In this document: positions 1 through 64,000 of the stretch, piece by piece | How the letters are laid out: each line of letters begins with the position of its first letter | How positions within the stretch are numbered: the stretch's first letter is position 1 | IMG/VR virus record: IMGVR_UViG_3300001533_002283 | Location: 1 to 64,000 of that record | Direction: 5' to 3' (one strand) | DNA: 64,000 nucleotides | Origin: a virus | Made by a program: the position numbers and the translations under genes | The notes under the pieces: generated by a model | Seen by the model: only the letters and a program-made list of their open reading frames with translations | Database searches by the model: none | What the model was told of the DNA's origin: nothing

Positions 1-182
1 GCAGATGAAAATGGACCAGTTTCGGATTTATATAGACCAGCTCTTCCCCCGCCGCCCCCTCCGCCGCCCAAATCGGATTTTTCCAAAGGGCGAAAGCCCC
101 CTGTTTCCAAATCCTTTATATACATAATCGAAGGTTCGGCGCGACCAGCATTGGGAACTGAATTGTAAATTGGGTCAGACAT
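1..182 (-). CDS. Partial hypothetical protein with poly-Gly linker (possibly virion-associated)
   Basis: ATG at 182 reads MSDPIYNSVPNAGRAEP...LGGGGGGGGEEL and is open to the window edge. Confidence 0.55.
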   Translation of the reverse strand, partial: MSDPIYNSVPNAGRAEPSIMYIKDLETGGFRPLEKSDLGGGGGGGGRAGLYKSETGPFSS

Positions 183-291
183 AAAGGTTTTTAATTAACT
201 AGCTTGACATGTAATACAGTTTTTAAGTCATTTTTTGAAAACAAAAACAAGCTTTTTATATATTAGCCTTGCCTAATCTTTTTGACTCTCC

Positions 292-801
292 CTAAATTTT
301 CTCGCCGCGACAATATCCCAACACTTTCCACTCGTTCTTCCCCGCGACGAATCTCACTAGGGAAAACAAATCTTGGAAGATTCCGATAGTACCAACTTTT
401 GCACAATTTTCCTCGGTGAGATCAAAACCTTCATTTTTCATCCATTTGACGCGGGCCTGATCCAAAAACATGAGTGTTATTTTTGGAATGTTTTGTGCCG
501 CGCTGGAATACTTCTCCTTGACGCGCCCCACATAAGTTTTAAGGCCGTTGGATGAGTTGCTGATAGTGTAAAAATAACCGGTTGCGCCAACGTCTTCGGT
601 GATGTCAATGGAAGATTTTAAACTGTGAGAGTAGAATAACACGAACTGAATAGACCGAATGATGTTGTAGAGTTCTTTGTCGGTTTTTTCCGATTTGAGT
701 GTCACGCCAAAAATTTCAGTTAGTGGGGTGGAGCCTTCGCCGCCACCTTTAAAGTAGAACGGGGGAGTATCGTCGCTATCGTGATTGTGGAAGTCGCTCA
801 T
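292..801 (-). CDS. Hypothetical protein
   Basis: 169-aa ORF with CTGTATCA motif upstream. Confidence 0.6.
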   Translation of the reverse strand: MSDFHNHDSDDTPPFYFKGGGEGSTPLTEIFGVTLKSEKTDKELYNIIRSIQFVLFYSHSLKSSIDITEDVGATGYFYTISNSSNGLKTYVGRVKEKYSSAAQNIPKITLMFLDQARVKWMKNEGFDLTEENCAKVGTIGIFQDLFSLVRFVAGKNEWKVLGYCRGEKI

Positions 802-1170
802 TCCGGTATAATGATACAGGTTTTATCATCTTTTTGGAAAGAGGCGGGGAGAAATATATTGGGAGTTTTTACCATGCCATACGCGATATGGCAAACCGAA
901 TTGGTTAAGTTTTATCCCCGTAGTAAGAAAAACAACTTTTCACCATAACACCTCGGGGAATTTTTTGGATTGAAGTGGGGAAGAGGCGGGGCGAAAGTTT
1001 TAAATTTTTCCAAATTTTCCCGCGCACAATGTTTTATACGTGAGTCATTATCTATGTTTAAGGTATCATATATGATACTTTGAGTTTCTACTGGGTAGAG
1101 ATAAAAAAAAACAAAACACCTTTTCAGGTATAACACCGGGGATATTTTAAAAGGAGGTGGAAATAAAGCC

Positions 1171-2826
1171 TTATTCTTCTATCAGTGGCTCTAACTCTAA
1201 TTTCACAAGGGATTCATTTACAACTCTTTTTAGTTCCAACGGGTCTTCCCTCCTTAAAATTCGCGCCGACACCCCATTTTCCATCCTATCACTTTTTACA
1301 CCGTTACAATTATTAAACTCTGGTTTTAAGTTTTTATAATTCCAGCATCTATTTATGTGTTCTTGATTAGAGTGGTCAAACGCGGCGCAGGGGATTATAT
1401 GATCTATACACCATAAGGTGTTATAATTCGACCAAGACATGTCCCTTTGGAATTGAGATTCTAGGTGTTGTTTTAGGAAGGAAGGGGTGCAACCTAGCGT
1501 TTGTGAAAAAGGGTTGCTTTTCTTGTGGGATTTTAAATCCATAAATTCCATCATGCGCCTTCTTAACTTATTCCTTATTTTTACTTCTGGTTTAGCTAGA
1601 TGTTTTCTTCTAGACTCTCTTACCTTTTCTTTGTTTTGACTCGCCCATTTTAAAGTCTTTTTAAGAGCATTTTCTTTGTTTACATATTTTTGATAGGCGC
1701 ATGATTTACAGATATATTTCTTTTTATTTCTAGCTCTTTCTTGATAACTAAACAAATCAAGCGATTTTTCTTTTTCGCAACAAATACAGGTTCGCGCCCA
1801 ATTCGTTAATTCATATTTTTCTAATTCACTATTATCTTTCTTTTTTACGACTCTTTTAGTTTTTCTTCTTTCTGCCATTTCCGCTTCCCAAAGTCGCTTT
1901 TTCTCGTATTTGGCTTCCTGTTGTTTTAACCTGATTCTGTTTTTCTCTTCTTTCTTGAGCCTCAGTTGCACCTCTTTCTGTTTTTGAGCGGCCACCTTTT
2001 TCAAAGCTTTAAGTTCTTTTTGTTTGTTTTTATTTTCCTTTTCCAAAATCCTTGATTCGGTAGTTTTTGCGTTAATGATAGAATTGTTTATGTTTTCATT
2101 TTTTGAAACGCGGATGCTTTGTAAAATCTCTTTCGTTGCTTGTCCAGAGTTGACTTTTAAAAGGTTTTCGTAGAACTTTTCGCCGGTAATCCTAAACATT
2201 TCTTTCGTAATATCATAACTTTCTTTTTTCTTTATTCTGATGCCTTTTGTTTTAACTTTACCGACCATAGTAACCTCTATATTAAGAGATTTAAAGATGT
2301 TTCTATATGATATTATGTCTTTTTCAAAAAACACGCTTTTAAAAAACACGGCAGCAGATTTATCGACCGGATTGCTTTCTATTATATGGTAGGCAAATTT
2401 ATCTTTAAAATAATTGATTAAATAAAACGGGGGCTCTTGGCCAGTTATTTCGGCGGGTGAACCGCTCTTAATCTTTAACTCCTCTTTGTTAATTCTCCTT
2501 TCGCAAAAGTCAATATAGATTGGAATTAAATTCTTTTTTGCGTAGCAGTAGTTATTTACTATGTTAAACAAACTAAGAGACTTTTCTTTTCTTAGATAAA
2601 CAAAATAAGACTTTGATAAAAACCCTATGGAACCATTGCTATATTTTTTAATTAAAAGAGCGTCAGATTGATTTTTCACAGTAAAATGTGTTTGTATTCT
2701 CTTCCCATTCGCTTTAACCCCACAATGGTTATCAAATAAATAACCTAATCTATATAGCTCTTCCTCTTGTAGTTGATAATCGGTTTTTGGCGAATTGCAG
2801 TCCGGGATATTTTTAAAAAAGGTCAT
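1171..2826 (-). CDS. HNH-type homing endonuclease with degenerate LAGLIDADG-like N-terminus
   Basis: C-terminal CxxC..CxxC, DHIIPC, CWNYKNL..CN..KSD; N-terminal YRLGYLFD; Lys-rich coiled coil between. Confidence 0.7.
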   Translation of the reverse strand: MTFFKNIPDCNSPKTDYQLQEEELYRLGYLFDNHCGVKANGKRIQTHFTVKNQSDALLIKKYSNGSIGFLSKSYFVYLRKEKSLSLFNIVNNYCYAKKNLIPIYIDFCERRINKEELKIKSGSPAEITGQEPPFYLINYFKDKFAYHIIESNPVDKSAAVFFKSVFFEKDIISYRNIFKSLNIEVTMVGKVKTKGIRIKKKESYDITKEMFRITGEKFYENLLKVNSGQATKEILQSIRVSKNENINNSIINAKTTESRILEKENKNKQKELKALKKVAAQKQKEVQLRLKKEEKNRIRLKQQEAKYEKKRLWEAEMAERRKTKRVVKKKDNSELEKYELTNWARTCICCEKEKSLDLFSYQERARNKKKYICKSCAYQKYVNKENALKKTLKWASQNKEKVRESRRKHLAKPEVKIRNKLRRRMMEFMDLKSHKKSNPFSQTLGCTPSFLKQHLESQFQRDMSWSNYNTLWCIDHIIPCAAFDHSNQEHINRCWNYKNLKPEFNNCNGVKSDRMENGVSARILRREDPLELKRVVNESLVKLELEPLIEE

Positions 2827-3017
2827 AATGTAGGTAGGTTGATCTACCTAATATACAGGAAAAGGCCCCCTAGTTGAATAAATACTTTTTGATGCAGGGG
2901 AAATAAGTTTGCACGCCCACCCGCCAGCCGCGCGCCTACGTAGTTCTACGTATCTTTAAAAAGCCACCCACCCTTGGCACGTATCCTGCGCACGCTCCAT
3001 TTTAATACAAGCGCACG

Positions 3018-3050
3018 AAAAAACCCGCCCGTGTTTTATACAAGGGCGGA
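3018..3050 (-). terminator. Intrinsic terminator
   Basis: CCGCCC...GGGCGG hairpin followed by a T-run on the minus strand. Confidence 0.6.
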
Positions 3051-3217
3051 CTCGATTTGATACAAGGTTTATATACTAGGCTATAGAATCGTAACCAATA
3101 TAAAAGCCGTGATTGCTACAAGGACTATATCCATGAGGGAAAGAAGATTAAAGGTTAATGAAGAGAGAAAAGGACGTTTGATACAATCTCGCGCCCCTTC
3201 ACTTTATCAAATCGCCT

Positions 3218-3667
3218 TTACTCCTTCTCCGCCACAAGTTGACCCTTGGTCGGTTTGATATCCGCACAGAGATTGTAAATGGTGGTGTAACTCGTGCCGA
3301 ATTCGTCAGCAAGGGCGGTGATCTGCTCGCCCTTGGCGCGGCGCGTGCGGATGGTCTCTTTTTCGTCGTCGCTGAGGCTCACGCGTTCCTTGCGGGGAAG
3401 GCCGGTGGACGAAACACGGACCTTGGAAAGGTCATTATCCTTGATAATGGCAAGGAAGCCATCACTAAGGGTCTTATACATGGCGTTGCGGTTGGCGGTC
3501 TCCGTGTCTCCGTGCTCGCGAGCCTCGGCGGTAATTCGCTTGGCATACTCAAGCGGGCTTTCCTTGGTAGGCTCAAACGCAGGCACGACGTAGGCGGGCG
3601 CATCGGCGAGGGTTTCAACAGACTTTGCGAGGGAGCGGAGGGCGGAGGCAATGGTTTTCTTGTTCAT
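3218..3667 (-). CDS. Helix-turn-helix DNA-binding protein (GC-rich gene)
   Basis: C-terminal HTH (EKETIRTRRAKGEQITALADEFGTSYTTIYN); start at 3667 follows an AAACACCAT leader (track start 3682). Confidence 0.75.
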   Translation of the reverse strand: MNKKTIASALRSLAKSVETLADAPAYVVPAFEPTKESPLEYAKRITAEAREHGDTETANRNAMYKTLSDGFLAIIKDNDLSKVRVSSTGLPRKERVSLSDDEKETIRTRRAKGEQITALADEFGTSYTTIYNLCADIKPTKGQLVAEKE

Positions 3668-4210
3668 ATGGTGTTTTCCCATTTAACGCGGCAGGGGAGC
3701 GGAGAGACTCGGCTTTAATGCCTTGCGGCTTGTCTCTCTTTAACCGTTTGCCGGACGAATCCGGCGAGTGAGTTGGATTGTGTCGTCGGGCGTCGTGCCT
3801 TTCAACAGTTACGAATCAATCACTTCGCCTTTTTCTCGTCAAATAAAACTTTGTTTTTTCTTTAGAGTTTTTTCTAAGCATTGAAACGCAACGACTTATG
3901 AAAGCACCAAAAAGAGACGTTTGCGCGGTCAGTGTGCTCGAAAACGTGTCAAACACATAATGTGTAAAAGGAATGTAAAAAAGCCTGGGTGCCTGGGGCG
4001 AGTTTTTCCGCATCCCTTAGTGTGACGCGCGGGGGTGCGTGCGTGCGCGCGGATATGAAAGCGGAGCACAAAGGCAAATTTATTCATCTAGGTAATTCTA
4101 CGTAGAGAAAAAGTGAAAATTGGAGATTGACGGGAAACGGCAAACCATGCCAGAATTTACCCACGTTGAAAAACAGTGACCCTATGGGGCGGGGAAATAG
4201 AGGGGTATGT

Positions 4211-4354
4211 GTAAAAAAAGTGTAAAAAGAAATTTTGTGCTTGCTCTCTCACTCCGCTCTGCTAGGCGCGTAAAAAAAGTGTAAAAAGGTTTTTGGGAGT
4301 TGACTTTGTGAATCATCCTGCCATGCTTCCTCTCACTTGTAAAAAAAGTGTAAA
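4211..4354. repeat. Three exact 16-bp direct repeats GTAAAAAAAGTGTAAA
   Basis: Copies at 4211-4226, 4270-4285 and 4339-4354; degenerate copy near 3964. Confidence 0.85.
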
Positions 4355-4638
4355 GGGTAGCTGGCTGGCGCGTGCTCTTTTCCGATGAATAAAATTCATA
4401 ACACCTTTTTCTTTCCCTCTCTTTTATTTGCAAATATTTGGCTAAAATTTAGTATTATTTGGGTTTTATTTAGTATTATTTAACATTTATTTTGAAAAGT
4501 TTAGTTATTATTTGGGTGTTATTTAGTAAAAATTATTTGGACCCTCCCCTTTATTTCTCACTTATTTGGAAAAATTTGCACAAAAAAGCGACCCCGTTTA
4601 AAGGATCGCTTGGTTTATTGAATTTTATTTATCTTATT

Positions 4639-4824
4639 TTATAGAGCACCCAAAGCCCGCCCCACCATATAAACCGTATGGTGATTTTTAAAATCTTCGA
4701 CGGAAAAACTCTCTTTAAAAGTGATTGAGCCTCTCGTTTGAGTTTCAATCTCACCAAGGGAAACTCCCGAAGTTTTGAGAAAAAGAGTTTTGGAAAGGTG
4801 ACAGTTGAAGAATAGGGTTTTCAT
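4639..4824 (-). CDS. Hypothetical protein
   Basis: Own promoter, ATAACAC leader, terminator downstream. Confidence 0.65.
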   Translation of the reverse strand: MKTLFFNCHLSKTLFLKTSGVSLGEIETQTRGSITFKESFSVEDFKNHHTVYMVGRALGAL

Positions 4825-4878
4825 AGGTGTTATTTACAATAGTTAAAGCAACAGAATGGGGCGAAAAATCAAGAGGTT

Positions 4879-5121
4879 TTATACAAAATCGCCTTTAAGT
4901 AAAACTTTTGGTATCTCCACTTTATACTTTTTCAAAGTTTTACAACTCACGGTTGAGCCCTCGCAATGTTTAATATTTCCATTTTCATCTCTCAAATCCT
5001 TTAAAAGATTAAATAACATATAATCCTCACAATATCCCGCGCAATTTTGCCAACCAACAAACACGGCGGTTTTATCAGAAGGGGGCACGCGCGGGGCGGG
5101 TTTTTTATTTAAGGCTTTCAT
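4879..5121 (-). CDS. Hypothetical protein
   Basis: Tiles the minus-strand array. Confidence 0.6.
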   Translation of the reverse strand: MKALNKKPAPRVPPSDKTAVFVGWQNCAGYCEDYMLFNLLKDLRDENGNIKHCEGSTVSCKTLKKYKVEIPKVLLKGDFV

Positions 5122-5130
5122 CGGTGAAGA

Positions 5131-5445
5131 TTAAACTTTCACCAAGTCAATTTGCCGTTGCATGCAGCGAAATTGGTTTTTCTTTCCGTGGCTTACGATA
5201 TATTTCCAATAACCGTTTTCTTCATAAGCCTCTTCGATTTTTACCCTCACACCTTTAACAAGTGAGGCTTTTTCATTCGTTTCGCAAACGTCTCCAATGT
5301 TAAACAATTGTTTTTCTTTTCCGCTTGGAGTATTGCAAATCATTGCGTCATAATATGAGCGGTTCTTTTCCATTTCTTTAAATTGCTTTTCAGCAATAAC
5401 GTCAAAAACGGCGCGCATGGCAGGTTTGATAGATTGAGTTTTCAC
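5131..5445 (-). CDS. Hypothetical protein
   Basis: Promoter at 5453-5481 directly upstream. Confidence 0.65.
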   Translation of the reverse strand: MKTQSIKPAMRAVFDVIAEKQFKEMEKNRSYYDAMICNTPSGKEKQLFNIGDVCETNEKASLVKGVRVKIEEAYEENGYWKYIVSHGKKNQFRCMQRQIDLVKV

Positions 5446-5452
5446 AATAGTT

Positions 5453-5481
5453 AAGGTAACACTTTGCCGCGCAAAATCAAG
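5453..5481 (-). promoter_or_regulatory. Repeated sigma70-like early promoter (example of ~30 copies)
   Basis: CTTGAT...TGTTACCTT; same pattern at 7039-7067, 12462-12490, 13139-13167, 14577-14605, 17055-17083, 18159-18187, 20458-20486, 20963-20991, 26347-26375, 27555-27583, 36897-36925 and others. Confidence 0.8.
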
Positions 5482-5489
5482 ATTTTTTA

Positions 5490-5987
5490 TTAGATATTTT
5501 GTAACACTCTAACATAATCCCGCCCGCGTTGTCCAGTTTGGTGAAACCATTTACTGTTTTTTAACTCGGCAGATGCCACCTTATAATTTCTACCTTCTAT
5601 TGCGGCGCGAAATTTTTTAAACTTACTTGCCCCGCCCTCTCCCACGTTAAAGCAAAAACTCACAAGTATTATTTGGACCTCCTTTGGTTGAGAATTAAAC
5701 GAGGGGAAAACTCTCTTCGCAGCACCCTCTGCCTTTTGCAAATCACTGGCGAAAAACTTATCAATCGTTGCCTTATCAATTTTTTGCCCTACCCTATATT
5801 TCCCCCCAAGACCTTTCGCTTCTATATTACTACCAATTCCCAAAGTTTTATAACCAGCAGGGCAAATGTAAACGGTGTTACGCACCCCCTCATATTTAAC
5901 TAAATGAAGGCGCATTTCAGAGAACGAAGGCGCGGCGAAGGAAAGAGAGGAGAGCGCGAGAAAGAGAAAAGCCGATTTAATTTTCAT
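5490..5987 (-). CDS. T4-type lysozyme (GH24) with N-terminal signal peptide
   Basis: E-x8-C-x5-T triad (YEGVRNTVYICPAGYKTLGIG), FNVG, ELKNSKWFHQTGQR; MKIKSAFLFLALSSLSFA leader (track start 6008). Confidence 0.85.
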   Translation of the reverse strand: MKIKSAFLFLALSSLSFAAPSFSEMRLHLVKYEGVRNTVYICPAGYKTLGIGSNIEAKGLGGKYRVGQKIDKATIDKFFASDLQKAEGAAKRVFPSFNSQPKEVQIILVSFCFNVGEGGASKFKKFRAAIEGRNYKVASAELKNSKWFHQTGQRGRDYVRVLQNI

Positions 5988-6065
5988 AAAAGGTAAAATA
6001 AAACCCACCTATCAACATATAATGATACATTGATAAGTGGGTGTTACTCAAAAGAAATAAAAAAA

Positions 6066-6455
6066 CTATAAATGATCGTGAAAGTGAATATCTAAAACCT
6101 GCGCGGCTTCTCTTAAAACTCTGGTGATTCTTAAATCGGCGGAAGAAGGTTCGGTTTGGCCCGAAGGATGATTGTGTGAAATTATGAAAGAAACTCCGCC
6201 ACAAAGTAAAACTTGACGAAGAACATCTTTTGGGGAAACTAAAACTTGGCTTTCAATTCCAACGGTAAGAATCTTGGTTGTTAAAACATAACCCTTGTTA
6301 TTTAAAACAGTAAGGAAACAATATTCGCGAGTGGGGTCGGTTACGTTTAAAGAAAAGAATTCGCGCAAGTGGGGGAGAATGTCGGTCGGACTTTCAATTA
6401 AAAGAGCGGGGATTTCCTTGCGGGAATAAGTGATGACTGGTTCGTGAATAATCAT
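6066..6455 (-). CDS. radC: RadC-like JAB/MPN domain protein
   Basis: RE...HNHPSG..PS.AD...DH motif. Confidence 0.85.
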   Translation of the reverse strand: MIIHEPVITYSRKEIPALLIESPTDILPHLREFFSLNVTDPTREYCFLTVLNNKGYVLTTKILTVGIESQVLVSPKDVLRQVLLCGGVSFIISHNHPSGQTEPSSADLRITRVLREAAQVLDIHFHDHL

Positions 6456-6597
6456 TTTTGTGGTTGGTTCGACTAAGAGAATGACAGGGTGAGGGGAAAA
6501 AGCAAGGGGTTTTATAGGGATTTTTTAAAAAATATAAAATAAAAGGAAAAACCCCTGAGTGATTAAACCCAAGGGTTTTGTTTTCAACTTTTAAATT

Positions 6598-6990
6598 TTA
6601 ACGCTCGGCAAATCTTTCAATATATTTCACCAACTTTTCCGGCGAAACTTCGCGGCGAAACTTAATCACTTTTGTCACCTTGGGCGAACCTTTACGCCGG
6701 ATATTTAACTGACGAGTTTCCAAATTAAAACAGGCAATGTCTTTAATTGCAACATACTTGCAAGGGAATTTATCAGAGTGGAAGGTGATATAAGAAGAGC
6801 TGACACCCACTTTCAAATCGGGGCGAATTGTTTTTGTGGAAATGAAAAAATTGTTTAAGACACTTTTCCGCGCGGAAACTACCCGGTGAAACATTTCCGC
6901 TTCTTTCTTCGCATATTCTTTTTTCATCTTTTCATATGCGAACATTGCAACGCGGTTTTGCGCGGGTAGGGAATAGATGGAGGCGTTCAT
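6598..6990 (-). CDS. Hypothetical protein
   Basis: Promoter 7039-7067, CAACCACA leader, terminator at ~6548-6580. Confidence 0.7.
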   Translation of the reverse strand: MNASIYSLPAQNRVAMFAYEKMKKEYAKKEAEMFHRVVSARKSVLNNFFISTKTIRPDLKVGVSSSYITFHSDKFPCKYVAIKDIACFNLETRQLNIRRKGSPKVTKVIKFRREVSPEKLVKYIERFAER

Positions 6991-7129
6991 GTGATGTGAG
7001 TTTTCTTTTTTTTGTGGTTGGTTGAACTAACTTTTAATAAGATACCACTTTGCGGGGCGAAAGCAAGGGGTTTTATTCATATTTTGAATATTTAATAGCC
7101 AATTTTTTACTATAATTTAATAATATGCC

Positions 7130-7618
7130 ATGTTATCAAAAAGTGAAGATGAGATCAATGATATGCTCGCGGCCTATATTCAAAATTGCAAAAGAAGGCC
7201 CGCCGTCAGGGAATTTAAATTTTTGTCAGGACAAAGGGCTGATTTAATCTCTTACGATAGAGACGGAAATCTTATTTTAATCGAATCTAAAAAACTCGGC
7301 GACCCAAAACACCTGAAGCAATCAATAGAATCAGCTTTTGGACAAATCGTGCGTTATTGCTCGCAGAATACTTTATTAAGCCTTAATAATTCAACAATTA
7401 ATATTATTTCTGTTGACCCACCACCTTATCACCAAGTTATGAGTTATGTTAACTTTTTACGCGACAGTTTCGGGGTTCAAGTTGTTTTTTTATGCCATCA
7501 AGATATAGAAAAAATAGAAGATAGGCTTTTCCAAGGCTATAAAATCAACAAAAAGTTTATCTCCTTTCTTTCCAAAGGAAATGTCAACGCGCGGAAAATT
7601 GTATTCCAGTCAGAGTAA
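7130..7618 (+). CDS. PD-(D/E)xK restriction-endonuclease-like nuclease
   Basis: RE...RADL...LIESK...GQIVRY motif (RecB/NucS-like QxxxY). Confidence 0.7.
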   Translation: MLSKSEDEINDMLAAYIQNCKRRPAVREFKFLSGQRADLISYDRDGNLILIESKKLGDPKHLKQSIESAFGQIVRYCSQNTLLSLNNSTINIISVDPPPYHQVMSYVNFLRDSFGVQVVFLCHQDIEKIEDRLFQGYKINKKFISFLSKGNVNARKIVFQSE

Positions 7619-7720
7619 GTGTTTTTTTCTTTTGTTTTATAGGGACCACCTTCCATCCTATACCTCAATACTGTCCCCTTTCTTGACAGTTTGGCGGCCA
7701 GATTGAATAATAAGGGTAAT

Positions 7721-9130
7721 ATGGCGAGAAAAGGCATCAACTTATGGCGACAGGTTAAAACTAGAAATTTATTTGTTCTCAAGTTGGAGTGTATGGGGAT
7801 TCCAGAGAATCGTATAAAAAACACAATAGCTATTCTTCACCAGATAGTATCCCTTAAAGAGTATAATAAAAAAGGTGACAAGGTTTTTCTGAATAATGAT
7901 GGGAATGAGGTTTTTAGATTTTCTAGTAGAATTTTTAAAAAATATTTAAAAGATGATTATCCATTTATAGTTAAAACCCTGATCGACAATGGATACTTAT
8001 ATAATCACGAGTATTTTTCAATCGACGCCAAGATTCCCAAGGGTTACGGCCCAACGCATAAACTCCTATACGAAATTGAAAATTTCCAAGAGGAATATCT
8101 TAACGACTTAATCAAATCAAAATATGGAATCGCCCTCTATAAAGCCAATAAAGAGAAAAATTCGCAAATTCTTAAAACCCATGATTTTGATGACCCATTG
8201 GTTAAAAACGAATACATGGGCGAAACCGAAATAGATTTTTACACCAATTGGCCGAAAATTGAAAGGATGTTAAATCTCTTACATAAGAACAAAGCTGTTT
8301 CTAATCGAGGACATATCATAAATCTTATAGAGGGCGAGATTGATAAGAAGCGGAAAAGGAATGAGAAAACAGGCAGAATCTACACAACGTTTAATTGTAT
8401 CTCAAATATAATCCGGCGGCAGGTTAAAATCGCGGGAAAAAGTTTTGCCTTAGATATTGATATGCGGGCGTGCCATCTTTCGTTTCTAGCCGATTACCTA
8501 TATCATAAAAAGCCTAGTGAAAAACTGAGAGGGGAAAGGGATTTATGGAGAAGTATTTTTGAGAAAGACCAAGACCCGCGCGAATGGTTGGGTGTTCAGG
8601 CTGGGATAAAAGGAAGTGATTCCATATCACAAAAAAGAAAAAAACGGTTTATGAATAGCTGGATCAATGGCGGGAAATATCCGGTTTTTGATAATTACAT
8701 GAGAAAACACTGGTCGGTTCTTTATAAGGCGTGGAAAGGGTTAAATTGCAAGGTGGTAGGCAATGATATATCCCTTCACTTTGAATCGGTAATTTTCCGC
8801 TCTGATTGGCTTATAGAGCTACAAAACAAACACGATGTCGTCGCCCTCTCTACTCATGACGGCTTTTGCGTTTTTGGCGATAAAACGGCGGCAAACATAT
8901 TCTTTGAAGAGTTTCAAACGAAGGCGCGCGAGATTGCGGGGTGGGGAGTATATTTTACCAAAGACGAAGGAATCGAATTGAATATCAAAAAAGAATTGCA
9001 ATCTTTTGACATTAAGGCTTTAGACTTTTGTGATAAAAATTTACCAGAAAGGGCAGATGAGATTAAGTCTCAAAAGGAAGAATACCTCAATCGACTTGAC
9101 AAAAATGGGGTAAAACCTGATTATTCTTAA
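7721..9130 (+). CDS. Family-A polymerase palm-domain protein (TV-Pol/primase-like)
   Basis: GRIYT, motif A-like DIDMRACH, motif B-like KKRFMNSWING, motif C HDG; no exonuclease domain seen; TTGACA-17-AATAAT promoter at 7683-7711 (track start 7691). Confidence 0.6.
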   Translation: MARKGINLWRQVKTRNLFVLKLECMGIPENRIKNTIAILHQIVSLKEYNKKGDKVFLNNDGNEVFRFSSRIFKKYLKDDYPFIVKTLIDNGYLYNHEYFSIDAKIPKGYGPTHKLLYEIENFQEEYLNDLIKSKYGIALYKANKEKNSQILKTHDFDDPLVKNEYMGETEIDFYTNWPKIERMLNLLHKNKAVSNRGHIINLIEGEIDKKRKRNEKTGRIYTTFNCISNIIRRQVKIAGKSFALDIDMRACHLSFLADYLYHKKPSEKLRGERDLWRSIFEKDQDPREWLGVQAGIKGSDSISQKRKKRFMNSWINGGKYPVFDNYMRKHWSVLYKAWKGLNCKVVGNDISLHFESVIFRSDWLIELQNKHDVVALSTHDGFCVFGDKTAANIFFEEFQTKAREIAGWGVYFTKDEGIELNIKKELQSFDIKALDFCDKNLPERADEIKSQKEEYLNRLDKNGVKPDYS

Positions 9131-9478
9131 ATGACAAAGAAGATCAAAGCGTATTATATTGAAGACGTGGACTTCATGGCTCGCGTTGATTTTAATGGGA
9201 AAGTCTTTTTTGAATATGAGTATGATGAGAACAATCCTTGTATAAAGGCGATGACTCATAAAAAGTTGGTAACGATTGAGGATGGTTTTGATGATGGGGA
9301 TTTAACCGTGATGGAGCATTATCGGAATATTCTTCAAGCTTCATCGGTGGCGAAAGATGAGATTAAGAGAATTTATAACAAGTTATCTCCAATTGGGAAA
9401 AGGCGCGCGGATGGTGAATTAAAAAGAATCGAAGAGATGGTCGGAGAATATCTGAAAAGTTTTAAAAAAAGTGAATAA
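9131..9478 (+). CDS. Hypothetical protein
   Basis: Abuts the stop codon of the polymerase-like gene. Confidence 0.7.
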   Translation: MTKKIKAYYIEDVDFMARVDFNGKVFFEYEYDENNPCIKAMTHKKLVTIEDGFDDGDLTVMEHYRNILQASSVAKDEIKRIYNKLSPIGKRRADGELKRIEEMVGEYLKSFKKSE

Positions 9479-9517
9479 AAAAGCTTGTTTTCCCGCCTCA
9501 CTCTGCTATCTTTTACT

Positions 9518-9600
9518 CATCGAAGGGGCTTGCCAGCATTGCTCCCCCTGAAGAGTTGCGGAGATGAAACTCCTAGAGGTAGGGATTCGACCCTACGCGG
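9518..9600 (+). ncRNA. Candidate small RNA, copy 1 of duplicated three-hairpin motif
   Basis: Promoter 9484-9512; CATCG..GAGTTG..GGAG/CTCC..AGAG-GTAGGG/CCCTAC shared with 10361-10430. Confidence 0.55.
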
Positions 9601-9776
9601 ATTTTTTTAAGCGCGAGCCCGTTTGGATTAGTATAACATATTTTTTGATAAAACGCAAGAGTTTTTTTAAAAAAATAAAAAAATGTTATAACGCAAAAAA
9701 TCCCCAACTGACATGTTTTTTATTACACGCCAGAAGGGGAAATATGTTATAAGATAAAATCTTTTAACTTAACATC

Positions 9777-9968
9777 TTACACTTTTGACTCTTTCAAAAA
9801 ACACCAGTAGCCGGTGAGGGGATAAAACTTTTTGATTTTCATCAAATCCGCTTTTGTGCGACCAACCAATATTTTTGAAGGGATAGTGAAATTCTGAAAA
9901 GTTTTTCCGCTTGGCAAAGTGAACCCGCCGCCGGATTTATGAGGGAGAATTTGTTTTGAGTTTTTCAT
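9777..9968 (-). CDS. Hypothetical protein
   Basis: ATAACACCT leader. Confidence 0.6.
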   Translation of the reverse strand: MKNSKQILPHKSGGGFTLPSGKTFQNFTIPSKILVGRTKADLMKIKKFYPLTGYWCFLKESKV

Positions 9969-10003
9969 AGGTGTTATATTTGATTTGTTTTTAAAACAAA
10001 AAC

Positions 10004-10192
10004 TTATTCGGGAAGAGTCATCAAACGAATTTCCCGCATGCGAATGTAAACTTCTTCCGCTTGGATTTTAGTATCGGTGTGAAATTTAGAGGAGTTAAGA
10101 TAAACCATAAAGAGGGAAATTTCCTGATTAATGTTCGCCAGTTGTTTTTCAAGCCGCGCGTTCTTTTCCTGAAGCTGTTGGATATAATTCAT
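10004..10192 (-). CDS. Hypothetical protein
   Basis: CAACCACA leader; coiled-coil-like. Confidence 0.65.
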   Translation of the reverse strand: MNYIQQLQEKNARLEKQLANINQEISLFMVYLNSSKFHTDTKIQAEEVYIRMREIRLMTLPE

Positions 10193-10360
10193 TTGAGTGA
10201 GTTTCTTTTTTTGTGGTTGTTTATTGATTACCCCATTACCTTAACACCTTGCCCAAACAAATCAATCTTTTTTATTTAAATATTTTCATTCCTCTTTCGA
10301 CCAAACAAAACTTTTTTAAAAAAACTCTTGTAATTTTTATCCAGCCTGCTACCTTTTAAC

Positions 10361-10430
10361 CATCGCAAAGGCTTATTCCTTTTGCTGAGTTGAGGGATAA
10401 AACCCAAGAGGTAGGGATTCGACCCTGCAA
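10361..10430 (+). ncRNA. Candidate small RNA, copy 2 of duplicated three-hairpin motif
   Basis: Promoter 10327-10355; same motif order and spacing as 9518-9600. Confidence 0.55.
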
Positions 10431-10712
10431 GTGTTTTGCCGCGCGCGGGAACATTTGGAAAAGGGTAGCACAAAATTTTATAAAAGTCAAGAGTTTTTTT
10501 TAAAAAAGTTTCTTTTCCCTATTTTATTGTTGCAAATCAAGATTTTATAACATATGGAGATAATTAACCATAATGGGCGAAATCGGGGTATTATATCAGA
10601 TTATAGGCCAAAATCAAGCTATTTTTCCCATTTTATTTTACCCTTTTATTTCAATTTTTATTCCCAAATCTGTATAACACCCTGTTCTTTTAACACTCCC
10701 GGCTCTTTCAAT

Positions 10713-10749
10713 CCTTAACATGACAGGCTATCATGCCTTAACATGACAG
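10713..10749. repeat. 14-bp direct repeat CCTTAACATGACAG x2
   Basis: Exact copies at 10713-10726 and 10736-10749. Confidence 0.8.
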
Positions 10750-10928
10750 TTCGAGAAAAAGAAAAGGTAGATTTAAAAAAACTGAATCAATTCACGAATC
10801 AATGCTGAACCCTGTTATTATTCAGGGTAGAAAAATAAGCGGAGGTAAAACTTCACCTATACCTTAAAACGGTTCTATTTTTAGAACGACGGTTTTAGGG
10901 AAAAATTGTTTCTATTTTTATAAAAAAC

Positions 10929-11423
10929 TTACATCTTCTCAATTTCCGCCGCAAAAGTGTTAATCATAGCGCGATTAATTAACCGATAAGGAAAATAACG
11001 GAGTTCAACCGCCGCTTGTTTGTAATTTTTTGCATTAATTGCGGTGATAAATCTACTCCGATTTTTTACCACATTTTCGCCTTCTAGCACTACAAGGGTG
11101 ACAAGAATTATTTTTAAATTATGAGAGTGAGAATCGAAATTTGTAAAGATTTTTTTAGCCTCACTTTCCGCTTTTTTCACTACACTAAATGTTATATTAT
11201 CAATTTGTGAAATTGCTAAATTTTGCCCAACTTTAAATTTGTCCCCCAAACCATGTTTATCTAAATTAATTCCCGCCCCAATGGTTTTATGACCCTCCCT
11301 ATTTAACACCACAGAAGTGGTCATTTTTTCATGTTTTTTCAACGAATTATAGTAATCCGTGAAGGTTGCAGAGTGAAGATTTGCAACGGAAGCTAGCACA
11401 AAAAGAAGTATTCGAAGTTTCAT
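10929..11423 (-). CDS. Divergent T4-lysozyme-like protein with signal peptide
   Basis: Aligns by eye with 5490-5987 (HEK..NREGHKTIGAGINL, F..AI.A.NYK.A..EL); middle triad residue is N. Confidence 0.75.
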   Translation of the reverse strand: MKLRILLFVLASVANLHSATFTDYYNSLKKHEKMTTSVVLNREGHKTIGAGINLDKHGLGDKFKVGQNLAISQIDNITFSVVKKAESEAKKIFTNFDSHSHNLKIILVTLVVLEGENVVKNRSRFITAINAKNYKQAAVELRYFPYRLINRAMINTFAAEIEKM

Positions 11424-12131
11424 TACACAATACTACCTTTTCATAGGAGAAATGCAAGATTTTTTAATGGAAAAATGGGGGAGTTTTTAGAGAGATTAGG
11501 ATGAAAGAAAAAAGAGTATGGCATATAGTATGGCAATTTTTTTCTTTGGAATAAATAAAGGTGATGGACCTACCAAATCAAACGTCCCCAAAATAATAAA
11601 CCTCATCTCATTCTTTCTTTTCTTCTGTTCTCTATATATGTCCCTACGTTTCTCATATGTTTTTACGTCTTTTAAAATAACGTGTTTTACCTCTGAAAAC
11701 AGGGGTAAAAATACCCTTGGTTTTAAAGGTGTTATTAAAAATTATTCAAACTCTACCTTTTATTATTTCTCCCACCTCACGCATAAAACCCTAGTCGTTA
11801 CTAACTTTATTAAATTCTCATAACAAAATTAGTCTCACCTATATTATACTTTCTTTTATTCAATTACTTGTTTTCTCACTCCTTCGCTTCATTCCATCCA
11901 CTTTTTCCCACCCTTGCGGGCGATTCTAAGCGGTTTTAAGCCCATTTAAATGGTTTTACCTAGGGCAGAGCGGGGGGGAACGTGGTTTTCGCTATCCGTA
12001 GCGAGTTGAGACTAATTCTCAATAACACCTCTTTATTTATTTGTTATATCCCAACCTTCATTTATCAAAACACGAAAAAGCCCCGCTGATAGTTAGTCAA
12101 ACGAGGCGGGGGAATTTATTAAAATTTACCC

Positions 12132-12428
12132 TTAAAGCATCTTAAAAACCTTTTTCAAGGCAGTTTCAAGGGTAACATCATTTGTGTCGTCTGGATAAAG
12201 CGGAAAATGCCAATCAAATTCTAAAACTCTCTTTCGGTCTTTAAATCGCGGGTGATTATCATCAAACCGCTTTTCATCACAAATATGATGCCAAATAGTC
12301 CACATATTAGAAGTTGAAACTTCGCCTTTTTTATCTTGAATTTCTTTTAAAACTTCGGGAAAACGTGCGTTAAGATAAACGCGAATATTTTCCACTATCA
12401 TTTTAATTGTTTCGGATTTTGCTTTCAT
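12132..12428 (-). CDS. Hypothetical protein
   Basis: Promoter 12462-12490; terminator ~12076-12110. Confidence 0.7.
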   Translation of the reverse strand: MKAKSETIKMIVENIRVYLNARFPEVLKEIQDKKGEVSTSNMWTIWHHICDEKRFDDNHPRFKDRKRVLEFDWHFPLYPDDTNDVTLETALKKVFKML

Positions 12429-12520
12429 GTTTTTGTGTGGTTAGTTGTTATCTACTCTTATAAGATAACAAAACCCAATAAGAACGCAAGGATTTTTATT
12501 GGGTTTTATCTTTTTTATTC

Positions 12521-12745
12521 TCAGTAATGGAAATCTTCCACCACGAAAATCTTTTTCATCTCAATCCCCTTTTGAGAAAAGAGATCGAAGATTTTGTTTC
12601 TCACTTCTACGTTATGCGAACTTTTGCAAGTCCAGAAGTTTTCCGCGTGATTTTTGTTGGCGAAAGACAAAAGGTGGTGTTTTTTGCCTTTAGAGTCTTC
12701 CATCCAGACTTGCCAATTGATGTCGAATTTGATTTTGTTTTCCAT
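12521..12745 (-). CDS. Hypothetical protein
   Basis: Tiles the minus-strand array. Confidence 0.6.
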   Translation of the reverse strand: MENKIKFDINWQVWMEDSKGKKHHLLSFANKNHAENFWTCKSSHNVEVRNKIFDLFSQKGIEMKKIFVVEDFHY

Positions 12746-12855
12746 TTTATAATAGAATGTAGAGCGGAATTGCTTTTACATTCTACTATGTAGGAGCCAA
12801 GAAGGATATTTTTTCATAAATTTAAAGTTTAAAACTCAAACGTTTTCTTCATTCT

Positions 12856-13116
12856 TTAACGAGATAGAGCATTTTGACTGCGATTATAATCACTTACTGT
12901 TTTTTGAGCCTCGTTCTGATTTACAGGATCGCGTCCAAGAATAGTTTTGGCGTTTTGGAACTGAACCTCAAACCAAAACATCGCCTCTTCAGCATTAACC
13001 ATCCACTCCTTTTGTTTTTCTGTGATTGGAAAGTCTGCGCTTTGACCCGCTTTGATAAAATTTATTTGACCCCGAATTATGTCAGCGTTTTCGTTTGTTT
13101 CTAATTTAATTTTCAT
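12856..13116 (-). CDS. Hypothetical protein
   Basis: Promoter 13139-13167; CAACCAC-ATG leader. Confidence 0.7.
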   Translation of the reverse strand: MKIKLETNENADIIRGQINFIKAGQSADFPITEKQKEWMVNAEEAMFWFEVQFQNAKTILGRDPVNQNEAQKTVSDYNRSQNALSR

Positions 13117-13191
13117 GTGGTTGATTGATTACTCTTATAAGATAACAGAGTGTGGCCAAAAATCAAGAATTTTTATCTAAATTTTAAATTG

Positions 13192-13455
13192 TTATTCTGC
13201 AACCTCAAACCATCCACCATGCCCATCTTGCCATTTTTTATCACCCCTCATCGGATAATCAACGTCTAAACAAATAGCCTCACGAATATCATTTTCGGCC
13301 AAAAGAGTTGGTTCGTCAAAAGTAATATCAAAATGAACTTGATCGTTGTTTCCATAATATGGGCGGCGGCCAGTAATAACACCGGAATAACTTTTGCCCA
13401 AAATGTGCTTACCGATAACTTTTTGGCCAACTTCAGGAAGAGTTTCGTGTTTCAT
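13192..13455 (-). CDS. Hypothetical protein
   Basis: Promoter directly upstream. Confidence 0.65.
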   Translation of the reverse strand: MKHETLPEVGQKVIGKHILGKSYSGVITGRRPYYGNNDQVHFDITFDEPTLLAENDIREAICLDVDYPMRGDKKWQDGHGGWFEVAE

Positions 13456-13486
13456 GACCTAGACAATGACAGAAGGAGCGCGAAGA

Positions 13487-13702
13487 TCAAGGATTTTTAA
13501 TGGAAAATAATGGTTCTGCGCGAAAAAATTCCGTTTGAATAACAGAAGAAGAGTCAAAACATTTGTTATATGCTTCAAATTCGTCCTTGTCTTTGGTATC
13601 ATTTGCTGTTTCAAGAATGAAAGATTCGCCGGTTTTTAAATTCATTAAGCGAATATTTGCCATGATGTTTCCGCGCCGACCTATAAAAATAGGATTATTC
13701 AT
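13487..13702 (-). CDS. Hypothetical protein
   Basis: ATGA overlap with upstream gene. Confidence 0.6.
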   Translation of the reverse strand: MNNPIFIGRRGNIMANIRLMNLKTGESFILETANDTKDKDEFEAYNKCFDSSSVIQTEFFRAEPLFSIKNP

Positions 13703-13905
13703 ATGAATAAAAACGCTTTAGGGTTGTAAAAATTATATCCCGCCGCGTCAATTGCTTGAATTTCTGTTTCTTTTATCGCAAGCGGCACGTTTCGCCCTTC
13801 ACAAATCCCCATTCGGATTTTATACCCGCGCCGCTCCAAAGACCGACACATTTGTTTTTGAATATCAGTTTTATATTCAAGGGGAAGATTGGAATATTGA
13901 ATCAT
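13699..13905 (-). CDS. Hypothetical protein
   Basis: Tiles the array. Confidence 0.6.
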   Translation of the reverse strand: MIQYSNLPLEYKTDIQKQMCRSLERRGYKIRMGICEGRNVPLAIKETEIQAIDAAGYNFYNPKAFLFI

Positions 13906-13934
13906 TGAGTTTTATTTTAATAGTTTATAAAACT

Positions 13935-14243
13935 TTAAACTTTCCCATCTTCTATAACCCGTTTAACACTCCGCGCCAAACCAATTTCGGTTTTATCACC
14001 CCACAGAGTAGAATAAAAATTACGCCCCTCCCCATCGGTTTTAACCGGAGTGAGGTTTAACATCGTGACAATCGCCTGACCTTTTATAAAATCCTCTTTA
14101 TCTTCCTTCCCGATGTTATAACCAGATGCAAAATCCTTGCGAGAAATATCATCGGCTGTTGTTTCATCATATGGAAAAAGATAAGGTTTTTGTGCAAAAC
14201 CTAGGGCGTAACCTTGATCGAAGAGGGAAATGTTATTATTCAT
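13935..14243 (-). CDS. Hypothetical protein
   Basis: ATAACACCC leader. Confidence 0.7.
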   Translation of the reverse strand: MNNNISLFDQGYALGFAQKPYLFPYDETTADDISRKDFASGYNIGKEDKEDFIKGQAIVTMLNLTPVKTDGEGRNFYSTLWGDKTEIGLARSVKRVIEDGKV

Positions 14244-14264
14244 GGGTGTTATTCTTTATTAAAT

Positions 14265-14350
14265 TGGTGTGCGCGGCGGGAGTCGAACCCGCACGCTTTT
14301 AAAAGCAATCGGGTTTAAGTCGATTATGGCTGCCATTACATCACGCGCAC
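14265..14350 (-). tRNA. tRNA-Leu (anticodon TAA)
   Basis: GTGCGCG/CGCGCAC acceptor, TGG D-loop, CT-TAA-AC loop, long variable arm, GGGTTCGACTCCC T-arm, encoded CCA. Confidence 0.93.
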
Positions 14351-14373
14351 GAAAGTTTTTAGTTTTACCTTAT

Positions 14374-14553
14374 TTATTTAATAATCTCAAAGCGAACAAA
14401 ACCAATATCAACATTGTTCTCATTCGCTATTTCAACAGAGAGCTTTGCGGCCTCTTCTATACCGCAAGAGTCTTCAGGAATATCAATTGCGCAGCGCGCA
14501 TGATGAATAATTCCATTGATAAATACATTGACGAATATGCGTTTGTTTTTCAT
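14374..14553 (-). CDS. Hypothetical protein
   Basis: Start 14553 follows promoter 14577-14605 (track start 14604). Confidence 0.6.
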   Translation of the reverse strand: MKNKRIFVNVFINGIIHHARCAIDIPEDSCGIEEAAKLSVEIANENNVDIGFVRFEIIK

Positions 14554-14618
14554 TTGATTGATTGGTTGACTCTTATAAGATAGCAGAAAGGGGAGATAAT
14601 TCAAGCGTTTTTATTCAA

Positions 14619-15920
14619 TTATGAGTGAATATCAAAGTCAAATTTGCTACCAAACGGGGGGCGAAAATCATTATACGCAACGGTAATTCCCCAAAAAACG
14701 GGATAATCAGGAATAATATTACCAAAATTCCAGCAATAGCCATCGCTAATGACAACACATGCATCACACTTTAAATCGTTCTCATTGATATATTTAAAAA
14801 TAGGTGCATAATCAGTTCCCCCACCCCCTTTTGGATTTGGTTTAACATCCGAACCGCCTTCAAAAACCTCCATACCTTGAACCGTATGATCGAAATAAAT
14901 TACAGTAAGAGTTGCTGAATCTTTATCCTCACTCATAATATCTAAGCAATGGCGAGTTTCTTCTACAATGGCGCGAACCTCTTCCAAGTTAACTGATCCG
15001 CTAGTATCAATCGCCACAATAATGTTTGCGGGTGCTTTGGAATAAAAATCAGGAAGAATGAAGCCATTTTGTAAAAAACGGCGGTCGGGGTTTTCAAAAG
15101 AATAGTCCTTTTGGGTAACTTCCGAAACGAATTGATTAATAATTTCCCGCCAGTTAAACTTTGGCTTATAGGAATTTTCTATCATTTCAATAATAGAATT
15201 TCCGGGAAGTTCGCCCGCCGCCTTTGCAATGGAAACCGCTTGTTTGGATTGAATTTTAGCCGTTTCTTCCGCGCTTTCTTCCGTAGCGGGCCGAACCTCG
15301 CCGAAAGTTACGGGTTTTTCTTCACCTTTTTCATCATCACTTTCAAAAGAATCAGAATTATTCTCTTCCCCATCCTGATTTTCCTGATTTTCAGAATCAG
15401 AACTTTCACCTTCGCCGGAATCACCAGCGCCATTTTCGGAATCAGAATTAGAATCTTGAGATTTTTCTTTCTTCTCATTTTTCTTATCCTGCTCATTCTG
15501 CTTTTTAACCTCCTCCATAAACAAAATACGGTAAACCTCTTCCGCATTCATTCCGTCAAAACGGGAATTAATAAGAACCCCTTTAGGAAGTTTAAATCCG
15601 CTCTTAATCAACTCTGCGTTTATGCAGTAATCGCAAGCCTCATTATAAATTCGGGCGTCACGTTTTCCCATTCGGCAATGATGAAGCAAAACAAGGTGCA
15701 TCACCTCATGAACCAAAACCCCTTTGCATTCATCAAAAGAAAGAGAATCGGCAAAGTTAGAATTATAAGCAAGGCGCTTACCATCAACATAAAAGGTTGG
15801 GTTTTTATCGCTATTATCTTCAATAATTTCTTGTTGAAGAAGAATAGAAGCATAAAAAGCGTGGTTCTGAATGATGTTGTTAACAGCATCGCGAACTTTT
15901 TTGTGAGGGATTGTCTTCAT
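14619..15920 (-). CDS. Metallopeptidase (DUF2201-like) + vWA domain protein
   Basis: HEVMH zincin motif, acidic linker, DTSGS MIDAS, GGGGT, SDG. Confidence 0.85.
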   Translation of the reverse strand: MKTIPHKKVRDAVNNIIQNHAFYASILLQQEIIEDNSDKNPTFYVDGKRLAYNSNFADSLSFDECKGVLVHEVMHLVLLHHCRMGKRDARIYNEACDYCINAELIKSGFKLPKGVLINSRFDGMNAEEVYRILFMEEVKKQNEQDKKNEKKEKSQDSNSDSENGAGDSGEGESSDSENQENQDGEENNSDSFESDDEKGEEKPVTFGEVRPATEESAEETAKIQSKQAVSIAKAAGELPGNSIIEMIENSYKPKFNWREIINQFVSEVTQKDYSFENPDRRFLQNGFILPDFYSKAPANIIVAIDTSGSVNLEEVRAIVEETRHCLDIMSEDKDSATLTVIYFDHTVQGMEVFEGGSDVKPNPKGGGGTDYAPIFKYINENDLKCDACVVISDGYCWNFGNIIPDYPVFWGITVAYNDFRPPFGSKFDFDIHS

Positions 15921-16021
15921 CTAGGTATAATCTAGCAGGTTGGGCGCGGAAAACAAGAAAAAACACAAAAAGGGCTAAGATTTTTAGTCTTAACCCTGTT
16001 GAGTTTAAATAACTTAACTTT

Positions 16022-17029
16022 TTAAACCACCACGTCTTGATTTTCAACGTGCCAGTTAATGTAAACAGAAGTCTCCCTCATCTTGGGATTCTTTGTCACA
16101 ATCATTTTAACAGAAAAGGCTTCATATTCCTTGGGGAGCCGCTTGAGATAAATCAAAACCGAGTTGAAAGTTTTTTCGTCCTTGGATTTATTAGAAAGAG
16201 CGGTCAAAACAAAATAAAGAACATCGGGCTTTGCGGGAATTTGAGCTGTGGACGGATTTGCAATAATTTCAGCGGGGAGATTTGCAATTGACTTACAGAT
16301 TTTGTAATAAGCCATGAATTCCGTTGCAAAAATTTCCCCTACGGAGCCAGACCAAACCTCATGATTAACAATTCCAAGATTAATCCACTTACCAAGATTT
16401 GCAATCGTGCGCGGGCAAGCAAAATTTTGAATAGATTTGTTTTTTGGATCAAAAGTTGAAAGCATAGAGGGTTTGGCGCGAATATATGCAATCAATTCGT
16501 TTGGCATATTATTCTTTATTGCCCAATCAATCCAAGAATCTCCATCAACTTCTATTTGAAAAATTCCGGCAAAACGCGAAAGAAGCGGGGTGATTAATCC
16601 AGAAACACCCGCGTTATCAGTTTTATCATTTGTGGCAGCAATAAAACGAACCTTTGGAGAAATTTTCTTTCCATTGATCTCGCGAGCCAAAATAATTTGC
16701 ATCACGCTCGCCTGAACACTTTGAGGAGCTTGCCCTAAATCATCAAAGAGAACAACTAAATCATTTTGAGTCTCAATCATTTTTTGTAAATCTCCGTAAG
16801 GAATAAAATCGGCGGTCAATTTATCATTAACCATACCGGAAACGGGCAAACCTTTAAAGTCGATAGGGTTTGAAACAATAGGATGTTGAATCATAATTTC
16901 CATCCCCATGTTTTTAACAATGTCGCAAATAACATCGGATTTTCCTACGCCGGGCGCACCTTTCAAAAGAATGTTTAAATTATTTTGAATTGCGATAGGC
17001 AAAACATTATAGAGTTCGGTGATTTTCAT
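16022..17029 (-). CDS. MoxR-like AAA+ ATPase
   Basis: Walker A GAPGVGKS, Walker B LFDDL, AATN, SRF, CPRT. Confidence 0.85.
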   Translation of the reverse strand: MKITELYNVLPIAIQNNLNILLKGAPGVGKSDVICDIVKNMGMEIMIQHPIVSNPIDFKGLPVSGMVNDKLTADFIPYGDLQKMIETQNDLVVLFDDLGQAPQSVQASVMQIILAREINGKKISPKVRFIAATNDKTDNAGVSGLITPLLSRFAGIFQIEVDGDSWIDWAIKNNMPNELIAYIRAKPSMLSTFDPKNKSIQNFACPRTIANLGKWINLGIVNHEVWSGSVGEIFATEFMAYYKICKSIANLPAEIIANPSTAQIPAKPDVLYFVLTALSNKSKDEKTFNSVLIYLKRLPKEYEAFSVKMIVTKNPKMRETSVYINWHVENQDVVV

Positions 17030-17114
17030 GTGTTGTGGTTGGGTTGAGGACTATAGAGTGCCAGAAACGCAGCAAGAATCAAGCTATTTTTTTCAAAAAA
17101 GTGATTTAAAAATT

Positions 17115-17198
17115 AAAAACGGGGTTCTCAATTAAGAAAACCCCGTTTTACTTTGTCAACCACAACAAACCCAAGTGATTGTCAATAAACCACTTGGG
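17115..17198 (-). terminator. 3'-end element: hairpin + UGUGGUUG-loop hairpin + intrinsic terminator (copy 1)
   Basis: CCCAAGTG/CACTTGGG; TTTGT/ACAAA; AAAACGGGG/CCCCGTTTT. Confidence 0.75.
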
Positions 17199-17204
17199 AA
17201 AATG

Positions 17205-18110
17205 TTAGAAAGAGAAGTCTGCCATAGTATCGGAAATTTCTTTGATAGATTCTTTCGTTTTTTCCATCGCAACGTTGCGCGCTCTTCCGCTATTACGAAT
17301 ATTTTCCGCATCAAGTCCGCAAATGTTGTTCTCGATTACGGAAATAACTTCGGAAAGTTTTTCGTTATCATTGATATTCAATTGCTTTGCTTCCTGCAAA
17401 GTTTCGCAAAGATTGGTGATATTAGAAGTGTGAAACTTAGAATCACTATCCGAAAGACGAGAAGAAAGATGAACCAGTTTTTCATTTATGCGATGCAAAA
17501 CATCCATTTCCGCACCCTTGATTGCATCCTCAATTCTTTCTTGAATAGAATTGTTAATTTCCGCAATTTCTTCATTTGAAAGATTGTTTGTGCGAAAATC
17601 AGAATTTTCTACGGGTTTAACATTAACCCGCGCATAAAAAGAAGAGCGAAAAGCAGAAATAGAGGGATAATCGGCGCGAGAAAACATTGAACCGAGAGAC
17701 TTTCTTTCAAATTCAAAGTCACCATCAATAATTTCCTGATATTCCGCACAAGCCAAATCCACCAATTCGTAAAACTTACGAACGTTGTCTTCCAACTCGG
17801 ATTTAATTTTAGCATAGTTTGCAATTTTAACAATGCGAAAACCATCCGAACCCCAAGGGGCGGTCTTTTGATAAAAATCTAGCCGCATTTTTTGAGAAAA
17901 AGAGAGAACGGCAGCGGTTGCTTTGTTTTTCAACAAACTTTTATTAACACGGATGTAATCTACACTTCCGCCAACATCAGCGGCGGTTTCAGAAGATTGT
18001 TTCTTATCCTTTTTGTTAACAGAGAAAGTTCCAATGTTAATTCCAACAAGGATTGCTTTTTCAGCAAGATTCTTAACTTTAATAACAGACTTAATCGTGT
18101 CGGCGTTCAT
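17205..18110 (-). CDS. DUF3150-like protein (partner of AAA/vWA module)
   Basis: KKDK, T.PW...G.RI, LG.MF...DYP motifs and position upstream of the AAA/vWA genes. Confidence 0.65.
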   Translation of the reverse strand: MNADTIKSVIKVKNLAEKAILVGINIGTFSVNKKDKKQSSETAADVGGSVDYIRVNKSLLKNKATAAVLSFSQKMRLDFYQKTAPWGSDGFRIVKIANYAKIKSELEDNVRKFYELVDLACAEYQEIIDGDFEFERKSLGSMFSRADYPSISAFRSSFYARVNVKPVENSDFRTNNLSNEEIAEINNSIQERIEDAIKGAEMDVLHRINEKLVHLSSRLSDSDSKFHTSNITNLCETLQEAKQLNINDNEKLSEVISVIENNICGLDAENIRNSGRARNVAMEKTKESIKEISDTMADFSF

Positions 18111-18264
18111 TTTTGTGTTTTGTTTGTGGTTGAGTTAGCTCTTTTTGAGCATGTTTAAAATATAGCATAGAGACGGGCGAACGCAAGCGTTTTATTCAAA
18201 TATTTAAAAGATTTTTTATCCAAACGGTTTAACTTAATACAAATCACTATCACTTTTAAAATTA

Positions 18265-18338
18265 AAGGCGGGGCTCTCACTTAAGAAAACCCCGCCTAGT
18301 TTTGCCAACCACAGCAAACTCGGAATCTTAATCCCGAG
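18265..18338 (-). terminator. 3'-end element: hairpin + UGUGGUUG-loop hairpin + intrinsic terminator (copy 2)
   Basis: CTCGG/CCGAG; TTTGC/GCAAA; AGGCGGGG/CCCCGCCT. Confidence 0.75.
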
Positions 18339-18347
18339 AAATTAGTT

Positions 18348-18647
18348 TTATGTTTTTTTTACCAGAAGTTTCCCGCCTTCCAAAATATAAAATGGGGAGA
18401 AAATCTCTGTCCTGATATCGGGCTGGCTTACAATTATTTTATGAATCTCTTCAAAATAAGGCGTAAAACCCCGTGCAATAACTTTCCCCGCCTTCGCCTC
18501 TAAATATTCCGCGCAATCCTCTGAGTTGGAAAAGGTGGCGCGAGTATTAACCCGTAAACTTTGCAGACTTATTTCCTGAATCAATAAAGAATAACCTATT
18601 GAGGAATTGTAACTTAGGGAAATGTAATTTGCATTAACTTTTTTCAT
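18348..18647 (-). CDS. Hypothetical protein
   Basis: ATGA overlap; tiles the array. Confidence 0.6.
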   Translation of the reverse strand: MKKVNANYISLSYNSSIGYSLLIQEISLQSLRVNTRATFSNSEDCAEYLEAKAGKVIARGFTPYFEEIHKIIVSQPDIRTEIFSPFYILEGGKLLVKKT

Positions 18648-18937
18648 TTCTTATCCTCCATACTCTTTTTCGCATTTCTCGCCATTTCATTTAAAACATT
18701 CAGAGAGTCTCTATATTCAAACGAATTAGCATGGGACGAAATTAAATTGAGAAACAAATCCGCCATGTTTCCAACTCCCAATTCATAATCAGTCTTTCCA
18801 TCTTTAAAACGGAGTTTTCTGAGTTGAACGAGAGCGGCTTGAATTTTTTCTTTATCTTTCATTTGGTTTTTGTTTACTCGTTTAGAATGCTCCTTCTTTA
18901 GGTTGAAAGCAAGATAATTTATTTTATTTCTTATCAA
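18644..18937 (-). CDS. Hypothetical protein
   Basis: Tiles the array; start may be 18862. Confidence 0.55.
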   Translation of the reverse strand: MIRNKINYLAFNLKKEHSKRVNKNQMKDKEKIQAALVQLRKLRFKDGKTDYELGVGNMADLFLNLISSHANSFEYRDSLNVLNEMARNAKKSMEDKK

Positions 18938-19167
18938 TACTGAGACAATTCCTTTATCATCTCACCGACTTTTAATCGCGCCGATTTAATCAAATTACGA
19001 TTCACTTGATAAGGTGTGAACTTTTTACAATTTTGTTTAAACTCTTCGCGCTCAAACATTAGAGCGAACTTTTTAATTAAAATTGTTTGGCCGTGAGGCA
19101 TTAAATTATAACCCTTTTTTAGCCAGTAATTTCTGCCTTTGATAATTATTCTTTCGGCGAGATTCAT
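18934..19167 (-). CDS. Hypothetical protein
   Basis: Promoter upstream. Confidence 0.6.
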   Translation of the reverse strand: MNLAERIIIKGRNYWLKKGYNLMPHGQTILIKKFALMFEREEFKQNCKKFTPYQVNRNLIKSARLKVGEMIKELSQY

Positions 19168-19214
19168 AAAATTTAGTTTTTTCTAACAAGGGAATGACAC
19201 AACCGCCCCACAAA

Positions 19215-19577
19215 TCAACCATTTTCTTTCAAAAACTTCTCAATTTCTTTCATCCGATCGCGCCGAAAACCTTCAAATAAATCAATTTGCCAACGTTCGC
19301 TTGCGCCCGCATAATATCGTTTACCCTCCGGCCAAGCAATAACACGATCAAAGAATAAATCGGCAACTTCCTCTTTGAAATTACTTTCCGTGATTTTTCC
19401 GGTAAATTCCCGTAGAAGTTTATTAAACGCGCCGCGATTATTCTCTTGAAGAAAAACCAAGATTTGCCGCAAAAATTTCTTATCAATCTCATTGTTAAGA
19501 TATTCAGGGGTATCTTTAACGCTTTTGCGGCATCCTGCTTTATAGCAGAAAAAGGGGTGATATTTGATTTTAGCCAT
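19215..19577 (-). CDS. Hypothetical protein
   Basis: Start 19577 just after upstream stop (track start 19679). Confidence 0.6.
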   Translation of the reverse strand: MAKIKYHPFFCYKAGCRKSVKDTPEYLNNEIDKKFLRQILVFLQENNRGAFNKLLREFTGKITESNFKEEVADLFFDRVIAWPEGKRYYAGASERWQIDLFEGFRRDRMKEIEKFLKENG

Positions 19578-19581
19578 AAAT

Positions 19582-19806
19582 TTACGATATTTCACTCGCA
19601 TAAGATTCGTCAATTTCAAAATCTTCCGTGAGATAACCGATTTCTTGCAAAACCACTTCAATATGGAAAATAAAATCATTTAATTCATTCCCCATTTCCA
19701 ACCCAGCGGTTTCAAACGCTCGGCGAATATTAATAACGTGTTCGTGAGCATCGGAAGGATAACCCTCGTAAGCGAATCCCTTTGAACTGAATTTAATCGT
19801 TTTCAT
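19582..19806 (-). CDS. Hypothetical protein
   Basis: Tiles the array. Confidence 0.6.
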   Translation of the reverse strand: MKTIKFSSKGFAYEGYPSDAHEHVINIRRAFETAGLEMGNELNDFIFHIEVVLQEIGYLTEDFEIDESYASEIS

Positions 19807-19860
19807 GTTTTTTTGTTAAAATTTAAAATTAAGTTAGCAACAAACAATCTCTCTCCTCAT

Positions 19861-20166
19861 TCACATAATACCCGCCGTAAATAGACTTATCCCCTTGGAA
19901 TTTATACCGTAGGAAGCGATTAAATTATTATAATCGTCAATTTCCTTTTGTTTTTTAATTTCTTCTTGGCGCACACTCTCCAATTTGTATTCCGCTCGTT
20001 TAATCTCCAACTCCTTGTGTTTAAACGCTTCAACAGAATCATTGAAAATATACCCGCCCTTGTTTCCATTGGAATCACACCAAGATGGAAGCATAAACCT
20101 GATTGGATTTTCACCAATTTGACAAGGAATGGATTCGCGAAGCTCTTCTAAGGTAAAGTCTTTCAT
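19861..20166 (-). CDS. Hypothetical protein
   Basis: AAACACC leader. Confidence 0.6.
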   Translation of the reverse strand: MKDFTLEELRESIPCQIGENPIRFMLPSWCDSNGNKGGYIFNDSVEAFKHKELEIKRAEYKLESVRQEEIKKQKEIDDYNNLIASYGINSKGISLFTAGIM

Positions 20167-20172
20167 GGTGTT

Positions 20173-20427
20173 TTAAAAAGTTTCGGTTTTGCCGCCGAGA
20201 GCAACCAACCTTGATTTATAAACAGCAATTTTGTAATTAGCCTCAGAGTAAATTTTCTTATAATTTTCAAGGTTAACTTCTTTTTCTGCCTTGAGTTGTG
20301 CCAAAGTATTTATCAGTTGAGGAATAATTTCAGAGTTATCAGAATTACATTCATTTCCATAAATATCAGTAACTCTTTTGAGTCCAAGTATTACTTTAAC
20401 TTCTTCTAGTATTTCTTCGTTTGTCAT
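20173..20427 (-). CDS. Hypothetical protein
   Basis: Promoter 20458-20486. Confidence 0.65.
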   Translation of the reverse strand: MTNEEILEEVKVILGLKRVTDIYGNECNSDNSEIIPQLINTLAQLKAEKEVNLENYKKIYSEANYKIAVYKSRLVALGGKTETF

Positions 20428-20502
20428 GTTGTGGGTTTGGTTTAACTAACTTTTATTAAAATAGCAAGATGAGCGAAAAAATCAAGCGTTTTTATTCAAT
20501 TT

Positions 20503-20940
20503 TTATCGGCTTACAACTATGCAAAATCCAGTTACAGACTCCGCTCCATTTTCCAAAAGTTTTTTAGCCGCGCAAACCATAGACGCGCCGGTTATAGAAT
20601 AATCGTCAACGAGAAGAATTTTTCCAGCGACCCTCTTAGATTGAAACATTTCCGCGCTCTTTTTGTGTCGCAAGTTAACGGGGATTTTGGAAATCCTACC
20701 ATTTTTAACCAAAGTATCAAAATCTGAAACTTTAATCCCGCTCAAACGGTTTATTCTATTCGCAAAGTTTGCCACAAGTTTTTTACTACTCGGCATGATT
20801 ACAACCGAGTCAAATTCACCTTCGGGAATTGAAAAGTTAAAATTAACGATTCCCTTTCGCTTGAAAGTGATGAGACCTCCAAATTTATTCTTCTTTTGAA
20901 GGGCCCGAATTTTAACCCCGTTTCGGTTACGATAATACAT
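20503..20940 (-). CDS. Phosphoribosyltransferase (ComF-like PRTase fold)
   Basis: PRPP-binding motif ILLVDDYSITGAS; CAACCACA leader supports start 20940 (track start 20964). Confidence 0.8.
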   Translation of the reverse strand: MYYRNRNGVKIRALQKKNKFGGLITFKRKGIVNFNFSIPEGEFDSVVIMPSSKKLVANFANRINRLSGIKVSDFDTLVKNGRISKIPVNLRHKKSAEMFQSKRVAGKILLVDDYSITGASMVCAAKKLLENGAESVTGFCIVVSR

Positions 20941-20986
20941 AGTAGTGTGGTTGACTATGGACAAGGTAACAGAGTGCGGGCGAAGG

Positions 20987-21523
20987 TCAAGGAGTTTTAT
21001 TCAAAATCTCGTTAAGCCTTTTTTCGCAATAATCAACGTTTTGTTGCGCGAAATAGGTTTGGCTATAACCCTTTGCCGCATTTAATTCCTTCCGCGCCTC
21101 TTCCAAACACTCTTTTGCCTGTTTAATACTAAATTCCCTGTCCTCTTCTTTGGTATATCCCGCCCATTCTCCACGATAACCTCGCGCCCGCAAATTTTCT
21201 TTACTTAAAACGCGCGGTTCACCGTAAATTTTAATCAGTCGGGTAAACTCCTCAATGTCAGCAATTACTGATTTTTCATAAGATTCAACGTTAAAATCAA
21301 TCGTCGCTTGTAAAGAGCAATGCCCAATCATTCTATTGTGATAGAACTTATGCTCTAATCCATCGACCCATGAAAAAATCTTGTCAGAATCGCCGCCAAG
21401 AGGAAATTCCTCCCGCACGTCAAAATAATGGCCGGTTTCCGTGATTGAAGAATAAGCGAGTTTTAATGCAAGGTTATATGCCTCATTCATTAACTCCTCT
21501 AGGCTTTTTTCTATAGTTTCCAT
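20987..21523 (-). CDS. Hypothetical protein
   Basis: 178-aa ORF tiling the array. Confidence 0.7.
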   Translation of the reverse strand: METIEKSLEELMNEAYNLALKLAYSSITETGHYFDVREEFPLGGDSDKIFSWVDGLEHKFYHNRMIGHCSLQATIDFNVESYEKSVIADIEEFTRLIKIYGEPRVLSKENLRARGYRGEWAGYTKEEDREFSIKQAKECLEEARKELNAAKGYSQTYFAQQNVDYCEKRLNEILNKTP

Positions 21524-21525
21524 GA

Positions 21526-21945
21526 TTAAAAGTTATCAGCAAGACTTTTTAATTCATCTACTGTTGCCTCTACCCGCTCAATCTTTTCAACGATTTTATC
21601 CTTAGCCGTAAGATATTCCGCCGTTTGCGCAGGAAGAATCTTTTTATCCCATTGAATTTTACGGGCGTTTTTATTCTCAAGATATTCCCTATCCCAAGTG
21701 AAAAATTGCCGTTTGTGCATCCATGTTGTCAGAGGGTTGTCTTGATAGTCTATTTGACAAGATAGATAATAAGTGGCGCGATTTGGTTGATAATGGATTT
21801 TATTATTCTGAATGGTATATTCGCCATCCTCAACATAATTAGTTATAGCAAAAATAATGGGAACGTTCTTTTCGGCCCCACACATTACTTCAAGAACGTC
21901 GCCAATTTTATACAAAGGCTCGTCAATTTCAATTTCAAGTTTCAC
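21526..21945 (-). CDS. Hypothetical protein
   Basis: GTGA overlap. Confidence 0.65.
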   Translation of the reverse strand: MKLEIEIDEPLYKIGDVLEVMCGAEKNVPIIFAITNYVEDGEYTIQNNKIHYQPNRATYYLSCQIDYQDNPLTTWMHKRQFFTWDREYLENKNARKIQWDKKILPAQTAEYLTAKDKIVEKIERVEATVDELKSLADNF

Positions 21946-22256
21946 TTCAAAACCTCCAAGCCAGTAGATTTTTCAATCTTGTAAATAATATCGCCCAGCT
22001 TCATCGCTCGGGGAGCAAATTCACACAATTCACCGCAAAGCTTCTGTCGTTCGGGACGATTACGAATTTTCTCATCTTCCGACCAAGCCTTAATAAAAGC
22101 GTCGATTGATTTTGTGAATGCTTTGTAATTTTGCAAAACTTGGCGCAAATTTTCTTCCGCGCTGTAAATAATTTCGTGTGGTTCGCTCATTGGATACGTT
22201 GATTCTTTTTGGTTTTTATAATGTTCGGCAATTAGTTTGATGGGAAAACGCTTCAT
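21942..22256 (-). CDS. Hypothetical protein
   Basis: Promoter upstream. Confidence 0.65.
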   Translation of the reverse strand: MKRFPIKLIAEHYKNQKESTYPMSEPHEIIYSAEENLRQVLQNYKAFTKSIDAFIKAWSEDEKIRNRPERQKLCGELCEFAPRAMKLGDIIYKIEKSTGLEVLK

Positions 22257-22315
22257 GCGGTGAAGTAATAAGAGATTAGACTAAGGTGGTTTAAAGTCAA
22301 GGGGTTTTATATGTT

Positions 22316-22663
22316 TTATACATAATTCAACGCACTCATCCCCGCCCGCTTTCTATTCCGTTCAATAATTTTCATCCCCTCTTTATACCCAATTTTGTCG
22401 AATTTTCTTTGCGCCCAAGGTAATTCTGAATAACGAAAACACTGCCAGAATCTTGTATAAGCAAGTGTTAACTTTGACCCGCGATCAAAAGCGTTTTCGC
22501 AAGCCTGAATTGAATAACCGGCGCGAATCATATAACAGATTGCCTCACGCTTAGGTAGAGAATACCAGAGGTAGGAAAACTTAACGTGTTTCCAATCTTT
22601 GTTCGCGGCCTCGGGATGTAACCAATTGCAGAGAGCCTCAATATCAGAATTTATAAAACCCAT
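22316..22663 (-). CDS. Hypothetical protein
   Basis: Start 22663 after upstream stop (track start 22738). Confidence 0.6.
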   Translation of the reverse strand: MGFINSDIEALCNWLHPEAANKDWKHVKFSYLWYSLPKREAICYMIRAGYSIQACENAFDRGSKLTLAYTRFWQCFRYSELPWAQRKFDKIGYKEGMKIIERNRKRAGMSALNYV

Positions 22664-22667
22664 GATT

Positions 22668-22859
22668 TTATTTCTTGATTGTTTTTTTAAAATCGGGCAT
22701 CTCCGATAAATTAATCTCCGCGATTCTAAAATGTCCATAGCCGTCCTTCCCCGCCAGTTCCTTCACCTTTTCAAAATACTCTGGCATGGAACAAAGAATT
22801 TCTTCCTCCCACTCTTCAGAGTTCAACTTGCGACCGTATAAGAGAGTTTCGTTTTTCAT
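22668..22859 (-). CDS. Hypothetical phage protein
   Basis: Tiles the array. Confidence 0.6.
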   Translation of the reverse strand: MKNETLLYGRKLNSEEWEEEILCSMPEYFEKVKELAGKDGYGHFRIAEINLSEMPDFKKTIKK

Positions 22860-23242
22860 GAGTTTTTAATTACCTCATCGGAAAAAACAACCCAATTAAT
22901 CCAAGCTAGTTTATCCCAAAGTGCGTGGCAAACAGGTGGCGGGTTGAATTTGTAATTCCCTTCATCATAGGCTTTTAAGACGATGACTGGCACCTCTTCT
23001 AGGGTTTTATAAAATTGCTTTTTCATATTCCAATTTTACATTTTGCTGATATGAACATCTCGGCCAAGACTAATTAATTCTTTTGCCAGATCCACAGAAA
23101 TTCCGTGGTGCTCGGCAATTTTTTCAACAGTCAGATAATTATTAACCCAATCAAGATAAAAAGCATGGGCGAATTCTTTAGCGGATGTATTCATGGTGTT
23201 TTTTTGTTTAACCTCTATACACTAGCGCAAATCCCGCACAAA

Positions 23243-23455
23243 TCAATCAAAATATTCGGTAATCGTGGTGATTTTTTTAATAGTGAACTTCCAATTGGGA
23301 TAAACTCTCAATAAATCTTTTTTAGTTTTACGGGCTTCTTTTAGATCGGGTTCGGATCGCCAATGTTCTACATCATGATTTTCATAAATACGACAAACAA
23401 TGTATTCGTATTCTTTCATAATCAATTTTCCGAATAAATTTTTAGAGATTCCCAA
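23243..23455 (-). CDS. Hypothetical protein
   Basis: Tiles the array; start probably 23419. Confidence 0.55.
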   Translation of the reverse strand: MGISKNLFGKLIMKEYEYIVCRIYENHDVEHWRSEPDLKEARKTKKDLLRVYPNWKFTIKKITTITEYFD

Positions 23456-23721
23456 GAAGGGAGTTGGTAAGCGCGACCTTGTTTGATTTCGCCGCGCCGG
23501 TATGCCATTTCTTTTTCATAAGACTTGCGCGAGACTAGAATATTTCCGTCAGAGGAATAAGGCAGATAACGCATTTCGGAACAAGAAACACCAAAATCAT
23601 CAATGAATTTATTTAGAGAGTTTTTCCAATTTTGCTTTGCCTCCTCTTCCTCTTTCACAATATCATTAATAGTTTTCATTTCAATTTTCTCCCTTGATAT
23701 AAAACTCCTCTTCCTTCCCAT
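23422..23721 (-). CDS. Hypothetical protein
   Basis: Tiles the array; start probably 23679. Confidence 0.55.
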   Translation of the reverse strand: MGRKRSFISREKIEMKTINDIVKEEEEAKQNWKNSLNKFIDDFGVSCSEMRYLPYSSDGNILVSRKSYEKEMAYRRGEIKQGRAYQLPSWESLKIYSEN

Positions 23722-23893
23722 TAAGTGTCACCCCGTCCCGCCAAGTCAAACCGATATAGTTTTCCCCGCGACCCCCGATGTTATAACCAATCAGGTAGCC
23801 ACCAGATTTGGTTTTAATAACGCGGTAAGCCTCATTTGCCCAACAAACGGTTTTACCTTCTTCAATGGCTTGTTTAATTTGTTGTAGATTCAT
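23681..23893 (-). CDS. Hypothetical phage protein
   Basis: ATGA overlap. Confidence 0.65.
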   Translation of the reverse strand: MNLQQIKQAIEEGKTVCWANEAYRVIKTKSGGYLIGYNIGGRGENYIGLTWRDGVTLNGKEEEFYIKGEN

Positions 23894-24159
23894 AGTGTAA
23901 AATTTTCGTCAACCATTAAGATTTTAACTGATTTATACTTCCAAACATCAAATTCCTCTTCAGTTCTAAATAAATAAGATGAAATTTGTTTGGGAGATAC
24001 TTCTGTTATGACTTCTAAAATTTCGCCATCTCCAGAATCGTGATTTACATAAACAATTATTTTATTAATGCCGTCAGGAATATCTCTAAAAAAGTCTTCT
24101 GGAGATTCCCTTTTTTTGATTTTCTTTTTCATACTATTCGGCTCGACAAGCTTCTTCAA
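23890..24159 (-). CDS. Hypothetical protein
   Basis: Tiles the array. Confidence 0.55.
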   Translation of the reverse strand: MKKLVEPNSMKKKIKKRESPEDFFRDIPDGINKIIVYVNHDSGDGEILEVITEVSPKQISSYLFRTEEEFDVWKYKSVKILMVDENFTL

Positions 24160-24198
24160 TGGCGGATTTAATTTCGGCGAGATTCATGATGGTGATTA

Positions 24199-24462
24199 TC
24201 AAAGTGTGTTTTTGTATTCTTCACAATACTCAGCCGGAATATTAATCCCGTAATAAGTCAAATCGTGGGCTAACATACTATCTTTGAAGCCCGTTTTCTT
24301 TTTTACGTATTCCCGCCAATCAATCCAAAAGCGATAACTATCATCATTTCCGCACGCCGTTGAATTTCCAACAATAGAGCCAGCGGGAATAACAATATCC
24401 CAGCCGTTAAAATTTACAGAGTATTCTTTAATTGTTTTCGCTTGTTTGTAAGATGTTTCCAT
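24199..24462 (-). CDS. Hypothetical phage protein
   Basis: Promoter upstream. Confidence 0.65.
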   Translation of the reverse strand: METSYKQAKTIKEYSVNFNGWDIVIPAGSIVGNSTACGNDDSYRFWIDWREYVKKKTGFKDSMLAHDLTYYGINIPAEYCEEYKNTL

Positions 24463-24516
24463 TTTGTTTAACAGTTAAGATAATAGAGGAAAATAAACGA
24501 AAGTCAAGGTATTTTC

Positions 24517-24813
24517 TTAAAATCCCGAACAAATGCGCATTGCTTCGGAATTGTTTCTCATCCCAAAAATATAAGAAACATTATTCGGAAGGGGTTTTGA
24601 AAAAACTATTTTACAAAGAGTGTTTGCAAAACCGTGGTGGTTTGGAGTTGCTTCAATGGGTGTCGCCCAATCATTATTTTCTCCATGATATACGGTGGCA
24701 AATCTTTTTTCTGAAACGGCTTTTTCCCATTCGGGTTTTAAAACAAACTCGGCGTGAAAAACAGGACCGAAATCCCGTTGCAGTTTTTTGAAAGTTATTC
24801 CTTTGTTTTTCAT
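24517..24813 (-). CDS. Hypothetical protein
   Basis: Promoter 24825-24852. Confidence 0.65.
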   Translation of the reverse strand: MKNKGITFKKLQRDFGPVFHAEFVLKPEWEKAVSEKRFATVYHGENNDWATPIEATPNHHGFANTLCKIVFSKPLPNNVSYIFGMRNNSEAMRICSGF

Positions 24814-24857
24814 TACGAATAAGACAATAACAGACGGCGCGGGGAAAGCAAGAGAAT

Positions 24858-25046
24858 TTATTTATTTTTTCCAGATAAAACCGATTCTTTTCCGATGTTT
24901 CTCAAATCCATCAGAGCCAAAGATATAGCGGGAGGCAAATCGTATATTTCGTTCTCTGTGAATGTTTTATAGATTTCAATGCACCGTGCTCCCGCAAAGG
25001 TTTTTAAATCTTCCTTGCTGAATTTATGGTTATTTGTAGGGATCAT
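24858..25046 (-). CDS. Hypothetical protein
   Basis: CACCCAC leader. Confidence 0.55.
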   Translation of the reverse strand: MIPTNNHKFSKEDLKTFAGARCIEIYKTFTENEIYDLPPAISLALMDLRNIGKESVLSGKNK

Positions 25047-25070
25047 GTGGGTGGATAGTTTTTTGTAATT

Positions 25071-25295
25071 TTATTCAATATTTATAGATTTTTCAACATC
25101 AGAAATTAAAAAAGACGTTCCACACGCGGAATTTTGCCCCATCTTGGCGAGTTTAACAACTCCCTGATTGTGCAAAACAAAATTAGAAACTACCCAAAGG
25201 CGGTCCCCGGTTTTAAATTGGCGGAGACGTTTACTCTCACCTTTGAAGAATATCGGGGTTTTAACCGTGATTGTTTGACCTTGGGAGAAGTTCAT
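25071..25295 (-). CDS. Hypothetical protein
   Basis: Tiles the array. Confidence 0.55.
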   Translation of the reverse strand: MNFSQGQTITVKTPIFFKGESKRLRQFKTGDRLWVVSNFVLHNQGVVKLAKMGQNSACGTSFLISDVEKSINIE

Positions 25296-25519
25296 CGGTT
25301 TAAAAAATTATTTTTCAGATATAACTTCACTAAATTTTGCGAAAGGAATTTTTATTTTCATAAAATCAGATATAATCGCGTGCCTCTCATTAATAGAACG
25401 GTGCAATAAACGTTTGTTTATATTTTTTATTTCGTTGATTTGTTTTGTATTCATGGTGTGGTTTCTTCTTAATTCGGTTAAGAATCTAGTGTTAACGGGG
25501 TGAAATCAAGAGATTTTAT

Positions 25520-25828
25520 TCAACATTCGTCCGCATCAATCAAAACCGCACTCGCCCCATGATTCTCATTATACCATTTTACGAAAAATTCCGCATCTTG
25601 ACGAGAAACGAACCAAATTTTATCCTCCGACCACTGATTTTTATAATCGGGTAAAAGCATCACACCTTTAACATTCCTTCCCTTAATCACCCAATCATAA
25701 TCATACCAACGGAAGCAATCAATTTTCGCCCTGTCTGGAATATCGCAGGAATGTCCTTGCCCGAAAATATAAGTTTTAATTTGCGGGTCAGTGTTTCTTT
25801 CTAAAAATTCTCGTCTTTTTTTATTCAT
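25520..25828 (-). CDS. Hypothetical protein
   Basis: Tiles the array. Confidence 0.65.
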   Translation of the reverse strand: MNKKRREFLERNTDPQIKTYIFGQGHSCDIPDRAKIDCFRWYDYDWVIKGRNVKGVMLLPDYKNQWSEDKIWFVSRQDAEFFVKWYNENHGASAVLIDADEC

Positions 25829-25843
25829 AAATATTTTTCAGAG

Positions 25844-25914
25844 GAGCGGGCTACTGTCGATCTTAATGGGTATTGATTGATACTATCTTTCTCAAGGTTT
25901 CAGATTTCCCGCTC
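25844..25914 (-). ncRNA. Candidate structured intergenic RNA
   Basis: GAGCGGG/CCCGCTC closing stem with two short internal hairpins; no U-tail. Confidence 0.35.
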
Positions 25915-25946
25915 GGTCCCAAACCTTTTTTCCTTTTCTCTGAAAA

Positions 25947-26339
25947 TTAAATAAAGACAATCTCTTTTTTATACTTGTCTTCTAGGTCGCACCATTTCCT
26001 CCGATATTCAAAAACGCTCATTTTAATTTCACCATCAGGGGTGTAAACAGTTACTTCACCATCTTTACTTTTCGCGCCCATTTCCCCTTCTTTTAATTCA
26101 ACTGGAATAGGTTGAAAACAGGCCGCAACGCCAATCAAATGTTTAACCGCCTCTGTTTTGGTTTTAAAAAACTTATTCTGAGTAATATCGGGCGGAAAAT
26201 ATGCGAGCCAATCATTACCCCAATTCAAATGATAATTAACCTCACCGATTTTCTTCTCATTTTGAAAAATGGAAGACTCTTCTTTGTTGTGCGTAACAAC
26301 CTTAATGTTTTCGGGATAGGGAGATATGGAGTGTTTCAT
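25947..26339 (-). CDS. Hypothetical protein
   Basis: Promoter 26347-26375. Confidence 0.7.
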   Translation of the reverse strand: MKHSISPYPENIKVVTHNKEESSIFQNEKKIGEVNYHLNWGNDWLAYFPPDITQNKFFKTKTEAVKHLIGVAACFQPIPVELKEGEMGAKSKDGEVTVYTPDGEIKMSVFEYRRKWCDLEDKYKKEIVFI

Positions 26340-26380
26340 GATTTAAAACATAACACGAATAAGGGCGAATGCAAGGATTT

Positions 26381-26689
26381 TTATCCTGTTTTATGTTTAA
26401 TCCTCAACTCTTTAGCCAAAGCATTAACATCTCTAACATGAGAATATTTCAAATAGATTTCTTCCCAACTAACAGGAAAACCTAATGGCCCTAATTCCCG
26501 CCAATTTTTAACAATCGCCTGTTTAAGTTTGTCATTTTTAAGTGCGCGCCTCATTAGCGCGACAATAACTGCGTCACCGTCAAACATTTCAAAACAGTTG
26601 TCGAAATTGCGCGATTTAATATTTTTAAGGAAGCATTGAACGGCGTAGTTAACGCGATATTGAAAAGCTTCTGGATCAGTTGTCTTCAT
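26381..26689 (-). CDS. Hypothetical protein
   Basis: Tiles the array. Confidence 0.65.
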   Translation of the reverse strand: MKTTDPEAFQYRVNYAVQCFLKNIKSRNFDNCFEMFDGDAVIVALMRRALKNDKLKQAIVKNWRELGPLGFPVSWEEIYLKYSHVRDVNALAKELRIKHKTG

Positions 26690-26698
26690 TTTGTTTTT

Positions 26699-27031
26699 TT
26701 ACTCCTTAATCTCCAAAACTTCTTTAATCGCTCGGTTTAAATTGTGTTCCTGTTTATTGTTAATGACATACGTGGGCCACAATCCCGGCCAAATAACAGA
26801 AATGCCGATTGATTTAAGAATATTTTCAACTTCATCGGTTAAACCCTGATATTTCTTTTCATATTCCGCCCGCTCTTTTTCAGGAATTTTCCCGTCATTG
26901 GCTTTTTCGTAATTTTTAATGGACTTTTCCAACTTTCGATTTACAAAACCAATAAATTCAACACGTTTCCAAGGATCGCGGAGAGAGTCTTTTGTGATAA
27001 TCATGGTGATTAGGATTAAACTATAGATCAA
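26699..27031 (-). CDS. Hypothetical protein
   Basis: Tiles the array; start probably 27004. Confidence 0.6.
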   Translation of the reverse strand: MIYSLILITMIITKDSLRDPWKRVEFIGFVNRKLEKSIKNYEKANDGKIPEKERAEYEKKYQGLTDEVENILKSIGISVIWPGLWPTYVINNKQEHNLNRAIKEVLEIKE

Positions 27032-27058
27032 GCCAGCCGCTAATTCAAGTCTTTTCTT

Positions 27059-27283
27059 TCAAAATTTCCTGATTTTTATACGGAATACAATCTTCTTTTT
27101 ATACGGAATACAATCTTCTGACATATTATAAATCATATTGGAAAACTCCCCCATCTTAATTCGCGCGTGGTATCCCTCTCGGCGCAAGTCGGAATCAATA
27201 GACAGTTCTTGTTCAATATCGAAAATTAATTCAGAGGCTTGCTGAATTTTCTTCCGCATTTCTTCTTTGGTTAGGTTTTTCAT
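27059..27283 (-). CDS. Hypothetical protein
   Basis: Tiles the array. Confidence 0.6.
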   Translation of the reverse strand: MKNLTKEEMRKKIQQASELIFDIEQELSIDSDLRREGYHARIKMGEFSNMIYNMSEDCIPYKKKIVFRIKIRKF

Positions 27284-27286
27284 AAA

Positions 27287-27535
27287 TCAACCCTTATAAA
27301 CAATTTTGTCATCTTCTTCAAGAATACTCATGTCAATCAAATATTCTATTAATCCGCTCATATCCGCGTTATGCTTCATAAAACCATCCTCTATAATCCT
27401 CAAGGGTTCGATATTCCCATCCTCATCCTCATTGGAGATTTCAAAAACAGTTTTTCCGGTATCTGCATTTTCAACATGCGCTTTATAAGTCCCGCGCTCG
27501 TCTAAATCGACAATATAATAATAGGTTGTTTTCAT
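27287..27535 (-). CDS. Hypothetical phage protein
   Basis: Promoter 27555-27583. Confidence 0.65.
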   Translation of the reverse strand: MKTTYYYIVDLDERGTYKAHVENADTGKTVFEISNEDEDGNIEPLRIIEDGFMKHNADMSGLIEYLIDMSILEEDDKIVYKG

Positions 27536-27578
27536 GATTAGTGGGATTAACTAAAGAGTGACAGAAATCTGCTAAAAA

Positions 27579-28133
27579 TCAAGCCTTTTCTTCCGTATTT
27601 TTTAACAAATCTTCCTCATTATATTCAACCAACGTCCGATCAATCTTGCCAAAATCACGCGGGTTAAAATAAACGGAAACCCCATATTTGTTATTCTGAC
27701 TATACGCATATTCATATCCCAAAACGGGCCACTTATATTTTTTAAATTCCTCCTCTTCGACTTCAATCCCAATGGAGAAACCAACTTTGCCAAACCCATT
27801 ATATCGACGCTCTTTTTCTTCATAATCAAAACGCAAAGCCTCTTCGTTCGCCTCAATTTCTGGAAAGAAAAAGTTAGCTATCACTTCATCAGTCCCGCCG
27901 CCCGAAGTTGAGGAATGGCCGTTGAAACGAGGATATTTAATTAGATAACCACGGTCTTTCTCATCGTTTAATTTCCAACTGGCATTCACAATCAACCAGT
28001 TTTCTTTCGTGATTTGCATGGAAAAATGGGTGATTTGAAACCCCATATCTTTTTCCATGATATCTTTGGAGTCGGCATCCCACTCAAAAAACGGGTGAAT
28101 TGATTCTACGGGGATTATAACTTGTGTGTTCAT
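27579..28133 (-). CDS. Hypothetical protein, paralog of 45592-46068
   Basis: Shared ENWL..ASW and VSVYF.PR.FGKI motifs. Confidence 0.7.
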   Translation of the reverse strand: MNTQVIIPVESIHPFFEWDADSKDIMEKDMGFQITHFSMQITKENWLIVNASWKLNDEKDRGYLIKYPRFNGHSSTSGGGTDEVIANFFFPEIEANEEALRFDYEEKERRYNGFGKVGFSIGIEVEEEEFKKYKWPVLGYEYAYSQNNKYGVSVYFNPRDFGKIDRTLVEYNEEDLLKNTEEKA

Positions 28134-28135
28134 AA

Positions 28136-28399
28136 CTAATATAGGTTTTCAGAAAATAACTGTGTTTCATCGCCGCCGACCCGCCTCTTTATTTGTCCAT
28201 TCTGTTTTGCGACGACAAGGGCATCTTCTCTAGTGTAAAAATTCCCCCTCTGATCTATAAAACCTTGTTCGCACCCTTTCCACCAATCCGGTCCTTCGCT
28301 TGCCTTAATTTGTGCCCGCATGATTGAATCGTAATGCCGCGCCCCGCAAACGATACGGTTTTCTTTTCGGTTGGCCGCGCAAACTATGAATGGATTCAT
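28136..28399 (-). CDS. Conserved phage protein
   Basis: IVCAAN..GARH..EQGFIDQ.G.F.TRE.A..LFSENLY pattern recalled as common in phages. Confidence 0.75.
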   Translation of the reverse strand: MNPFIVCAANRKENRIVCGARHYDSIMRAQIKASEGPDWWKGCEQGFIDQRGNFYTREDALVVAKQNGQIKRRVGGDETQLFSENLY

Positions 28400-28486
28400 T
28401 TGGTGTTAAAAACATTTATTTGAATTATTAGTTTTCATAAGTTTTTATCAATTTTTATTTCACAATCTTGTTATTTTTATGTATTA

Positions 28487-29065
28487 GTGAATATGAAATT
28501 AAGTGGATGGGCAAAACAAAAGGGAATTCATTATCAAACAGCTTGGAAATGGTTTAAGGCTGGAAAGATAGAAGGGGCTTATGCTACTAGTGATGGGACT
28601 ATATTCGTGGAATCTTTGGAAGAAGTCAAGAAAAAAGAAAAATTTTGCATAGTTTATGCGAGGGTTTCTAATTTTTCCAGAAAAAAGGAATTGGATTATC
28701 AAGTAAAAAGATGTGAAGATTTTGCTTCTAATGCCGGAATAGTGGTTGATAAATCCTTAAAAGAAGTTGCCTCTGGGATGAACGAAAATAGAAAGATTTT
28801 TTGGAAAATGTTAGAGTCCAACCCCTCTCTTATAATTGTTGAGAACAAAGACAGGCTTTCGCGCTTTGGATTCAGCTACATCGAAAAATTACTTAAAAAA
28901 CATGGGTGTGAAATTTTGGTTATTAACAAAGCGCAGGAAGATCAAGAGGATTTGGTAAAAGACCTAGTTTCTATTATTTACTCTTTTTGCGCAAGACTTT
29001 ATGGAATGAGACGGGCGAAAAATAAAGCGGATAAATTTAAACAAATTTTAAAGGCCAATGATTAG
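28487..29065 (+). CDS. tnpA: IS607 TnpA serine recombinase
   Basis: N-terminal HTH (GIHYQTAWKW), YARVS, DRLSRFG, FCARLYG. Confidence 0.92.
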   Translation: MNMKLSGWAKQKGIHYQTAWKWFKAGKIEGAYATSDGTIFVESLEEVKKKEKFCIVYARVSNFSRKKELDYQVKRCEDFASNAGIVVDKSLKEVASGMNENRKIFWKMLESNPSLIIVENKDRLSRFGFSYIEKLLKKHGCEILVINKAQEDQEDLVKDLVSIIYSFCARLYGMRRAKNKADKFKQILKAND

Positions 29066-30329
29066 AGCGGTAAAATTAACTAATAAGTTTGCGAATCGTG
29101 GGAAAAACGATTCGTTGAATGCTTTTCTTCGTGAATATCGTAGAGTTGCGAATGAACTGGTTGATTTTTATTGGAAAAACGGACTGTGTTTCGACGGAAA
29201 AGTTTTTTGCGTGGAGCATCAGGAATATAGCTTTCCAACGATGCTAGACAAAGATCAACTTCCTAAGGGTCTAAATTCTTTTCTTTCTGCGCGAGCTATA
29301 AAATGTTTGTCTACACAGGTTTGTGGCATCATAAATGGACTGTTCGCAAAAAGAAAAAAGCAAATTTTTATCAGAGATAAACTAATAAAAGAAGGAAAAA
29401 GAGTTCCAGAAAAGCTTTTAAAAAATATCAATGGATTATTATCGAAACCAGATTGCTCCAAGATTAACGCCGAACTAAATTCTATTTGTTGTGAATTTGA
29501 AAAATCCGAAAAGACTTGTTTTGATGGGTTTTTAACTTTGTTTAGCTTACGCAACGATATAAGAGGGTCAAAAATAATTATTCCAATAAAATTTCATAGG
29601 AATTATAATAAGTGGGCGGCGAGGGGGACTCTTTTAGCTTCGTTTCTTATTTCAGAAATAAATTCTCAATTTAGGTTTCAACTAAAAACAAGCAAAAAGG
29701 AAAAAGGTGTCACTGTTGGAGCAGACCAAGGATTAAAAACCGTTCTAACCCTTAGTAATGAAAAAGTTACACCTAGAGAAAATAAACACGGGCAATCCCT
29801 AGATAGTATTATTGATAAGTTAGCAAGAAAAAAGAAAGGATCGGGCGCTTTCGGAAAGGCTCAGGCACACAGAAAAAACTTTATTAATTGGTCAATAAAT
29901 CAATTAAATTTTAGCGACATCAAACAAATAAACTTGGAAAAAGTCGTTAATATAAACTTTGGCAAGCGGGTATCTAGAAAAATGCAAGCTTGGACAAACA
30001 CGGGCATCAGAGACAAAGTGATTAGTAGGGCGGAAGAGCATGACGTTCATGTTGTTTTGCAAGACTGCACTTACAAAAGTCAAAGATGCAGCGCCTGCGG
30101 ATCGGTTCGTAAAGCCAATCGTAAGGGGAAGAGATATGAGTGTAAAAATTGCGGAAACGCAATAGACGCGGATTTAAATGCCGCGAAAAACCACGAAATA
30201 TCTTTACCCCCGTTGCCTTGGGGAATACGAAATAAAAAGCTAAATATGAAAAACGGTTTCTTTTGGAGATCGGATGGAATATTTAATTTTAATGGAGAGG
30301 CACTTACAGTTCCTTTTTCCGAAAAATAA
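29058..30329 (+). CDS. tnpB: TnpB RNA-guided endonuclease
   Basis: RuvC-I GADQG, RuvC-II LE, zinc finger CSACG/CKNCG, RuvC-III DADLNAAKN. Confidence 0.9.
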   Translation: MIRAVKLTNKFANRGKNDSLNAFLREYRRVANELVDFYWKNGLCFDGKVFCVEHQEYSFPTMLDKDQLPKGLNSFLSARAIKCLSTQVCGIINGLFAKRKKQIFIRDKLIKEGKRVPEKLLKNINGLLSKPDCSKINAELNSICCEFEKSEKTCFDGFLTLFSLRNDIRGSKIIIPIKFHRNYNKWAARGTLLASFLISEINSQFRFQLKTSKKEKGVTVGADQGLKTVLTLSNEKVTPRENKHGQSLDSIIDKLARKKKGSGAFGKAQAHRKNFINWSINQLNFSDIKQINLEKVVNINFGKRVSRKMQAWTNTGIRDKVISRAEEHDVHVVLQDCTYKSQRCSACGSVRKANRKGKRYECKNCGNAIDADLNAAKNHEISLPPLPWGIRNKKLNMKNGFFWRSDGIFNFNGEALTVPFSEK

Positions 30330-30462
30330 AGAAATTGATATTTACTTATCAAATTTCTAACTGTTGGTAATTCTATATGGAGATAATTTAACTTCACGAA
30401 AACCCAATTGAGAGGAAGTTTCGGCGAGAGAAAAAGGTGGGGCGAGTTTGTCACTCATTTTA

Positions 30463-30687
30463 TCAAATACCACTATGCGAAACCAAGTATTTATTCATCT
30501 TTTCTCTGACAGAATCAGAGTTTCCCTTAAGCCAACAAAGAAAAATAGATTCCCCGGTCCGTTTAATTCTGTAAAAAGAATGGCCTGTTTTAGTGGGATA
30601 AGCCCAAATTCGGTCAAAAAGATTTGCGTAATGACCGTTACAAGTTCGGCGGTTTCCCGAATCGTAGCAAAAAGATTGTTTCTTCAT
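30463..30687 (-). CDS. Hypothetical protein
   Basis: Tiles the array. Confidence 0.55.
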   Translation of the reverse strand: MKKQSFCYDSGNRRTCNGHYANLFDRIWAYPTKTGHSFYRIKRTGESIFLCWLKGNSDSVREKMNKYLVSHSGI

Positions 30688-30691
30688 AAAA

Positions 30692-30904
30692 TTAAAGCCA
30701 TTCTACACTCCAACGATAGCAATTCATCATCACGGTTTTATTGCGCTTGGTTGGTTTGTTGGAATAATACCAAGGCCAGCGACACGCGACTTCCGTTTTC
30801 CCTTGATCGCGATATGCTACCACATCATAAATGATTTTCTTAAAATCTTTCGCATACCAATCATTCGTCGGGACTTTTTCAAGATATAGGGTGAGGAGGC
30901 TCAT
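30692..30904 (-). CDS. Hypothetical protein
   Basis: Tiles the array. Confidence 0.6.
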   Translation of the reverse strand: MSLLTLYLEKVPTNDWYAKDFKKIIYDVVAYRDQGKTEVACRWPWYYSNKPTKRNKTVMMNCYRWSVEWL

Positions 30905-31086
30905 TTGGATTTTTATTTAATTGTTTTGATAAAAACTTTGCTGGAATCTTCCTTCTTCCAGTCCCCTACCATACTCCCGCGAGAGTAGTTCGTCAAGAGC
31001 TTTTTTCTTAAATTCTTTGCCTTTAAAATCGGAGGTTAAAAGTTCAAGTTTCAACTCTTCCTCGGTGTAATCTTCGATGTGTTTGT

Positions 31087-31479
31087 TCATTGTTCGATAT
31101 CCCTTTTTCTATTTAAATAAAAACCTGATTTACGGCGAAGAGCGATTAAATGAAACCTATCATCAAATAAATTAGAGGAAATAATTTCTTTCACCCTTTC
31201 TTTTATCATATTTTGCCCAACAGAATCTCTTTTCAATTTCCTCCACAAACCAGCTAAGTCAGACAATTCGCAATTTTCCAAATGCCCCGGCCAATCATAA
31301 AAATCCGTAATATTATATTTTTTAGAAGTGTGATGCCATTCAGTTGACCGCATCGTTTCGCGCACTAACTTTGCCGATTTAAAACCGTAAACCTGCGCGC
31401 ATTTAGTTGCCGGATAACGCCCTTGTGACTCGGCATAAACGGCATTGTTAGATTTAGAATAATTGAAATAACCGGCCAT
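31087..31479 (-). CDS. Conserved hypothetical phage protein
   Basis: SNNA..A...G.YP and EWHHTSK.YN.TDFY motifs. Confidence 0.7.
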   Translation of the reverse strand: MAGYFNYSKSNNAVYAESQGRYPATKCAQVYGFKSAKLVRETMRSTEWHHTSKKYNITDFYDWPGHLENCELSDLAGLWRKLKRDSVGQNMIKERVKEIISSNLFDDRFHLIALRRKSGFYLNRKRDIEQ

Positions 31480-31481
31480 AA

Positions 31482-31904
31482 TTAAAACCTTTCGTCCCTA
31501 ACCAAATTACCCCCCGAATCGGAATAAAACATTTTCTTCGGCCCGCCGCCAAACATTGTCAACGTCCGGGCGCAATTTACACAGGCTTTTGACATATTTG
31601 GATTTCCATTGTTATCAATGCGGATATTGAGAAAAGTATAATCTGAAATATCTTCCTCCCCCAGCTTTACCAATGCGCTCAGTTCTGAATGAACACAGGG
31701 GCGATATTCGCTTTGAAAACCTTTCCAATTTTCGTATTTACCAAAACGATTTGCGTTATGTAATTTGTTGTAATTGTTGGTCGCGATACAAACCATTTTG
31801 GATTTATGATAAACCAAGGTAGTATGCGCGGATTTTCCAGTCTGGACTTTTGGCTTAAGTGCGCGGCTAATTTCCACGGCTCGTTCGTAAATTCGGGCGT
31901 TCAT
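31482..31904 (-). CDS. Zn-dependent cytidine/deoxycytidylate deaminase-fold protein
   Basis: HSE ... SKACVNC (HxE/CxxC). Confidence 0.75.
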   Translation of the reverse strand: MNARIYERAVEISRALKPKVQTGKSAHTTLVYHKSKMVCIATNNYNKLHNANRFGKYENWKGFQSEYRPCVHSELSALVKLGEEDISDYTFLNIRIDNNGNPNMSKACVNCARTLTMFGGGPKKMFYSDSGGNLVRDERF

Positions 31905-31964
31905 GAGTGTTATTCCCTAAATTTAGGGAAACGAGAAAGAAAAATCAAGAGATTTTGTTAAAAA

Positions 31965-32186
31965 TTATTCCTCACTCAACACATGAAACCCCTGCTCAAT
32001 AACGCTAAATTTATTTTTACCGAATAAACGATAAGAGTTTTCTTTATCTGGAATAGGAATACTTTTAAAAACCTTCTCTTTATTCAACTCCCATTCTTTC
32101 GTTTCCCCATCAAACCATAAATAATAACCCTCTCCTTCCAACCAATTAAGTTTATCACCAAGGGAGTTTAAATAATTTTGTTGCAC
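31965..32186 (-). CDS. Hypothetical protein
   Basis: ATAACACCC-GTG leader. Confidence 0.6.
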   Translation of the reverse strand: MQQNYLNSLGDKLNWLEGEGYYLWFDGETKEWELNKEKVFKSIPIPDKENSYRLFGKNKFSVIEQGFHVLSEE

Positions 32187-32205
32187 GGGTGTTATAATTT
32201 AAAAT

Positions 32206-32478
32206 TCACGCCGCCTCAGACTCAATCCGTGCGCCCTTACCCTTGAAAAAGTTAAAGCAGTCTCGCGCCTCTACCTCACTATAGAAATAACTAGGGCGGT
32301 TGATAAGATCATAGCGTTTTGCCCCACCGACTTTACCCCCGAATAAGTCTCCCACCTTGACAGAGAACTTCATCCGGTTGTTAAAACTCAAATTTACATC
32401 AAAGTCTTTCGAGTCAAACTCGGCAAAGATATCCTTGTGGGACTTAACATGGGGCTTGGACCTAATGAATGTTTTCAT
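32206..32478 (-). CDS. Hypothetical protein
   Basis: Tiles the array. Confidence 0.6.
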   Translation of the reverse strand: MKTFIRSKPHVKSHKDIFAEFDSKDFDVNLSFNNRMKFSVKVGDLFGGKVGGAKRYDLINRPSYFYSEVEARDCFNFFKGKGARIESEAA

Positions 32479-33111
32479 ATTTTATAGAGCTAAAAGAATA
32501 GGAGTGAAGACTAGTATAATGATTAGGATTTCGGGCATCAGATTAGGCACAAAGGTCTCTCATGTCAATCTCTTTTGCGTGCTCCCGATCAATTTTTTCC
32601 TTCTTTTTTACCTTAAACTTAATAGTCGGCGGGGCGATTGGTTTGCGAGTTTTAAGTTGGCCAAGTTTCTTTTTTAACTTTTCGGTTTTCATGGGGGTTA
32701 TTGTAGATATGAGATTAATTTAGATAGGAGAATAGAACCAATGACTATGAGCGAAACTAATAAGAATGTAATTCTGAATTCCATAGGTTTTTACACTACC
32801 AGTTAATCTTCGAAACTCAAGGAAATTTTTCCAGTGGTTTTATCGAAGATTTTACAAACGACCAGTTCACCGTCAAACGGCCCATGTGTTCTCGTTTCGG
32901 GCGGAACTGTATCAAGAAACTCGATTAAATCGCCGACCGTTTGGAAATTTTGTTGGGAAAGGATAGTGTGGGACATAAGTGTTATTCTTGGTTTTTAACG
33001 AAACTTTCTCCGAATAATTCTAAAGATGCGTATTCCCTTGAATCACTTGAGCTAAGTCCCGCGTTTATTCCTGCGAGCCAGAGTTCATAGAACTTAATTT
33101 TTATAATTGGG

Positions 33112-33345
33112 TCAATCATTTGGAAAGTCCAGATAAGTATGGTAAGCAATTCCAACCTCGTCATCCTGCACGCATTCCATAAGAATTGCAACAGAAAAAC
33201 CATAAAGTTCTAACAACATATCACTCAACTTCCCGCCCTTCCCCTTAAATTCTTCATAATCCTTTCGAGTTATAAAAAATACAAACTGGTGGCGTGTGGT
33301 GCCCTCAATCGGGAAAAAGGCGGGAGGCGAGGGAGATTTTTTCAA
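33112..33345 (-). CDS. Hypothetical protein
   Basis: Tiles the array. Confidence 0.5.
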   Translation of the reverse strand: MKKSPSPPAFFPIEGTTRHQFVFFITRKDYEEFKGKGGKLSDMLLELYGFSVAILMECVQDDEVGIAYHTYLDFPND

Positions 33346-33350
33346 GGGAG

Positions 33351-33506
33351 TTAAACCTTAATTACTTGGAACCCTTTAGATTGGAGTAGTCCCCGATCCG
33401 ATTCGTTTTTAGCACCAAGTAGCTTCCAAGTCTTATTTGACGTAGGCGCGGAAATGTCTAGGCGCGTGTCGTTATGTTTTGCGGTCCAGTGGGTAGTTTT
33501 ATTCAT
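33351..33506 (-). CDS. Hypothetical protein
   Basis: ATAACACCT leader at 33506 (track start 33566). Confidence 0.5.
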   Translation of the reverse strand: MNKTTHWTAKHNDTRLDISAPTSNKTWKLLGAKNESDRGLLQSKGFQVIKV

Positions 33507-33550
33507 AGGTGTTATATTTGTTTTTTTTCTGACAAAATTTGTGTTAAAAC

Positions 33551-34666
33551 TTAAACTTGATACCAATCATTATACTGGCGGAAGAACTTGCGGGATTTTC
33601 CATCACCTTTTTTAACCAGACCCGCGCTCAAAGATTGTAGGTCCGCGCCTTGTTTGTGGAGTTCATACGCGCGGTTACTTCCAACTTTAACTCCATTGGT
33701 GGGAATAACGCCCGTTTCTTTCGCAACCTGCCAGTTTTTATATTGACGGAAGAAAGAACGGGGCTTTTTATCCAAAGTATTAACAATAACCACTTTACCA
33801 AAAGAATCTTCGCCCTGTAGAGAAATTTCGCCCTTACGGTGAATTTCATAAGCGCGGTTTGCGCCCATAATGGTAGAGTCTTGAATGTTTTTTGTAACAC
33901 TATTACCCTTAACATGATTCGAGGTAAAATCCTCAACATTTTCTGCTTCTCCGGCAATTCCTACCACTTTATATTCGCAAACCCGCATTTTAGCACAGTT
34001 TGCATCGTTAGGAATGCTAATTACATTTTGTGGATTTACTTTAACGAGAATAATCACGGAACCACTTCCCCCAAAAGAACTTACATAAGTGAACGCGCCA
34101 ACATGCAATCCGAAGTGGCAGGCGCAATTTGCATCATCGCTTACCTTATTGCGCGGAACTTTAACAATCTTTCCAACACTATTGTCAATGGTTTGGGTAT
34201 GATGATCCAAAAACCTATCTGTTACTGACTTAAAGGCGAGAAAATCTCCGTCCTCGTTAATTGCCAAGTTATAACGTTCCAAGTAGCCGAAAAGTTGTTC
34301 GCGGCTTCGTTCGGAAGGATTCAACATAAGTTTATCCAAAAATTTTACAAGATGTTCAAAAGGATAATCTTGCGAGATAAATTCAAAAACTCTTTTTGTC
34401 ACACTATTATGAACTGGCTTTCCGTCATAATGAATTTCATTCTCAAATACCTTTACCTTGCCCACTCCATATTTTTCGATGGTCTTGGCCGCGTTAAGAG
34501 CAGATTCTAGTTGTGTCCAAGCACCCTTGGAGATTACCTTGCGCAAGTTATGAAAACGGGCATCGCCCTGATAAATAGTGTAAGGCTTCCCATTGTGAGT
34601 TACCACGATGAAATCTTCCCCAAGAATGTAGTGAGGGGTGAGTTTGGATTTAAGTTTAGTTGGCAT
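33551..34666 (-). CDS. rIIB: rIIB-like protein
   Basis: LMLNPS, DGDFLAFKSV, C..GLHVG..Y, VKVNP..VISIP.D...KMRVCEY; downstream of rIIA. Confidence 0.9.
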   Translation of the reverse strand: MPTKLKSKLTPHYILGEDFIVVTHNGKPYTIYQGDARFHNLRKVISKGAWTQLESALNAAKTIEKYGVGKVKVFENEIHYDGKPVHNSVTKRVFEFISQDYPFEHLVKFLDKLMLNPSERSREQLFGYLERYNLAINEDGDFLAFKSVTDRFLDHHTQTIDNSVGKIVKVPRNKVSDDANCACHFGLHVGAFTYVSSFGGSGSVIILVKVNPQNVISIPNDANCAKMRVCEYKVVGIAGEAENVEDFTSNHVKGNSVTKNIQDSTIMGANRAYEIHRKGEISLQGEDSFGKVVIVNTLDKKPRSFFRQYKNWQVAKETGVIPTNGVKVGSNRAYELHKQGADLQSLSAGLVKKGDGKSRKFFRQYNDWYQV

Positions 34667-34694
34667 GGTGTTAGGTTTTATGACTGTGTTAAGG

Positions 34695-36875
34695 TTATGC
34701 GGTTACGGGCGAAACTTCAAGAGAATTTTTAGAATTTTTCTCATCAATTAGGGTAATATATTCAAGATAGTGTTGAATCATATTTGTATATTCCCAGCGG
34801 TAATAATTTACATCGGCAAAAATAGGATAGGATTTCATAAATTCTTTGGCCAAAGCATTTAAATTGTTAGTTAATTTTTGTATTTCTCTGCTTTTTGTTG
34901 TAACTTGAAACTCACTTGCCAAGTCCTCAAAAGGATCGGTTAGTGATTTTGAGAAGTCAATTTGGTCTAAAATATGGGATAGTTTTTCAGATGGGACGAA
35001 TTTACCCTTATTGACCTGATTGTAAATAGCCGTGAGTGGGTAACTAATACAACTACTACTATCCAATTCATTAATACTAACTTTTTCCGGCGCGGGTTTG
35101 TCATAATGTGTGGTGAGTAAACCGAGTAAGACTTCCCCGATGCGTTTAAAATTAGGGGTAATCTTATCCTTATTTTTGACTGGAACGATATAAATAACGG
35201 GGTTATCCGCATAGTCCGGCGCGACGTGTTTTAGGAATTTATGAATGTTTGATAAGGAGCAATTAACATCTTTGAATCCTGCATCATAATAATACTTGTT
35301 ATAGTGGGAGAAAATATAATAAGCGTTTTCTACCTTGGAAAAATCTAGGTCGAGAGTTAAAATTGGCTCGCCGTCATGTTCGTCTACAATTTCATCATCT
35401 ACTTCCCCATACTCATCATCTAAATCATAGATTTTACAATTACCAGATGCGGGATTCCGCTTGGTTTTATCCCGAACTTTCTTGGGGAGAACGATTGCCT
35501 CGTTAATATTTTGAAACACTCCGAAATCAATTCCGGTTTTCTCGCAATATTTCTTTAGAGTGTCAAGACTCCCTATCTGCACGACATAAATCATTTGATA
35601 CTCCCCAAGATTTCCCTCGTTGAAGTAATAACGGCAAAGATTCTTCACTCGGCCATTTTTACTCCGCTTTAAGTCATAAAACAAACAGCGTTTCTCAGCC
35701 TTTTCCGCCTTAAAATAATGAAAAAATTGAGTTTCGTCAAGGCGAACGCGCAGATTATAAGATCGGTCACGCTTGCGGGAGACTTCTAAAAGAGTAATGT
35801 TATCCTCCTTTTGAATTCGAAAAAAGTCTTCTACAATGGGAGCGCCGTTCACCACAATCTTAATATCCTTTTTTACTAAATCGGCAATAACACTCAACTC
35901 CCCCAAATCAGTAAAGATGTTACGAAAGAATCGCCGACCATCACACTCGGTTTTAAGAGAATCCAATTTTACTTTAACCTCATCAATAATCTCCTTTTCA
36001 ATCTCACGGATTTTATTTTGAAGAAATTTAATGGTTTTAGGGGTGTAAGAAATAGACTCGCGGGAAGCTTGCAAAGTAACATCGCCAATCCCTACAAAAA
36101 TTACCATACCCTTTTTAAGTAGGTTACGTTGAATGTCGGTTAAATCGGGAATTTGGGTTTGATCTAGGGAATAAGCGATTGGGCCAGAAACAACAGAGGT
36201 AGAACCGTCTTTGGTAAAACCCCAGCGGTTTGGCTTCAAAAGATGATATTCCACCACTTCTTTTTCGTAATCTTCGCAATTATGAATAATGGGGTAGGTT
36301 GGCCAAAAACGAAATACTTTTTGACAGGCAATTTTAAAACTTTCAATATCAGCGGGCTTTACACCAAAAGAAACTTCCGTGCCTGTTTTTTCATCAGTTT
36401 CGCCCTCGAAAATCAAATCAATTTGGTCAATGTTTTGTTCGTTGACGTAAATTGTGTAGATTCGCTTATAACCATTTTGAATACAGGTGAGTTGAAACGC
36501 GGGAGCAATACAAAGAGGGGATAATTTCCCAATGCCAAACCCGCCGACAGCTTGATTGGAAGTTCGTTTTGTGGATTTGCCGTAATAAGAATAAATATCA
36601 CGAACAATTTCATCACTCATACTCTTTCCATAATCACGAACCTTAAATACGGGTTCAAAAAGTGATGGAAGAGTGACTTCAATAGGAGTTTCTGAAATTC
36701 CCGCTTCGGTGTGCGCGTCCAAACTATTGCAGCAACATTCGCGGCATGCAGCCTCGGCTTTACGCGAATAAAGAGAGTTGCGCAAAATAGATAATACACT
36801 CACATCCACTTTAAATTCGTGATGGGTAAAATCGTCAGAGCGGATAATACGTTTTTCTTCGTTATTGATAATCAT
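34695..36875 (-). CDS. rIIA: rIIA-like protein (GHKL ATPase domain)
   Basis: LYS..A.RE...NSLDAH, VRDYG, YGKSTK, GGFGIGK, SRESISY. Confidence 0.9.
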   Translation of the reverse strand: MIINNEEKRIIRSDDFTHHEFKVDVSVLSILRNSLYSRKAEAACRECCCNSLDAHTEAGISETPIEVTLPSLFEPVFKVRDYGKSMSDEIVRDIYSYYGKSTKRTSNQAVGGFGIGKLSPLCIAPAFQLTCIQNGYKRIYTIYVNEQNIDQIDLIFEGETDEKTGTEVSFGVKPADIESFKIACQKVFRFWPTYPIIHNCEDYEKEVVEYHLLKPNRWGFTKDGSTSVVSGPIAYSLDQTQIPDLTDIQRNLLKKGMVIFVGIGDVTLQASRESISYTPKTIKFLQNKIREIEKEIIDEVKVKLDSLKTECDGRRFFRNIFTDLGELSVIADLVKKDIKIVVNGAPIVEDFFRIQKEDNITLLEVSRKRDRSYNLRVRLDETQFFHYFKAEKAEKRCLFYDLKRSKNGRVKNLCRYYFNEGNLGEYQMIYVVQIGSLDTLKKYCEKTGIDFGVFQNINEAIVLPKKVRDKTKRNPASGNCKIYDLDDEYGEVDDEIVDEHDGEPILTLDLDFSKVENAYYIFSHYNKYYYDAGFKDVNCSLSNIHKFLKHVAPDYADNPVIYIVPVKNKDKITPNFKRIGEVLLGLLTTHYDKPAPEKVSINELDSSSCISYPLTAIYNQVNKGKFVPSEKLSHILDQIDFSKSLTDPFEDLASEFQVTTKSREIQKLTNNLNALAKEFMKSYPIFADVNYYRWEYTNMIQHYLEYITLIDEKNSKNSLEVSPVTA

Positions 36876-36920
36876 TGGGTGGTTAGTTCGAGATAGAAGA
36901 TAGCATTCGGAGGGAGGAAA

Positions 36921-37271
36921 TCAAGAAGATTTTTCAAAAATATTACCAACTACCTCAATTTTATAAAAATCAAAGGTATATGGCTCTAAGCAAGATTTTA
37001 GCATGTCTCCAATACGAAAACACCCACGAAAAAACTCTACAGGATGAAAAACGTGCGCCCCATTTCCTAAATTTATCTTCACAACGTCCCCCTCATAAAT
37101 CTCTTTCCCATTTTTGTCAAGGAGACCGGTGAATTGTTGTGGAATTAATCTTTGTTTGAACCCAGCCAAAGCAAAAAACGCCCCTAAATCTGTCATATCT
37201 TGAGGGCAATGAAACATCTTTTCTGTTTCATTCCAAAACCTAAATTTAATTTCTCGATTAATTTTATTCAT
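36921..37271 (-). CDS. YopX family protein
   Basis: REIKFRFW...QFTGLLDKNGKEIYEGDVV...EVVGNIFE. Confidence 0.88.
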   Translation of the reverse strand: MNKINREIKFRFWNETEKMFHCPQDMTDLGAFFALAGFKQRLIPQQFTGLLDKNGKEIYEGDVVKINLGNGAHVFHPVEFFRGCFRIGDMLKSCLEPYTFDFYKIEVVGNIFEKSS

Positions 37272-37285
37272 AAAGTGTTATTTCC

Positions 37286-37762
37286 CTATTCTTTTTCCGC
37301 ACAAATACTTCCCTGCCTATACTCCGCATTAGGATAATATCCACCCTCATATTCAAGTAAATTCTTATATTCCACTTTTTCCTTTAAAAACTTTTCAACC
37401 CGCTCCTCCGCCAAAACTTCCACCTTTTCTTCCTCCCACACCACATCCTCCCCATCCACACTCTTAATATACTTTTTCTCTACCTCTCCGCTCATCTTCA
37501 CCTCATTTTTAAAAAACTCTCGCAACCCTTTCCTTAGTCGGTCAGGGGGCGTCAAAACATAAAAGGAAGTATCTCCATAAGAGTGAACTTTACCTGTTTG
37601 TAAAATCCCATAGTTTATACACAAGTTAATACAACGATTTTTAAAATCTTCATCACCTTGAAAGAAAAAGCCGATGTAGCCATTGCCGGAAATTGAGATT
37701 GTAAAGGTGCCGGTTTCGGCGAGAAGAGAGGGGGGAGGGGTTGAAATAAAATTTGGCGACAT
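37286..37762 (-). CDS. Hypothetical protein
   Basis: 158-aa ORF. Confidence 0.65.
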   Translation of the reverse strand: MSPNFISTPPPSLLAETGTFTISISGNGYIGFFFQGDEDFKNRCINLCINYGILQTGKVHSYGDTSFYVLTPPDRLRKGLREFFKNEVKMSGEVEKKYIKSVDGEDVVWEEEKVEVLAEERVEKFLKEKVEYKNLLEYEGGYYPNAEYRQGSICAEKE

Positions 37763-37935
37763 AAAAAGCTGTTAGAAATTAAGAGTGAGTAAGCGAGCTG
37801 TGAAAATGATTAAAGAAAGGAGAACGATAGATAAAGATATACCTATAGCAGCGTCCTTATCTTTTACGGACGAACCTATTAATATCCCAAGAAAAAGGAT
37901 GAAAATATAAAAGTTGATATAGTCAAAGATTTGCA

Positions 37936-38121
37936 TTAGATTGAAATGATAGATTTGATGTTAGACTTAGAGAGGACGCCCGAGTATTTCACTTCGTAGG
38001 TAGCGTTTTCCACGCGCGGTAAATCAGAAAGGTTACGCTCATTCAGTTCTTTGCCACTTAAAAAAGTGGTTTTCCAGTAGTTTTTACCGCTAACTCGGAC
38101 GTTTAAATTAGGTTTATTCAT
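37936..38121 (-). CDS. Hypothetical protein
   Basis: Tiles the array. Confidence 0.55.
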   Translation of the reverse strand: MNKPNLNVRVSGKNYWKTTFLSGKELNERNLSDLPRVENATYEVKYSGVLSKSNIKSIISI

Positions 38122-38130
38122 AGTTTTATT

Positions 38131-38361
38131 TTATTTGCGCAAGAAACTATTAATTTTATTGTTCAACTCTTGGGACTCTTCATTTGTGATGTTTAATGAT
38201 GCGGTCAATGATGAACCACTTTCATACTCCTGTCCAGAATAAAAGAAATAAATATCGGTGTTGTTCCCCTTTTGTTGTAAAGTTCCTTGTAAGAATTCCC
38301 CGCGAAAGTTAAAGCCAAAAGAGCGGGGGAGGGTTCTAGAGTGAGAAAATGATTCGCTCAT
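38131..38361 (-). CDS. Hypothetical protein
   Basis: TAATG overlap. Confidence 0.6.
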   Translation of the reverse strand: MSESFSHSRTLPRSFGFNFRGEFLQGTLQQKGNNTDIYFFYSGQEYESGSSLTASLNITNEESQELNNKINSFLRK

Positions 38362-38702
38362 TACTTCTTTTGTGCCGCAAGATTTCGATAAAGACGGTGG
38401 AGAGCCTTGGAAAGGCCAACGCGCTTTTCGAAGGGGTCATTAACTGAGCATTCTGCGATTGCGACGCTCACTGGTTGAATCTCGGGGTTGTTTCTAACAT
38501 TAATTGCATCTTCCTTAGTTTTATAGGCCAAAACGGCAGTTCGCGCACGAAGGGGCTTGCCGTAAGCGGAAAAACCCGGATTCTTTTTGTCAAATTGGGT
38601 GTGGTGAACCTCTAGAAAAACTCCAAATTTTTGATTAATGAGAGATTCAAGATAAAGATGGATGTTTTTCTTGGCGGGCTTGTTGTTTGTGATGTTTTTC
38701 AT
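38361..38702 (-). CDS. Conserved phage protein
   Basis: A.CS..D.F.K..G...A..R motif. Confidence 0.65.
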   Translation of the reverse strand: MKNITNNKPAKKNIHLYLESLINQKFGVFLEVHHTQFDKKNPGFSAYGKPLRARTAVLAYKTKEDAINVRNNPEIQPVSVAIAECSVNDPFEKRVGLSKALHRLYRNLAAQKK

Positions 38703-38952
38703 GGTGTTTTATTTACAATTGCTAACTTAACAAATTTTTGACTAAAATCAAGAGATTTTAATAATATTTTTTGGAACTTGAAAAGATGAGTAATTATTGT
38801 GAATTAAAAGATAATCTTCAAACATATCAGGGGTGATTGCCATGTTGGGTAGCTCGTCACCCCGTTTATATTGAAATTGTTTTATTTTCTGGGATTTGCC
38901 ATCCCAAAAGGCGACACTTGCTAAAAAACCTTCAACAAAAACTATTTTCACT

Positions 38953-39249
38953 TCAATAACTTTGAACAAAGATAGGGCCGGAGGGGTCTTCATAGTCCGC
39001 CCAAAGTTCGCCACCATACTTTTGCAAGTTACTGATAGCCTGTTGAAGAGACTTGGTAGGGAGAAGGGCGTCAAGCGCGCAATTATAACTAGTGTAAATT
39101 GGTTCTTGATAACCGTCATCGTGAGTGAAAATTTGCTTAACAGTCCAACGAATCGGACGATGTTCAAATTTATTCATTTTGTGAATTGGATTGAACGAGG
39201 TGAAGGAATTGCGGCGGGAGTTGCCAGCGTTGGTGTTGTTTTTAGACAT
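38953..39249 (-). CDS. Hypothetical protein
   Basis: TACACC leader. Confidence 0.6.
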   Translation of the reverse strand: MSKNNTNAGNSRRNSFTSFNPIHKMNKFEHRPIRWTVKQIFTHDDGYQEPIYTSYNCALDALLPTKSLQQAISNLQKYGGELWADYEDPSGPIFVQSY

Positions 39250-39284
39250 GGTGTATTATAATTTGATTTTGATTTAATCTTGCT

Positions 39285-39503
39285 TTAGTTTAACTTGCTA
39301 ACAAAAAATTCAACTTCCTCTGGATATTTATCCCCGTCCCAAATTCCAATTCCATGAACGGGGCGTTTGGCATCGCCACTTTGAGAATAAACCAGTTGGG
39401 TTTTCGGAGCGCGTTTAAAAGATTTGAGAAAGTCAGCATTGAGCCGCGCAATGTCGGTGAATGCTAACGTGTGTTCGGTGTAGGTTTTAAGTGTTGTGGA
39501 CAT
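39285..39503 (-). CDS. Hypothetical protein
   Basis: Tiles the array. Confidence 0.6.
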   Translation of the reverse strand: MSTTLKTYTEHTLAFTDIARLNADFLKSFKRAPKTQLVYSQSGDAKRPVHGIGIWDGDKYPEEVEFFVSKLN

Positions 39504-39511
39504 ATTGTGTT

Positions 39512-40012
39512 TTATTCAGTTTTTTCAATCAAAAAATATTCTTTGTCACTGTAAGCGGCAATTAGCTTACCGGTATTCACACAACGTTTAATAGTTGCCT
39601 TGTTTTTTCTCGCTCGCAAATTCTCTATCTCTAGTTCCATTTTGCGGAATCGGTCAAGGTAGTTTGCGCAAGTGGTTTTATAGGTAGTCAGTTGTTCCGC
39701 CTGCCACTCATTCCGCTCGATTAAATCCCCGATGGTGTCAGTGGGGGAAATTTCGTAAGAGTTGAGGATTTCCTGTGCTTTTTCCAACTCTTTTCCCACG
39801 GAATCCAGTTTCTTTTCCGCTTCTTCTTTTTCCTTTTCCGAATCTTTGAGAAACTTTTCAGCGTTTTCCAAGTCAGACTTAACCCGCTCTAATTCACTCT
39901 GGTCAGTGTTGAAAAAGATGTTTTCTCCCTCGATGGAAACGGACTCTACGTTAGTAAAAGTCCATTTGTTAGGATTCTTGGGAAGTTCGGCAAGAAGGTG
40001 GATGAGGCGCAT
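39512..40012 (-). CDS. Coiled-coil hypothetical protein
   Basis: Promoter 40020-40048; heptad-like charged region. Confidence 0.7.
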   Translation of the reverse strand: MRLIHLLAELPKNPNKWTFTNVESVSIEGENIFFNTDQSELERVKSDLENAEKFLKDSEKEKEEAEKKLDSVGKELEKAQEILNSYEISPTDTIGDLIERNEWQAEQLTTYKTTCANYLDRFRKMELEIENLRARKNKATIKRCVNTGKLIAAYSDKEYFLIEKTE

Positions 40013-40081
40013 GAGTGAGAGAGTAGGAAGATTGGTGAAAAAATCAAGTTTATTTTATAAAAAAAGTAAAGTTTGTAAAGT

Positions 40082-40654
40082 TTAACCGAAATATTTTTGA
40101 TAAAACTGATTAACAATTGGGCGGAGAGTTACAAGTGAAGGATCGGTGTGCCAAAAGATATGTTCGTCGGCTAATTTTGCAACTTCTGGCCCGTGGATTT
40201 TTTCCTCGTCGGTCGGTTCTGGCGCGCCTTCTCGATTAATATTAACAAATAACATACTCTCTCCATACATTTTCTTAAAATAATGATACTCGTTGAGATG
40301 CCTTAAATCTGTAAGAACATAAATAACATCATTGTTTGCCGTCATGGAATCATAAATGTCAATTTGTTCAAACGTTTCCTTACACCAAAAATTAATATCG
40401 ACCGAACGGGCAAGTCGGCCAGCCTCAATCAACAACGGACGAAACATTTCTTTTTCTTCCGGGGTGAGTTTTTCAGGCATTTTGCCAAAAACATTAAAAC
40501 AGAACCCGCTCATTTTAGATTTTAACGAGTCAGCAAGGGCCACTCTTTTAAAATTAGGATTAAGTTCTTTTAAGAGAGAAAAGAAAGTATCTTTACCTGT
40601 TTGTCTGCAAGTTCCTAAAGTCAAAAGTTTAATTTTATTTTTGTTGTTAATCAT
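40082..40654 (-). CDS. Deoxynucleoside monophosphate kinase
   Basis: G...TGKDT, ALADSLK, R.LL...G...R, TDLR..NE. Confidence 0.8.
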   Translation of the reverse strand: MINNKNKIKLLTLGTCRQTGKDTFFSLLKELNPNFKRVALADSLKSKMSGFCFNVFGKMPEKLTPEEKEMFRPLLIEAGRLARSVDINFWCKETFEQIDIYDSMTANNDVIYVLTDLRHLNEYHYFKKMYGESMLFVNINREGAPEPTDEEKIHGPEVAKLADEHIFWHTDPSLVTLRPIVNQFYQKYFG

Positions 40655-40666
40655 TTTTTTATAAAA

Positions 40667-41239
40667 TTACAGTTTCTTTAATTTAATTTTCCCATCTTTC
40701 ATCACCGCATAACTCCCCTGTTGTATCGCCCCAATGGACCAAATTTCAGTGTCAGTGTCAACAAAGTTTTTAACAAAAGGTGAATGATTATGACCGATTA
40801 CCACGGCGCGGATGTTATCAGTTGGATAAACGTCAACAAATTCCCGTTCAGTAATTTCCTTATCTGTGAAATCCCAAAAACTATCGGGGCGAGAGTGGTA
40901 GAGCATGAGAATTTCCCCATTGGGTAACACCACCTTGACCTGTTTTGGGTGACAAGCTAATTCCCAAGCAAAATCATAATCTATGTTAATTAAACTCTTG
41001 GCGGTTACGCTGTCGTGATTACTTTTTACAAATGTTACAAACTTATGTTTATTCTCCTTATACCACGCCTGCGTCTCCCTATTCTTATTAAATACGGGTG
41101 CGTCAAAACAAGTTAAATCCCCCAAATGAAACCATTCAGTAATTTCAGGGTGTTTAGATAAAACTTTATTTATTCTCTCGTTTTGATTGTGGGAATCGGA
41201 TATGAATCCAATATTTGGGCTTTTTGTGTGGTAAATCAT
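40667..41239 (-). CDS. Metallophosphoesterase (calcineurin-like)
   Basis: SDSH, LGD, NHD, H, GHNH motifs. Confidence 0.85.
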   Translation of the reverse strand: MIYHTKSPNIGFISDSHNQNERINKVLSKHPEITEWFHLGDLTCFDAPVFNKNRETQAWYKENKHKFVTFVKSNHDSVTAKSLINIDYDFAWELACHPKQVKVVLPNGEILMLYHSRPDSFWDFTDKEITEREFVDVYPTDNIRAVVIGHNHSPFVKNFVDTDTEIWSIGAIQQGSYAVMKDGKIKLKKL

Positions 41240-41766
41240 TCGGAATACTCCGCCCCACGATCTTTCAATATAGATTTAATAATTCCCCGCGTTTCTTCTA
41301 CAATGTGAGATTGGGTGTCAAGAATCGCAATGAGATGACTTGTATCACATTCACACAAACATTTTGTTTTTCTCGGACCTTTACCGTCAATCCCATAGGT
41401 TCCCCAAAGGGTATATTTTTTAAATTCGGAGCTGTTTTTGTCAATCTGTTCTTCTTTTGGGATGATTTTAACATTCTTGGCCTCCTCGGGAGAAATCTTA
41501 CCAAGTTTATTTATTCTATAATTCCAGTCGTCGTAAGCTGCTCCATACGAATAAGGAAGTTCAATAACGATAGGGGTTAAGCCAGAATAGCGAAAGTAAG
41601 GGGATAACTGGCCCCCATCCATGAAATTACCTTCGCTATCTGTGATAAAATCATGTTGAGCGCGGGAGTAAATAATCTCTCCCGTCTTTTTATTTAATCC
41701 GGCGATATATTGATAATTTTTCATTAACTTAACTAAAATCAAATTCCGCCTTCTCCGCCACAACAA
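41236..41766 (-). CDS. Conserved phage protein
   Basis: S...HDF, DGG, WGTYG.DG, HL.AIL.TQ; start probably 41724. Confidence 0.7.
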   Translation of the reverse strand: MLWRRRRNLILVKLMKNYQYIAGLNKKTGEIIYSRAQHDFITDSEGNFMDGGQLSPYFRYSGLTPIVIELPYSYGAAYDDWNYRINKLGKISPEEAKNVKIIPKEEQIDKNSSEFKKYTLWGTYGIDGKGPRKTKCLCECDTSHLIAILDTQSHIVEETRGIIKSILKDRGAEYSE

Positions 41767-42181
41767 TTCTCACGGGCTGTTTGCTAACATTCTTAACCCC
41801 CGCGCCTTCGACCTTGTGATTCTTAGACTTGATAAAGCCGAAGTAGTCGGCAATGGTGTGAATCTTGCCTCGTTTTCGCACACTCCGGTTCTGCTCCAAC
41901 GCCCCAACCTTCATCCGCTCAAGAACTGTCCCTTGGTCAACTTCCTCCGCAGTTTTTGCAATAAACGCCTCAGTATTCTCCAGCGTATCCTTAATCGCGG
42001 GATTATCCGAACGAACAATGATGGTGTAGTTATATTTGGATTTCTTGCCCGCAGGCTCCTTTTCCGCTTTCTTATCTTCTTCTAGTGCCCGCGCTTCTTT
42101 AAGAATAGTGGAGCGAAGATTGTTATCTTTAACTCCCGCTTGCAGGAGAACGTCGTTCAGTTCATCAATTGTAAGGCTCAT
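41729..42181 (-). CDS. Hypothetical protein
   Basis: 150-aa ORF. Confidence 0.7.
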   Translation of the reverse strand: MSLTIDELNDVLLQAGVKDNNLRSTILKEARALEEDKKAEKEPAGKKSKYNYTIIVRSDNPAIKDTLENTEAFIAKTAEEVDQGTVLERMKVGALEQNRSVRKRGKIHTIADYFGFIKSKNHKVEGAGVKNVSKQPVRIVVAEKAEFDFS

Positions 42182-42226
42182 AGTATTATATGTTGTTTTG
42201 TTTTTGTTTAATTTTTCTATCTAAAT

Positions 42227-42430
42227 TCACTTTTTCAACTCAAGACGAAGAGTTTTGAGAGAAATATCGCCGTAAAGATAAGTCAAGATTGATTCGACGT
42301 TAAAATCCGTGAGTGATTCTTTTCCAAGAATTTCCTCCGCATCCCGCGCAATCCAATCAAGAGCCTTTAGAGCGTCCTGAAACTCGGTTTTTAATTCTAC
42401 CAATTGTTTATTTTGTTCTTTGATACTCAT
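42227..42430 (-). CDS. Hypothetical protein
   Basis: ATAACACTT leader. Confidence 0.6.
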   Translation of the reverse strand: MSIKEQNKQLVELKTEFQDALKALDWIARDAEEILGKESLTDFNVESILTYLYGDISLKTLRLELKK

Positions 42431-42446
42431 AAGTGTTATGCCGAAA

Positions 42447-42650
42447 TTAGTTGTCGAACCGGTTTAGAACTTCCCTCAGATCATAAATCATTTCCTTTGG
42501 AACGGCGATTACATTCTTGTCGTCTCCCGTGGAAATTTTAAGCCAATCGGAGTTATCAGGATGATCTTCAATTATAAGTTTGGTATAAACACTCTCATGC
42601 GCTTCTCCGCAAGTTAAAACTGTTTTGTTAGATTTGATGATTTTGGTCAT
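42447..42650 (-). CDS. Hypothetical protein
   Basis: Tiles the array. Confidence 0.6.
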   Translation of the reverse strand: MTKIIKSNKTVLTCGEAHESVYTKLIIEDHPDNSDWLKISTGDDKNVIAVPKEMIYDLREVLNRFDN

Positions 42651-42790
42651 AATTTTTTACAAATTGGGCGAATTGAAGGGGGAGGATGACGTTGGAGGGG
42701 ACGGAATAGTTGGTCTAGAGTGGGATCTTAATGGGATCGAGTCAAGTTTTTATTTCTAATTTTGGTAAAAAAGCTGTAATATGGTTTAGC

Positions 42791-43726
42791 ATGTATAAAG
42801 TTAATCCTATTCCGTTTACAGTTGGGTTCAGCCCAATAACTTCATATATCCTCGGCTTGTTGTGGGCGGATGGATATATCAATAATCATTTGGACAAAAG
42901 AAGGGGAACGTATCATCAGCAGATTATATTAAAAACTCAACTAAAAGATCATTTATATTTTAAAGAAATATTCAAAATGACGGGCGATTGGGCGTGTAAA
43001 GAATATCCAGAGTATGTATCTTTAAAAGGACAAAAACATGGTGCCTATGGCAAGATATCGACACATAACAAGGAGCTAATGTCTTTTCTTAAAGAGAATG
43101 GATATCAGGTAAAAAGCTGGGAGTCTGCTGATAAAATCTTATCTAAGATTCCCAAACATTTACACAGATTTTGGTTTTTAGGATTGGTAGACGGAGATGG
43201 GTGTTTTAATAAATCAAAAGATAATGATCTTATCAAAAAAATTGCTATCTATAGCGGAATAAATCAAGATTGGTCTTATTTAAAAAGATTTTTGTTTGAA
43301 AACGAAATAAAATGTAAAATTACAACAAGTTCTTCCGAATCGGGCTCTAGAAGCGAATTATATTTTCAAGGAATATATCAAATTGAAAAATTCATAAAAC
43401 TAGTATATGACAAAAATTTACCTATTGGGCTTCCTAGAAAAAAAATAATTGCAGAAAAATTTCTTAGTTACTTAGAACAAGAAAGAGTCAAAAATAATGA
43501 TAAATTTATTTTTGAATATACCAATAAACATAAGTCAAATACTTATTCCGTTTTATTTAAAAAATTTGGAATTAAAAAATATATAGGAAAAATTAAAACG
43601 AGAGAAGAGGCTGTTAGTAAAAGAAATAAATTATTTTTTGATACTTTTGGTAAAGACGGGTTCAAGAATTTTTTTGGTTTTGAGTATGCTCCTGAATCCA
43701 ATTATGTATCTCAAACGGAAGGATAA
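42791..43726 (+). CDS. Free-standing LAGLIDADG homing endonuclease with AP2-like C-terminus
   Basis: YILGLLWADG and WFLGLVDGDG motifs; KYIG...TREEA...R tail (track start 42731). Confidence 0.85.
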   Translation: MYKVNPIPFTVGFSPITSYILGLLWADGYINNHLDKRRGTYHQQIILKTQLKDHLYFKEIFKMTGDWACKEYPEYVSLKGQKHGAYGKISTHNKELMSFLKENGYQVKSWESADKILSKIPKHLHRFWFLGLVDGDGCFNKSKDNDLIKKIAIYSGINQDWSYLKRFLFENEIKCKITTSSSESGSRSELYFQGIYQIEKFIKLVYDKNLPIGLPRKKIIAEKFLSYLEQERVKNNDKFIFEYTNKHKSNTYSVLFKKFGIKKYIGKIKTREEAVSKRNKLFFDTFGKDGFKNFFGFEYAPESNYVSQTEG

Positions 43727-44096
43727 CGTTTTCGGGAATATCTTTGTTTAAAAACAAACCTGCTATTTGATCCAAATTGTATCCCGCAAGACCCATCCCG
43801 ATCTTCGTAACCAAGAACTCATACTGTGGATTTTTCTCCGCAAAGTCAAGAAATTCTTTGATGTTTCTTTCAATATCATAGAGTGGTAGAGTTTCAATGT
43901 CAAAATCTTTGGTGGGAAGTGCGTAAGTTTGCCCCTGAAGTCCGCGCCCAACTCCCCACTTTGCGCCAAATTTTTTAAAGGCAAGTTTTGCGGCTCCTGC
44001 GCCGTGAACGCCCCGAGTATTGCTCCCTACTACAATGGCCTGATTTGGTTCAAGACTTTGAATATTTTCTGGTGTGTATTTGATAGTTTTGTTCAT
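43662..44096 (-). CDS. Macro-domain-like protein (A1S_2505-type family)
   Basis: GSNTRGVHGAGAA, GA..G.G.G..G.TYALPT, VTKIG.GLAG. Confidence 0.75.
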   Translation of the reverse strand: MNKTIKYTPENIQSLEPNQAIVVGSNTRGVHGAGAAKLAFKKFGAKWGVGRGLQGQTYALPTKDFDIETLPLYDIERNIKEFLDFAEKNPQYEFLVTKIGMGLAGYNLDQIAGLFLNKDIPENVILPFEIHNWIQEHTQNQKNS

Positions 44097-44119
44097 AAAT
44101 TTATCTGCAAAAGAATATT

Positions 44120-44611
44120 TTACTCCGCCTCAAACTTCAAGCTATTTTTTAGAAAATTTGGGCGTTCTTGTTCAATGATAATTAAAGTGTTAAAGACGAG
44201 TGATTTGTTAAAAACTTTCTCGTAACTCTCCCCGCTCATTTCCCTCTCTTCAGATGGATCAAACACCATGCCGTCACAAATTAAAATTGCATGATTTCTT
44301 TTTCTATCCCGCCCTTTGGAAAAATGCCGGTCTTTAAACTCCCCACAAACATAAATGGGAAATTTAAGGGAAGTTTTAATTAAGTTGGAAATTGAGTCGT
44401 GGTAATCCTGATTCAAGGTAACATAATGGTGAGTGATACCGGTTTTATTTAAAAATTCAGATACGTTATACGAAGCGGTCCCACTCGCCTTTGTCTTAAC
44501 TTCCTTGCGGATTGTCTTTTCATCTGCGCCGAATAACATAGCAATTGATGCCGCGCCGCAAGAATACGGGAGTTGTTGGCGGCGATGAGTGATCTTGGGT
44601 TGGGTTTTCAC
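44120..44611 (-). CDS. Peptidase C39-like cysteine protease
   Basis: QQ..YSCGAAS, HAIL, DPS. Confidence 0.75.
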   Translation of the reverse strand: MKTQPKITHRRQQLPYSCGAASIAMLFGADEKTIRKEVKTKASGTASYNVSEFLNKTGITHHYVTLNQDYHDSISNLIKTSLKFPIYVCGEFKDRHFSKGRDRKRNHAILICDGMVFDPSEEREMSGESYEKVFNKSLVFNTLIIIEQERPNFLKNSLKFEAE

Positions 44612-44617
44612 CAGAGT

Positions 44618-44815
44618 TTAATAGGAATCAGATGTGAACATGAGAGAATAAGTCAAAAACAAAGATATAATCGCGGCGGCAAAATAAGCAAGAACTAATT
44701 TCCGATTTTTCGGATTATCTGTTTCCTTGGGGTTAGCGAATAGCCGAATCATTAAAAAATAGGTGAGTCCTCCACTTAGAAAAGTGAGAAGGAGATGATA
44801 AAATAAGGGATTCAT
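44618..44815 (-). CDS. Small membrane protein
   Basis: Two hydrophobic segments. Confidence 0.6.
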   Translation of the reverse strand: MNPLFYHLLLTFLSGGLTYFLMIRLFANPKETDNPKNRKLVLAYFAAAIISLFLTYSLMFTSDSY

Positions 44816-44821
44816 AAAATC

Positions 44822-45547
44822 TTAATTCAAACAAAGTTGCCCCATTAATGGCCGCGCTATGTTAGTTGCATATCCAGAGGAGAATCCGACTTGTGAAGCA
44901 TTTCCGCCATAAAGAGGAAGACGCACTGACTTTATATAACGGAGTTTTTCATACTTCTTTTTAACAAAATTCTCGCGCTCTTCCTTCTCATTCTGAACCA
45001 CCAGCGCATATTTATTCCTAGAATCTTCCTGAATTTCCGGAGCCAAACCAGAGAAAGATTCATCCTCTTGCTTCTTCTTGGCTTCAGTTAATTTAACATT
45101 CAATCCACGGGCAAAACTTTCAAGAAATGTAGCGCGATGAGAAACGGGCGCGTCGTTCAACTTCTGATAATATTGCCAAGATGACATCATGTGATGTTTT
45201 AGGAAAGATTGGGCGTAGATTGCAAAGTCAACATCCCCTTTTCTACCTAAAAATAGAATCTTTCGGCCATAGAAACGCGAGCCTGAATAAATGATTTTAA
45301 CATTAAAGTGTTCGGAGAGAATGTTGGAGATGAACCGCTGGGCGACACCCTGCCTCTTTCCCTCAATGAATTCTCCCTCAACAAACTCTTCCTTAACTGG
45401 TTCTTCTACAACGGCTAGGGCAAGATCAATGTTGTGCTGGGTGGCAAGAGCTTGGGCTTTTTCTAATGCAAGGTCGGATTCTGCGCCGGTTTGCCCTTTG
45501 TGGAGTTGGAGTAGCTTCTTCAGCTTTTCGAGGATGATGGTGTTCAT
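44822..45547 (-). CDS. DUF2786-domain protein
   Basis: EKLKKLL.L......E..LAL.KAQ.L...HNID N-terminus. Confidence 0.75.
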   Translation of the reverse strand: MNTIILEKLKKLLQLHKGQTGAESDLALEKAQALATQHNIDLALAVVEEPVKEEFVEGEFIEGKRQGVAQRFISNILSEHFNVKIIYSGSRFYGRKILFLGRKGDVDFAIYAQSFLKHHMMSSWQYYQKLNDAPVSHRATFLESFARGLNVKLTEAKKKQEDESFSGLAPEIQEDSRNKYALVVQNEKEERENFVKKKYEKLRYIKSVRLPLYGGNASQVGFSSGYATNIARPLMGQLCLN

Positions 45548-45591
45548 GGGTGATTAATTCGGAAGTAAAGATAGTAGAAGTTTGGCGGAAA

Positions 45592-46068
45592 TCAAGCACA
45601 TTTTTCCATATTTTTGCCAAAATTATTCCAAAACTCTTCGTTTCTCCAAGATGTTAATTTCGTTTGAATTTTCCCAAAACCGCGCGGAGAAAAATAAACG
45701 GAAACATCTCGCTTGCTGGGTTGAAAATGACTGAGACGATAAAGATCAGTTAAACCCGTATTCCAAGACAAACCGCATTCAATGGAAAAATTCGTGCGGA
45801 ATCTTTTGCCACCGGAATAATAATTGTGTTTTAACTCTGGAAAACACAACATCTGTGTTTCAGTGCGATTTCCATGCATGGAACCATCGTCCGCACAATA
45901 TTTAACTTTGTAATAAAAATCATCTTTTGCGGTCCAACTAGCGTATAACACCAGCCAATTTTCACTTGTTTGATGCAAACTATAATCGGTAAACTCAAAT
46001 CCGATTTTCTTAGCGAAGTTTTCAGAAAGCGGAGAGATTCGGACAATGGGCGTGAAGATGGGTGACAC
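45592..46068 (-). CDS. Hypothetical protein, paralog of 27579-28133
   Basis: Shared ENWL..ASW and VSVYF.PR.FGKI motifs. Confidence 0.7.
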   Translation of the reverse strand: MSPIFTPIVRISPLSENFAKKIGFEFTDYSLHQTSENWLVLYASWTAKDDFYYKVKYCADDGSMHGNRTETQMLCFPELKHNYYSGGKRFRTNFSIECGLSWNTGLTDLYRLSHFQPSKRDVSVYFSPRGFGKIQTKLTSWRNEEFWNNFGKNMEKCA

Positions 46069-46111
46069 GAAGAAGAGAGTAGAGCGAGTTTAGAAAAAGT
46101 CAACGAATTTG

Positions 46112-46564
46112 TTAATAAATTTTAGCTTTATTAATTTCTTGCGTGACTTTCTCAATAATCAAATTCTTCAGCTCTGTTTTTGCCCAAGGATATTCGGGCA
46201 TATCTCCCCCCGACTGGCCCGAACAGCGAGTTTCACCCCGAATAGTTTTACAACAGGTTGGCCAATAATTTTTCATAATTTCACTTCTTAAATCTGCAAT
46301 CTCCCGCGAATCAGAATCATTTGTTTCCTCATAAACGTGTTCAATTTCGGCCTCTAACGCATCTATTTCCGGCTGGTGTGTTTCCTGCCACTCATCGCCC
46401 CAAATGTCAGAAGAGTCGTTCCGGTAAGAAACGGAGTAGGAATTATATTCGATAAAACCGTTTTCCACCTTGAATTCAAATAATTCTCGGCAGGTTTCAG
46501 ATTTCGTGTGGATTAGGGTGATATTCATAAACGTATGAATGAGCGATAGAATCGTTTTTGTCAA
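46112..46564 (-). CDS. Hypothetical protein
   Basis: Start probably 46528, after the promoter. Confidence 0.65.
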   Translation of the reverse strand: MTKTILSLIHTFMNITLIHTKSETCRELFEFKVENGFIEYNSYSVSYRNDSSDIWGDEWQETHQPEIDALEAEIEHVYEETNDSDSREIADLRSEIMKNYWPTCCKTIRGETRCSGQSGGDMPEYPWAKTELKNLIIEKVTQEINKAKIY

Positions 46565-46573
46565 GGGGTTTTC

Positions 46574-46927
46574 TTAGTCAAATGCCCACGGATCGACCTC
46601 TTTCACCCTCTGCCCCTCCGGAATATCATCAAACTTCTCCGTCTTAATTAAATCCCGTTGCGCGGCGCGGTCAATTCCATTGGTGAGTTCCTTCACGGTC
46701 TTTTTCCAGCTCTTCCCTTTCTCAAATTCAATTTTATACGCGCGGGAAATTTCCCGATTGGTGGTTAGTCGGGTAGGTTTCGGCTCACCAAAAATATGAA
46801 CCCAAAGGGGATTATCCGCATTTTTCTTTTCATGTGACATGATCCACCCACCTTTACGCTCTTCAATATAGTAGCCAATTGAACGGAGTTTTTCGATTTT
46901 TTTGGTGATTGTTAGGTGGGAGGACAT
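46574..46927 (-). CDS. Hypothetical protein
   Basis: ATAACACTT leader. Confidence 0.65.
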   Translation of the reverse strand: MSSHLTITKKIEKLRSIGYYIEERKGGWIMSHEKKNADNPLWVHIFGEPKPTRLTTNREISRAYKIEFEKGKSWKKTVKELTNGIDRAAQRDLIKTEKFDDIPEGQRVKEVDPWAFD

Positions 46928-46942
46928 AAGTGTTATAAAAAA

Positions 46943-47036
46943 TGGTATTCGCCGGAAGTAACGCTCTCCAGTGCCTCTCTATCCCGAGCTTGTTTTATGA
47001 GGAAATCCTTAGAACGGATTTTCGGGGGCGGCGAAC
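46943..47036 (-). ncRNA. tRNA-like RNA with acceptor stem, T-arm-like hairpin and CCA end
   Basis: GTTCGCC/GGCGAAT-A-CCA; GGAG-AGCGTTA-CTTC; internal CCCGA/TCGGG and AAATCC/GGATTT stems; no canonical D-arm. Confidence 0.6.
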
Positions 47037-47039
47037 ATA

Positions 47040-47690
47040 AAGTCTTAATTCGCAAACGCTTACAACGAATTAAGAAAAGTGAGAAAGAACAAAAGTTATT
47101 GATATAGAACTAGTTCTATTTTGATTTTTTTCAAAGCCGTGGTGTTTCAAGTCGAAGCCTCAGAATTTATCCGCGCAGTCAATTCGGCGCGAGGGATTTC
47201 AACAGTCCCCAAATTGATTTAGTTATTTAACGGGCGTCTAAACCAAGAAAGATTACCCGGAAATTGTCTGAAAGAACGGTCAGGCGGGTGAACCCTCACC
47301 TGACTCTCTACACTTTACACTTTTTCTTGCTTTCGTCAAGCGTTTTTCTTCAAAAAGAACAAAAATTTTTCGGAAAGTTGATTAAACTTCATGAGGCGAT
47401 CCGCCCAAGAATTACCCGAAGGAACCCCCTTCGTGATTCAGTAACTCACACTTATATTAACCAACTTTTATTCCGGGTGATTTTATAACGATTATTCGCC
47501 CGCCTTTCAGCAGCAATATTAGGAACCAACCAATATTCAAAAACGCGAGATTTAAGATTATCCCGAACTATACTCATCCCGCCCTATCGTTTAGAGGTTT
47601 GAATGAGAAGAATGTGAAAAGAACAAAGGTGAGGCTTTCCCCGACCTGATTTAACCACTATGCGGGATTACCCCGATGAAGTCAACAAGT
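47040..47690 (-). ncRNA. Non-coding RNA island with two promoters and four boxA-like sites
   Basis: No credible ORF; TTGAC promoters at ~47340 and ~47686; GTTCTTT at 47084, 47271, 47354 and 47618. Confidence 0.5.
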
Positions 47691-47705
47691 TTTATTCAAA
47701 AAATT

Positions 47706-48029
47706 TTATCCCTGCGCGTAAAATACCTTAACCGCCCGCTTCTTCACCTCGTCAAATTTAATACCTTCATTCTCAAATCGCCCGTCATATTCCCGGAGAA
47801 CATAAAGATCAAAGTTTAGTTCATTTGCCACGTCCTGCAACTTATCATTATCCAACGTCAAATCTAAATCGCCATACCAGATTTTTCCCTCGGCGTTAAA
47901 AACATTGGCGTTAAAAATCACCTGATTCTTAGGGTGTTTATTAACATAACCGGATTTTGAACCAGAGATCATTCGGCCAAGATTGAAACCATGTTTGGTG
48001 AAAACGTTTAGAATTTTTTCTTTATTCAT
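47706..48029 (-). CDS. Conserved hypothetical phage protein
   Basis: GRMISGSKSGY..FNAN..IWYGDLDL..LYVLRE.DGRF. Confidence 0.7.
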   Translation of the reverse strand: MNKEKILNVFTKHGFNLGRMISGSKSGYVNKHPKNQVIFNANVFNAEGKIWYGDLDLTLDNDKLQDVANELNFDLYVLREYDGRFENEGIKFDEVKKRAVKVFYAQG

Positions 48030-48035
48030 AAGTTT

Positions 48036-48515
48036 TTAATCCGAATAAATGTATTGGGGCGTTACTTGCATATTTCCAATCAATTCAATTAATTCTTTCC
48101 AGTCAAGCGGGAATTTTGCCCGTTCGTTGATGAAAATCACCCCGCGAAGGAAACCGTTCCATTCATTAGTGCCAATGTAAATACTAGGGTATTTTTTAAA
48201 CTCCTGCATAAACTCATCATAGGTAAGAACTTGCAAAGGTTGCTCATAATAGCGAATTTCCCGATCCTTCACAAGACCCATCCAATCCTCCCAATTTCCA
48301 CCCGACTTGTTCCTCTGTTTGACGAAAATGTCGATAGACTCCTCTTCGGGGTCATAAACAGGGATAAACTCCCCACCGACATTATCCAACAGTTGAATGT
48401 TTGACTTAATGTTTAATGCAGCTTTATTTTTCTGCACCAGATATTCCTCCGCTTCTTTTTGGGAATTGAAGGAAAGACCTTCTATTTTATACACTTCTGA
48501 TTTTTGTATTTGCAT
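48036..48515 (-). CDS. Hypothetical protein
   Basis: ATAACACTT leader. Confidence 0.7.
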   Translation of the reverse strand: MQIQKSEVYKIEGLSFNSQKEAEEYLVQKNKAALNIKSNIQLLDNVGGEFIPVYDPEEESIDIFVKQRNKSGGNWEDWMGLVKDREIRYYEQPLQVLTYDEFMQEFKKYPSIYIGTNEWNGFLRGVIFINERAKFPLDWKELIELIGNMQVTPQYIYSD

Positions 48516-48712
48516 AAGTGTTATTCGTTATTTTGTTTCAACTCACACCATATTTGTATGCCGATTCTAACTCACCTTCTTCAATATCTGTATAAAGAAT
48601 GTTTAATTTTGCGCGCTCAGACTTGGTATAATCCATTTCGGAATCACGAATTTTGATGATATGTTTGCTCAAATCAGTTTTAATTTCCTTGTATATTTTC
48701 ATAATTTATATT

Positions 48713-48970
48713 TTAAATGCTCTTAAATGGCCCATGAATATCAACATATCTCCAATGGTCACTTATACTTTCGATAAAATCAAATGCCTCTTTTTCGCTT
48801 TCAAATACCTTAAAATTGTCATCCCATTCTCCCCCGCCCATGTGATCACGTTCAAAAAAAGAAGAATATAAAACCAGACATTGATTTTGGGTTAGCTTAG
48901 GAATTTCCATAAAAATTTTTTTCTTAATGATATTGAACGCAAATCGCACACTTCTTCCCGCGAAAATCAA
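48713..48970 (-). CDS. Hypothetical protein
   Basis: Start probably 48910. Confidence 0.55.
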   Translation of the reverse strand: MIFAGRSVRFAFNIIKKKIFMEIPKLTQNQCLVLYSSFFERDHMGGGEWDDNFKVFESEKEAFDFIESISDHWRYVDIHGPFKSI

Positions 48971-49190
48971 CGAGGTAGCACTTATAGTCGTAACTGCCCG
49001 ATTCTAAAATCCGTTCCAGAGTATAATCAGTGGGTCTTAATTCCTTCTCTTTGGTTTTCCAGTGTTCTTTTTCCTCTAAAATGTCGGGCTCTCCAATTAT
49101 GGCAAAATTCCAATCGTCAAGACAAACGCCGACCGACCAGAGATAATCAGTTTCTTCCTTGGAAAATTCTGTGAGTAGTTCAAGTTTCAT
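48924..49190 (-). CDS. Hypothetical protein
   Basis: ATAACACCC leader. Confidence 0.65.
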   Translation of the reverse strand: MKLELLTEFSKEETDYLWSVGVCLDDWNFAIIGEPDILEEKEHWKTKEKELRPTDYTLERILESGSYDYKCYLVDFRGKKCAICVQYH

Positions 49191-49222
49191 GGGTGTTATT
49201 CAACCAGTTCCGCGCCGCCTTG

Positions 49223-49432
49223 TCAACCCTTTTCGTCAATTTTCCCAACTTTTTCTACCCAATGATCCAAAAATATCAATCCGGCAATTAACAGACCAAA
49301 CAAACTTCCAACTAAATATAGCCCGAATTGTTCAAAAATCTTCTTTTTGTTGAACTTGACGGCCCAAGCGAGGGAGAAAAGGCCAGAGACATACCAAAGG
49401 GTAGTAAAAATAATTGTATAACTGTTAATCAT
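49223..49432 (-). CDS. Small membrane protein
   Basis: Two hydrophobic segments; ATGA overlap. Confidence 0.6.
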   Translation of the reverse strand: MINSYTIIFTTLWYVSGLFSLAWAVKFNKKKIFEQFGLYLVGSLFGLLIAGLIFLDHWVEKVGKIDEKG

Positions 49433-49719
49433 AATTTTTTCTTATGAAGGTGCTTGTGCTCGCTCCAGAATTTCTCCCCAGTATAATAATCGTGCAGTTT
49501 TTGAATGTCGGGCGGAACAAAACTATCTATAATTTTCCCATCTCGTTCATTTGCAAAATAGGTGTCATCTTTGTTTAGTTTTTCAATAATGGTTTGAATA
49601 ATTCCTAATTGCGGCTGAATTTGTTTAGCGTGCCAATATTCTTCTAAGGTAACTAAAAGGTTTGTAATGATATGGCGCTCAAGTTGTGATAATTCTACTT
49701 TCATTCTTTTTCCTCCCAA
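49429..49719 (-). CDS. Hypothetical protein
   Basis: Start probably 49704. Confidence 0.6.
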   Translation of the reverse strand: MGGKRMKVELSQLERHIITNLLVTLEEYWHAKQIQPQLGIIQTIIEKLNKDDTYFANERDGKIIDSFVPPDIQKLHDYYTGEKFWSEHKHLHKKKL

Positions 49720-50045
49720 AGTCCAAACACTCTTAGAAATGCCTCTGCCTTTTGCGCCGCCGTTGCGTGGAAAAGAAATTTTGTTCCGCCCTCGTCTAAA
49801 AACCCCTCATATTTTAACCAATTGTCAATATAACCCAAGCATTCTTCCATTTTGTGAGTTGCATTTAAGTTGTTTACGTAGTCTGGAACCGGACGAATGG
49901 AAAACGGTTGGTCTTTCAGTTCTGGAGGAGTTCCCCTTAATTCATATTCACACGAAGCATCCGAGCCGTAGTCCGTTCTAACAGATTTTACATTAATCCA
50001 GCCACAAATTTGGGCGATTAAAAGGTTTTGTTTTTCTGGTGACAT
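49701..50045 (-). CDS. Hypothetical phage protein
   Basis: IA..CGW..PDY...LNA.H..HATAAQ.AEAFL pattern. Confidence 0.65.
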   Translation of the reverse strand: MSPEKQNLLIAQICGWINVKSVRTDYGSDASCEYELRGTPPELKDQPFSIRPVPDYVNNLNATHKMEECLGYIDNWLKYEGFLDEGGTKFLFHATAAQKAEAFLRVFGLWEEKE

Positions 50046-50055
50046 ATTTAACCCC

Positions 50056-50355
50056 TCATCTTGTTTTCAATCCCGCAAAATGTTTGTTTGATTTTACGCT
50101 ACCCATACCAACCATAAGTGATTTAATCAGAATGGTTTTAGTCATTTTGTCATGCTTCACACCCCAATAAGAACCAATATCGCGTAACTCGTCAAGGGAA
50201 AAACGCTCCAACAAGCGAAAAATTCGGGTCTCCGCGCGATACCAGTCGGAAAGAGTGGCGGGTTGATAGGATTTAATTACGCGCATACAAATCTCAGAAA
50301 ATGATCCTCTTGATAGAGGAGACGGGGAAAAAACAGCCAACATCCCTCTTCCCAT
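50056..50355 (-). CDS. Hypothetical protein
   Basis: Start probably 50286. Confidence 0.55.
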   Translation of the reverse strand: MGRGMLAVFSPSPLSRGSFSEICMRVIKSYQPATLSDWYRAETRIFRLLERFSLDELRDIGSYWGVKHDKMTKTILIKSLMVGMGSVKSNKHFAGLKTR

Positions 50356-50668
50356 CCCTCCCGATTATTGAGCAATTATAGTGCTCCTCGCCCGTATCCC
50401 CTATCCACATCGACTGATTTTCTGGAAATTCATCAATGATTGCCTCCCCTTTATATGCCGCCCAAGGACAATCTTCATCAGAAAAATCAATAAAAACCTT
50501 GGTCCCGTTAGGAATCGCCCCGTTCTTAATTGAAATAATTTTCGAATGAAGGTATTCCTGAATTTCTTTAAGAATCTTTTCATCAGAAATTGATTCAATA
50601 CGAGTTACGCAATTCTCAATCAGGGTTTGAACCCGCTCCCGTTTAGATTTATTTTTTGTTTTTACCAT
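50294..50668 (-). CDS. Hypothetical protein
   Basis: Tiles the array. Confidence 0.65.
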   Translation of the reverse strand: MVKTKNKSKRERVQTLIENCVTRIESISDEKILKEIQEYLHSKIISIKNGAIPNGTKVFIDFSDEDCPWAAYKGEAIIDEFPENQSMWIGDTGEEHYNCSIIGRDGKRDVGCFFPVSSIKRIIF

Positions 50669-51228
50669 AGAAGAATATCCTCTTCCTCTCCGCCCTCAAT
50701 GTCAAGATGATTTTTCAACGGCGCGAGCATTTTATATCCCCGTTTCATCAAAACATCCGCTAATTTTACCATCAGCGGATTAGGCCCGGCGATTGATCGT
50801 TTATTTTCTACTAGAGCTAATGCATCCCTCTCGTTCCATTCGCCAAGTAAATAACACAAAATGATGTAACATGCTGCGGTTGAGCGACTTTTGCCAGCTT
50901 GACACGCACAAAGCAAGTTAATTTTCTCGCCTTTTTCCAACCTATCCTCAATTATAATCGCGCTATCAATAATACCCGCAACTAAATCTTGGTCGGGCAT
51001 TTTATAGCCAGTTTTTTTATGCTCTTGAGTCCACACGTCATGGACTTCATGGGTGTTAAAATATTCAATTTCTCCCAAGACAGAAGACACTCCCTTGTAA
51101 GAATACCTTTCTTTTTTAATCTGGCCGGGGTGATTAAATCCAATGAAATAATTAATATTTTTATCCGCGAGATATTTTAGCTCGTCGCGACCGGAGATAT
51201 AGAAGGTGAAATTGTTAGGGAGTGGCAT
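50662..51228 (-). CDS. Cys-based protein tyrosine/dual-specificity phosphatase
   Basis: CQAGKSRS (Cx5R) and PN..M motifs. Confidence 0.85.
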   Translation of the reverse strand: MPLPNNFTFYISGRDELKYLADKNINYFIGFNHPGQIKKERYSYKGVSSVLGEIEYFNTHEVHDVWTQEHKKTGYKMPDQDLVAGIIDSAIIIEDRLEKGEKINLLCACQAGKSRSTAACYIILCYLLGEWNERDALALVENKRSIAGPNPLMVKLADVLMKRGYKMLAPLKNHLDIEGGEEEDILLW

Positions 51229-51231
51229 AAG

Positions 51232-51960
51232 TCAATGATGCCCTTCTGATTTATATGCTTTTTTATTCATAAATTTCTTTAGTTTTTCAAGAGAAATCGG
51301 CGCTCCATCATTATATTTCAGCAAATTCTCATAACCAACATCCGCGATTTTCCCACAATCCGTTGTCACCCAATCAGATTCACGACTAGAGCAATGCTCG
51401 TGAGAATGCAACATCCAGCTCTGCCGCACCATTTTGTTCCAGCTACGGATAGCATAGTGACAAATTGAGATTTGCAAACCATTAATATCTAATTCAGCAT
51501 AGTTTGGGATATAAGTTAGAATTTTCTCATTCAAAGACACCTCGTAAGTTGAACTCATATCGTCTAAGGGATAAACCTCGGCCAAAATAGTCCCATCCAA
51601 CATCACCAAATCAGGATATTTCCAAGATAGCGAACTCCGATAATTCTGCAACCATCCGCTAAAATGATTTCCGGGTTGGACGAAGACTTGTTTGAAATTA
51701 AGTCGGCGGAAGAGATTTTGAAATTCATTTCCCTTGGGGTCGTTAAAAATAATATCCCCAAGAAGAAAAATAATAGAATTTTTGTCGCAAACTTTATTCC
51801 ATGCTTGAATTTGAAATTCGTCATGCTCTTCACCAGATTCAAACCCGCGCATTTTCCATAAGGGGTTGTCCCACATTGGCCTATGTCGGTGATGCATACA
51901 CCCAAGAAAGAAAAAATTCTTGTCCTCTCCTTTGAATTTTAATGTTTTAAGCATAATCAA
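51232..51960 (-). CDS. Metallophosphoesterase (calcineurin-like, divergent)
   Basis: LGD, GNH, CHY, LHSHEH; first motif is GCMH instead of DxH. Confidence 0.8.
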   Translation of the reverse strand: MIMLKTLKFKGEDKNFFFLGCMHHRHRPMWDNPLWKMRGFESGEEHDEFQIQAWNKVCDKNSIIFLLGDIIFNDPKGNEFQNLFRRLNFKQVFVQPGNHFSGWLQNYRSSLSWKYPDLVMLDGTILAEVYPLDDMSSTYEVSLNEKILTYIPNYAELDINGLQISICHYAIRSWNKMVRQSWMLHSHEHCSSRESDWVTTDCGKIADVGYENLLKYNDGAPISLEKLKKFMNKKAYKSEGHH

Positions 51961-52169
51961 TCAATCGTTTTCTTTTCTTGTTCCCCCGCTATTTTTGCTT
52001 CCTCCCAAGTCTCCAACGTATCAATCAATTTTGAACCAACAAATAGGTCAAATACTTTTACATCATAAACTTCCGTATCACCCATCGCACGGAAAACACC
52101 ACCGACTTCCAGTCGAGGACGGATTTTCACTCCTTTACCAAAATCATATTCGCGGAAGAATTTGCTCAT
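51957..52169 (-). CDS. Hypothetical protein
   Basis: Tiles the array. Confidence 0.6.
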   Translation of the reverse strand: MSKFFREYDFGKGVKIRPRLEVGGVFRAMGDTEVYDVKVFDLFVGSKLIDTLETWEEAKIAGEQEKKTID

Positions 52170-52310
52170 TTATGATAATAAAATTGCTGTTCACCATTCT
52201 TGTCAAGATAAACGCAACAAAAAGCAAGATGAACTTCCTCCCAAACGCCTAATTCTTTAGAAAGCGACTCTATTTTATCTGAATAAATTTCGCACGCTTC
52301 AACGGCGGAT

Positions 52311-52595
52311 TCAAGATTGGGATGGATTTTCATCTAGAATAAAATTTAATGCCTTATAAGTTCCCAAAACAACAGATTGGTATTCAAAGAGTTTTGCTTC
52401 TAATTCTTTTTTATCCATTTCATATATTTGATCATGATTTGTCGAATAGATTTTGTATTCACCAGAATCATCTTGCTCTACCCAGCCCTCATTGTCTGAG
52501 TCCCAGCCGTCATGAAGAATGCGAAAGCGAAAAACGGTTTTATTTTTGTTCGGGTTCATTCTAACAAACATACAAGATTTCCCCGCCCTCGTCAA
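52311..52595 (-). CDS. Hypothetical protein
   Basis: Start probably 52559. Confidence 0.6.
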   Translation of the reverse strand: MTRAGKSCMFVRMNPNKNKTVFRFRILHDGWDSDNEGWVEQDDSGEYKIYSTNHDQIYEMDKKELEAKLFEYQSVVLGTYKALNFILDENPSQS

Positions 52596-53005
52596 GGGGA
52601 ATAGTCAGATTTTCATGCTGGCGGCGAATCACATCAATGGGCACCTTTCTCGCCCGCTTCTCATTATTTAAAATACATTGGTCAAGACTTGTTTGAAAGA
52701 CAACCCAAGTTTTCTGATAGCCATGCGCGGTTGCCAAACGATTCCAAATCAAGCGGTTTTTACGATTATAGTTAGTTTGGTCAATGAGTATGTTCTTCCT
52801 TAGAATCATGAAATAACCAACCATATTTTCCAAAGTTTGGAATACATGATGATTCCGATCTTGATTGGATTCATCTCCGGTCATGCATAACCGCATTGTA
52901 TCCGCATTTAAATAGATATAGTCGGGATTCTGTTCTAGGAATTTTCGCGCCCAAGTGGATTTTCCACAGCCAGCGGGGCCGATGGTCAGAACAATTTGTT
53001 TGTTT

Positions 53006-53013
<8 letters not shown>
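52561..53013 (-). CDS. P-loop polynucleotide kinase (AAA_33/PNK kinase domain)
   Basis: GPAGCGKST, D.TN...R, NEKR.RKVP.DVI. Confidence 0.82.
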
Positions 53014-53616
<603 letters not shown>

Positions 53617-53617
<1 letters not shown>

Positions 53618-54903
53618 TAAGCGGCCTCCTCCATGTCAACTTGATTCTCGTCAGACTTAATAATACCCTCGCCGACTTTAAAATAAAATCCTTTTTCTTT
53701 CAGGAATTTAACAGTATTTCCGACCGCGTATCTAACAATTACCCCTTCGGAGTAGTGACGATTATCTTCTGGATCGGCTTTATCCAAATATGACTTAACT
53801 TTCTCATAAAGCGCCTCTTTATTTCCGTCGTAAATAAACTCTGGTTCAAACTCGTGTGGCGCTTTCACACCAATATTTTTGGCCAATTTCTTAACTTCTT
53901 CTAAGGATAGTCCGATAGAATGACCATCCTCATTTGTAAACGTCGCATGATACAGCATGAATGAATGTGCACCTTCCGTGTCTTCGTAAGAGAAGAACAT
54001 GGGGCTATTATATTGATTCTTAATCTCTTTAAATTCTGGTTTATTTAAATCATGTGGGGCCATAATCGGTTTTCCATTCGCCCAGCCCGTGATTTCGCCA
54101 TACAGAGTGTAACCAAAAGGAATTTTATCTTTGATTAGTGGGAGAATTTCATAACGGAAGGATTCCGAGCCGTGAAAACCCTCCTTGTTTGTTTCGTGTG
54201 GCAGTAACACCACGCGGCGAGTCCCCAAAAGATACTCTCTCTTAGATTCCGAGAAAACCTTAACAAATTTATTAATAAATCGTTTAAACTTATTGAGTTC
54301 GATAATTTGCGAAACATACCCTGCCCGAAAGCTCGTTCCGTGACGCTTGTTTTGGAGAGAAATTAATGCTCCTTTGGGAATTTCCCCGATCATATAGCGT
54401 AATTGTTCGGTGTCTGCGTGCTCTTTCAGCATTTTGCTAACGGGCTGTTTCTTTCCTTGTTTTGCGGCGTTGGCCTGAGCTTTTAAAGTAGCTGGCGTAT
54501 AATATTTCTGACAAATCTTTACCTTGTTCAATTCAGTAAACTTATCGCCCACTTTTAGCTTGGAAACGTTAACCCCTGTGTATTCTAAGCAAGAAATCGG
54601 GGACCAAAAACCACAAGATTTAACTCCTTTGAACTTCTGCGAGCGGATTCGGGCCTTGCCTTTTGTAAAAAACCCGCCGCCAATTCGTTTGCCGTCTTTA
54701 TCTAAAGTTGGGAACAACCCGTTCTTTTCACAAAATTCATCCTCGAAAATACCATCTTCGGGGAAAAATACTCCAATGTCACCAATCTTGGTATTAACAG
54801 AAACAACAACCCCACTGTTTAACACCGTGGCGGCAACAATGCGGTCGGCACCCTCGATAGGGCGAATAGAATCAATTTTTGCGATAATAGCTTCGTAACT
54901 CAT
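53617..54903 (-). CDS. RNA ligase (DRB0094/Rnl-type with N-terminal OB-like domain)
   Basis: IEGADRI N-terminus; nucleotidyltransferase motifs KRHGTS, YGEI, EGVIVR, KEK. Confidence 0.85.
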
Positions 54904-54949
54904 AGATTAGTTAGTTTGTTCGTTCTCGGTCAAAAATCAAGAGAATTTT

Positions 54950-55141
54950 TCAAGTTTTCCAAATAATTTCAGGTCGCTCCGTCTTAACTTCAGGCCCTTC
55001 CCACGAAACACCATCGGCCATTGCTTTAACAAATTCGGCGTTTAATTTTTGTCGGTGTTCATTCGCGGCAAAGGCGTCAGAATTAGGGCCAAAATACCAA
55101 TTATTAATATAATCTCGTTTAATTTTAGATAGAGTTCTCAT
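54950..55141 (-). CDS. Hypothetical protein
   Basis: Tiles the array. Confidence 0.55.
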   Translation of the reverse strand: MRTLSKIKRDYINNWYFGPNSDAFAANEHRQKLNAEFVKAMADGVSWEGPEVKTERPEIIWKT

Positions 55142-55143
55142 AA

Positions 55144-55560
55144 TTAAACCTCCACCAACTTCTTAAATTTCTCAATCTTTTCCAATTCTTCCTGCTTTAC
55201 TTTTTCCGCCCGTTCCCGTTCCAACTCCATTCGCCGCGCCTTTTCGGTCTCAATTTCCGCTTCAAAACCTTTCATTAATTCGCCAACTTTCGCCACCCAA
55301 GGCCCATCAACTTGAAAACCTAGTTTTTTACCATCGTTATTAAATTCGTAAAATGATGAATACCAAGAGTCTAAATTGTAAATTTTCAGTCTTTCTCCAT
55401 CGGGCGCGACCATATAGACGGTTAGTGAACAGCCGGTTGAGTGAGAGTGATAGTCAAACATGTATAAACCTTCCGTAAAACAAAAGGTGTATCCCCACCG
55501 TTCGGTTTTGCGGAGATTCAGACGATATATTTCTTCAATGATTTTTGTGTATGAGTTCAT
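55144..55560 (-). CDS. Hypothetical protein
   Basis: 138-aa ORF. Confidence 0.7.
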   Translation of the reverse strand: MNSYTKIIEEIYRLNLRKTERWGYTFCFTEGLYMFDYHSHSTGCSLTVYMVAPDGERLKIYNLDSWYSSFYEFNNDGKKLGFQVDGPWVAKVGELMKGFEAEIETEKARRMELERERAEKVKQEELEKIEKFKKLVEV

Positions 55561-55569
55561 GGTTAAAAT

Positions 55570-55959
55570 TCAAATTCCCTTCGGTATTAAATGAAAACAA
55601 TCTCGCGGCCAAGCGTGATAAAGGGCAAAATATTTGTCGGAATAAATCTTCACCTGCTCTTCCTTATTTTTCGCAAAGAGTTTTAGTCTATCAATTTCTT
55701 GTCTCGCAACCTCCGGCGCGAGTTCAATTACTCGTTTGCGGGCTAAATCCAGCGGAGCATGTCCTTCAACTGCATAACTTGTCCCACCCGAATAACAATT
55801 TTCGGTCCAACCAGTCAAGATTTGATCGGCGACATGTTTAATGATCGTGTCTTGACAAGCAAGGGTTTCAATCAATTCGATTTTATCTTCGGGAGATAGT
55901 GAATCAAGAAGATTGGAAATGTCGATGGTTAGTTGGCCTTTATTTAGTTTAGCGTTCAT
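55570..55959 (-). CDS. Hypothetical protein
   Basis: 129-aa ORF. Confidence 0.7.
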   Translation of the reverse strand: MNAKLNKGQLTIDISNLLDSLSPEDKIELIETLACQDTIIKHVADQILTGWTENCYSGGTSYAVEGHAPLDLARKRVIELAPEVARQEIDRLKLFAKNKEEQVKIYSDKYFALYHAWPRDCFHLIPKGI

Positions 55960-55963
55960 GATT

Positions 55964-56203
55964 TTATTCCTCCATTAAAGTTTCCCACGCCTCTTGATTT
56001 GTAAAAATAAATTCAAAAAGTTCGTCTTCTGCACCTTCGGGCCAAAGAATGGCGCGATAAAAATCTTCATGGGAAATACGCGCAGGCTCAACCTCAATAT
56101 AGTCAAACTTTGCGCTAGTTAGCCGCTCCACATTATCGCAAAACGCCTGAAAATCGTGATAGTCGGGCGCGGTTAGAATCGTTGGTTTCACATTAATATT
56201 CAT
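55964..56203 (-). CDS. Hypothetical protein
   Basis: Tiles the array. Confidence 0.6.
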   Translation of the reverse strand: MNINVKPTILTAPDYHDFQAFCDNVERLTSAKFDYIEVEPARISHEDFYRAILWPEGAEDELFEFIFTNQEAWETLMEE

Positions 56204-56214
56204 GGTTAAAAATC

Positions 56215-56607
56215 TTATTCTCCGTCATTATACAAATCCGTTCCAAGTTCACTAGCTTTATTCCGAATCACATCCATAACAGAAGTCAATCGCCGAATCT
56301 CATATACGGAATTCTGTGTCTTAACCTCCCAGCCAGAACCATCCGGTAAAACCTCGAATGACTGAACGATTGAACTGCGAAACCACCCATGTTTCCCCAT
56401 TGGGTTAGACTGATTTGCCAAGCGGGTAAAAATAATCGGTTCACCAACCTTGAGCATTCGCGGGTCAAAAAATCCAATCAGCCAATAGTTGTTAGGGATA
56501 TTTCCCGGATTAATCTCACTTTTTTTCTCTAAACTCCAAAAAATATCACTTGGATAATTCTTCCGCATTAACTCGGCGGATTGTTGAAGTGTTAGTGGTT
56601 GGCGCAT
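56215..56607 (-). CDS. Hypothetical protein
   Basis: Promoter upstream; T.NSVY motif. Confidence 0.7.
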   Translation of the reverse strand: MRQPLTLQQSAELMRKNYPSDIFWSLEKKSEINPGNIPNNYWLIGFFDPRMLKVGEPIIFTRLANQSNPMGKHGWFRSSIVQSFEVLPDGSGWEVKTQNSVYEIRRLTSVMDVIRNKASELGTDLYNDGE

Positions 56608-56648
56608 GTGTAGAGATTGCTAGATTTGGGCGGAAAAGTCAAGAAGTT

Positions 56649-56888
56649 TTATTTCTCCACCGGTTTAAAAAACCCCCAATTCAACATTTCTTTTTCATGT
56701 CCCACCAAATATACGGCGACCCAAGATGAAAGCACATCCACATGGGAGAGTTCATAAGTTTCTCCCATGACCAAATTATTTTTACAAAAATTCTTCATGG
56801 ATAGAAACATAGGGTAATAAAAATCGGGGACGCCAACAAAAATTACTTTATCCCCCGCTTTGGGCCAGATTGGTTGTGTGTTATTCAT
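56649..56888 (-). CDS. Hypothetical protein
   Basis: ATGA overlap. Confidence 0.6.
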   Translation of the reverse strand: MNNTQPIWPKAGDKVIFVGVPDFYYPMFLSMKNFCKNNLVMGETYELSHVDVLSSWVAVYLVGHEKEMLNWGFFKPVEK

Positions 56889-57235
56889 GGTTCGTTAATA
56901 ATTTCATTCACACTAAAATACCTTTTTAGCCCAATTTCAATCTTTTTCTTTAAAAAGTGTTCTGCATGAACGATAAAATCCCGCGCTATTTCATTATCCT
57001 TACGCCTTTTCAACTCTTCAATCCCAACTAAATAAAACTGGGTAAGAAATTCTGGCGTATGCTCAGGACGGGCCAAATTCCAGTGGATGAGATCACCGAA
57101 GGGGTTGCGTGGCATCAGGTGATTATTGAATATCATTTTGACGGTGTTGTGTAAATAACCCGTCTCCATTTCATCCAAAGGGATTTTTTCCCCGAAACGA
57201 TTATACCAATGGGTGATTTGATTTGTGGTGCTCAT
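56885..57235 (-). CDS. Hypothetical phage protein
   Basis: W....G..I...EM.T.YL.N motif. Confidence 0.65.
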   Translation of the reverse strand: MSTTNQITHWYNRFGEKIPLDEMETGYLHNTVKMIFNNHLMPRNPFGDLIHWNLARPEHTPEFLTQFYLVGIEELKRRKDNEIARDFIVHAEHFLKKKIEIGLKRYFSVNEIINEP

Positions 57236-57243
57236 AAAATCTT

Positions 57244-57798
57244 TTAACTCCGCACCTTAATCCCTGTCAATTCACAAAATCCTTCTGAATAATAAACGGG
57301 ATCGCCGCCAAATGAAAAGGCTGAACGATTGATCTCTTCGGTTTTTTCTAATGATTCTGGATTTACAAATGGAACAAAATCTTTTAGCTTTTGATTTTTC
57401 TTCTGGTTCAGTTCTTCTATCTTTTTATTCAATTGATAAATCTCCCCGTCGATTTCCTCAATTTCCTCAATCAAAGCGGTGTTATCCTCCTCAATGATTT
57501 CAAAATTCTCAGGATTCAACGCTTTGTAATTATTACTCCAAGTGTAACTATATCGGTCGGAAAAAGTTACCTTAAAAACCCCATAGTATGAGTGCCAAAT
57601 TCGACCTAGCTTCCCCTCGGTTTTTACAAGTGTGCCGTTAATTTTCTTGAGATTATCCCTCATAGAGTGAACCTCTTCCCTATATTTCTCCGCTTCGGTT
57701 TTGCTATCAGTAGTTTCGCGTAGCTTGTCTAATTGGGCGGCGCGTTTCACCAGTTCGTATTTTTGTTGTGTGTTCATATTTATTTGTTTTCCAACCAT
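57244..57798 (-). CDS. Hypothetical protein
   Basis: Start probably 57777. Confidence 0.7.
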   Translation of the reverse strand: MVGKQINMNTQQKYELVKRAAQLDKLRETTDSKTEAEKYREEVHSMRDNLKKINGTLVKTEGKLGRIWHSYYGVFKVTFSDRYSYTWSNNYKALNPENFEIIEEDNTALIEEIEEIDGEIYQLNKKIEELNQKKNQKLKDFVPFVNPESLEKTEEINRSAFSFGGDPVYYSEGFCELTGIKVRS

Positions 57799-57995
57799 TC
57801 GTTAAATTCCACCCAAGTAATTGTATCTACAACGTGCATTCCTTCCCAAGCAATGTAATAAAATCGGATATTTTCAGAGCCGAACCAAATGCCATTCAGT
57901 CCGAGTATAGTATCCTCAGTGACAAAATGCTTAAGAAACGATTCTTCGCGGGCATTCACTTGATCCTCTAATCGTTTGAGTTGTTCGATAATCAT
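57780..57995 (-). CDS. Hypothetical protein
   Basis: Tiles the array. Confidence 0.6.
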   Translation of the reverse strand: MIIEQLKRLEDQVNAREESFLKHFVTEDTILGLNGIWFGSENIRFYYIAWEGMHVVDTITWVEFNEWLENK

Positions 57996-58039
57996 AAAAT
58001 TATCCCATCAGATTTCGCCCGAATCGTCAATCTAATTCC

Positions 58040-58936
58040 TCAAATTCGCCCCATGATTTTGAATATTGCGCGATCCTTACCTTTCAGTTCGCAATCCCAG
58101 AAAACATCTCGTCCAAAAGATTGTGGTTTTCCGTTTGGCATATCCGCATGTTTTCGCGTCCCGTCCGCACTTTCCGAATAGTGAAAAATAGGAATGAAGT
58201 TTCCCCAAGTTGAGTAAGCAAGGTGGAAATCTTCCTCCTCTGTTTTTCCATGATTGAGGAAAGTCCGATGAAGAGAATCAAAAGTTACGGGGATGCCAGC
58301 GGTTAAGTAGAAATATTTGTGCAAATTAGTGATGGACCAATCGCCATTTGCGTTGTCATTCACCTCAAAAACCAAACGGGAGCGGACTGATTCTGAGAGT
58401 TTACCAACATTTTTTAAAACGGTTTTCGAAATCAAATTAACATCCCCGTCTTTCCTCACATGAATGTTAATGGGTGAATTGTAATTCTTTGGCAAACCAA
58501 TCCTCTCATAAAGTTCCCCGTGCGATTCCAAATCTCTGATTGAGTTTTGAGAAACCGATTCTGATTCAGAGGAGAGACTAACATATTCCGAAGGATGGCT
58601 AGAAATTCGGACCCCAGTTTCTTCTATCGCCGCGCGAATAACACCTAAAGCCCGCTGGATTTCAGAAAAGTTTGGCAAGTCTTCTAAGTGCAAGTCGATT
58701 GCAGGATGGTCTAACAAGGGAATTAAACTAGAACTCATTCTATAACCAGAAATGCCATTTTGCCCACAAAAGCGAATTGTTTCCGCCGTGAGTAGAAGGT
58801 TGTGCAAAATTCTCTCTGAAAGAATTGGCAGGGCTTTTTCTTTCCCGAGTTGGGAAAATCTTGAATAGGTCATCGTCTGGAACTTTTTTCCAGAGTCAGA
58901 GAGTGTGTTACTGATGCAGCAGAGGGAGAGGTTCAT
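58040..58936 (-). CDS. uvsE: UV damage endonuclease UvsE/UVDE
   Basis: CCI, YRMSS.L.P, R.S.HP, INIH, RL..E.ND, FD..H, FHYSE, HAD, E.K.K. Confidence 0.9.
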   Translation of the reverse strand: MNLSLCCISNTLSDSGKKFQTMTYSRFSQLGKEKALPILSERILHNLLLTAETIRFCGQNGISGYRMSSSLIPLLDHPAIDLHLEDLPNFSEIQRALGVIRAAIEETGVRISSHPSEYVSLSSESESVSQNSIRDLESHGELYERIGLPKNYNSPINIHVRKDGDVNLISKTVLKNVGKLSESVRSRLVFEVNDNANGDWSITNLHKYFYLTAGIPVTFDSLHRTFLNHGKTEEEDFHLAYSTWGNFIPIFHYSESADGTRKHADMPNGKPQSFGRDVFWDCELKGKDRAIFKIMGRI

Positions 58937-58984
58937 GGGGTGAGAGTGGAGATTCGTGAGGAAAAATCAAGATATTTTTTAAAA

Positions 58985-59881
58985 TTATCCCTGTTTAAAC
59001 CTAAAAAGAAACTCACTACTCTTACTCATCTCGGCAATTTTATTAACTCTCTCCCACTTTTCCCTCTGTTGCTCTCCAATTTTTTTGCAGTTTTCCATGT
59101 TGAGTTTGTTTAAATCAATATGGGTAACGGGCCGACTGGTGGGGACAATAGCGATGCGCCCGTATGCGCGCAATTCCCCACACAGGGCAACGTGTTCGCT
59201 ATCCCCAAAGGTAGCCCACTTTTCTTTGTCGAACGCCCATGAATCAAACAGGCAAAATCCGCCAAATGCCGAGTTGACTTCAACCGGAAGCATGTTTTGA
59301 AAATTTTCCTTATCTTCCTTTCGGTAAAATGGAGTGTCGGCGAAATAAACTCCTCCAAGACCGATTTTATCTCGAAATGCGTAAACATCGTAGAATGAGT
59401 CACTTGCCTCATTAAATGTAAGATCGGGGACGTTTTGACGGCAATTTGAGGTGGCGGCGACAAAATTCTGATTCTCCTCCATGAAGTCATAAAGTGCGAG
59501 GAAATCGCTGTTACCCCACACTAAATCGGTGTCAATCACAAGAGAGTAATCAGAGGGGGTGTCTTTCCCCATTTCTTTATTCTTATTGCGATAATAGGAA
59601 AGAAGTGAAACCCGAATTTCGCTCTCTACACTTCCAAACTTAGGCGCATTTAACTCTTCATAGAGTAGTTTGCCCCCATAGAGAGCGCACCAATCTTGGA
59701 GAATTTGGCGAGTATTGTCGGTTGAGTCGTTGCAATAATAGTAGAAATTAAACTCAAAACCGGGCAATGTGGTTAAGTTGGAGATTTGCTCTAATGTCCG
59801 GTGAATATTCTCCTCCGAGTCACGGAAAAGCGCGTATACATTAATCTTTTTAATTTCTACCTCTTGTAATATATCGCTCAT
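58985..59881 (-). CDS. GT-A fold glycosyltransferase
   Basis: RDSE, NDS.D.T, RN, DTD (DxD), FYD.YAFRD, SAFGG, SEHV (track start 60079 over-extended). Confidence 0.75.
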   Translation of the reverse strand: MSDILQEVEIKKINVYALFRDSEENIHRTLEQISNLTTLPGFEFNFYYYCNDSTDNTRQILQDWCALYGGKLLYEELNAPKFGSVESEIRVSLLSYYRNKNKEMGKDTPSDYSLVIDTDLVWGNSDFLALYDFMEENQNFVAATSNCRQNVPDLTFNEASDSFYDVYAFRDKIGLGGVYFADTPFYRKEDKENFQNMLPVEVNSAFGGFCLFDSWAFDKEKWATFGDSEHVALCGELRAYGRIAIVPTSRPVTHIDLNKLNMENCKKIGEQQREKWERVNKIAEMSKSSEFLFRFKQG

Positions 59882-59882
59882 A

Positions 59883-60143
59883 TTATTTCCCACCTTTCTT
59901 AAACCCAATGTATTTAAATCGTTTAATAAATTCGCTATACCTGCCTCGCCAAGTTCTTCCACCCTCTTTCTCCATAGGGTCGCTCCAAGTAGTGATGATG
60001 GGTTCATCAATGGTAGCCGCGCCGCCTTCGGATTCTTCCTCTTCAATGAGAACAATCTGATGTTGAACGCCTTTCCCATCTTCGTCTTTTAAAGCAAAGA
60101 ATCGGGAGCGTAAATTTTGATAATTTTTGATGTAGTCTTCCAT
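59883..60143 (-). CDS. Hypothetical protein
   Basis: ATAACACT leader at 60143. Confidence 0.6.
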   Translation of the reverse strand: MEDYIKNYQNLRSRFFALKDEDGKGVQHQIVLIEEEESEGGAATIDEPIITTWSDPMEKEGGRTWRGRYSEFIKRFKYIGFKKGGK

Positions 60144-60154
60144 AGTGTTATACC

Positions 60155-60472
60155 TCATTCAGTATCCCACGTTGCCGCCTCAAAAGCAACGCTAAATCTA
60201 TCCCAAGGGCCATTTTCATCCTCACCTTTATAATAATAAATCATAAATCCGCCACTTCCCGTCCAAGTGGAGACTTCTTTCTCATTTTTACGCTTGGTAT
60301 ATAACTCTCTCATATATCTCCTTACATTCTTCCGCATGTCGGCAATTTCCGGCACGGCCATTCCGCCGTCTTCGGTTCCCCACTTCCAATTAAGAAAATT
60401 CATTATGGTTTTCACTTTATTAAAATCAAACCAATCCATAACTTCTTCTATATGCTGATCTAGTGTTTTCAT
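60155..60472 (-). CDS. Hypothetical phage protein
   Basis: FDF.KV...M..L.W.W and GGF motifs. Confidence 0.7.
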   Translation of the reverse strand: MKTLDQHIEEVMDWFDFNKVKTIMNFLNWKWGTEDGGMAVPEIADMRKNVRRYMRELYTKRKNEKEVSTWTGSGGFMIYYYKGEDENGPWDRFSVAFEAATWDTE

Positions 60473-60489
60473 AAATTATTTTTATTTTT

Positions 60490-61473
60490 TTAATTAATTA
60501 ACCTTTTAAACAATACCCTAAACGCCTTCTCCGCGACATCTGGAACCACTCCATTACCTAAGAGGATATGTCTGTCCACCCGATGGGAAGTCCCATTAGG
60601 CTTTCCACCCAGTTTAAATTCACCACGGGAAGCAATTCTTTGGTGTTCCCATTCTTTTTGCTCTTCTGCTGGATAACTTGGCCATTTTGATTCTGGTCGG
60701 GCATATAAGACTCCATTGCACTCAATAAATTCAAGTCCGTCCTGAGTGGGTCCATAGCATTCGCAGTCGGCATAGTGAGTTCCGCAATCTTCGCACCACT
60801 CTTCTTCGCAGCACTCGCACTTTGGCAATTCGTCTGCGAATTTAACCCGCCGCCAATTGCAAATATTTGACGGGGAAGCTGATCCACTCTCGTCTTCTCG
60901 TCTTTCCTCATCGAGGTTTGATTGAATGAGTCTTTCCAATCTCTTGAATTGGGGGTTATCCAAAATTGCAAGGATGAAGACTCTTTTTCTTTCATGGGAT
61001 GCGCCGCATTCCGCCGCGCTAAATATTCCCCACGTTGTTCTATAACCCATTTCTTCCAAATCGCTAATGACTGTGGGGAGTCCCATCGTGATGTGCCCTT
61101 CAACATTTTCAAAGAGACAGATGGTGGGCTGCATTTGTTTAATTCCGTCTCTGATGAATGGCCAGAGATGGCGAGGGTCTTTTTCTCCAAGTCGTTTTCC
61201 GACAAGTGCGAAGGGTTTACAGGGATACCCGGCAGAGAGGATATCCACTTTTCCGTAAAATTCTTCGTATGGAAAGTTCGTAACGTCTGTCCAAACAGGC
61301 GCGGCATCCAATTTCCCTTCTTCAATTTTTGCAAGAAGATTTTCGATGACATAGCTTTCTCTCTCACAGTAACAGATTGTTCTAAGATTTGGGATAACTC
61401 GCTTGATTCCAAGGCTAATTCCCTCAAATCCTGAACAAAGGGAGGCGTAATTAATTGTTTGGGTAATATCCAT
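60490..61473 (-). CDS. dcm: C5-cytosine DNA methyltransferase, large (alpha) chain
   Basis: Motifs I SLCSG, IV GYPCKPF, VI ENV, VIII HERKRVF, X GNGV; motif IX absent (track start 61542). Confidence 0.88.
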   Translation of the reverse strand: MDITQTINYASLCSGFEGISLGIKRVIPNLRTICYCERESYVIENLLAKIEEGKLDAAPVWTDVTNFPYEEFYGKVDILSAGYPCKPFALVGKRLGEKDPRHLWPFIRDGIKQMQPTICLFENVEGHITMGLPTVISDLEEMGYRTTWGIFSAAECGASHERKRVFILAILDNPQFKRLERLIQSNLDEERREDESGSASPSNICNWRRVKFADELPKCECCEEEWCEDCGTHYADCECYGPTQDGLEFIECNGVLYARPESKWPSYPAEEQKEWEHQRIASRGEFKLGGKPNGTSHRVDRHILLGNGVVPDVAEKAFRVLFKRLIN

Positions 61474-61478
61474 GTCAT
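60558..61478 (-). CDS. Overlapping alternative-frame methyltransferase chain (TRD + motif IX)
   Basis: 306-aa stop-free frame with W.TP...DWKD..DQLPRQ and LNLNWVESLMGLPIGWT. Confidence 0.72.
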   Translation of the reverse strand: MTWILPKQLITPPFVQDLRELALESSELSQILEQSVTVREKAMSSKIFLQKLKKGNWMPRLFGQTLRTFHTKNFTEKWISSLPGIPVNPSHLSENDLEKKTLAISGHSSETELNKCSPPSVSLKMLKGTSRWDSPQSLAIWKKWVIEQRGEYLARRNAAHPMKEKESSSLQFWITPNSRDWKDSFNQTSMRKDEKTRVDQLPRQIFAIGGGLNSQTNCQSASAAKKSGAKIAELTMPTANAMDPLRTDLNLLSAMESYMPDQNQNGQVIQQKSKKNGNTKELLPVVNLNWVESLMGLPIGWTDISS

Positions 61479-61501
61479 TATTTATGGTGTGTTGTGTTAT
61501 A

Positions 61502-62095
61502 TTAAATTGAGTTCCCGCCGCTACTGCCAAAACCACCCTCATTCCGTGCAGTTTCGTCTAACTTGTCAACCAAAACCCATTTAATATCAACGTTTTTTAC
61601 GGGACGAACCTGAAGGATTCTATCTCCCACTTTGTAACACTTGTCCAAATTAACTCGTGCACCCATAACCTCCCAATGAATTTCATCCGCATATGTGTAG
61701 GGTCGAAGGGTCAAATCTGTTGGCTGGATTTTATAACCTAGTCTGATTTTTATTTCACCTCGATAGGGGTTATCTATTGTTGGACAAGAGTTTAATACAT
61801 AATGATTATACTTACTGATACTTGAACGAGGAAGACCCTGAAGCCACCATTTTTCAGGAGGCGAAGTTAACATACTGAAAAGATCGCCCGTTGTGTTTTG
61901 GGTATCTTGTGGAGCGACAAATAAATTCGTTCCATACTCGATATAATCAATTTCGCTATAAATACCCCCACCAACTTCAGTCCCGACAATTTTCGGCCCG
62001 GAAGTGGCATAAATATCATAGGCAGCGTCTAGTGGGTTAAATTTTTCAGGGAGTTTTAGCCCTTCAACGTTTCTAACTTGAATTGTAATTTCCAT
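61502..62095 (-). CDS. dut: dUTPase (trimeric)
   Basis: AAYDI, PRSS, TID..YRGEI, GDRI.Q, R.EGGFGSSG. Confidence 0.9.
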   Translation of the reverse strand: MEITIQVRNVEGLKLPEKFNPLDAAYDIYATSGPKIVGTEVGGGIYSEIDYIEYGTNLFVAPQDTQNTTGDLFSMLTSPPEKWWLQGLPRSSISKYNHYVLNSCPTIDNPYRGEIKIRLGYKIQPTDLTLRPYTYADEIHWEVMGARVNLDKCYKVGDRILQVRPVKNVDIKWVLVDKLDETARNEGGFGSSGGNSI

Positions 62096-62270
62096 AAGGT
62101 GTTATAAATTAATTGTTTTATATCTTAAACTCTTTCCAATTTTCTTAAAATGCTTTCCGGAGTCCAAAGACTCTTTGTTTGTGAAGGAGCAAAGAGACTC
62201 GCGAATTTATTCGTGAAAGGAATTGCGCAGTAAATTATTGCGGTTTTCATTAAAAGTTAAAAATCTTTAA

Positions 62271-63496
62271 AAATCGTTTCTATTTTAGAAGAAATTACTG
62301 TAATATATAATTGATGATATGTTATTCAACCAAATTACTTGCCGAAAGTCAAGAGGATTTTGCGGATTTACGCAAACTTCTTGAGTGGCAGCGTTTGGCT
62401 TTTAACGAAGCATCTAAGGTTCAATTTGGGCAAAAGAAAAATAGCATTGTTTGGTTGCATGGAAATTTTTATAGAAAATTTAGAGATTCAAATCCATATA
62501 TTCCATCTCAGGTAATTGTTCGGGCGGAACAAGAGTGTTTATCTAAATATGCGGGAGCTAAATCGAACAAACATAAACCTGTTAAAGCGCACGAAAAGAG
62601 AAATTTAAGTATACAATTAGACCAACGGATTTATTCAGTTAAAGAAAAATATACGATTGGAATTACCACAGCGAACAAAAGAAAACAATTCAAATATGTT
62701 TTATATCCCAAACTGAAAGAACTCTTAGATAAGGTCGGTCATAAAGATCCATCTATTTTTGAACGAAATGGGGAATTTTATATCAGTTTTCCCTTTGATG
62801 TTAAAGTTGAGCCGGAGAAGCAAAATTTAGCTTTAGGTGTTGATTTGGGCATTCGTGTTGCAGCGGCGTGTTCTGATGGGCGTATAATTAAGGATAAGAA
62901 GTTTAATGCAGGGCAGCGCAAACTTCGCTTTTTGAAGCGAAAACTTAAATCGGCGATTCACACACGAAAATCAAAATCAGCCCGCAAGCATTTGAAAAAA
63001 CTCCGCAGAAAAGAGCGGAATAAAAACAAGAACCAAACTTTCTTAATCGCCAATAAGATTCTCCAAACAAAAGCACAAGTTATTACTTTGGAGAATCTTG
63101 AAGGAATTAAGGCTAAAAAACATAAAAATCAGAATAAAAACAAAATCAGTCAGGTTCCGTTATACGAACTTCGGCGAGTTCTAACCTATAAGGCTCTTTT
63201 ACTTGGCAAACAAGTAATTGTTGTTAACCCCGCATTCACTTCTCAAATTGATTCCATCACTGGGAAACGAGAGGGCGAACGTAAGGGTAGGCGTTTTTAT
63301 TCAAAATCAGGTCTAGTCTATGATGCGGATTTGAATGCCGCCAGAAACATAGGCCAAAGATCAAAACTCCCCGTTTCGTATGGAAACATACTTGATGGGC
63401 AAGCCGTTGTCACCCGGCTAATAGTTGGAAATACTTTAAGTAGAAATACTTAACTTTTTTCTGGCAAGTCCGCAAATTTATTTGCGGGTAAGTGAC
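62271..63496 (+). mobile_element. IS200/IS605-family solo-TnpB (IS1341-like) element
   Basis: TTTAA immediately left; right-end hairpin CCGCAAAT/ATTTGCGG ending TGAC; removal restores the flanking ORF. Confidence 0.75.
62311..63453 (+). CDS. tnpB: TnpB RNA-guided endonuclease (zinc-finger Cys lost)
   Basis: GVDLG, LENL, NPAFTSQ, DADLNAARNI. Confidence 0.9.
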   Translation: MMICYSTKLLAESQEDFADLRKLLEWQRLAFNEASKVQFGQKKNSIVWLHGNFYRKFRDSNPYIPSQVIVRAEQECLSKYAGAKSNKHKPVKAHEKRNLSIQLDQRIYSVKEKYTIGITTANKRKQFKYVLYPKLKELLDKVGHKDPSIFERNGEFYISFPFDVKVEPEKQNLALGVDLGIRVAAACSDGRIIKDKKFNAGQRKLRFLKRKLKSAIHTRKSKSARKHLKKLRRKERNKNKNQTFLIANKILQTKAQVITLENLEGIKAKKHKNQNKNKISQVPLYELRRVLTYKALLLGKQVIVVNPAFTSQIDSITGKREGERKGRRFYSKSGLVYDADLNAARNIGQRSKLPVSYGNILDGQAVVTRLIVGNTLSRNT

Positions 63497-63695
63497 GGGA
63501 CGATTTCTCCAACTCTTTAAACTCTTTTTCTGTTAATTCCTTGCACTTAATTTCAAAAACGTCCCCATCTTCCATGCAAGAAATCTCCGACATAAAATCT
63601 TCAAATTTATCCGACCAATAACCGGCTTTTTCTTGGTTATGGATAAACCAGATTTTAACTTTTTTGTTTTCCATAAAATTAATCGGTAAATTCAA
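63450..63695 (-). CDS. Hypothetical protein with C-terminus replaced by the TnpB element
   Basis: Start probably 63674; the last 16 codons lie inside the element. Confidence 0.55.
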   Translation of the reverse strand: MNLPINFMENKKVKIWFIHNQEKAGYWSDKFEDFMSEISCMEDGDVFEIKCKELTEKEFKELEKSSRHLPANKFADLPEKS

Positions 63696-63885
63696 TTAAA
63701 ACTCGCGGGGCTTGAATCCGAGAGAGAACAATGCGTCGGTTAAATTCTTGTTCTGTAATTAGCTCTTCCATTGATTCCCGAAAATTCTTTAAATCCCAGC
63801 CTTTATGGTCAAGAATAGTAATAGAGCTATACTCTAACTCTTTCAACCAACCATAACTTGATTTTTTAATAATCGTATCGTTCAT
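63679..63885 (-). CDS. Hypothetical phage protein
   Basis: ILD..GW..N....E.IT..EF..R pattern. Confidence 0.65.
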   Translation of the reverse strand: MNDTIIKKSSYGWLKELEYSSITILDHKGWDLKNFRESMEELITEQEFNRRIVLSRIQAPRVLIEFTD

Positions 63886-64000
63886 ATTTTTATTTTTACT
63901 TTAAAACTACTGCAATTTTATGACTACATCCCCAACTCTTAAATCCCTCATTCACTTTATTAAATTTTTCAATCGCCGCGCTGAGTTCTTCTCGACCTTC

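Follow-up and report, generated by a model that had tools for sequence, protein, structure and literature searches.

Cis-antisense modules such as RNA-OUT/RNA-IN of IS10/Tn10 and RNA I/RNA II of ColE1 have facing sigma-70 promoters approximately 100 nt apart around a stem-loop-rich segment. From one of the two promoters comes a short non-coding RNA, which is folded and fully complementary to the opposing transcript over the 5' part of the latter. For example, ColE1 RNA I has three stem-loops within ~108 nt. In phages, lambda OOP RNA and P22 sar RNA are short non-coding RNAs, each of which has its own promoter and ends in a hairpin, and both are antisense to a neighbouring unit. T4-like genomes additionally carry PeSLs, which are repeated sigma-70-like early promoters with adjacent stem-loops; these flank small ORFans in plastic regions and recombine into mini-circles (PMC2839356, PMC4122927).

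Here we describe two paralogous cassettes of ~170 bp, in each of which facing early promoters, predicted to be strong, enclose a conserved non-coding block of three hairpins. The likeness to the IS10 and ColE1 modules, known here in silico, is that predicted facing promoters ~105 nt apart enclose a stem-loop-rich block. It should be noted, however, that there is no sequence or Rfam relationship to these modules, that neither a transposase gene nor a primer/origin lies downstream, that a lytic T4-like phage carries the element in duplicate, and that its only homolog has no facing promoter. OOP and sar RNA show no sequence kinship to the block either and differ from it in being single hairpins, which have defined protein-coding targets and are not duplicated. 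The sequence family of the block is new and rare; a small phage RNA with a facing promoter is of an already known kind.

We favour, with a probability of about 0.4, a reading in which a conserved three-hairpin RNA gene forms the core of a compact cis-antisense RNA module that is present in each copy and expressed early. The small RNAs that lytic phages encode are poorly catalogued, and the locus is a clean, testable case: it combines predicted strong early promoters on both strands, a conserved fold without known family, a pair of paralogs and a homolog that is located beside a homing-type nuclease.

The Phage and the Two Cassettes

The window, i.e., the whole stretch of DNA that was analysed (64 kb), is the first part of a 172,181-bp IMG/VR phage record that is rated complete. 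Judged from its markers (rIIA/rIIB, RNA ligase, and family-B DNA polymerase), the source is an uncultured, distant T4-like phage. In rIIA, cultured phages are only ~26% identical to it; in DNA polymerase, the nearest uncultured relatives are ~44% identical. The minus strand carries nearly all genes of the phage, including the tRNA genes.

The two copies (9484–9675 and 10327–10507) are located where the original prediction had placed them and are composed as it had described: a plus-strand promoter, a three-hairpin block of ~78 nt in copy 1 and 67 nt in copy 2, and a facing minus-strand promoter. They are 80% identical across ~210 nt and share a 109-nt ungapped direct repeat. The spacings that had been claimed are exact. 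A regular expression finds 34 nt between CTTG and CATCG in both copies, and the third hairpin (H3) ends at 9596 and 10428, with the −10 element of the minus-strand promoter beginning 34 nt further on, at 9630 and 10462. No ORF is common to the copies on either strand when read by eye. An exact pattern and a covariance model both find these two copies only in the 172-kb genome. The 17-mer GGTAGGGATTCGACCCT, for example, is present twice in the window (0.1 occurrences expected) and also twice in the entire 172-kb genome.

The inverted repeats reported to flank copy 2 are genuine (22 nt at 91% and 37 nt at 78% identity). In addition, the right end of copy 1 (9656–9674) and the left end of copy 2 (10312–10330) form a perfect 19-bp inverted repeat. 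This repeat brackets two small ORFs that are found between the copies.

Predicted Facing Early Promoters

Within the first 45 kb, minus-strand genes are preceded ~20 times by the motif aATAAAAAnnCTTG(A)nTT, followed after ~12 nt by TGyTAyCTT. A position weight matrix (PWM) for this early promoter class was trained on 14 other sites of the same phage, the four cassette promoters being excluded. The latter score 36.4 bits (P1+), 29.7 bits (P2−), 26.9 bits (P1−), and 25.0 bits (P2+), and are thus among the best matches to the class in the 172-kb genome, with P1+ being the top-scoring site outside the training set. On the plus strand, the class has no strong members other than P1+ and P2+. In the shuffled control, which consisted of one shuffled genome scored with the fixed-spacing version of the matrix only, the peak was at ~12 bits.

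The predicted promoter P1+ (9472–9512, plus strand) has an UP-like element GAATAAAAAAG, a −35 CTTG at 9484–9487 and an extended −10 TGCTATCTT at 9504–9512. Facing it is the predicted P1− (9630–9675, minus strand) with −10 TGTTATACT, −35 CTCTTG, a 17-nt spacer and UP element T7A7. In copy 2, the predicted P2+ (10310–10355, plus strand) has T6A7, CTCTTG and the extended −10 TGCTACCTT, and the predicted P2− (10462–10507, minus strand) has −10 TGCTACCCT, −35 CTCTTG and UP element T6A8; the two are inverted repeats of each other. The predicted starts face each other, at 9519 and ~9623 in copy 1 (~105 nt apart) and at 10362 and ~10455 in copy 2. P1− is thereby directed back across the block, and P2− reads across the block toward ORF62-63, the two small ORFs between the copies. 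Thus, in silico, the predicted starts give what is characteristic of cis-antisense modules, namely facing promoters with overlapping transcripts across a structured segment.

Between the copies, the plus-strand promoters are identical in 4/4 positions of the −35 and 8/9 of the extended −10, as compared with 5/16 of the spacer. In the minus-strand promoters 17/18 positions of the −35 and UP elements are kept, and so are the key −10 positions. A promoter core that is kept while the spacer has drifted is the pattern expected for promoters under selection, here on both strands.

The Three-Hairpin Block

On the plus strand, the block of copy 1 (9519–9596) consists of the 5' tail AUCGA, hairpin H1 (9524–9549), linker GAAGAGUUGC, hairpin H2 (9560–9573), UAGAG and hairpin H3 (9579–9596). 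The block of copy 2 (10362–10428, plus strand) has H1 at 10365–10385 (7 bp, loop CUUAUUC), H2 at 10394–10405 and H3 at 10411–10428. The 5' edge of the block is the predicted plus-strand start and its 3' edge is H3. In copy 1, H3 is followed on the plus strand by a weak terminator-like tail (9597–9608) of GCGGA and then seven T. A simple scan flagged H3 plus tail as terminator-like in both copies, although the U run begins 5 nt past the H3 stem and not directly behind it as in an intrinsic terminator.

The Infernal/Rfam search proposed with the original prediction shows that the block fits no known Rfam family. At the gathering threshold, Rfam 15 recognizes in the window a tRNA-Leu at 14268–14350 alone. 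With E values up to 10, the region 9300–10700 yields chance matches far below threshold, none of them on the block, and with E up to 1 there is none on the homolog described below. ARAGORN calls no tRNA or tmRNA at the locus or in the homolog.

Several other assignments were considered and rejected. A CUGANGA-like string in copy 1, which could indicate a hammerhead or another small ribozyme, is by eye not kept in copy 2 or in the homolog, and Rfam finds no ribozyme. The frame through H3 and the right flank is gapless between the copies, yet it has neither third-position bias nor a start codon, so a coding block was dropped. A type I toxin-antitoxin system was discarded since no small toxin ORF is common to the copies on either strand.

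Relatives of the Block

There is one clear homolog of the block, at positions 2650–2740 of a 3.8-kb phage-like metagenome contig of 43% GC (L102). This contig has no proteins in common with the source phage and contains small phage-like ORFs and an HNH/endonuclease VII-like gene. The layout of segments is that of the phage copies, with variable extensions of the hairpins. The block is located 3 nt past the stop codon of the HNH gene, which is on the minus strand; the plus-strand gene upstream of the block ends in a strong terminator. A simple scan found in L102 no facing promoter and, on the plus strand, no sigma-70 promoter upstream, nor was H3 with its tail flagged as terminator-like there. 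By eye, a TTGACG with a poor −10 is present, as far from the block as the −35 is in the phage. Since the homolog has no facing promoter, the convergent-promoter architecture is specific to the source phage and not a feature of the family. Because the same block is found in one unrelated phage contig, the locus is probably a new small sense/antisense RNA module.

Other searches showed how rare the block is. An 18-mer matched metagenome contigs 13 times, among them one true homolog (L102) and one tRNA-like sequence (L104); the same 18-mer gave six chance matches in 185,579 prokaryote genomes, all in coding sequence. Against IMG/VR, a 16-mer and two further degenerate patterns yielded chance matches only. 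BLASTN for further copies, also proposed at the outset, returned from the phage and plasmid collections only a tRNA-like gene of Erwinia phage Hena1. Finally, the block is missing from 30 phage records that are related by their polymerase, as searched by BLAST, by pattern with 3 mismatches and with the covariance model R1.

Comparison of the Three Sequences

Minimum free energy folds reproduce the three hairpins that had been predicted. The folding energies of the single sequences are ordinary, however (z −0.3 to −2.3), so that the case for the hairpins must rest on comparison, which does back them. The structural alignment of the three sequences (copy 1, copy 2, and L102) was made by hand. 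The model R1 scores 96.8 bits for copy 1, 95.4 bits for L102, and 61.8 bits for copy 2.

In all three sequences the 5' tail, both strands of H1, the loop bases CUU and UC, linker 1, linker 2, and H3 are of equal length; AGAGGUAGGGAUUCGACCC and the loop bases CUU/UC also have the same sequence throughout. Length variation is found in the H1-loop insert (11, 12, and 2 nt), whose long forms fold into an extra hairpin, and in the H2 loop (6, 18, and 6 nt), which has an extra hairpin in L102. The H2 stem, of 4 bp in copy 1 and L102, is one pair shorter (3 bp) in copy 2. With respect to base pairing, 3/5 pairs of H1 are changed on both sides in a compensatory manner, and 94.7% of the cells over its 7 pairs are paired; with only three sequences, the observed covariation of H1 was reached by 32 of 500 shuffles. 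In H2, one A-U pair is replaced by G-C. Taken from alignment of n = 3 members, this variation suggests the behaviour of a real structured RNA family. A long-range helix in copy 1 (z = −3.1) was rejected as it is absent from copy 2 and L102.

Sense of the RNA and Resemblance to the tRNA T-Arm

Which strand carries the functional RNA is answered differently by the phage and by the homolog. Copy 2 has two G·U pairs when read in the plus sense, which the minus sense would turn into C·A; indeed, all G·U pairs of the source phage fit the plus sense. In L102, two A·C mismatches turn into G·U in the minus sense, which favours the minus strand. For the source phage the plus sense is simpler because the block starts at the predicted P+ start and its final hairpin carries a U-rich tail that a scan flagged as terminator-like.

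The minus strand has, however, a property of its own. Read as its reverse complement, the invariant 20-mer gives a tRNA T-arm plus the start of the acceptor strand, one loop base short: H3 and linker 2 read GUAGGG-UCGAAU-CCCUAC-CUCU, which is one base short of the canonical T-arm and acceptor 3' strand of tRNA (RF00005). The only other look-alikes of the 20-mer in the databases are tRNA-like genes read backwards, those of L104 and of Erwinia phage Hena1. The former is a tRNA-Ser(CGA)-like sequence, which is called by neither ARAGORN nor Rfam; the latter is an unannotated tRNA-like gene inside a tRNA cluster. The original prediction had overlooked both this inverted T-arm look of the invariant core and the position of the facing promoter outside the conserved family.

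It is conceivable, though unlikely, that the functional RNA is the minus-sense one, a tRNA-derived molecule in which the T-arm-like hairpin with CCUCU behind it would be followed by two hairpins. That such an RNA would be made from P− in the phage and from the 3' UTR of the HNH gene in L102 is likewise a minority view. We have similarly little confidence in its role as a T-arm mimic, e.g., as a processing/stability signal or as a decoy of a tRNA-binding enzyme, with P+ serving as antisense control. The nature of the look-alikes of the 20-mer points in this direction, as do the orientation of most genes and of the tRNA genes, the predicted strength of P1− and P2− as early promoters, and, in L102, the position of the block directly behind the HNH stop without a plus-strand promoter together with the mismatches that become G·U. 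The source phage, on the other hand, has two C·A mismatches in the minus sense where the plus sense gives G·U, no terminator follows H1', and the 5' edge in the minus sense is not a predicted start. The likeness to L104 beyond the 18-mer by which it was found is marginal (p = 0.04 vs. L102; not significant vs. copies 1 and 2).

On neither strand does the locus have an acceptor stem, a D-arm, or an anticodon arm, the T-like loop has 6 nt rather than 7, and both ARAGORN and the Rfam tRNA model remain empty. By eye, the bases following the T-like hairpin have no upstream complement, in L102 as in the phage. Without acceptor stem and anticodon arm the block is not a tRNA; its sequence indicates that H3 may descend from, or imitate, a T-arm. 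Should the T-arm-like strand be the active one, it would represent a tRNA-derived element of minimal size that has its own function.

Two more specific tRNA models were abandoned. For a rewired or permuted tRNA, an idea that came from the CUUAUUC loop of copy 2, there is no acceptor pairing on either strand, and the loop is simply CUU plus insert plus UC. A tRNA of L102 split by an HNH-bearing intron would require a 5' exon upstream of the HNH gene, where none is found.

Proposed Mode of Action

In the favoured reading, that of an early cis-antisense module, host RNA polymerase would start at P+ (A9519 in copy 1, A10362 in copy 2) and synthesize a plus-sense RNA of ~80–90 nt. This RNA would be composed of the 5' tail, H1 with the conserved CUU/UC loop, the AGUUG linker, H2, AGAG, and H3, and would often terminate at H3 with its U-rich tail. 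From P−, the early promoter that faces P+ from ~105 nt away, the exact complement would be transcribed. By analogy with RNA-OUT/RNA-IN of IS10 or RNA I/RNA II of ColE1, promoter collision and RNA pairing would then set the passage of minus-strand transcription.

The transcripts from the two P− promoters would have different continuations. In copy 2, the transcript would run on into the leader of ORF62-63, two small early ORFs (63 and 62 aa; 9777–10192, minus strand) without Pfam or PHROG family, which also have a weak predicted promoter of their own (~10240–10282, minus strand; PWM 19.2 bits). Downstream of P1− there is no minus-strand gene; its transcript would continue antisense into the counter-oriented nuclease/polymerase-like operon on the plus strand (7130–9478). 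If the module indeed controls antisense transcription into the operon or into the early ORFans, control of the IS10/ColE1 style would be extended to the early programme of T4-like phages, and a functional layer would be added to promoter/stem-loop cassettes that shuffle genomes. For action in trans, duplex energies with targets in early leaders were no better than those with shuffled sequences.

The original prediction holds in part. Its core, an ~80–100-nt sRNA with a dedicated antisense promoter, is in accord with all that was computed: the predicted early promoters, the edges of the block, the lack of an ORF and of an Rfam or tRNA assignment, and the homolog with its compensatory changes. 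Its more specific ideas on the operon and on an R-loop origin found no support.

A more far-reaching proposal, to be regarded as speculative and quite improbable, is that the block represents a new family of phage RNAs, which is horizontally mobile, moves between unrelated phages and settles beside nuclease genes, both strands being used. The plus RNA and the minus T-arm mimic would form ~100 bp of double-stranded RNA or a tRNA-like decoy early in infection and would, for example, interact with RNase III or with a host enzyme directed at tRNA, be it for defence or for processing.

The Neighbouring Operon

It had also been suggested that the block is the RNA partner of the adjacent nuclease plus PolA-like operon or an R-loop origin. 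In the wider form considered here, the block would be a dedicated guide, template, or primer for the operon proteins, or a transcription-primed replication origin; we judge this very improbable. The idea stems from the position of copy 1, which directly adjoins the operon: the left A/T palindrome of the cassette supplies the last codons of the 115-aa gene. In addition, three stem-loops between facing promoters ~105 nt apart recall the control of the ColE1 primer, and the 479-aa protein, in its Atlas model, is similar (TM 0.47–0.57) to a cluster that has a family-A polymerase palm domain, a resemblance that is a lead only.

A link between block and operon is not supported because neither copy 2 nor L102 has such a neighbour; L102 is also without homologs of the three operon proteins, so that a polymerase-like gene, like the facing promoter, does not belong to the family. 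The 479-aa protein belongs to no Pfam or PHROG family and has no sequence match in the PDB. Among 5.8 billion proteins it has one homolog (P0001, 47% identity), and it is absent from 30 related phages, a family too rare for co-occurrence to be shown. As for replication, R-loop origins of the T4 type (oriF and oriG) have an AT-rich unwinding element after the promoter. Here, the promoters are followed by DNA that is structured and rich in GC (0.57 in copy 1 and 0.46 in copy 2), and the cumulative GC skew is silent on an origin as it merely tracks gene orientation, which makes an R-loop origin unlikely.

Relationship to PeSLs

The cassettes resemble PeSLs in that early sigma-70-type promoters and hairpins are repeated in a plastic region of a T4-like genome, with direct repeats around small ORFans. 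The repeated sigma-70-like early promoter consensus of PeSLs is found in all four cassette promoters (25–36 bits). However, a PeSL is a one-directional unit of a terminator upstream of a promoter on the same strand, whereas here facing promoters enclose a three-hairpin block that is conserved elsewhere without these promoters. The exception is an intrinsic terminator of ORF62-63, recognized by reading the sequence as a long hairpin plus U6 (9700–9745, minus strand): it lies directly upstream of P1− and with it makes up a typical stem-loop-plus-promoter unit.

This raises the possibility, which we consider a weak contender, that the cassettes are regulatory or recombination modules of the PeSL type that act at the level of DNA, their RNA products being functionless. 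The promoter-hairpin units would, with the same low likelihood, insulate convergent transcription, and the direct repeats would shuffle or excise the ORF62-63 module. Besides the precedent in T4-like genomes (PMC2839356, PMC4122927), the genetic arrangement is in favour of this: the direct repeats flank a two-ORF module that has its own promoter and terminator and is bracketed by the perfect 19-bp inverted repeat, and the surrounding region 10192–10929 is free of ORFs and dense in promoters. Recombination would not, however, require a 20-nt core that is invariant while the flanks drift. Conservation of the block in an unrelated contig without these promoters, together with the compensatory changes and the G·U pairs, suggests that selection has acted on an RNA fold and not on DNA repeats. 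The direct repeats flanking ORF62-63 could nonetheless mediate excision of the PeSL type.

Boundaries of the cassette

The segment between the two copies of the cassette (the three-hairpin block between facing predicted early promoters) carries two small minus-strand early ORFs of 62 and 63 amino acids (9777-10192), and this module is bracketed by a perfect 19-bp inverted repeat, CAAGAGTTTTTTTAAAAAA / TTTTTTAAAAAAACTCTTG, with its arms at 9656-9674 and 10312-10330 of the window. In each arm lies an outward-firing predicted promoter, the minus-strand promoter of copy 1 and the plus-strand promoter of copy 2, respectively. This arrangement resembles the termini of a short DNA segment that can invert or move. 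On the other side of copy 1, the 115-aa gene owes its last seven codons and its stop (9455-9478) to the A/T palindrome and the UP element of the plus-strand promoter of copy 1, which suggests a fusion of the plus-strand operon with the cassette at the A/T repeat of this copy.

The same counter-oriented operon encodes a 479-aa protein (7691-9130), for which sequence searches of Pfam, PHROG and PDB gave no match, which was not found in 30 polymerase-related phages and whose single homolog among 5.8 billion proteins is 47% identical. Atlas's own model of the protein, a predicted structure, resembles a family-A polymerase palm cluster (TM 0.47-0.57).

The approximately 740 nt at 10192-10929 are without a credible ORF. 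They contain four early-type promoters in tandem on the minus strand (near 10790, 10618, 10491 and 10266) and a 14-nt direct repeat, CCTTAACATGACAG (10713-10726 and 10736-10749), and may encode additional small RNAs.

tRNA-like sequences in other DNA

In Erwinia phage Hena1 an unannotated tRNA-like gene (L124 ~1190-1290, minus strand; MN732867.1 near 47920-48020), not called by ARAGORN, adjoins tRNA-Lys within a tRNA cluster; its T-arm is canonical, it ends in CCA and it has a loop containing GCU. A high-GC metagenome contig carries a sequence resembling tRNA-Ser(CGA) (L104 ~60-190, minus strand). Called by neither ARAGORN nor Rfam, this sequence keeps an intact anticodon arm, CCA end and terminator; it departs in its T-loop of 6 nt and its aberrant D region. 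The match of the block-derived 18-mer to L103, an unrelated bacterial contig, is due to chance. This contig carries a c-di-AMP riboswitch at 2819-2981 (Rfam RF00379, 85.8 bits).

Follow-up and report, generated by a model that had tools for sequence, protein, structure and literature searches.

A 3'UTR hairpin whose loop is complementary to a shared box in early-gene leaders of a large phage: a candidate anti-leader RNA

Two neighboring transcript ends on the minus strand of a large phage genome carry, just before an intrinsic terminator, a small hairpin whose loop is the complement of a motif found in the leaders of early genes. What might such a loop do, and on which transcripts? The timing of gene expression in large lytic phages is commonly attributed to proteins, namely, sigma factors, anti-sigma factors, RegA, and RegB, and phage-encoded regulatory RNAs are, to our knowledge, barely explored. 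The source record is a 172,181-bp virus genome rated complete, and the stretch analyzed, here called the window, is its first 64 kb (38% G+C). The original prediction was that the two ends are antisense RNAs derived from 3' untranslated regions (3'UTRs), or elements that close an mRNA from 5' to 3' end, and that they co-regulate a set of early genes through a common leader.

The leader motif, CAACCACA, has nine exact matches in the window against 1.09 expected, a number that none of 100 shuffles reached, and 12 copies in the whole 172-kb genome. All seven minus-strand copies in the window lie in 5' leaders, 0 to 22 nt before a start codon and downstream of a shared early promoter, in agreement with the predicted enrichment in the leaders of at least seven early genes. 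With two one-mismatch variants added, the tagged early leaders number at least nine (Table 1), and in eight of nine the box has a predicted unpaired probability of 0.92 to 0.99. The two plus-strand copies (17157-17164 and 18306-18313) are the loops of small minus-strand hairpins immediately before strong terminators. Two of the gene labels originally proposed, RadC and AAA ATPase, were confirmed; "DUF3150-like," for a 301-aa protein, and "PRTase," for the 20503-20940 product, were dropped, as searches of Pfam and PHROGs gave no family for either protein.

The shared promoter is sigma70-like and is composed of an A-rich upstream stretch, CTTGAtt, 16 to 17 nt, and a TAtcTT-like -10 element. About 30 early promoters of this type lie between ~5 and ~60 kb, and the sequence AACCAC is present in 11 of their leaders, where it starts 10 to 27 nt after the -10 element; in relatives of the phage, many boxes begin 6 to 10 bp after that element. 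Several early genes (minus-strand starts 26339, 13455, 11423, 40012, and 56607) have the -10 element just 6 to 7 nt before the ATG, and their mRNAs may therefore be leaderless. The early region also contains a minus-strand tRNA-Leu gene (anticodon TAA) at 14265-14350. Downstream of the AAA ATPase gene is a gene encoding DUF2201_N and a VWA-like DUF2201 domain (14619-15920), and this gene pair is present, together with the 301-aa gene, in all relatives.

The box had been taken for the phage's own translation-initiation motif, and this part of the original prediction did not hold. A Shine-Dalgarno (SD) signal was not found in the phage: G is underrepresented ahead of start codons, and 46 of 257 upstream regions contain SD-like words. 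The commonest start-proximal motif is TAACAC(Y), which occupies a fixed position, -9 to -4, in ~30 genes, including operon-internal ones, and looks like a private non-SD ribosome-binding signal. Because TAACAC(Y) is the main start-proximal motif and is also used inside operons, AACCAC is better described as an early-leader tag, located within the ribosome-binding window at a variable distance from the start, and is not demonstrably the main initiation motif.

The two 3' ends have the sequence, coordinates, and three-part layout originally described. Each folds as a hairpin, a small hairpin, and a terminator, with energies of -38.7 and -39.4 kcal/mol (z = -5.7 and -5.9), and both terminators were also detected by a terminator scan. 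The modules begin 6 to 9 nt past a stop codon and finish at a strong rho-independent terminator with a 13- to 14-bp stem and a T-rich tail, a 3'UTR-embedded position that recurs in the relatives L025, L026, and L028. The minimum-energy fold shrinks the loop of the small hairpin, hereafter the seed, to 4 nt, and the core pairing within the loop comprises 6 nt. Both units in the window have a boxed leader at the start and a seed at the end. The terminator stems and loops are near-identical, and the two copies therefore count as approximately one independent event; they are paralogous copies of one unit, a single invention that was duplicated. The single stem pair that changes between them, originally offered as covariation, is weak on its own because the copies are paralogous. 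No comparable anti-leader hairpin was found at other terminators of this genome. A genome scan gave no strong intrinsic minus-strand terminator between ~47.3 kb and 18.3 kb, though many early promoters lie there, and copy 2 therefore closes a very long, multi-promoter early region. The terminators behind the modules (17116-17149 and 18266-18297) read as terminators on both strands.

Table 1. Positions of the leader boxes, the two 3' modules, and associated features (window coordinates unless a locus is named)
Feature	Position	Strand	Details
301-aa early gene	17205..18110	-	3'UTR bears copy 1; homologs in relatives bear the same element
Promoter of 301-aa gene	-35 at 18181-18186, -10 at 18159-18164	-	
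99-aa gene upstream of 301-aa gene	18348-18647	-	Followed by copy 2
Copy 1, hairpin 1	17170..17198	-	11-bp stem; 6 nt after 301-aa stop codon; fold and terminator scan
Copy 1, small seed hairpin	17152..17169	-	GUGGUU loop at 17158-17163; U.G closing pair; weak, -2.8 kcal/mol
Copy 1, intrinsic terminator	17108..17149	-	14-bp stem, 6 G-C pairs, T-rich tail
Copy 2, hairpin 1	18319..18338	-	8-bp stem; 9 nt after 99-aa stop codon; fold and terminator scan
Copy 2, small seed hairpin	18301..18318	-	GUGGUU loop at 18307-18312; differs from copy 1 in both bases of one stem pair
Copy 2, intrinsic terminator	18258..18297	-	13-bp stem, 8 G-C pairs; first strong terminator downstream of ~47.3 kb
Leader box, 301-aa gene	18125..18132	-	14 nt before ATG; predicted duplex with copy 1, -17.7 kcal/mol
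Leader box, AAA ATPase gene (16022-17029)	17034..17041	-	4 nt before ATG; 11-nt perfect match to copy 1
Leader box, gene 20503-20940	20946..20953	-	5 nt before ATG; best predicted target of copy 2, -16.5 kcal/mol
Leader box, gene 12856-13116	13116..13123	-	Overlaps ATG
Leader box, gene 10004-10192	10212..10219	-	19 nt before ATG
Leader box, gene 6598-6990	7013..7020	-	22 nt before ATG
Leader box, RadC-like gene 6066-6455	6459..6466	-	3 nt before ATG
Variant leader box, T at first position	12436..12443	-	After early promoter, before gene 12132-12428
Variant leader box, A at first position	25457..25464	-	2 nt before ATG of gene 25308-25454
Further AACCAC leader	~36879-36885		
TAACAC(Y), examples	4825-4832, 9969-9976, 14244-14251, 31905-31912		
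Reverse-strand gene in relatives, putative insertion	L025:11012-12226, L026:3209-4341, L028:2908-4047, L034:1145-2101, L035:1151-2350, L041:3926-4879		

The 301-aa protein has 16 homologs in public assemblies, and 13 loci were examined along with near-duplicates of one clade. The hairpin-bearing relatives, which were found only through exact-protein look-ups, are L025 (85% protein identity), L026 (76%), and L028 (71%), and in each the homologous stop codon is immediately followed by the three-hairpin layout. As the original prediction required of homologous 3' ends, the loop is conserved: GUGGUU is invariant in five hairpin copies from four phages. The loop had, however, been read as an identical 8-mer, and its outer two bases form a closing pair that is U.G in this phage, C-G in L025 and L026, and U-A in L028; the conserved loop is therefore 6 nt. 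Across the four phages, the stem covaries, with five of the six pairs changing on both sides and 93% of cells pairing, a level reached by 1 of 500 shuffles. Sliding the stem partner by 1 to 3 columns collapsed this signal. Covariation was counted on a loop-anchored 20-nt alignment of the five hairpins, a MAFFT alignment of hairpin plus terminator having misplaced L028. Just five hairpin-plus-terminator instances occur in ~330 kb of genome and loci, and reversed or permuted control motifs gave scattered chance stems only in the same sequences.

The leader box accompanies the hairpin. AACCAC occurs on the gene strand 9, 5, and 6 times in L025, L026, and L028, respectively, versus 0 to 3 times in nine hairpin-less loci, and the 301-aa gene's own leader is boxed in all four hairpin genomes. 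In the protein tree, these genomes form one or two lineages at a polytomy, with a sister group that includes L027, L029, and L034, and the co-occurrence of box and hairpin therefore represents approximately one evolutionary event.

Wider searches added no further hairpins. A BLAST search of a phage collection with 16000-19000 gave no match, the terminator-module and hairpin-plus-terminator patterns had 0 matches in IMG/VR, and a protein-guided scan with the AAA ATPase yielded no loci. Scans of IMG/VR and JGI metagenomes with the 301-aa protein and its alignment recovered only relatives of the hairpin-less L009 clade. Fifteen IMG/VR matches to an exact 18-mer of the hairpin were rejected as chance matches, none having a terminator nearby.

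Other features of the same 3' region also vary among the relatives. Conservation across lineages extends to the terminator of the 301-aa gene, which has a palindromic TTAATT-type loop and is found in L009 (L009:3889-3915) and L036 too; in the L009/L035 clade its 5' arm contains GGUGGUU, adjoining the loop. The more distant L041 (60% identity) has a small pre-terminator hairpin at L041:3867-3925 with a similar stem and a 12-nt loop, and this loop resembles its leader in the sense, not the antisense, orientation. In six relatives, a reverse-strand gene of 316 to 404 aa lies between the 301-aa and AAA ATPase genes, with a small HTH_17 neighbor in L026 and L028. Its absence from this phage, L027, L029, and L009 suggests a mobile insertion, one that shares the existing terminator but reads into it from the opposite direction.

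How specific is the complementarity between seed and leaders? The bases that flank the 6-nt core are informative. In this phage, the leader flanks are C...A in seven of seven leaders and the hairpin flanks are U...G; in L026, the leader flanks are C...G in three of four and the hairpin flanks are also C...G; and in L028, a T before the box in all leaders is matched by an A after the loop. The exception is L025, where the hairpin has a C before the loop and the leaders have no G after the box. Judged by these flanks, seed and target appear to co-vary, with the exception of the one L025 position, and contiguous pairing is longest with the cognate leaders for four of the five hairpins.

A longest-match matrix of whole 3'UTRs against leaders, with a diagonal of 7.5 versus an off-diagonal of 6.7, was swamped by A/T-rich low-complexity matches, and energy and shuffle tests on the pre-terminator segment were therefore used. 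In the four hairpin genomes, the seed paired with its own leader better than composition-preserving shuffles did (p = 0.001 to 0.0025). The mean energy of the top three targets over all upstream regions of a locus gave p <= 0.003 for copy 1, L025, L026, and L028, and p = 0.033 for copy 2. Promoter-proximal early leaders headed the target ranking in every case; in this phage they filled the first 8 places among 125 upstream regions. Predicted duplexes have energies of -14 to -21 kcal/mol, versus only -2.6 to -5.8 kcal/mol for the small hairpins, and end 1 to 26 nt before the ATG, inside the ribosome-binding window; in this phage they comprise 9 to 11 contiguous pairs at -14 to -18 kcal/mol.

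The sister lineages L027, L029, and L034 have plain terminators, different leader boxes, and no hairpin. Instead, a linear stretch between stop codon and terminator is complementary to early leaders of the same phage, with different sequences. In L029, this is an 8+5-bp duplex of -17.4 kcal/mol (own leader, p = 0.0025; top-3 mean, p = 0.003). In L027, it is a 17-bp duplex with a 2-nt bulge to another early leader, at -18.9 kcal/mol (own leader, p = 0.06; top-3 mean, p = 0.003), and L034 is a marginal case, in which 8 nt match the phage's own leader (own leader, p = 0.03; top-3 mean, p = 0.10). The eight remaining, more distant loci, out of 15 seeds tested, showed no significant complementarity by the shuffle tests, and the function would therefore not be universal in the 301-aa gene family. 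Fisher's method on the eight hairpin-less own-leader p-values gave ~0.003, with one locus counted for the near-identical L033 and L036.

The most economical reading of these observations is a relation between RNA and RNA. We propose, with a probability of roughly 0.45, that an anti-leader RNA borne in the 3'UTR pairs with the tagged early leaders, occludes their ribosome-binding regions, and thereby damps early translation. The seed would reside in the 3'UTR of the 301-aa early gene, with a duplicate ending the long early operon upstream, and would be displayed by a weak hairpin flanked by a stable 5' hairpin and the intrinsic terminator. In vivo its pairing partner would be the (C/U)AACCAC box, which nine or more early mRNAs would present single-stranded in their leaders. 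At 0 to 22 nt upstream of the start codon, the box falls within the 30S footprint, and a duplex there should therefore block initiation; it may also create a double-strand cleavage site. Early translation would then be damped as early transcripts accumulate, or as a stable 3' fragment of hairpin, seed, and terminator does, the layout being one that would suit such a fragment; the fragment and its abundance, like the transcription start sites, are things that we infer. The outcome would be an RNA-based early shut-off, or feedback. Recognizable genes for Hfq, RNase III, and S21 were not found in the phage genome. The target ranking fits a trans effect on the full set of tagged leaders, and this is the mode that we favor.

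An alternative that keeps the RNA-RNA pairing is a 5'-3' closure of the icaR type, in which the seed would bind the leader of the transcript that carries it and so limit the translation or stability of the 301-aa mRNA, with copy 2 doing likewise for its operon. Much of the conservation is compatible with this: the element is strictly linked to the 301-aa gene across lineages, both window units open with a boxed leader and close with a seed, and the own leader, boxed in every hairpin genome and with a matching sequence in L029 and L034, is complementary to the seed in six to seven lineages. Ranked among all upstream regions, the own leader is 1st to 3rd in this phage, L026, L028, L029, and L034. 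It is not consistently the best target, however, being 5th in L025 and 7th in L027, and numerous early leaders besides it are matched as closely or more closely. Closure is also less plausible for copy 2, which ends a multi-promoter region tens of kilobases long. We consider closure unlikely. The originally predicted antisense relation extends beyond one genome, in the conserved loop, the stem covariation, the co-occurrence of box and hairpin, and the sister clade; the sequence evidence is compatible with both of its variants, a trans-acting small RNA and closure in cis.

Chance has to be weighed as well. The hairpin could have an unrelated function, such as binding a protein through its loop, directing RNA processing, or assisting the terminator, with the leader complementarity due to chance or base composition. 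The shared core is just 6 nt and the pattern was found post hoc in a very large scan, C/A-rich leaders and G/U-rich 3'UTR stretches inflate matches, the lineages are few and half of the relatives have no match at all, and hairpin 1 with its U-rich stretch is itself terminator-like. Against this, controls that preserve composition were still beaten, two conserved 6-mers that are exact complements are improbable, L027 and L029 show complementarity again through sequences of their own, and the flanks co-vary in L026 and L028. On balance, we regard an unrelated function as rather improbable.

The arrangement of neighboring genes suggests a further possibility, that on read-through transcripts the upstream seed sequesters, in cis, the leader of the next gene 115 to 175 nt downstream, such that this gene is translated only from transcripts of its own promoter. 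Each seed in the window is indeed followed by a promoter and a boxed leader, as are those in L027 and L029, and the best match of copy 1 is the next leader, at 17034, whose predicted 11-nt perfect match we confirmed. In L025, L026, and L028, however, the following gene is encoded convergently on the other strand, with the leader of the AAA gene more than 1 kb away; the terminators are, moreover, very strong. This makes occlusion by read-through very unlikely.

Equally improbable is a role at the DNA level, with the box binding a DNA-binding regulator of early promoters and the inverted copies at 3' ends serving as extra sites. A double-stranded site is neutral as to orientation, and all copies would change together between phages, as was observed; the short distance from the -10 element (6 to 10 bp for many boxes in relatives, 10 to 27 bp here) would also be suitable. 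Yet every leader copy faces the same way with respect to transcription, its distance to promoter and ATG varies, the covarying stem around the inverted copies goes unexplained, and the sister clade has a bulged linear complement instead of a repeated site. Pairing of the leader box with the 16S rRNA 3' end, the hairpin then mimicking rRNA, was considered and set aside: the possible resemblance is to the 3' strand of helix 45, which is base-paired in the ribosome.

The anti-leader reading would have consequences beyond this phage. A more general, and tentative, proposal is that large lytic phages of non-SD hosts may mark early transcripts with a leader box of their own, and that the 3'UTR seed of one early gene may serve as an RNA-only timer. 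Such a timer would switch off the entire early class, and tag and seed would co-evolve lineage by lineage; we consider this possible, if doubtful. Regulator and target tag are both readable from sequence and change together across lineages, so that the shut-off of an entire gene class by RNA, in a phage without SD pairing, becomes directly testable. A 3'UTR seed complementary to a class-specific leader is also a genomic signature for which other phages can be searched. Practical use would be modest, in the annotation of operons and regulons of uncultured phages and as a compact, orthogonal pair of RNA repressor and tag.

The original prediction knew of no description of such an arrangement, a statement that is too strong, as close analogs exist. 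In the icaR mRNA of Staphylococcus aureus, a 3'UTR motif pairs with the mRNA's own ribosome-binding region, blocks initiation, and creates an RNase III substrate (PMC3868564). The likeness is a short 3'UTR motif complementary to a ribosome-binding region of the same mRNA. In this phage, the genome is without SD signals and the target is not an SD sequence but the C/A-rich AACCAC box, common to at least nine early leaders, and a regulon is therefore as likely as self-control, unlike in icaR; further, the seed is on a small hairpin beside a terminator, in a phage and not a cell, and is known from sequence alone. The CcsR ("Cuckoo") small RNAs of Rhodobacter sphaeroides and other Alphaproteobacteria derive from the mRNA 3'UTR of a small gene and have loops complementary to ribosome-binding sites (PMC8034643). 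These loops carry the anti-SD motif CCUCCUCCC, with two hairpins each, and the RNAs are present in tandem copies, linked to DUF1127, processed by RNase E, and induced by stress (PMC8034643). The 3'UTR origin and hairpin loops with a conserved motif against ribosome-binding sites are shared with our element; the CcsR RNAs are cellular and stress-induced, and in place of CCUCCUCCC loops beside a DUF1127 gene, the phage has a GUGGUU loop beside a protein without a Pfam family and with no Rfam match. The c4 antisense RNA of phages P1 and P7 is encoded in the operon of its targets, pairs with the operon mRNA, and blocks downstream genes (Citron and Schuster 1990, as cited in PMC8198154). Within the immI operon it occupies the 5' end, and it controls one operon (icd/ant) in the lysogeny decision (PMC8198154). 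It too is a phage RNA encoded alongside its targets that pairs with their mRNA to block expression, from the 5' end of one operon versus a 3'UTR element here. An Rfam cmscan of 16900-18500 at E <= 1 returned four chance-level matches to unrelated families only, and the C4 model was not matched. By analogy, the element would act like icaR, CcsR, and c4, yet it is a member of none of them, because its target is not an SD sequence, its loop motif and gene context differ, and Rfam gave no match.

The functional parallel is with phage T4, in which RegA is a translational repressor of early mRNAs and RegB is a nuclease that cuts early ribosome-binding sites. A RegA-family search gave no match in this phage, and control genomes gave no signal either. 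The proposed shut-off would likewise be post-transcriptional and would act on early mRNAs through a shared feature of the initiation region; the T4 regulators, in contrast, are proteins. If the proposal is true, the RNA-only timer would be the RNA counterpart of T4 RegA and RegB.
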